Positions 1-16,117 of a stretch of 16,117 bases of DNA are shown one piece after another. Made by a program: the position numbers and the translations under genes. The stretch comes from Armatimonadia bacterium. GTDB taxonomy: Bacteria > Armatimonadota > Zipacnadia > Zipacnadales > UBA11051. The notes beneath the pieces are model-generated. The model was not told the DNA's origin. It made no database searches and saw nothing but the letters and a program-made list of their open reading frames with translations. The DNA lies in NCBI GenBank assembly GCA_039683575.1, contig JBDKRC010000259.1, positions 1 to 16,117 on the forward strand, written 5' to 3'. Each line of letters begins with the position of its first letter. Position 1 is the stretch's first letter.

Positions 1-64
1 TATTCGGGGCGGCGTGGGCAGTGAAGCAGAACAGCAGGGCAAGCAGGCTGAGCAGACGGTACAT
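1..64 (-). CDS. N-terminal fragment of a secreted hypothetical protein (runs off window start)
   Basis: Minus-strand ATG at 64 with GGAGG (71-75) upstream; translates MYRLLSLLALLFCFTAHAAPN, a Sec-type signal peptide with an AHA cleavage motif. Confidence 0.7.
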   Translation of the reverse strand, partial: MYRLLSLLALLFCFTAHAAPN

Positions 65-143
65 GGCGGGCCTCCCTGGGGTGCAAGACAGACGCTTTGT
101 GGAGGTTCAACAGGAAAGGGCCCGGACCTTCTGCAGAACTGGG

Positions 144-172
144 CGCGGGAGCGACTAAATGCCGCTCCCGCG
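144..172 (-). terminator. GC-rich hairpin downstream of gatA, possible terminator
   Basis: CGCGGGAGCG (144-153) / CGCTCCCGCG (163-172), 10-bp stem about 30 nt past the gatA stop; no clear U-tract. Confidence 0.45.
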
Positions 173-199
173 AGGTGTGAAGCCTGAAAGTGTCTGTCC

Positions 200-1663
200 T
201 TACAGCGCGGGGCGCTGTTTGTGCCATTCGGTGGACTGCTCGTAGGCGTAGGCCACCTTGAGCAGTGTCGGCTCGTCGAAGAAGCGGCCCATTAGCTGCA
301 TACCAATGGGCAGGCCCTGCGAGAAGCCGCAGGGGACATTCATCGCGGGGATGCCCGCGAGGTTGATCGGCAGCGTGCAGATATCGGCGAGCTTCATGGC
401 CAGCGGGTCGTCGGCCTTTTCGCCGATCTTGAAGGCGACGGTCGGTGAGGTGGGGCAGACGAGGAAGTCATACTTCTCGTAGGCGCGCTCGAAGTCCCGC
501 TTGATGAGCGTGCGGACCTGCAGGGCCTTCTTGTAGTAGGCGTCGTAATACCCGGCGCTCAGGACGTAAGTGCCCTTGATGATGCGCAGGCGCACCTCGG
601 GGCCGAAGCCCTCGGCCCGACTCTGGGAGAACATGTCATAGATATCGGTGGTTTCCTCGCTGGTGCGGTGGCCATAGCGGACGCCGTCGTAGCGTGCGAG
701 GTTGCTGGAGCACTCCGCCGGAGCGATGATGTAGTAGCATGGGAGGCTGTATTCAGCGTTGGGGAGGCTGACTTCCTCACAGGTGACGCCGAGGGCCTCG
801 AACTGCTTGATAGCAGCCTCGACAGCGGCGCGGACGTCGGGCTCGATGCCCTCGCCGTAGAGCAGCTCGTGGACGATACCGGCCTTGAGGCCCTTGACGT
901 CCTGGCCGAGGTTGGCGGTGTAATCAGGCACGGGCAACGCGGCGGAGGTCGAGTCCAGCGGGTCCTGCCCGGAGATGACCCCGAGAAGCAGCGCGCAGTC
1001 CCGCACGTCCTTGGCCAGCGGGCCGACCTGATCGAGCGAGGAGGCGTAGGCGACGACGCCATAGCGGGAGACGCGGCCATAGGTGGGCTTCATGCCGACA
1101 AGGTTGCACAGCGAGGCGGGCTGGCGGATGCTGCCGCCGGTATCGGAGCCGAGGGCCCAGTAGGCCTCCCCAGCGGCCACGGCAGCGGCGGAACCACCAC
1201 TTGAGCCACCGGGAACGCATTCGAGGTTCCACGGGTTGGCCGTGACCTGGAAAGCGGAGTTTTCGGTGGAAGAGCCCATGGCGAACTCGTCCATGTTGGA
1301 CTTGCCGACCATGGGCAAGCCGGCCTCTTCACAGCGCTGGACGACGCTGGCGGTGTAGGGCGGGACGAAGTTGTCGAGCATCTTGGCGCCGCAGGTCGTG
1401 CGGACGCCGGTGGTGCAGAGCAGGTCCTTGTGGGCGATGGGAACGCCAGCCAGCGGGGAGACGGCCTCGCCCCTGGCGCGCTTTTCGTCCACGGCGGCGG
1501 CCTGCTGCTCGGCGACCTCGCGGGTCAGGGTCAGATAGGCCTTGACCTGTCCCTCAACGGCCTCGACACGGTCAAAAGAAGCCGCCACGGCCTCAGCGGC
1601 AGAGACTTCGCGGCTCTGCAGCTTCTCGGCCAGTTGCCATGCGGTCAGTTCATGCAATTGCAC
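200..1663 (-). CDS. gatA: Asp/Glu-tRNA amidotransferase subunit A
   Basis: Amidase signature (AHKD, GKSNMDEFAMGSSTENS, PGGSSGGSAAAVAA, GSDTGGSIRQPA), SSNLARYDGVRYG and VLSAGYYDAYY. Start moved to GTG at 1663 behind an AAGGAG RBS. Confidence 0.97.
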   Translation of the reverse strand: MQLHELTAWQLAEKLQSREVSAAEAVAASFDRVEAVEGQVKAYLTLTREVAEQQAAAVDEKRARGEAVSPLAGVPIAHKDLLCTTGVRTTCGAKMLDNFVPPYTASVVQRCEEAGLPMVGKSNMDEFAMGSSTENSAFQVTANPWNLECVPGGSSGGSAAAVAAGEAYWALGSDTGGSIRQPASLCNLVGMKPTYGRVSRYGVVAYASSLDQVGPLAKDVRDCALLLGVISGQDPLDSTSAALPVPDYTANLGQDVKGLKAGIVHELLYGEGIEPDVRAAVEAAIKQFEALGVTCEEVSLPNAEYSLPCYYIIAPAECSSNLARYDGVRYGHRTSEETTDIYDMFSQSRAEGFGPEVRLRIIKGTYVLSAGYYDAYYKKALQVRTLIKRDFERAYEKYDFLVCPTSPTVAFKIGEKADDPLAMKLADICTLPINLAGIPAMNVPCGFSQGLPIGMQLMGRFFDEPTLLKVAYAYEQSTEWHKQRPAL

Positions 1664-1695
1664 GGGAACAATCTCCTTCGGGCGACGACGGTCCA

Positions 1696-1799
1696 ACTGT
1701 AGGGCGGGGGCTCCGTACCCCGCCGCTCGGGTAGTCGTAGATAACGGCGCGGCGGGGTACGGAGCCCCCTGCGACGCAAACGTCGCTACGCCCTACAGT
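1696..1799 (-). repeat. REPIN-like element copy 1 (inverted pair of GTAG-type REPs plus conserved spacer), with a 20-nt insert at 1770-1789
   Basis: ACTGTAGGGCGGGGGCTCCGTACCCCGCC ... GGCGGGGTACGGAGCCCCC[insert]GCCCTACAGT; the spacer is approximately the reverse complement of that in copies 2 and 3. Confidence 0.9.
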
Positions 1800-1815
1800 C
1801 CGAGGCGGATGCGAC

Positions 1816-2115
1816 CTACTCTTCAGTCTCCATGAATAGCGACGTGCGGAAGAAGCCATCCACTGCGTCGGGGGCGTTGGCGACAACGTCCTCCACCGGC
1901 AGTGACTCCCACGTCGTATCGGCGCGGTAGATGTTCTTCATCGGCACGGCATGCGAGGTAACCGGCACGTCTTTGGTGTCGAGTTCCTGCAATTCCTGGA
2001 AATGTGTCATGATGCGGTTGAGCTCGCCGCCAACGCGCTCGATTTCCTCTTCAGAAAGAGCCAGGCGCGCTAGTTTGGCGACATGACGGATGTCATCTTT
2101 GGTGACTTCGGGCAT
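1816..2115 (-). CDS. gatC: Asp/Glu-tRNA amidotransferase subunit C
   Basis: MPEVTKDDIRHVAKLARLAL...LQELDT...VANAP...FF; 99 aa; GGAGG RBS (2124-2128); directly upstream of gatA. Confidence 0.95.
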   Translation of the reverse strand: MPEVTKDDIRHVAKLARLALSEEEIERVGGELNRIMTHFQELQELDTKDVPVTSHAVPMKNIYRADTTWESLPVEDVVANAPDAVDGFFRTSLFMETEE

Positions 2116-2154
2116 AAACGACGCCTCCGGGTGGTGCGACACGGGGATACAGGC

Positions 2155-2183
2155 AGTTTAGCAGACGGTATCGGGGGCGTCAA
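2155..2183 (-). promoter_or_regulatory. sigma70-type promoter for gatCA
   Basis: Minus strand TTGACG-17 bp-TAAACT, 40 nt upstream of the gatC start. Confidence 0.7.
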
Positions 2184-2227
2184 CATGAGGGCGGGGGGGT
2201 GTACACGTGTGGGCGCAGGGAAGCGCT

Positions 2228-2314
2228 CAAAATGGGGACGGAGCCTTGACGCCGACGTTTCGTTGGTGGAACTGACCGAGCCTCAGTCGGCGTCAAGGCT
2301 CCGTCCCCATTTTG
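2228..2314. repeat. Perfect 29-bp inverted repeat with 29-bp spacer (MITE/REPIN-like)
   Basis: CAAAATGGGGACGGAGCCTTGACGCCGAC (2228-2256) is the exact reverse complement of 2286-2314. Confidence 0.85.
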
Positions 2315-2400
2315 GCCGATCAGTTTGCGTCTGACGGAAGACAGGAGAAGCGGCCAGTGAGGGCGAAACCATCCGCATCCTCACCCACGGGAGTATCCGT

Positions 2401-3210
2401 ATGGCGTTGGCGACTTTCATGTTGATCGCGGACTTGCACATGACCGGCTTTGAGATCAAGGACGGGCTGGTGTGCCCAAGGCTGCCTGCGCACGCCTGGT
2501 GGGCCGTGGATCGGCGCTATGACATCATGGGCTACCTGCTGCCGATTGCGCTCCAGCAGGCGCAGGCGGACTTTCAGCCCGGCTTCGTCATGTTCGGCGG
2601 CGATATGGTAGACGACGGCTTCGGTAAGTACGGGCGCGGCGACCTGACAATGGTGCGCGACCTGGCGACCAAGCACTGCACGAGCAAGCCGTGTTTCCTG
2701 TATGGCAACCATGACGGGCCACAGGCGCAGTTCGAAGAGCTGTTTGGGCCGCTGAACTATACCTTCGACCAGGGTAACCTGCGTTTCATCGTCCTCAACA
2801 CGGGGACGATGGACTGGGAGAAGGAGGAGGCAAGCTCGCGGGCGGCGATAGCGCACCTGCAGGAGAGCCTGCGCACGGCGGAGGGGCGGAAGGTTATCGT
2901 GATTGCCCACCAGTGGCTATACCCGACGGACGTGGAGGGCTACAGCATGGCGCACGCGGACGAGGCGTTGGCGGCGTTGGAAGCCTATTCAGGCACTGTA
3001 GCGGTCCTGAACGGCCATTATCACACGGGGAAGTACCAGGAGAAGAACGGGATACACTACCTGACGGCCAAGGCGTTCTGCGAGAAGCCATTTGCGTACT
3101 ACCAGTACCAGATCACCGCTGATGAGCTGGTCTGCACGGAGTACACGCTCAAGCCGTCGCAGCAGAAGTTCGTCCCGGGCGTGGAGCAGCGTCTGAAGCT
3201 GAGGAAGTAG
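2401..3210 (+). CDS. Calcineurin-like metallophosphoesterase
   Basis: Motifs DLH, GGD, GNHD, AH and GHYH in canonical order; GGGAG RBS upstream. Confidence 0.9.
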   Translation: MALATFMLIADLHMTGFEIKDGLVCPRLPAHAWWAVDRRYDIMGYLLPIALQQAQADFQPGFVMFGGDMVDDGFGKYGRGDLTMVRDLATKHCTSKPCFLYGNHDGPQAQFEELFGPLNYTFDQGNLRFIVLNTGTMDWEKEEASSRAAIAHLQESLRTAEGRKVIVIAHQWLYPTDVEGYSMAHADEALAALEAYSGTVAVLNGHYHTGKYQEKNGIHYLTAKAFCEKPFAYYQYQITADELVCTEYTLKPSQQKFVPGVEQRLKLRK

Positions 3211-3213
3211 GGG

Positions 3214-3249
3214 AAAAGCAAAACGCCCCTTCGGTTGAAGGGGCGTCTT
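3214..3249 (-). terminator. Intrinsic terminator for the tRNA, possibly bidirectional
   Basis: Stem ACGCCCCTTC (3223-3232) / GAAGGGGCGT (3237-3246); on the minus strand it is followed by a T-rich tract; lies between the convergent CDS and tRNA. Confidence 0.8.
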
Positions 3250-3259
3250 AGCAATACTG

Positions 3260-3335
3260 TGGTGGACGGGAAGGGATTCGAACCCTCGACCTCCTCCGTG
3301 CGAGGGAGGCGCTCTCCCAGCTGAGCTACCCGCCC
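3260..3335 (-). tRNA. tRNA-Ala(CGC), 76 nt, CCA encoded
   Basis: GGGCGGG TA GCTC AGCTGGGA GAGC G CCTCC CT-CGC-AC GGAGG AGGTC GAGGG TTCGAAT CCCTT CCCGTCC A CCA; G3:U70 alanine identity pair and A73. Confidence 0.97.
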
Positions 3336-3347
3336 GTGGGGATCAGC

Positions 3348-3376
3348 ATTATAGCGCGTGAATAAGGGCATGTCAA
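3348..3376 (-). promoter_or_regulatory. Perfect consensus sigma70 promoter for tRNA-Ala
   Basis: Minus strand TTGACA (3376-3371), 17 bp, TATAAT (3353-3348), 12 nt upstream of the tRNA 5' end. Confidence 0.9.
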
Positions 3377-3466
3377 ACGTTGTCAGGGCCATTATTCGCA
3401 TGGCAGGTGAGGCCGCCAGGCCCGTCGAAAGGCACCGCTGCACACCATCATTAGGGAGTGGATATC

Positions 3467-4441
3467 ATGTCTATTCGTATTGGCTTCATCGGCACCGGCG
3501 GCATTGCGCAGGGCCATATGAAGCGTCTGTCGGAGATGCCGGAAGTTGAGATGGCGGGTTACTTTGACGTTGCCGCCGACCGGGCGCAAAAAGCGGCCGA
3601 TGACTTTGGCGGGAAGGCCTACAAAAGCGCGGTTGAGCTTCTGGACAGCGGTCTGAACGGCGTGGTCATTTGCACGCCGCCCTTTGCTCACGGTCCGGCC
3701 GAACTGGCCGCCTGCGAGCGGAAGATCAACATGCTGCTCGAAAAGCCCGTGGCGATCACCGTGGACATGGCCAAGCCGATCCTCGAGGCCATCAAGAGCA
3801 GCGGGATCGCGACCGTGGTGGGCTACAAGTACCGCTGGGACGACCATGTGATCCGCGCCAAGCAGATGCTGGCCGGCAAGAAGATCGGGCTGGTGTTCGG
3901 CAATTTCTGGGGCGGGACCCCGGGAGCGCCGTGGTGGCGCGTGCAGGCACAGTCCGGCGGGCAGTTCGTCGAGCAGACGACTCATATCGTTGACATGGCG
4001 CGGTACCTGTGCGGCGAGGTGACGGGGGTGTCGGCGCTGGAGACGCGGCTGTTCATGCACGAGGCTCTGGAGAACTATGACATCGCGGACGCCGCGGCGG
4101 CCAATCTGGTGTTTGAGAACGGCGCCATCGGCAACATCAGCAACACCTCGATGGTCACGGGCTGGGGCCAGAGCAGCCTGCGCGTGATGGCGCACGAGTT
4201 CACGCTGCAGATCGCCGGGCACAGCCTGACCTGGGCCGGAAAGGACGGCACGGGCGAGTATGCCATGCAGGCCGATGGCTACACCGGTGAGGACAAGGCG
4301 TTCGTGAAGGCCTGTCAGGGCGACAGGTCGGAAGTGTACGCCGACTACGAAGAGGGCCTGAAGTCGCTGGCGGTGTCTGAGGCAGTGGCCAAGTCGGCGG
4401 CGGAAGGCTCGTGTCTGGTGAAACTGGCGGAGTTGCTGTAG
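3467..4441 (+). CDS. Gfo/Idh/MocA family NAD(P)-dependent oxidoreductase
   Basis: IGFIGTGGIA Rossmann motif, ICTP, LEKP, SGGQFVEQTTHIVD; ATG at 3467 chosen for the GGAG RBS 8 nt upstream. Confidence 0.92.
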   Translation: MSIRIGFIGTGGIAQGHMKRLSEMPEVEMAGYFDVAADRAQKAADDFGGKAYKSAVELLDSGLNGVVICTPPFAHGPAELAACERKINMLLEKPVAITVDMAKPILEAIKSSGIATVVGYKYRWDDHVIRAKQMLAGKKIGLVFGNFWGGTPGAPWWRVQAQSGGQFVEQTTHIVDMARYLCGEVTGVSALETRLFMHEALENYDIADAAAANLVFENGAIGNISNTSMVTGWGQSSLRVMAHEFTLQIAGHSLTWAGKDGTGEYAMQADGYTGEDKAFVKACQGDRSEVYADYEEGLKSLAVSEAVAKSAAEGSCLVKLAELL

Positions 4442-4457
4442 GGCCGGAGTCGTGTCG

Positions 4458-4563
4458 GGCTGTAGGGCGGGGGCTCCGTACCCCGCCTGCCGTTATCTAC
4501 GACCTTCCCGAGCAGCGGAGCGGTGTCTGCACCGCAGGGGTACGGAGCCCCCGCCCTACAGCC
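4458..4563 (+). repeat. REPIN-like element copy 2, with a 20-nt insert at 4517-4536
   Basis: GGCTGTAGGGCGGGGGCTCCGTACCCCGCC-TGCCGTTATCTACGACCTTCCCGAGC-AGC[insert]GGGGTACGGAGCCCCCGCCCTACAGCC. Confidence 0.9.
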
Positions 4564-4572
4564 GGAGGCGCC

Positions 4573-4601
4573 TTGCCAGAATCGTCTCCGGCTGGCATAA
4601 T
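4573..4601 (+). promoter_or_regulatory. sigma70-type promoter for the deacetylase/isomerase genes
   Basis: TTGCCA-17 bp-CATAAT. Confidence 0.65.
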
Positions 4602-4681
4602 TGAACCACACGCTGCTACAGATCATGGCAGCCGGCTGTTGATGGCCGGCTGCCATGTCTTATCTCCGTAAGGAGGCTCAC

Positions 4682-5521
4682 GTGCCCCTCTTTGCTGACG
4701 CGCGCGCGGTCGTGGCCATCGGCTGGGACGGCGAGATGATCGGCGAATACGCCGATACGAACTCCACCGGCAAAACCCACGGCCACCTGGATGATCGCAC
4801 TATCCGGTATGCGATGGATGTCGCCGAGATGGCCGAGCAGGCTGACTTCCGGATGCAATACTTCCTGCTCGGGCAGAGCTTTGAGCAGCCTATGGACTGG
4901 GCGGCGGAACTTCTGAGCCGGGGGCATGCGCTTGATCAGCATACTTACAGCCATCTTCCGCTGATCGGCGAGGAAGTCGAGGTAGCGCGGGAGCTCACGG
5001 AGACTTCGCGGCTGTTTGAGGAGAAGTTGGGGTTTCGTCCAGTGGGGCTGCGGGGGCCCGGCGGGTATGCACATGGGCTGCATGACCACCCGCGGGCACA
5101 GGAGATCGTCAAGGAGCAGGGGCTGCAGTTTGTCAGTTGCCATTACGCCACAAAGACCCCCAGCGGCCCTTACGACGTCTATGCAGACAAGAATGCGTAT
5201 CAGATAATCAAGCACCACCAGCCGCGCCGGTACCCCAATGGGCTGCTTGAAATCCCGATTTCGGGGTATACCGACCGGCACTTTCTGGACAATCTGGCGC
5301 GCCCGGTGGAGCGGTTTACGAAGCACTTGCAGGACTGCCTCGATTTCGCGTACGATATGGGGGGGCTGGTATACGCGGTGGCGCTGCACCCGGACACGAT
5401 GTCGCGGCATGACCCGCAGATGCAGGCGCTGGCGGGGCTGATTGAGCACGCGCAGCGGAAGATGGATAAGGTGCGATTTGTGACGTACCGGGAGGTGGCG
5501 GAGGCGGCGCTGGCTGGCTAA
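4682..5521 (+). CDS. Polysaccharide deacetylase (CE4/NodB-like) family protein
   Basis: IGWDGE (DxE variant of motif 1), HTYSH metal motif, GLRGPG, LEIP, LHP; start moved to GTG at 4682 behind AAGGAGG. Confidence 0.8.
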   Translation: MPLFADARAVVAIGWDGEMIGEYADTNSTGKTHGHLDDRTIRYAMDVAEMAEQADFRMQYFLLGQSFEQPMDWAAELLSRGHALDQHTYSHLPLIGEEVEVARELTETSRLFEEKLGFRPVGLRGPGGYAHGLHDHPRAQEIVKEQGLQFVSCHYATKTPSGPYDVYADKNAYQIIKHHQPRRYPNGLLEIPISGYTDRHFLDNLARPVERFTKHLQDCLDFAYDMGGLVYAVALHPDTMSRHDPQMQALAGLIEHAQRKMDKVRFVTYREVAEAALAG

Positions 5522-5558
5522 GATTCAGGCGTTCCTATGATGTGGAGAGGGCTGCACG

Positions 5559-6236
5559 ATGAAACGTTCCCAAATCAACCAAATCATTCGCGAGGGCATC
5601 GCCTTCTGCGAGCAGATGAACTTCAAATTGCCGCCATTCGGCTATTGGAAGGCCGACCAGTGGCAGGGGCGCGGGGCGGAGTGGGATGAGATCCGCGACA
5701 ACATGCTCGGCTGGGATTGTACCGATTTCGGCTCCAATGACTATGCCAACGTCGGACTGCTGCTCTTCACGATCCGCAATGGCAACCTGAAGCTCACCGA
5801 GAAGTACGAGAAGCCGTACTGCGAAAAGCTGATGATCATCGGCGAAGACCAGTATTGCCCGTGCCATTACCACTTCAACAAGATGGAAGACATCATCAAC
5901 CGCGGGGGCGGGAACCTGCTGCTCAAGCTGTGGTGGAAGGACGATCAGGAGGGCCTGAGCGACAAGCCGGTCCAGGTCTCCATAGACGGGCACCGCGTCG
6001 AGGTGGAAGCCGGCAGCGTGGTGCGGCTGACGCCGGGGGAGAGCATCACCCTGCCTTCGTACCTGTACCACACCTTCTGGGCCGAGCAGGGCCAGGGGCA
6101 GGTGCTCTCAGGCGAGGTCTCGAAGGTTAACGATGATGTAACCGATAACCGCTTCCTGGAGGAGCTTCCGCGGTTTTCGGCGATTGAGGAAGACGAGGCG
6201 GCGGAGCATTTGCTGTGTAACGAGTATCCGCGGTAG
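5559..6236 (+). CDS. D-lyxose/D-mannose ketol-isomerase family cupin protein
   Basis: MKRSQIN..., LPPF, LGWDCTDFG, GLLLFTIRNG, YCEK, PCHYHFNKMEDIINRGGG, LTPGESITL, GEVSKVNDDVTDNRF; all characteristic of this family. Confidence 0.9.
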   Translation: MKRSQINQIIREGIAFCEQMNFKLPPFGYWKADQWQGRGAEWDEIRDNMLGWDCTDFGSNDYANVGLLLFTIRNGNLKLTEKYEKPYCEKLMIIGEDQYCPCHYHFNKMEDIINRGGGNLLLKLWWKDDQEGLSDKPVQVSIDGHRVEVEAGSVVRLTPGESITLPSYLYHTFWAEQGQGQVLSGEVSKVNDDVTDNRFLEELPRFSAIEEDEAAEHLLCNEYPR

Positions 6237-6245
6237 GGAGCGGGC

Positions 6246-6377
6246 TCGGGCTGTAGGGCGGGGCTTGGCGATGTCCGCATCGCAACTCGTACCCCGCCTG
6301 CCGTTATCTACGACCTTCCCGAGCGGCGGAGCGGTGTCTGCACCGCAGGGGTACGGAGCCCCCGCCCTACAGCCCGA
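6246..6377 (+). repeat. REPIN-like element copy 3, with two 20-nt inserts (6265-6284, 6328-6347)
   Basis: TCGGGCTGTAGGGCGGGGC[insert]ACTCGTACCCCGCC, same spacer as copy 2, then GGC[insert]GGGGTACGGAGCCCCCGCCCTACAGCCCGA. Confidence 0.9.
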
Positions 6378-6445
6378 AACGCTACAGCCGGAACCGCTTG
6401 AATATATGAACATCACACACACTCGTATCCCACTTCTACGCAAAG

Positions 6446-6572
6446 GTTGTCACCAGGGCGGCTCTAGTCAGCCCGGGGAAAGCCCGGGCGTGACAGCCGA
6501 GGCTGGCGTCTGCCAGCCTCCCGGAGGGGCCGAGCTTTAGCCGGCCCAGTAGAGCCAACCTGAAAGGACAAC
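6446..6572 (+). ncRNA. Candidate structured cis-regulatory leader RNA (four-way junction), family unassigned
   Basis: Four helices can be drawn by complementarity and the basal helix brackets the RBS of the aminotransferase; structure read by eye only. Confidence 0.55.
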
Positions 6573-6578
6573 ACCAAA

Positions 6579-7736
6579 ATGCATCTGGCAAACCGCATGC
6601 AGCGTCTCGGCACCGAGACCGCTTTTGAAGTACTCGCACGGGCTAAGCAGCTTGAGCGCGAGGGCAAGAACATCGTTCACCTCGAGATCGGCCAGCCCGA
6701 CTTCGACACCCCCAAGTTCATCAAGGACGCGGCCTGCAAGGCTCTCGACGAGGGCGTAACGGGCTATGGCCCCTCGGCCGGCGATCCGGACCTGCGCGAG
6801 GCAGTGGCCGAGCACATCAGCACCAGCCGCGGCTTCCCCGTGAGCCCGAACGAAGTCGTGATCGTGCCGGGCGCCAAGCCCATCATCTACTGGGGCATCA
6901 CGGCCTGCGTGGACGAGGGCGACGAAGTTATCTACCCCAACCCCGGCTTCCCGATCTACGAGTCCATGATCAACTTCGTCGGCGCCAAGCCCGTGCCGAT
7001 CGCGCTGCGCCAGAAGAACGACTTCCGCCTCGACCCGCAGGAACTGATCTCGCTGGTTACCCCCAAGACCCGCATGATCATCATCAACTCGCCCCAGAAC
7101 CCCACTGGTGGCGTGCTGGAGATGGAAGACCTCGAGGCCATCGCTGAAGTCGCCATCAAGAACGACATCATCGTCATGAGCGACGAGCCATACGAGTCGG
7201 TTCTCTACGAGGGCAAGCACTACAGCATCGCGGCGCTGCCCGGCATGAAAGAGCGGACCATCCTGCTCGACTGCTTCAGCAAGAGCCACGCGATGACCGG
7301 CTGGCGGCTGGGCTACGGCGTTTGCCCGGTGGAAGTGGCTGACGCCATCGCCAAGCTGGAGACCAACTGCGTATCCTGCACCACCGTCTTCGTGCAGAAG
7401 GCCGGAATCGCCGCTCTCAAGGGCCCCATGGACGAGTCCCGCGCGATGGTGGCTGAGTTCAAGCGCCGCCGCGACGTGATCGTGGATGGCCTGAACCAGA
7501 TCAAGGGCTTCAGCTGCCTCAAGCCCAAGGGCGCGTTCTACGTGTTCCCCGACATCACCGGCACCGGCATCGACTCGCGGACGCTCGCCAAGAAGATCCT
7601 CGAAGAGGCCGGCGTGGCCGTGCTGTCCGGAACGGCGTTTGGGGAATATGGTGACGGTCACCTGCGTCTGTCATATGCGAACTCCGTGGAGAACATCCAG
7701 GAAGCGCTGAAGCGGATCGGGAACCTGCTGAACTAG
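6579..7736 (+). CDS. PLP-dependent aminotransferase class I/II (AspC-like, subgroup Ib)
   Basis: LEIGQPDFDTP, NSPQNPTG, SDEPY, FSKSHAMTGWRLGY (PLP lysine), GAFY, LRLSYA; AAAGGA RBS. Confidence 0.93.
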   Translation: MHLANRMQRLGTETAFEVLARAKQLEREGKNIVHLEIGQPDFDTPKFIKDAACKALDEGVTGYGPSAGDPDLREAVAEHISTSRGFPVSPNEVVIVPGAKPIIYWGITACVDEGDEVIYPNPGFPIYESMINFVGAKPVPIALRQKNDFRLDPQELISLVTPKTRMIIINSPQNPTGGVLEMEDLEAIAEVAIKNDIIVMSDEPYESVLYEGKHYSIAALPGMKERTILLDCFSKSHAMTGWRLGYGVCPVEVADAIAKLETNCVSCTTVFVQKAGIAALKGPMDESRAMVAEFKRRRDVIVDGLNQIKGFSCLKPKGAFYVFPDITGTGIDSRTLAKKILEEAGVAVLSGTAFGEYGDGHLRLSYANSVENIQEALKRIGNLLN

Positions 7737-7742
7737 ATCGTC

Positions 7743-7790
7743 GCTGTAGGGCGGCGCGACGGCTGCGTCGCAGGGGGCTCGTATCCCGCC
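7743..7790 (+). repeat. Single family-1 REP (copy 4), with a 20-nt insert at 7753-7772
   Basis: GCTGTAGGGC[GGCGCGACGGCTGCGTCGCA]GGGGGCTCGTATCCCGCC. Confidence 0.8.
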
Positions 7791-7797
7791 GCCTCAA

Positions 7798-7897
7798 CGC
7801 GTAGGTGGGTTTGTCCCCAAACCCACATCTTGCCGGTGGTGTCGGTTCGAGACGAACCGACCTACGCGGTTCATGGGCGAGACGCCCGACCTACGCG
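7798..7897. repeat. Cluster of three family-2 GTAG REPs
   Basis: GTAGGTGGGTTTGTCCCCAAACCCAC (+, 7801-7826); GTAGGTCGGTTCGTCTCGAACCGAC (-, 7841-7865); GTAGGTCGGGCGTCTCGCCCA (-, 7874-7894); each preceded by CGC. Confidence 0.8.
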
Positions 7898-7976
7898 GTG
7901 ACTGTTTCGGTTTTGGGTATAATGGGAGGGGCCGACGGCGGCCCCTCTCGCTTCAAATGCTCAGGGGGCGTGCGGC

Positions 7977-8978
7977 GTGATTCTTGTTCTTTCGGCCAAT
8001 GCCGGCATAGATCGCACCTATGAGGTAGCCAACTTCACGGTTGGGCACTATCACCACCCTCGTCGCTTCCGGGTCATACCCGGTGGCAAAGGCGTGAACG
8101 TCGCGCGCGTGCTACGCAAGCTTGGCAACGAGGTCATGGTGACGGGCTTTGCAGGCGGGAACGTGGGCAACCATCTGACCGCCATGCTGCGAGCCGAGGG
8201 AATTCGCCCTGAGTTCGTCAAAATCGCCGAAGAGTCGCGCCTGTGTCTGAACATCGTTGACGAAACGACCAGATCGCAGACGCAGCTTGACGAGGTCGGG
8301 CCGCTGGTGTCACCGGCGGAACTCGACCTGCTCCACCGGCAGTGGACCAAGCTGCTGCGGCACTGCAAACTGGCGGTGATAGCCGGCAGCGCGCCGCGCG
8401 GGGTGCCTTTTGAGGTCTACACCGACTTCATCTTCGCGGCCAAAGAAGCGCGGCTGCCGGTGGTGCTGGACGTGCGTGAGCCATACCTGGCCGAGGCAGT
8501 ACAGGCCGGCCCCACGATTGTGAAGCCGAACCTGGAGGAGCTCTCCAGTCTGGTGCAGAGTGAACTCAGCGTGCCGACAGGCGTCACAGTGGCCGCCAGG
8601 GACCTGCTGCGCCACGGCATCAAGCTGGTGCTGGCCTCGCTGGGCAAGCAGGGCGCCATCGCAGTGACTGCCGAGGCGGGGAACTGGTGGGCGAAGTCGC
8701 CAGCCGTGGAGCAGGTGAGCCCGGTCGGCTCGGGTGACGCCATGGTTGCCGGGCTGATCCACGCGGGCCTGCGCAAAGAGGGGCTGCAGGGGCGGCTGCG
8801 GTGGGCGGTGGCGGCCGGGGCGGCCAATACGGCAAAACTCGGCGCGGCGTGCTGCGAGGCCGAAGAGATTGAGAAGCTGGTGCCGGAAGTGAAGGTCGAG
8901 CAGCTAACGGAAGAGGGCCTCGTTCAGGCCCAGCCGGAAGCGCCGCCGGCGGCGGCGCCACAGGCGCCGCATGGATAA
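7977..8978 (+). CDS. 1-phosphofructokinase family hexose kinase (PfkB)
   Basis: [56 protein letters not shown] at 7918-7923 upstream. Confidence 0.9.
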
Positions 8979-8991
8979 AGGGAGGCCACAT

Positions 8992-9195
8992 ATGTTTGGC
9001 CTGGGCACAAGCGAAATTCTGCTGGTTATACTGGTCATTCTGCTGCTCTTCGGGGCCAAGAAGATCCCGGAGATGATGCGCGGGATGGGGCAGGGACTGC
9101 GGGAGTTCAAAAAGGCTGCGTCGGAAGCGACGGACGACATCAAAAAGGCCGTGGAAGACACCGACAATGAGCCGCCGAAGTCTGATAAAGTATAG
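8992..9195 (+). CDS. tatA: Twin-arginine translocase TatA/TatE subunit
   Basis: [50 protein letters not shown] at 8981-8985. Confidence 0.95.
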
Positions 9196-9706
9196 CTTCA
9201 GCCTGGCTATAGTCCTGGCCACTGTCCTGGCACATGCCGCCGCGGGCGGGCTGCTGTCGCTACTGCCGGCATGCAACGTGGTCAGAGGCTGGGTTATCGT
9301 CGCGGGTGCTGACAAGCAGGCGGCTACCACGCAGGCCATGTACAGCCTGTACGATGGCGCTGTGCCGAGCATGCTCAAGGATGGCATCACGTCCGCTGCC
9401 CAGCGCGTGTATAGGGACGGGACGGGGCGCCTGACGGTCGATATTTTCCGCTTCAGCAGCCCCGGCAAGGCCATGGCCTATTACGCGCGCCGGAAGGCCG
9501 AAATCAGGGCTTGTAGCGCATTTGGCGCGATCACGGGATTGAGCCAGGGCGGCGTCACGGCGACCTCGGGCCGCACCACCATCGGCTATGCCTGGAACAA
9601 GGGCTACTGTACCAGCCTCTCCGTCAACAGCACGACCGCTGCGGACCAGGAAGCGGTGCGGCGCATGGCCCGGCATATCAACGGGAAGATCGGCGCCCTG
9701 AAGTAG
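9167..9706 (+). CDS. Exported hypothetical protein with Tat-like signal; resembles DUF6599
   Basis: N-terminus MSRRSLIK + hydrophobic stretch + AHA; segment MYSLYDGA...G...Y...[14 protein letters not shown] recalls DUF6599 (from memory, not searched). Confidence 0.7.
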
Positions 9707-9732
9707 ACAGGCACTCGCTAATGTGGCATGAT
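9704..9732 (+). promoter_or_regulatory. Putative sigma70 promoter for cysS
   Basis: TAGACA (9704-9709), 17 bp, CATGAT (9727-9732), with an extended -10 TG. Confidence 0.55.
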
Positions 9733-9734
9733 TG

Positions 9735-9764
9735 CGCAGCGAATAAGTCGCTGCGTTTTTGTTT
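9735..9764 (+). terminator. Intrinsic terminator of the pfkB-tatA-hypothetical transcript
   Basis: CGCAGCGA-ATAAG-TCGCTGCG followed by TTTTTGTTT. Confidence 0.8.
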
Positions 9765-9796
9765 GGCGCGGCTTCGGGCCGCGCAGGAGGACCGGA

Positions 9797-11191
9797 ATGA
9801 AGCTGTTCAACTCGCTCACCCAGCACAAAGAAGAATTTCAGCCGCTCGAGCCGGGGGTAGTGCGTCTGTACTCCTGCGGCCCGACGGTCTATGACTTCCC
9901 CCACATCGGCAATCTGCGCACTTTCCTGTTCGGGGACGTGCTCTGCCGGACGCTGCGGCACAAGGGGTTTGAGGTCCGGCAGGTCATGAACCTGACCGAT
10001 GTGGACGACAAGACCATCGCGCGGTCCATCCGCGAGGGCGTGACCCTGCAGGAGTACACGGAGCGCTACACGCAGTACTTCTTCGAAGACCTCAACACCA
10101 TGCGGATTGAGCCCGCGTGGCAGTACCCAAAGGCCACCGAGCACATCCCGCAGATGCTCGAGTTGATCAAGATGCTGGAGGACAAGGGACACGCCTACGA
10201 GCGCGAGGGCAGCGTATACTTCGATATCAGCAGCTTTCCGAAGTATGGGCGGCTGTCGGGCGTGAGTGCCGAGGAGCGGGCCGACAGCGGCTTCGGGCGG
10301 CTCGACAGCGACGAGTACGAGCGCGACGCCGCGCAGGACTTTGTGCTGTGGAAGGCCGCCAAAGAAGGGGAACCGTCATGGGACAGCCCGTGGGGGCCGG
10401 GACGGCCCGGTTGGCACATCGAGTGCTCGGCCATGTCGCGAGAGCTTCTCGGCGACACGCTGGACATCCACACGGGCGGGGTGGACTTGCTGTTCCCGCA
10501 CCATGAGAACGAGATCGCCCAAAGCGAGGCGGCGACGGGCAAGCCGTTCGTGCGGCTGTGGCTGCACGGGGAACACCTGCTGGTTGATGGTATGAAGATG
10601 TCCAAGAGTCTGGGCAATTTCCACACCCTACGGGACCTTCTGGACAAAGGCTATGACGCCATGGCGATCCGCCACCAGCTTCTCACGGCCCATTACCGCC
10701 ACCAGCTCAACTTCACGCTCGAGGGCGTGGACCAGAGCGCGCAGGCCATCGCGCGGCTGTGGGACTTCGCGGACCGTCTGGACGAGCTACAACCGTCTGA
10801 GACACACAATGACGAGGTCTCGCAGGCGGTGGCAAAGGCCCGCGAGGACTTCGAAGCGGCGCTGGACGACGACCTCAACATCCCCGGGGTGACGGGGACG
10901 GTGTTCGAGGTCATGAAGGTGGCGAACCCGGCGCTGGTGGAGGGTGCGCTCGATCAACAGAATGTTGACGAGATCAAGGCGTTCCTGCAGGTTGCCGACT
11001 CGATCCTGGGCTTCATCGCCCACGAGAAGCAGAGCCTGGACACGGAGATTGAGGGGTTGATCGAGGAGCGCAACCAGGCGCGCAAGGACCGCAATTTCGC
11101 CCGAGCGGACGAGATCCGCGATCAGCTTCTGGCGCAGGGGATCGTGCTGGAAGACAGCGCGCAGGGCACACGGTGGCGCCGGGAAGTCTAG
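9797..11191 (+). CDS. cysS: Cysteine--tRNA ligase
   Basis: YSCGPTVY, HIGN, NLTDVDDK, DFVLWK, GRPGWHIECSAM, DIHTGGVDLLFPHHENEIAQ, KMSKS; ATG at 9797 behind AGGAGG. Confidence 0.98.
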   Translation: MKLFNSLTQHKEEFQPLEPGVVRLYSCGPTVYDFPHIGNLRTFLFGDVLCRTLRHKGFEVRQVMNLTDVDDKTIARSIREGVTLQEYTERYTQYFFEDLNTMRIEPAWQYPKATEHIPQMLELIKMLEDKGHAYEREGSVYFDISSFPKYGRLSGVSAEERADSGFGRLDSDEYERDAAQDFVLWKAAKEGEPSWDSPWGPGRPGWHIECSAMSRELLGDTLDIHTGGVDLLFPHHENEIAQSEAATGKPFVRLWLHGEHLLVDGMKMSKSLGNFHTLRDLLDKGYDAMAIRHQLLTAHYRHQLNFTLEGVDQSAQAIARLWDFADRLDELQPSETHNDEVSQAVAKAREDFEAALDDDLNIPGVTGTVFEVMKVANPALVEGALDQQNVDEIKAFLQVADSILGFIAHEKQSLDTEIEGLIEERNQARKDRNFARADEIRDQLLAQGIVLEDSAQGTRWRREV

Positions 11192-11203
11192 GAGGGAAGG
11201 CTT

Positions 11204-11755
11204 ATGCTGCCCGAGGGGCTTACGGACGACAAGGTCCGCATCGTCATGATTTGCGAAAGCCCTCCGCCCGATCCGGCGGAGGGCTTCTATGCGCCTGAGA
11301 CAGCCGCTTCGGCCTATCGCGCAAACACTCTGCAGGCCTTTAACGAGGCTGGCGTGCCAGTGCAGACCATGAGCGAGATCAGCGCCCTGGGCGTCTACAT
11401 CACCACAGCCGTGAAGACGCCGAAGACGGGCAACGCGGTGGACAAGGCGCTGATGAAACAGGACGCGGCGGCGCTTGAGGAAGAACTGGCGCAGTTCCCG
11501 AACGTGCAGGTATACCTGCTCATGGGGGATGTGGCGATTGCCGCCCTGAACGAGATCGCCCGGCGGCGTACCGGCAAACGGGCCATTCCCGCGGGTTCGA
11601 CATACAAGCTGCGCTCGCAGGAGTTCACCTTCGAGGGCAAGCGCGTGATTCCGTCATATCTGCAGACCGGCGGGAGCTACCAGATCGAGAAGTACAAGCG
11701 CCAGGTCGTGGCGGAGGACATCGGGACCGCGCTGAGTATCGCCGGGGCACGGTAG
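11204..11755 (+). CDS. Uracil-DNA glycosylase superfamily protein (divergent)
   Basis: IVMICESPP (motif A-like), YITTAVK, LEEEL..., LLMGDVA, VIPSY; layout fits the UDG-like fold; 12 nt after cysS. Confidence 0.7.
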   Translation: MLPEGLTDDKVRIVMICESPPPDPAEGFYAPETAASAYRANTLQAFNEAGVPVQTMSEISALGVYITTAVKTPKTGNAVDKALMKQDAAALEEELAQFPNVQVYLLMGDVAIAALNEIARRRTGKRAIPAGSTYKLRSQEFTFEGKRVIPSYLQTGGSYQIEKYKRQVVAEDIGTALSIAGAR

Positions 11756-11803
11756 GAACTTCAGCCTGCCAGCGCGAATAATGTCCTACAGGAGGCGACG
11801 ATC

Positions 11804-12424
11804 ATGCGTATTCTGATCGCTCTGGTAGGATTGCTATGCTGCGTGGCGGCATGGCCGGTAACGGTTGGCTCTGTGGATCTCATTGACGGCCTGAACAGCG
11901 GCGCCCTGTGGGCTGAATTCCATGGCGCGGGTGACAGGGCCGTAAGCGGGAGCATCGGGCGCAACGGCGACGCGCCCCTGATGGCGAACATCGCTCCCGG
12001 AACGCAGTTCTGGGCGCAGGCGGGCGGACGGCAGGGGCAGACGACGCTGGGCTCCGTCCCGGTTGACCTCACTGGCCGCCGCGTTGCTACTATCACCATC
12101 CACACCTGTTGCACCAACCTCGGGCTGCCCGAGGCGACCGCCGCGGACACTATGGTGCCTGTGGCTTCCCCCAATCCCTCGTTAGCCGGTCTACTGGCCC
12201 TCCCCGGAATTGAGTCGCGTCCCCACATGGCTGTGCAGGCCGCAGTGTGGGCGTTGGCGAATGATCCCCGCGGCGTGACGATTCGCAGGGTGCTACGGGG
12301 GGAATTGCCCCGCAGTAGCACACAGGCGGAACGGGGGGAGTTTTGCTCCAAGATGGTTGCGCTGGCGGAGGAACTGGTCCGGTCAGCCGGGCTGGAGCCG
12401 CGCGACTATAACCTCTTCCGCTAG
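11804..12424 (+). CDS. Secreted hypothetical protein
   Basis: AGGAGG RBS, N-terminal signal peptide, 206-aa ORF; contains CCTNLGLP and VQAAVW motifs. Confidence 0.8.
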   Translation: MRILIALVGLLCCVAAWPVTVGSVDLIDGLNSGALWAEFHGAGDRAVSGSIGRNGDAPLMANIAPGTQFWAQAGGRQGQTTLGSVPVDLTGRRVATITIHTCCTNLGLPEATAADTMVPVASPNPSLAGLLALPGIESRPHMAVQAAVWALANDPRGVTIRRVLRGELPRSSTQAERGEFCSKMVALAEELVRSAGLEPRDYNLFR

Positions 12425-12458
12425 ACCCCCTGCCAAGGAAGAAAGAAGGGATTCGCTT

Positions 12459-14765
12459 ATGTGGCGACTGTTGGTCCTGCTGTCAGGCGTGGCTGCCGTT
12501 TCGTCGGCTCTGGCTGCACCTGTGCTGTCCGAGGATTTCGAGCGAGGGCAGGGAGAGTGGCGCTTTAGCGCAACCCGTGGCAACGTCAGCGGCGTGCTGG
12601 ACAATACTGAGCCTGCGGGCGGGCACTCGCTGCGGCTGGATGTCACTGATCCCGCCGGGCGCGCCACCTGGACCTACGGGCCGAAGATTGCACTCAAGCC
12701 ATCGACAGCGTACCGGCTGCAGGTCAAGGTCATGCGGGTGGCGGTACAGCCGGGCGGCCGGGCCTACCTGATCCTGTATGAAGACGGTATCGAAGCCCCG
12801 TCGCACTGGCACAACACGGCCTATATGAGCGGCACGCAGGACTGGCAGACGCAGACCGTGGACTTCAAGACCAAGCCGGAGACGAGTTGGGCGCGGTTGC
12901 AGGTGAAACTGTGGGAGTCGCCAGGTTACGCCTGGTTCGATGACGTCACGATCGAGGAGCTTCCGGCGGGTACTCCGCCGGTTGAGGTCCAGCAGGGCCA
13001 GCGACAGCCGCCGCCCGACGATGGGTCGCCGCTGCAGCTTATGTGGTATCCGGCCCACCGCCGGCCTGACTGCACGCTGCACCTGCTGCCGGGGCTTGTG
13101 AACCCGGTGAGCATGTTCTTCTGGGGCCGGAAGGATGAGGTCAAAGACCCGCACCTCGTCATCGAGACCCCGCTGCAGGTGAAGATCACCGGCCCGGTGA
13201 CGTGCAGCCGGGACACGATCCCTGAGCCGGTCACGCTCAAGCCGGAGAAGATCACGCGCGATGGACAGGCTGCCTTGCGCTGGCGGGTGCCGGTACGCGA
13301 GGCGGAGCTTGTGAAGCGACTGAAGCCCGGCGGGCCGGAGTGGACGGCCTATCACTTTGTGTACGTCGAGCCGCAGGCGGGCTGCCCGCAGAGCTTCCAG
13401 TGGCGCTGGCGAACCGAAAGCGGCGGCCAACTCGGGCCGGAGCATGAGATTGCGGCGCAGTTGGAGAAGACCAAGCCGGGCAAGCTGGCCCGCGTAGCGC
13501 AGTTCCCGCTGTATGCGCAGCATACGGATGCCCTGAGGCTGCCGACGAAACAGGCCCGCCGGGCCGTGCTGGACTACCTCAACTATGCCGCGATTGAGGG
13601 CGGGCTGTCGCTGGGCAGCTATCAGCCTGAGTATGCCCCCATAGACCGTGAACTCGGGCAGGCGGGGTTCTTCACGTGGGCCTGGCTTTGGGATGGGTAC
13701 AACCAGGCGGGTGGGGGAGACTTCCCGCTGGTGATGGACACCGGCAAGGCAGACAACGGGAAGATGTGCACCCAGGCGCAGGTGGAGCGCGCCGAGCCCT
13801 GGTGGGGCCTGCTGAAGGAGACATACAAGAAGAGACTATCGCTGGGCGCGACGATGCTCATCATCAACTATGAGCCCCCGGTCTTCAACTGCTGCTTCTG
13901 CGACCGCTGCCGGGCGGCCTTCGCGGCGTTCGCGAAGCTGCCGCTGGAGCAAGTCAGGGCCATGACGCCGCTGCAGATCCAGCAGTTGCCGGACAATGCC
14001 TGGGGCCACTTCCGGGCGTGGCAAAACGGACAAATCGTCAAGAATCACGCCAACGCGATTCATGCGGTGAACCCCAAAGTGCGCCTCGGGCTATGCGGGC
14101 CGCCGTACTCGGAATGGATCGCCAACCGCGGCATGGACATCCGGCTCTTCGAACCTGAGGTGGCCTTCCATGCGCCGATGATCTACGAGGTCGGCACCCA
14201 ATACGCCGGGCCGACGCGGGAGACTTGCGAGCAGACCAAGGCTCCCGTCATCCCGTTCGTGCTGGCGTCAGACCTCGCCGTGCCGCACGTCTTCCCGACG
14301 GCGGAGCAGTTGCGCGTCAACCTGCTCGCCACGGCGGCCAGCGGCGGCAAGGGCGCAGTCCTGTGGGTCGGCATCGAGTCGCTCGACGGCGAGTTCATGA
14401 ACGCCCTGCGGCAGTCAATCGGCGAAATCGCACTGATGCAGCCGTATCTGACGGGCGGCAAGCGCATCGATGGCCCGAAGCTGGACGTGGCGCGGCAGCA
14501 GGTGCGGCTGGTGAAGGTGGGGGAGAAGACCTTCGAGGTATCGCCCGAGAACTCGGGGATCGTGGTGTGGCAATGGGCGTGGCAGTCGCCGAAAGGGCAT
14601 ATGGCGCTACTTGCCAACTATGAGACCGACAACCCGCAGCATGTGCGCCTGACGGGTGAAGGTATCGAGAAGGCGAAGACCCTGTTTGGCGTGCCGGTGA
14701 CACCGGGACAGGGCCAGGCGACGGTGGTCCTCCCGCCGGGGGCGTTGACCGCGATTGCCTGGTAG
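12459..14765 (+). CDS. Large secreted protein: CBM4/9-like domain plus putative glycoside-hydrolase-like domain
   Basis: Signal peptide MWRLLVLLSGVAAVSSALA; DFE.G...W...GTQDWQ...AWFDDVTIEE (CBM4_9-like); NYEP...CFCDRCRAAF...W..FR (GH42/GHL-like Cys cluster). Start moved to ATG 12459 to avoid overlap with the upstream gene. Confidence 0.75.
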   Translation: MWRLLVLLSGVAAVSSALAAPVLSEDFERGQGEWRFSATRGNVSGVLDNTEPAGGHSLRLDVTDPAGRATWTYGPKIALKPSTAYRLQVKVMRVAVQPGGRAYLILYEDGIEAPSHWHNTAYMSGTQDWQTQTVDFKTKPETSWARLQVKLWESPGYAWFDDVTIEELPAGTPPVEVQQGQRQPPPDDGSPLQLMWYPAHRRPDCTLHLLPGLVNPVSMFFWGRKDEVKDPHLVIETPLQVKITGPVTCSRDTIPEPVTLKPEKITRDGQAALRWRVPVREAELVKRLKPGGPEWTAYHFVYVEPQAGCPQSFQWRWRTESGGQLGPEHEIAAQLEKTKPGKLARVAQFPLYAQHTDALRLPTKQARRAVLDYLNYAAIEGGLSLGSYQPEYAPIDRELGQAGFFTWAWLWDGYNQAGGGDFPLVMDTGKADNGKMCTQAQVERAEPWWGLLKETYKKRLSLGATMLIINYEPPVFNCCFCDRCRAAFAAFAKLPLEQVRAMTPLQIQQLPDNAWGHFRAWQNGQIVKNHANAIHAVNPKVRLGLCGPPYSEWIANRGMDIRLFEPEVAFHAPMIYEVGTQYAGPTRETCEQTKAPVIPFVLASDLAVPHVFPTAEQLRVNLLATAASGGKGAVLWVGIESLDGEFMNALRQSIGEIALMQPYLTGGKRIDGPKLDVARQQVRLVKVGEKTFEVSPENSGIVVWQWAWQSPKGHMALLANYETDNPQHVRLTGEGIEKAKTLFGVPVTPGQGQATVVLPPGALTAIAW

Positions 14766-14788
14766 CTGGCGGTCGGTTATAGACACGC

Positions 14789-14822
14789 AAAAGCGCGGAG
14801 GCCCTCGGCCTCCGCGCTTTCT
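14789..14822. terminator. Bidirectional intrinsic terminator
   Basis: AAAGCGCGGAGGCC-CTC-GGCCTCCGCGCTTT between convergent genes. Confidence 0.85.
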
Positions 14823-14848
14823 GATACCTGACCCCTGATCCCTGCCCC
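14821..14848. repeat. Four degenerate 7-nt tandem repeats
   Basis: CTGATAC CTGACCC CTGATCC CTGCCCC. Confidence 0.65.
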
Positions 14849-15855
14849 TAAAACTCGTTGCGGACCTTCACCGGCTTGCCGGTCTTGGACGACTCGATGG
14901 CCGCCCAGCCTGTCGCTACGGTCTTCGCGCCGTCCACCCCGTCAATCAGCGGCGTGGTGTCGTTGATGACGCAGTCCACGAAGTGTCCGATCTCGCTCGC
15001 GATGGCCTTGGCCATGGTCTCCTTGGGCAAGGTCAGCCACTTGTTGCGCTGCACGGTCGTCAGGCACATTTTGAACGTGTCGCTGGTGTTGTCGCCCTCG
15101 ACGGTGCCCTTGCTACCCCATACCTGGCAGTCAATGTTGTACGGCCGCTGACAGCCGTCGCTGGCCATGATGCGGCCGACGGCGCCGGACTTGAACTTCA
15201 CGTTCAGGTTCCAGTGGTCGTCATACTGCTGCACGGGGATGTTGTAGTGGTTGCTGTAGCAGCTGACCTCGTCAATGTCGCCGCCGAGCCACCGCGCGAG
15301 ATCTATGGCGTGGCAGCCGCCGCCGATGAGGAAGTGGCGCTTTTCGGGGTCAAACCGCCAGCCGTCCCAGCCGGGGATGTTTTCGTAGTTGTGGATGTAG
15401 CTGGTCTCGATGTTGAAGACCTCGCCCAGCGTGCCCTCGTCAATCCAGCGCTTGCAGTCCGCGAAAAAGCTGTAGAAGCGGCAGACATGGGCCACCATGA
15501 GCTTCTTGTTGGCCTTGCGCGCGGCAGCGACCATCTGCGCGCACTCGTCCACGGTGCGGGCCATGGGCTTCTCGACCAACACATGCTTGCCGGCCTCGAA
15601 GGCGGCCAGGGTCTGCTCGAGGTGGTAGTGGTCGGGGGTGGTAATCGAGACAATATCCACGTCCGGGGACTTCAAAATGTCCTCATAGTTGGTGGTGGCG
15701 AGCTTGACGGGGAACTCCGCCGTCACCTTGTCCACCTCGGCCTGATTCGTGTCACAGACGCCCACAAGCTGCGCCTTGGGATGCTCGTTAGCCTGCTTGA
15801 AGTGGCCGTAGCCCATGTGGAGGCCGATTACGGCGATGCCTAGTTTGCGGTCCAT
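14848..15855 (-). CDS. Gfo/Idh/MocA family oxidoreductase
   Basis: IAVIGLHMG, ITTPDHYH, GKHVLVEKPM, GGGCHAIDLARW; GAAAGG RBS. Confidence 0.92.
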   Translation of the reverse strand: MDRKLGIAVIGLHMGYGHFKQANEHPKAQLVGVCDTNQAEVDKVTAEFPVKLATTNYEDILKSPDVDIVSITTPDHYHLEQTLAAFEAGKHVLVEKPMARTVDECAQMVAAARKANKKLMVAHVCRFYSFFADCKRWIDEGTLGEVFNIETSYIHNYENIPGWDGWRFDPEKRHFLIGGGCHAIDLARWLGGDIDEVSCYSNHYNIPVQQYDDHWNLNVKFKSGAVGRIMASDGCQRPYNIDCQVWGSKGTVEGDNTSDTFKMCLTTVQRNKWLTLPKETMAKAIASEIGHFVDCVINDTTPLIDGVDGAKTVATGWAAIESSKTGKPVKVRNEF

Positions 15856-16117
15856 GCGTTCAATCTACCTTTCGCTTGAGACTCGATGACCATTGCTGAG
15901 GTCGGATTTGAGAGATGGCGGTTTCGGATGATTGCTGGTGCTTCTATTCTCCGGCGCGTACGGCCCGGTATACCATTACCGGAAAGGACTCTGGCATCGG
16001 GAGTGGCAGCCGGTGGGTCCCCAGGGTCCGCCCGGTCCAGGGCGAATAGCCGGTGGAAGGATAGCAGCGGCCCGTGGTCCCGTTGTACGCGCCGCAGTCA
16101 ATTGGTCCCAACGTGGC

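Follow-up and report, generated by a model that had tools for sequence, protein, structure and literature searches.

A 20-nt hairpin cassette nested in REP elements of an Armatimonadia bacterium as a candidate very small mobile element

A stretch of 16,117 nt from an uncultured Armatimonadia bacterium (contig JBDKRC010000259.1 of assembly GCA_039683575.1; referred to here as the window) contains REP units in which an additional hairpin of about 20 nt interrupts the palindrome. This raises the question of whether the hairpin has belonged to the REP from the start or is a separate piece of DNA that entered it and, if the latter, by what means. An earlier note, made from the sequence alone, read the hairpins as a non-autonomous element targeting REPs, and this reading is supported by the present analysis. 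Because the hairpin is inserted at an exact site without duplication, and the same repeat in a related strain lacks it, it appears to be a very small mobile DNA; judged from sequence comparisons, it would be one of the smallest mobile pieces of DNA seen in bacteria. In this cassette, three variable bases are followed by a GC-rich stem of 6 bp with a TCYG loop, and the last base is A.

Hairpin inserts in the REP1 units of the window

The REP1 units of the window and the inserts that they carry are as follows.

1699..1724, + strand: REP1 unit, empty, 26-nt form; left arm of REPIN 1
1725..1750, no strand: spacer of REPIN 1, 26 nt
1751..1796, - strand: REP1 unit, right arm of REPIN 1, with a cassette at site A (after GTAGGGC)
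1770..1789, - strand: 20-nt class A cassette; stem GCGACG/CGTCGC, loop TTTG; missing in the orthologous REPIN of a related strain
4462..4487, + strand: REP1 unit, empty, left arm of REPIN 2
4514..4559, - strand: REP1 unit, right arm of REPIN 2, with a class C cassette within its 3' arm
4517..4536, + strand: 20-nt class C cassette; stem GCGGTG/CACCGC, loop TCTG; between AGC and GGGG (+ strand)
6253..6298, + strand: REP1 unit, left arm of REPIN 3, with a class B cassette in its loop
6264..6284, + strand: 21-nt class B loop insert; C plus TTG, stem GCGATG/CATCGC, loop TCCG
6325..6370, - strand: REP1 unit, right arm of REPIN 3, with a class C cassette
6328..6347, + strand: 20-nt class C cassette, identical to 4517-4536
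7746..7790, + strand: single REP1 unit with a class A cassette
7753..7772, + strand: 20-nt class A cassette; leading GGC, stem GCGACG/CGTCGC, loop GCTG

The REP1 head CTGTAGGGC occurs eight times in the window versus 0.10 expected, and the pattern GCGRYGNNNNCRYCGCA matches exactly at five places, with a mean expectation of 0.03 and none of 200 dinucleotide-preserving shuffles reaching five. These matches are precisely the five hairpins that had been reported, at 1770-1789 (minus strand), 4517-4536, 6265-6284, 6328-6347 and 7753-7772. In each 20-mer a stem of 6 bp is capped by a loop of 4 nt, with folding energies between -6.5 and -7.8 kcal/mol as DNA and z values between -2.1 and -3.9; similar to REPs, the cassette is a small stem-loop palindrome present in high copy number. 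When the whole of REPIN 1 is folded as a single strand, the cassette is a side branch off the long hairpin.

The three insert positions in REP1 are as the earlier note described them, with GC directly before each insert, and the absence of a target duplication was also borne out, the junction ambiguity being at most 1 nt. Two of its points need correction. A length of 20 nt holds for the other inserts, while the loop insert at 6264-6284 of the window measures 21 nt against the intact REP1 unit, an extra C being joined to the 20-mer, and each of its 15 copies in the genome has this length. The inserts were said to share one orientation relative to the host element; those in right REPs are inverted with respect to their own GTAG head. 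Read on the other strand, they lie at GGC^GGGG, the sequence of the site after GTAGGGC, and face it the same way round. Compensatory changes in the stem are real but few, with variation only at stem pairs 4 and 5 and mostly between insertion classes.

Copies, target sites and empty hosts

In the source genome (G000, a metagenome-assembled genome, MAG, of 352 contigs, 96% complete with 2% estimated contamination), the cassette is present in approximately 95 copies. Among 73 strict copies, 72 lie inside REPs. REP1 accounts for 31 copies at site A and a further 4 degenerate site-A copies, together with 11 at site B and 5 at site C; REP2 holds 20, and a single copy lies in the loop of a REP4. The one copy outside REPs resembles a chance match, and no free-standing cassette was found among the 73 strict copies in G000; the cassette is not dispersed as free extragenic units or clusters in the manner of REPs. 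It is a very small (20-21 nt) dispersed repeat nested within REP1, REP2 and REP4, a trait of the small dispersed repeats (SDRs) considered below. Insert length is constant genome-wide, as the earlier reading implied: 46 inserts at REP1 site A are 20 nt and every one of the 15 in the loop is 21 nt, while the remaining listed lengths come from one truncated copy and from artefacts of neighbouring REP heads.

Empty hosts outnumber filled ones in G000 (223 versus ~66 for REP1; 73 versus 17 for REP2), and the pairing of empty and filled sites on which the earlier reading depended was found among paralogous REP1 and REP2 units and at one orthologous locus. The filled state is scattered over diverged hosts: at least six head-by-loop sub-families of REP2 each include both empty and filled copies, and a larger repeat of ~180 nt, with two flank lineages, is filled in 1 of 3 and 2 of 4 copies. 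Inserts are present in REPINs of both spacer classes, with classes A and B on either arm. REPIN 3 is the only one of 60 convergent pairs (REPINs) in G000 with inserts in both arms (class B plus class C).

Insertion is always after GC, in a fixed orientation and with 1 nt of junction ambiguity, and at sites A, C and D the context is GC^GGG. Sites A and C both read GGC^GGGG, with the cassette the same way round relative to the target on either strand, and the REP2 target is GCGC^GGGC. On the strand that has the target sequence, be it one or the other, the cassette enters the REP stem 2-3 bases inside its 5' arm. In REP1, sites A and C are opposite each other on one rung at a distance of 3 nt from the stem base, and the REP2 insertion point is 2 nt from the base of its stem. 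A related cassette sub-type enters REP loops. Aligned, the copies show entry into a pre-existing REP directly 3' of GC and before GGG, at a fixed length and orientation.

The comparison of orthologous regions that had been proposed was possible for one pair, the polarity of which (gain versus precise loss) is unrooted. A metagenome contig (L219) is ~91% identical to the source locus over 1309 nt and carries the same REPIN minus exactly 20 nt (1770-1789), the gap spanning exactly 20 alignment columns. The cassette is precisely missing from the REPIN of this related strain, and the 82 shared nt of the REPIN are identical, versus 91% in the flanking 1309 nt. These data demonstrate, at the level of sequence, a resident REPIN at one chromosomal locus with and without the cassette in two related lineages. 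Presence and absence at otherwise identical sites, seen here in L219 and in paralogous copies, is also the mark of mobility used for SDRs.

REP1 occurs empty in the sister species G002 (20 of 21 pattern matches) and G003 and in G018, which belongs to a different family, and the strict hairpin has 0-1 copies in three same-genus genomes. Consequently, the empty REP state looks ancestral. In G018 the same 17-mer lies within the loop of an unrelated GTAG-REP, and this host always has some inner hairpin (shortest inner segment 11 nt among the matches listed); none of 72 pattern-search matches to REP1 in G018 contains a hairpin cassette, and a search for units with 6-30 inner bases gave only 2 matches, each of them due to a neighbouring REP head. 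At the identical REP1 site the sister species have another hairpin, a 22-nt cassette (GTA-GAGAYCGC-NN-GCGRTCTC-A) found at site A in 15 units of G002, 2 of G003 and 0 of G000.

The reading in which the hairpin belonged to a compound REP from the outset, with empty forms produced by repeated precise deletion, is largely refuted by these observations and is now very unlikely. The constant inner hairpin of the G018 host and the unrooted orthologous pair would fit it, but the hairpin occupies three REP1 sites in two orientations relative to the head, as well as REP2 and REP4, empty units exceed filled ones, REP1 matches in G018 lack the cassette, and REP1 in the sister species is mostly empty or holds the other hairpin. 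Direct repeats able to yield exact 20-nt deletions are also absent from the flanks. The hairpin is accordingly not the fixed ancestral part of a longer repeat that the earlier note had considered. An assembly or binning artefact is extremely improbable; repeats break short-read assemblers and the genome is a MAG of many contigs with some estimated contamination, but the ~95 copies lie within contigs in consistent contexts, the related cassettes of G002, G003 and G018 come from separate assemblies, and the empty allele is an independent metagenome contig.

Candidate routes of movement

The cassette is proposed, tentatively and with somewhat less than even confidence, to be a discrete, non-coding, non-autonomous insert found only in REPs that would be moved by an HUH Y1 enzyme acting in trans and partly spread with its host. 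A RAYT/IS200-like single-strand transposase is the favoured mover. Transposition would follow the single-strand 'peel and paste' route, with RAYT/TnpA-REP or an IS200/IS605-type TnpA as candidate enzymes; G000 encodes seven Y1_Tnp (PF01797) homologues that score above the cut-off. This enzyme may read the folded hairpin together with the 5' G-N-A-G bases, similar to group-3 TnpA-REP with its GTAG guide, and some copies, once inserted, probably spread further along with the host REP or REPIN.

IS200/IS605 elements have two subterminal hairpins, are hundreds of nt long and use a tetra- or pentanucleotide target, and gene-less derivatives exist. The cassette is similar in being a DNA hairpin inserted in one fixed orientation 3' of a short specific sequence with no target duplication, and its precise absence at the orthologous site is compatible with precise excision. 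It differs in its size of 20 nt, in a target that is a dinucleotide-plus-structure context, in the lack of a cognate TnpA found in G000 and in a strand bias that is only that of the host REPs. Moreover, a single hairpin fills the whole cassette in place of two different subterminal ones, which speaks against an HUH enzyme.

The 'peel and paste' mechanism is summarised in the available text of Corneloup 2021 (PMC8266576), where group-3 TnpA-REP is described as acting on 5-8-bp perfect palindromes with a GTAG guide and cleavage at CT or CA. In class A, 30 of 46 copies open with the GTAG tetranucleotide, after which come a perfect palindrome of 5 bp and CA. At the 5' foot of these 46 copies, conservation is 96-100% for the G, A and G of positions 1, 3 and 4, and T is found at position 2 in 65%. 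Outside class A, GTAG is not conserved (classes C and D have mostly GAAG or GGAG, and B starts TTGG), and the cassette junctions (C^G to the left and A^G to the right; with a 1-nt shift, G^T and G^G) differ from the CT/CA sites reported for TnpA-REP. Both points count against the HUH reading. Strand preference gives it no clear backing: 53 of 74 cassettes are on the locally C-rich strand (p = 0.0003), with the GC skew of contigs in a MAG standing in only approximately for the direction of replication, and this bias equals that of empty hosts (class A 23/35 versus 87/142 empty REP1; class D 18/21 versus 41/48 empty REP2).

The earlier note had suggested looking for a RAYT/IS200-like TnpA gene flanked by the motif; none of the seven Y1_Tnp loci is flanked by the cassette. 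Neither REP1 nor REP2 flanks any of the seven in G000, a 96% complete but fragmented MAG, and this too is a point against the HUH reading. A cognate RAYT flanked by its repeat (a REPtron) was not seen for the cassette, with a missed locus possible in so fragmented a MAG, and no REPtron-like gene was found between inverted REP1 units, as the 3 candidate pairs include none that is nuclease-like by its first residues.

The main rival to the HUH reading is copy-choice or gene conversion between REPs, in which a few founding illegitimate insertions were followed by template switching, ectopic conversion and co-amplification of composite REPs, with no dedicated transposition of the 20-mer. This alternative is possible, if rather doubtful. 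Stem variants are largely class-specific (AC/GT in A and D, AT/AT in B, GT/AC in C), which fits few founding insertions that then spread with the host, and REP arms remain identical while spacers and flanking genes diverge, as at the orthologous locus, which points to arms that are homogenised or strongly constrained. Tandem clusters, in which conversion is easy, contain many of the REP2 copies, and half-hairpin junctions at a common TCTGC microhomology, together with one fold-back palindrome, indicate that rearrangements of the template-switch type do occur here. A strand bias not beyond that of the hosts also agrees with it. However, at least five independent, precise, same-orientation insertions would be needed in G000 (A, B, C, D and REP4), and the cassette of G002 and G003 must separately have colonised exactly the same REP1 site, so a site-specific insertion process is required in any case. 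Conversion would also have to work with only 7-9 nt of homology 5' of site A. In the filled arm of REPIN 1 the loop, 12 nt away from the insert, still has the rarer form CTCCGTA, whereas CTCGTA is found in 41 of 47 class A donors, and the same insert is duplicated in both arms in 0 of 60 REPINs.

It is also conceivable, though unlikely, that a non-HUH enzyme is involved: a structure-specific nuclease or recombinase would cut the REP stem at a fixed distance from its base and ligate a hairpin oligonucleotide, or the insert would arise by templated synthesis. The shared rung of sites A and C and the similar distance in REP2 are in keeping with such a cut, as are the junction dinucleotides that do not fit TnpA-REP rules and a cassette with no linked Y1 gene. 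Against this, no candidate gene for a non-HUH route was found in G000, DUF559 was not detected in this 96% complete genome, and nothing positively separates the reading from the HUH model.

Comparison with described small repeats

The SDRs of Nostocaceae cyanobacteria are reportedly the subject of Elhai et al. 2008, Genome Res 18:1484. Together with REP/REPIN elements, SDRs are the closest described things to the cassette in the literature as available in part. The available texts of PMC5861425 and PMC2884548 cite the SDRs of Nostocaceae; that of PMC5861425 describes SDR5 as nested in HIP1 and states that, among HIP1-rich cyanobacteria, SDR-like repeats were not found beyond Nostocaceae. Similar to SDRs, the cassette is ~20 nt, non-coding, dispersed and nested in other repeats or short palindromes, and its mobility is inferred from filled and empty comparisons. 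In contrast to SDRs, it is from Armatimonadota, is never stand-alone and is hosted by the stem or loop of GTAG-type REPs rather than by HIP1 or other SDRs; the comparison made here is one of described features.

REP/REPIN elements with RAYT (TnpA-REP) are treated in the available texts of Bertels & Rainey 2011 (PMC3116915), Di Nocera 2013 (PMC3733652) and Corneloup 2021, with described REPs given as 20-40 bp in PMC3733652. The REPs that host the cassette are typical palindromes with a GTAG head, frequently in pairs as REPINs, and the class A cassette has the minimal anatomy of a REP (GTAG, 5-bp perfect palindrome, CA). It differs from REPs in being shorter than those described, in never being extragenic alone but always inside another REP, in flanking no Y1 gene and in the degenerate GTAG of classes B, C and D. 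The cassette is in effect a mini-REP that parasitises REPs.

Nesting of one small palindrome in another has a parallel in Di Nocera et al., the available text of which reports that GTAG REPs of Anabaena variabilis, Thermomicrobium roseum and Halothiobacillus neapolitanus regularly lie inside other small palindromes and that free target palindromes were not found. In those cases an unrelated palindrome hosts the REP, whereas here the REP hosts a smaller hairpin; the present hosts are also abundant in the empty state, and one orthologous site is documented as empty. REP hairpins likewise serve as specific landing sites for REP-targeting IS (IS1397, ISPpu9 and others; Tobes & Pareja 2006 as cited in the available text of PMC3733652; PMC12288879, also available in part), which differ from the cassette in being autonomous and kilobase-sized, with a transposase of their own.

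Nested hairpins in the window and in the source genome

The five hairpin segments that the earlier note described within REP elements are confirmed. The pattern GCGRYGNNNNCRYCGCA matches at 1770-1789 (minus strand), 4517-4536, 6265-6284, 6328-6347 and 7753-7772 and nowhere else in the window, compared with a mean of 0.03 matches expected from 200 shuffles, none of which reached five. The head of the host family REP1 (CTGTAGGGC) occurs eight times versus 0.10 expected, and all four host loci are intergenic, lying between open reading frames. Folded as single-stranded DNA, each 20-mer forms a 6-bp stem closed by four loop nucleotides, at -6.5 to -7.8 kcal/mol and with z-scores of -2.1 to -3.9, and in the fold of a whole REPIN (a convergent REP pair) this cassette is a side branch off the long REPIN hairpin. 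No Rfam family reached its gathering score on the elements. Further features of the window are as follows.

Other features of the window
2223-2320: long hairpin of about 98 nt matching plant microRNA precursor models below threshold (44 bits, where the gathering score is 100); probably a further palindromic repeat rather than an RNA gene
3263-3335, minus strand: tRNA gene (Rfam RF00005, 66.9 bits)
7797-7900: three more hairpin REPs with GTAGGT heads, belonging to other families and clustered directly downstream of a filled REP1 unit; copies are also present in the same-genus genomes G002 and G003

The source assembly (6.23 Mb, 352 contigs, 63.5% G+C), of which the window is contig C259, was scanned for REP1 with GTAGGGCGGGGGCTC(C)GTACCCCGCC, allowing up to three mismatches and one insertion. 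The scan returned 434 matches, 223 of them without insertion. A 20-nt insert after GTAGGGC is carried by 46 units (offset 7 in 42, offset 8 in 3, offset 6 in 1), a 21-nt insert after GTAGGGCGGGG by 15, and a 20-21-nt insert in the 3' arm by a handful; one cassette copy has an internal deletion and measures 16 nt. Inspection by eye showed most of the remaining matches to be artefacts, with a normal unit preceded by an upstream GTAG or by a truncated REP head. Length is therefore constant genome-wide at each of the two main sites, variable length being what the earlier note had named as contrary to its proposal. Of the five inserts given as 20 nt in the window, the four outside the loop keep that length, and the one in the loop comes to 21 nt when set against the intact unit.

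A second family, REP2, has the heads GTAGGTGCGC, GTGTGGAGCGC, GTTTGGAGCGC and CCGGGAGCGC followed by GGGCATCC(C/T)TGCCCGC, and its copies can hold the same cassette, inserted between GCGC and GGGCA; its 90 exact 3' cores comprise 73 empty and 17 filled copies. Over REP1 and REP2 together, about 95 sites are filled and about 300 are empty. A strict cassette pattern, GCGRYGTCYGCRYCGCA, identifies 73 copies in the source genome.

Location of the strict cassette copies in the source genome
Class A, REP1 after GTAGGGC: 31/73
Class B, REP1 loop: 11/73
Class C, REP1 3' arm, mirrored: 5/73
Class D, REP2: 20/73
Other: 6/73 (four at site A with mutated heads, one in a REP4 loop, one seeming chance match)

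The cassette never stands alone among these 73 copies, as all of them lie in REPs apart from the one seeming chance match.

Target sequence, junctions and stem covariation

Sites A and C of REP1 are the two strands' versions of one target, GGC^GGGG, located three bases into the stem, and the insertion point in REP2 is GCGC^GGGC. The orientation of the cassette to the target sequence is the same at sites A, C and REP2. The uniform orientation to the host element that had been claimed from the window consequently needs rewording: the "right REP" inserts are inverted with respect to the REP head, while on the opposite strand they follow the same GGC^GGGG as the inserts after GTAGGGC. The absence of a target duplication holds, because only one G at the otherwise exact junctions is ambiguous. 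Inserts of the loop type (class B, the REP4 copy and those in G018, a genome of the same order and another family) begin TTG or TTT, not G-N-A, and may constitute a sub-type.

A longer element bounded by the hairpin halves, of which the cassette would be a footprint or MITE remnant, was also considered and rejected, as closed hairpins were found at 46 of the real left junctions and at 41 of the 43 on the right; open hairpin junctions are truncations adjoining another REP. At several places in the source genome, cassette left halves ending at the loop (TCYG) directly adjoin a new REP unit that has its normal 5' flank.

Left-half junctions in the source genome
C172, 7364
C127, 8340, minus strand
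C331, 7549, minus strand
C180, 26753
C154, 10163, minus strand

REP1 frequently has CTCTGCT as its 5' flank, and TCTGC is common to this flank and the cassette centre; one half-cassette locus is a fold-back palindrome of a REP1 head and a left half. From their sequences, the left-half/REP junctions look like microhomology or template-switch rearrangements.

Stem pairing was assessed in 83 flank-defined 20-mers (41 distinct), a set in which class D includes, and counts, two REP2-head rows that are not cassettes. Watson-Crick pairs fill 481 of 498 stem cells, with 6 G-T pairs and 11 mismatches. In the distinct sequences the count is 229/246, compared with 198.2 ± 2.6 for shuffled partners, and was reached in 0/1000 shuffles. 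The compensatory changes reported earlier are thus borne out in that pairing is kept beyond the shuffled level, although only two positions really vary: pair 4 (A-T 76, G-C 4) and pair 5 (C-G 58, T-A 18, A-T 2). The variation at these two pairs mainly distinguishes one insertion class from another, and REP2 supplies the extra compensated variants GCGAAG/CTTCGC and GCGGCG/CGCCGC. Covariation in DNA palindromes can also come from template-switch correction of quasi-palindromes, and consequently it is no proof of selection on structure.

Filled and empty sites and the mode of movement

A unique flanking sequence of 20 letters, searched against metagenome contigs, found one contig, L219, from a related strain. 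Its identity to the window is 91% across 1309 nt and 88.5% across another 887 nt, and it contains the same REPIN in the same place, with 82/82 common REPIN bases identical and the 20 nt at 1770-1789 missing as one clean gap. Comparison of orthologous regions, as suggested in the earlier note, therefore yields one filled/empty pair differing by exactly 20 nt. On this sequence comparison, a single orthologous site with and without exactly 20 nt documents movement of the 20-mer in an unrooted direction; gain and precise loss cannot be told apart because at the window loci the same-genus genomes (G002, G003, G004, L023) either carry other repeats or lack REP1. The species is present in wastewater and soil samples. 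Logan contigs from four metagenome runs, searched with 1600-7900, gave no 20-nt gap among the matches listed, the contigs being short and broken at REPs. One X4 contig (record 23, 1751-2191, 21 gaps) resembles the empty 1770-1789 allele, with a left side of only 19 nt, and is left uncounted.

At least six head-by-loop sub-families of REP2 include filled copies, and every one of them includes empty copies as well (for example 23/3, 14/3 and 5/3 empty/filled). A larger repeat of about 180 nt containing a REP2 unit is present in seven copies of two flank lineages, filled in 1/3 and 2/4. The convergent REPIN pairs of the source genome (n = 60) divide as follows.

Insert content of REPIN pairs in the source genome
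Empty/empty: 34/60
Class A in one arm: 15/60
Class B in one arm: 7/60
Class C in one arm: 3/60
Classes B and C: 1/60 (the third REPIN of the window)

The same insert was found in both arms in 0/60 pairs. No two REPINs share a spacer variant; the 25-nt and the 33-nt spacer classes both include inserts of every class, and A and B occur on either arm. The orthologous empty site and the scatter of filled copies over sub-families support the proposal of a non-autonomous REP-targeting element. Another REP1 pattern, used across genomes, has 191 matches in the source genome, 21 in G002 (20 without insert), 30 in G003 and 72 in G018, and from this distribution the empty REP1 unit looks like the older state.

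The main rival explanation is that few founding insertions were followed by copy-choice or conversion between REP copies. Such copying would fit the class-specific stems, the perfectly conserved REP arms beside diverged flanks and the visible template-switch products; it still needs a site-specific founding step, however, for five contexts in the source genome and for the distinct cassette at site A of REP1 in G002. We regard it as a possible, if somewhat unlikely, account.

Insertion of the cassette itself would involve single-strand HUH chemistry, as indicated by the fixed short 5' sequence, fixed orientation, lack of duplication, hairpin dependence and clean empty site. Group-3 TnpA-REP enzymes, according to excerpted text of Corneloup 2021 (PMC8266576), act on 5-8-bp perfect palindromes with a GTAG guide and CT/CA cleavage on either side. 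The class A cassette is comparable to these substrates, reading GTAG + CGACG-TCTG-CGTCG + CA. In contrast, the cassette junction dinucleotides are not the CT/CA given in that excerpt, and GTAG is degenerate outside class A. The source genome has seven homologues of the HUH transposase family Y1_Tnp (PF01797), on contigs C168, C51, C331, C237, C102, C31 and C338, and 0/7 of these loci are flanked by the cassette, REP1 or REP2; in the same genome, neither the genes between inverted REP1 units nor DUF559 could be linked to the cassette as its enzyme. One Y1_Tnp (RAYT-like) open reading frame (locus L106, C237:50838-54167, positions 1462-2100 of the locus) has inverted copies of a different repeat (...AATGGGGACGGAGCCTTTGCGCG) on both sides, which makes it a likely REPtron, a RAYT gene flanked by REPs, of a further repeat family. 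At 1 kb upstream of this open reading frame there are filled units of REP2 and REP1.

With respect to strand, 53 of 74 cassettes are on the locally C-rich strand, a bias no stronger than that of empty hosts. The GTAG strand is the C-rich strand in 41/48 REP2, 61/73 REP3, 76/92 REP4 and 87/142 empty REP1 units. More than ten GTAG-headed families are present in the source genome, and its GTAG-REP families are strongly oriented to local GC skew.

Relatives, other cassettes and significance

Strict hairpins number 73 in the source genome, 0-1 in three same-genus genomes and 9 in G018; in a phylum sample of 401 genomes, 35 have at least one strict match and only the source genome and G018 have more than three. 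A different, 22-nt cassette, GTA-GAGAYCGC-NN-GCGRTCTC-A, occupies the same REP1 site in G002 (15 copies) and G003 (2 copies), with 0 copies in the source genome, and its stem has its own compensated C-G/T-A variants and one wobble intermediate. The source genome has a related cassette, GAGACC-GTCTGC-GGTCTC, hosted by REP3 (GGAGGGGCCG...CGGCCC). REP3 (GGAGGGGCC...GGCCC) has 242 pattern matches in that genome, including 6520-6548 and 7924-7945 of the window, and its inner segment measures 3 nt in 20 copies, 11 nt in 116 copies and 25-29 nt in others. Copies of this last, longest form combine a conserved loop (CAGCCTCACCG) with a hypervariable inner stem, the stem being more variable than the loop; a strict parse of 36 copies gave 14 different left arms, and the arms are exactly complementary in 27/36. 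All nine strict hairpins of G018 lie in the loop of another GTAG-REP, GTAGGGGCGCGT...ACACACGCCC (89 copies; e.g. L011-L019). The inner hairpins of this family, about 18-25 nt long, come in dozens of versions in which the G-TCYG-C centre is conserved and the stems co-vary, and a non-palindromic form, GCGGAGC-NNN-GCGGAGC, is also common; no empty form was seen among copies found by pattern search.

A broader reading, which we consider distinctly unlikely, is that REPs and REPINs have parasites. These would be cassettes of 20-22 nt, each a single hairpin and smaller than any other transposable unit known, moved by HUH cut-and-paste into stems or loops. The apical G-TCYG-C would serve the enzyme as a handle, and cassette identity or target choice would be set by the lower stem and the 5' bases, which co-vary freely. 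It would explain the different cassettes at the same REP1 site across Armatimonadia species, the dozens of alternative inner hairpins in one G018 family, and the hypervariable yet mostly complementary inner stem of REP3.

Elhai reportedly described, in 2008, very small nested mobile repeats (SDRs) in Nostocaceae. In excerpted text on HIP1-rich cyanobacteria, no SDR-like repeat was seen outside Nostocaceae (PMC5861425), and an excerpt of Di Nocera 2013 (PMC3733652) notes GTAG REPs inside other palindromes. A literature search returned no paper joining repetitive extragenic palindromes with Armatimonadota and, among the titles listed, none on hairpins nested in REPs. The cassette can be likened to very small nested mobile repeats and to REP-like hairpins; it is unusual in that its host is itself a REP, that the REP1 site is common to different cassettes in sister species, and that its movement, over a length of just 20 nt, is documented at an orthologous site. 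If true, a precise move of a 20-nt single hairpin into a defined DNA structure would set a new lower size limit of mobile DNA and add a further level to the REPIN/RAYT picture, with repeats living on repeats. A REP1 oligonucleotide with or without the cassette is a testable substrate for orphan Y1 HUH proteins of uncultured bacteria, and a minimal hairpin with a target rule could be of practical interest for scar-free single-strand insertion. For annotation, REP families in little-studied phyla are modular with swappable inner hairpins, and consequently sequence-only classification splits one host family.

In species-representative genomes, the 23-mer spanning the cassette-REP1/REP2 (A/D) junction has two matches elsewhere, both unrelated. 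Scanning 185,579 species genomes with a degenerate 20-mer gave at least 82 matches in 80 loci, at least 24 of them perfect hairpins; no REP context was found in the 24 perfect-hairpin matches inspected, from high-GC genomes, among the matches listed. An Actinomycetes MAG contig (L171, 5818-5909) has three degenerate-hairpin matches 36 nt apart in a tandem or CRISPR-like array with no REP context. Another repeat of the source genome, GTCATCCTGAGC...GCGAAGGATC (13 copies, e.g. in C143, C27 and C331), is centred on the hairpin CGGACG-TCYG-CGTCCG, whose G-TCYG-C apex it shares with the cassette.

Follow-up and report, generated by a model that had tools for sequence, protein, structure and literature searches.

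The leader of the class I aminotransferase gene in the window (the whole stretch of 16,117 nucleotides analysed here) is very probably a composite of two layers, an ancestral motif made of a conserved tail and the hairpin P2, and a recent REP doublet that was inserted behind it. The four-way junction into which this leader folds is restricted to one lineage, and nothing marks it as a ligand-sensing aptamer. The tail plus P2 is a previously uncatalogued leader motif without counterpart in Rfam, and it is accompanied by a REP/RAYT family in Armatimonadia.

Results

Fold of the junction and the downstream gene

The original prediction had described a four-way junction that encloses the ribosome-binding site (RBS) of an aminotransferase gene. 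Its helices and junction strands were all found where it had placed them, as were the AAAGGA (6563-68) and the ATG (6579):

6446-51/6567-72, plus strand: basal helix of the four-way junction (GTTGTC/GACAAC), part of P1
6454-57/6559-62, plus strand: middle helix of P1 (CAGG/CCTG)
6460-66/6550-56, plus strand: top helix of P1 (GGCTCTA/TAGAGCC)
6548..6572, plus strand: 3' strand of P1 with TAGAGCC (6550-56), CCTG (6559-62) and GACAAC (6567-72)
6467-77/6483-94, plus strand: extended helix P2
6499-6507/6512-20, plus strand: P3, arms GAGGCTGGC/GCCAGCCTC
6527-32/6542-47, plus strand: stem of P4 (GGGCCG/CGGCCC)
6563-68, plus strand: Shine-Dalgarno (SD) sequence AAAGGA, overlapped by the 3' strand of P1; ATG at 6579
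6579..7736, plus strand: class I aminotransferase, AspAT / aromatic-AT like, 385 aa

The junction is the minimum free energy (MFE) as well as the centroid structure calculated by ViennaRNA for 6440-6585, helix for helix as first drawn, and the base pairs of P1 reach probabilities of 0.73-1.0. With an MFE of -83.6 kcal/mol the segment is far more stable than 200 dinucleotide shuffles of it (-54.6 +/- 3.9 kcal/mol; z -7.49; 0/200 as good). The three lone hairpins supply -57.2 of these -83.6 kcal/mol (P2 -22.0, P3 -19.8, P4 -15.4). Moreover, the minus strand of the same segment folds nearly as well (-81.6 kcal/mol, z -6.26), hence the signal originates from perfect Watson-Crick palindromes without strand specificity. 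The P1 duplex, formed by 6440-6466 with 6548-6585, has an energy of -27.4 kcal/mol that was reached by none of 2000 shuffles and by 59 of 3000 random genomic 38-mers. The closing helix P1 is non-random in its own genome, yet it is a feature of one lineage.

The location of the element in front of an aminotransferase gene was confirmed as well, since the encoded protein is a class I enzyme according to PF00155 (E 6.6e-72) and to matches with solved structures, the closest being the Pyrococcus aromatic aminotransferase 1dju (E 4.2e-93), the AspAT 1gd9 (7.3e-93) and the Thermus AspAT 1bkg (5e-82). An ortholog exists in all 41 relatives searched. A gene for a pfkB-family hexose/1-phosphofructokinase-like kinase follows the aminotransferase gene in the own genome (window 6579-8978) and in G002, G003, G004, G024 and G065; the two genes may represent a conserved two-gene unit.

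The hairpin P4 is a REP element

P4 is certainly a REP element. The following repeats were located in the window:

6522..6547, plus strand: P4 REP element, cGGAG-GGGCCGAGCTTTAGCCGGCCC
6499..6520, plus strand: P3 hairpin, probably a diverged copy of a second REP family (GTAG..CGGGCGTCTCGCCCG)
6246..6377: REP doublet (REPIN-like) of the GTAG family, separate from the junction, CTGTAGGGCGGGG... with 18-nt perfect inverted arms
1697-1769, 4448-4581, 6246-6377 and 7744-7780: copies of the GTAG family

A BLAST search with 6440-6580 against the own genome (G000; Armatimonadia, 6.23 Mb on 352 contigs, 63.5% GC) returned 58 matches, among which only the locus itself is full length, while all remaining ones fall within query positions 66-121, i.e. 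P4 and its surroundings. Accordingly, exact copies of P1a, P2, P3 and P1b are found once each, those of P4 40 times. When up to 3 mismatches are allowed, the 21-nt core of P4 has 128 copies on 74 contigs, compared with 2 for the reversed sequence as control. Full flanks are available for 124 copies; the prefix GGAG stands in front of 116 of these, and the tail CGYYATC comes after 75. Adjacent copies are arranged in 13 inverted pairs, which are all convergent and spaced by 57-63 nt with one exception (40 nt), and in 14 direct pairs, 8 of them spaced by 57-59 nt. The P4 copy in the window is a singleton that adjoins a different hairpin.

The P4 family is lineage-specific: a GCGC variant is present in 83 copies in G003, whereas 0-1 copies were found in G001, G002, G004 and G024. 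The aminotransferase leader of G003 is free of a P4-type repeat, although this genome is rich in them.

Seven matches to Y1_Tnp (PF01797) exist in the own genome. One of them, C31:890-1150 with 38.7 bits (cut-off 23), belongs to a 160-aa Y1/HUH open reading frame (ORF) with an HVH motif at 740-1222 on the minus strand of this contig (C31:669-1343, locus L023). It is bracketed on both sides by convergent P4-type pairs, at 673-753 and 1260-1339. RAYT genes flanked by their REPs have been described (PMC3116915, PMC3337134), and the position of the C31 transposase between REP pairs corresponds to that arrangement. The C31 ORF is a candidate for the cognate RAYT of the P4-type REPs and might have mobilised them.

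P3 and other palindromes of the window

In the own genome, P3 is found once at up to 3 mismatches, three times at up to 4 and 26 times at up to 5. However, window positions 6505-6548 are 91% identical to a composite repeat on another contig, C310:9582-9626. There, a GTAG-tagged hairpin of the CGGGCGTCTCGCCCG family is located directly before a P4-type REP with the common spacer TCTCCCGGAG, and the GGCGTCT-GCC core of P3 together with the spacer CTCCCGGAG matches this copy; in a hand alignment the P3 stem differs from the C310 hairpin by a two-sided change. The GTAG-tagged CGGGCGTCTCGCCCG family yields 421 strand-hits at up to 2 mismatches, and a similar hairpin stands no more than 50 nt upstream of 17 of 125 P4-type copies. 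Behind P4, the sequence 6548-6558 aligns with the usual 3' flank of the P4 REP family. One inserted composite repeat thus seems to account for P3, for P4 and for a portion of the 3' strand of P1. The derivation of P3 from a REP is probable, as judged from one good alignment and positional analogy.

Further palindromes were noticed in the window. At least four of its intergenic regions contain inverted doublets of the GTAG-tagged REP family (CTGTAGGGCGGGGGCTCCGTACCCC...). Positions 2228-2314 harbour a perfect 29-nt inverted repeat (CAAAATGGGGACGGAGCC...) with a 29-nt spacer, which is probably a further repeat family, because its word aaatggggacggagcc recurs beside REP copies on other contigs.

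The junction is not shared by orthologous leaders

None of the 15 other full leaders examined contains the 3' strand of P1, P3 or P4, and the covered part of L116 lacks them as well. Among the leaders that carry the tail and P2, the stretch between P2 and the RBS is unalignable. It is occupied by a GTAG-type REP doublet in G002 and L109, by a 9-bp GC hairpin in G003 and L121, and by a long palindrome in L110. In the locus L107, which encodes a protein 96% identical to that of the window, P2 is present and a diverged REP occupies the corresponding site; P3 and TAGAGCC are missing, and GACAAC is all that is left of the 3' strand of P1.

A GC-rich tail of 13 nt readily meets complementary stretches. 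Pairing of the tail with the downstream leader is no better than in shuffled sequences over 16 leaders (mean z -0.14), and it is also inconspicuous in the own leader (z -1.40, p about 0.10). A conserved 3' partner of the tail was therefore rejected: candidates exist in most leaders, with different registers and positions and at the level of shuffles. When the 27-nt 5' flank was paired with the last 38 nt of each leader (500 shuffles each), strong pairing with the RBS region was restricted to the own leader (z -4.65, 0/500) and L107 (z -3.50, 0/500). G019 showed a weaker value (z -1.79, 28/500), and the other 13 of 16 leaders were at chance (z -0.42 to +1.47).

Hence, the four-way junction fails as a unit on two counts that the original prediction had itself listed as refuting: P4 is a dispersed repeat with 128 copies and P3 plus P4 resemble a composite repeat, and orthologous leaders show neither conservation nor covariation of P1, P3 and P4.

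A conserved leader motif consisting of the tail and P2

The part of the leader that is shared with relatives comprises these features:

6454..6466, plus strand: tail CAGGGCGGCTCTA (CAGGGCGGCUCUA), the 5' strand of the middle and top helices of P1
6471..6489, plus strand: core of P2, GCCCGGG/CCCGGGC with loop GAAAG, here extended by GTCA (6467-70)/TGAC (6491-94)
6442..6495, plus strand: covariance-model match, tail plus P2 with short flanks, 63.3 bits (model R1)

In orthologous leaders the order is CAGGGCGGCTCTA, NNN, R and a GC-rich hairpin, as at 6454-6489 of the window. Eleven of the 13 tail columns are invariant in the 16-sequence alignment A2, the exceptions being R at position 3 and Y at position 6, and the tail 12-mer AGGGCGGCTCTA is found once in the own genome. 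The tail is identical even in leaders whose proteins are 68-77% identical and whose other intergenic sequence is unalignable. P2 is present in all homologous leaders, with a stem of 7-9 bp and a loop of 3-9 nt. Its total length was counted by hand as 18, 19, 20, 22 or 23 nt; the steps between these lengths are not divisible by three, so that no conserved reading frame can run through P2. Between the motif and the start codon lie 99-216 nt.

In the P2 alignment 91.7% of the cells are paired, and compensatory pairs replace G-C by A-U in 4 sequences and by C-G in one. None of 500 shuffles reached the covariation score, which is to be read with the relatedness of the sequences and with a collection pattern that fixed most of the 5' arm and thereby suppressed observable variation. 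The covariation is thin, comprising two compensatory pairs and probably two events.

The distribution of the motif was analysed with the covariance model R1 (tail plus P2, built from 16 sequences). Matches of at least 26 bits were obtained in 12 of 67 genomes of the order and 12 of 79 of the class, one per genome and always beside the ortholog; matches above 50 bits likewise appear once per genome. Ten of the positive genomes are training genomes (57.7-67.9 bits). The other two are G042, with 26.8 bits and cut by a contig end, and G065, which lies outside the training set and has a match of 29.0 bits 114 nt upstream of its ortholog; the next best match in the order has 23.1 bits. In a phylum sample of 151 genomes, two matches of 25-26 bits were found outside the order, neither of them adjoining an ortholog. 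An exact pattern scan over 185,579 species genomes detected 12 loci, 7 of which belong to Armatimonadota. In six of these the ortholog follows downstream, and the seventh is truncated at a contig end; the 5 loci from other phyla lack the 3' arm of the hairpin. The same kind of scan in metagenome contigs gave 20 loci, 12 with the ortholog downstream, one cut short (L116) and 7 unrelated. The exact 18-mer is also present in G029, where it belongs to a different local repeat without the 3' arm of P2, and in G036, where R1 scores 19 bits.

The gene upstream of the motif varies, comprising a lyxose isomerase, a polysaccharide deacetylase, an acetate-kinase-like and an MreB-like protein (the latter two named by eye from their C-termini). 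The motif goes with the aminotransferase, independent of the upstream gene. Collectively, our data show that the tail plus P2 is conserved, single-copy and tied to the aminotransferase and to the strand, while changes of stem and loop length are tolerated. The original prediction of a cis-regulator can be upheld in so far as the tail and P2 form a leader element that is conserved, present once per genome and specific to this gene; a ligand is not indicated by any of the data.

Several additional features were observed in the leaders. In family f5 (G024, G041, G034, G038 and L113; e.g. L068, L065), P2 is immediately followed by another small hairpin, CCC(G)-loop-(Y)GGG, with AC behind it; L113 has a G-U pair there (by eye). 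The genus g4 (G008 and G015, loci L047 and L050; also G006, G010, G011 and G013) has two tandem aminotransferase paralogs. It is without the tail and P2 and shares another leader block, C[AC]GGGCGGCG..GTCGCGGCGC.TGCGG...TGACAACTGCCGG, which starts like the tail. In most homologous leaders the word CATGA/ATGA precedes the tail by some 33-42 nt (6402-6406 in the own leader). In 7 leaders of different clades it stands exactly 42 nt before CAGGG, and in some genomes it holds the stop codon of the upstream gene. This word may be part of a promoter or start region.

A mini-ORF of 6 codons (TTG/GTG/ATG ... GGG CGG CTC TAG) extends across the tail at 6447-6467 and is found in all 4 genomes of the own genus (G001, G002, G003 and the own genome). 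It was rejected as a conserved feature, because other genera have TAC for TAG and no start codon there; furthermore, its SD-like AGG abuts the start, and by eye the tail is conserved at all three codon positions. An alternative hairpin of the tail CCAGGGC with the 5' arm of P2 was likewise dismissed, since G-to-A changes in the tail are uncompensated (by eye).

Search for known RNA families

The statement that no known riboswitch consensus is recognisable was borne out by the search against Rfam, which assigned the element to no family. At the gathering threshold, Rfam 15 recognised a tRNA at 3263-3335 (minus strand) and nothing else in the whole window. In a search of 6150-6700 at E up to 10 with permissive filters, the sole overlap with the element was a SNORD10 hit at noise level (11 bits, E 7.9). 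On 13 homologous loci, Rfam gave no match at E up to 0.1.

Metagenomic depth and transcription

The summed depth of DNA contigs from two DNA runs is 7.9-8.1x over 6408-6491, which comprises the tail and P2, and over the gene. It increases to 47-63x over 6492-6575, and amounts to 45-94x over the upstream REP doublet (6240-6407), against a baseline of about 7x. This contrast indicates that P3/P4 are multi-copy in the community and the tail plus P2 are not. Furthermore, in a DNA contig of 780 nt from a near-identical strain, 71 other letters take the place of 6498-6577, between 6497 and 6578.

Two metatranscriptomic libraries were derived from one sample, and contigs from them are identical to 6429-6589 and 6348-6613, which would fit a transcript that runs through the entire leader into the ORF. 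Such RNA-library contigs show neither strand nor ends and may include DNA carry-over; some parts, for example 6318-6347, are uncovered in both runs. A consensus scan of 6150-6650 detected no sigma-70-type promoter and no intrinsic terminator. Promoter candidates selected by eye, i.e. the recurrent CATGA with TAC-type -10 sequences, were discarded, because their registers are inconsistent.

Discussion

Our preferred explanation separates an old from a young layer. The ancestral layer, found in one order of Armatimonadia, would consist of the near-invariant 13-nt tail CAGGGCGGCUCUA, 3-4 variable bases and the GC-rich hairpin P2 ahead of an AspAT-like gene. It may act in the mRNA as binding site of a trans-acting factor, be it a protein, an RNA or a small molecule, that controls the aminotransferase. 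From the sequence comparison we infer that the tail plus P2 works as RNA rather than DNA. This reading is favoured by the combination of a freely varying stem and loop with a constant placement of the tail next to the hairpin, and the G-U pair noticed by eye in the second small hairpin of L113 is the one further hint. The recent layer would be a REP doublet (P3, P4 and flank) that was inserted between P2 and the RBS in the lineage of the window, presumably mobilised by a RAYT-type Y1 transposase. In the own genome, the tail and its 5' flank would then happen to pair with the REP-derived flank and the RBS region, giving rise to P1. This helix brings the three hairpins together in a four-way junction and is expected to occlude part of the SD sequence. 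Given that P1 exceeds shuffles and that its basal helix survives in L107, P1 may have a lineage-specific function in covering the SD.

How far do other explanations account for the same observations? That the whole junction at 6446-6572 is one ligand-sensing aptamer, i.e. a new riboswitch class opening and closing the RBS, could be concluded from the very stable and unambiguous fold, from a P1 that beats shuffles and covers the SD, and from the missing match to an Rfam family. However, P4 is a REP with 128 copies and P3 plus P4 match a composite repeat, the P1 3' strand, P3 and P4 are missing in orthologous leaders including that of the relative with the 96% identical protein, a co-occurring strain is without 6498-6577, and the antisense strand folds almost as well; we regard this explanation as extremely improbable. 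A more restricted version, in which the tail plus P2 alone is a small aptamer whose tail docks on the hairpin or forms a pseudoknot and which senses an amino acid, a keto acid or a PLP-related metabolite, takes into account the near-invariant 13-nt tail beside a covarying hairpin, its gene specificity and its place before a central aminotransferase. The smallest riboswitch classes are of comparable size. Nevertheless, a conserved partner of the tail was not found, the loops vary and downstream complementarity is at chance. There is also no terminator and no conserved SD-sequestering platform, the 99-216 nt up to the start codon are filled with unrelated sequence, and the range is narrow (12/79 class genomes). 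The main argument against a classical riboswitch is that no expression platform travels with the motif, and the small aptamer appears quite improbable to us. With the same low expectation we mention a broader proposal, namely that the 36-40 nt core (CAGGGCGGCUCUA plus P2) represents a new very small riboswitch or protein-binding RNA of one Armatimonadia order, which would control the aspartate/aromatic aminotransferase and perhaps the downstream pfkB kinase, and that the REP insertion has been co-opted in the lineage of the window, where P1 would couple the core to SD occlusion.

The two remaining alternatives dispense with an RNA function. The tail might act in the DNA as an operator or unusual promoter element, with P2 as 5'-terminal stabilising hairpin or cruciform. 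Conservation of the tail sequence without pairing partner would fit. So would its location: in several genomes the tail follows the stop codon of the upstream gene by about 37-39 nt, in a stretch that has to contain a promoter or operator. The promoter may be unusual, since none of the sigma-70 type was detectable. However, the tail is not palindromic, it occurs once per genome so that no regulon becomes visible, and a tail that always adjoins the 5' side of a hairpin whose length varies is better explained as part of one RNA unit; a role in DNA is hence unlikely. Finally, nothing here might be functional, the tail plus P2 being a slowly decaying relic of an old REP or of an upstream-gene terminator and the junction neutral repeat clutter. 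The intergenic regions of the own genome are indeed full of palindromic repeats, and GC-rich hairpins without U-tract are common. Against neutrality, the tail is identical where the proteins are 68-77% identical and the remaining intergenic sequence is unalignable, the motif is single-copy in every genome, and it tracks the aminotransferase and not the upstream gene, which makes a mere relic very doubtful.

The composite of ancestral motif and inserted repeat also holds a more general lesson. In a GC-rich genome, REP palindromes can build a riboswitch-like multi-branched fold with an extreme z-score, and copy number and orthologous leaders need to be checked before such a structure is believed. 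The gains are a REP/RAYT system in Armatimonadia and a compact, gene-specific leader motif before an AspAT-like gene. Armatimonadia belong to a little-studied phylum that is mostly known via metagenome-assembled genomes; if the tail plus P2 proves to be regulatory, it would offer a way into the gene regulation of this phylum.

Comparison with known systems

Rfam catalogues taxonomically restricted riboswitch candidates and orphan cis-regulatory leader motifs. The tail plus P2 resembles them as a short conserved sequence with a covarying hairpin that is always located 5' of one orthologous gene on the same strand. It differs from the catalogued motifs in matching no Rfam 15 model, and it has a single helix with two covarying pairs and no recognisable expression platform.

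The AGGGUGG in the tail resembles the T-box sequence, and the T-box family is among those covered by Rfam. The resemblance lies in a G-rich conserved strand with YGG that stands 5' of a hairpin and before a gene of amino-acid metabolism. The T-box reading was rejected, because the Rfam searches of the window and the homologous loci gave nothing. Unlike in a T-box, the sequence upstream of the tail is too short for a Stem I or specifier, the key U is replaced by C in 14 of the 16 sequences of alignment A2, and the helix-closing 3' strand is not conserved across leaders (by eye).

P4 shares its main characters with REP/REPIN elements: an imperfect palindrome of about 25 nt, more than 100 dispersed, lineage-specific copies, and convergent inverted doublets that are often about 59 nt apart. 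The P4 family opens with GGAG in place of the GTAG tetranucleotide, which does occur in the two other repeat families observed here. As in the REP/RAYT systems described in PMC3116915 and PMC3337134, P4 copies are found on both sides of a Y1 (HUH) transposase gene; unlike in those systems, the host of P4 is an Armatimonadia genome.
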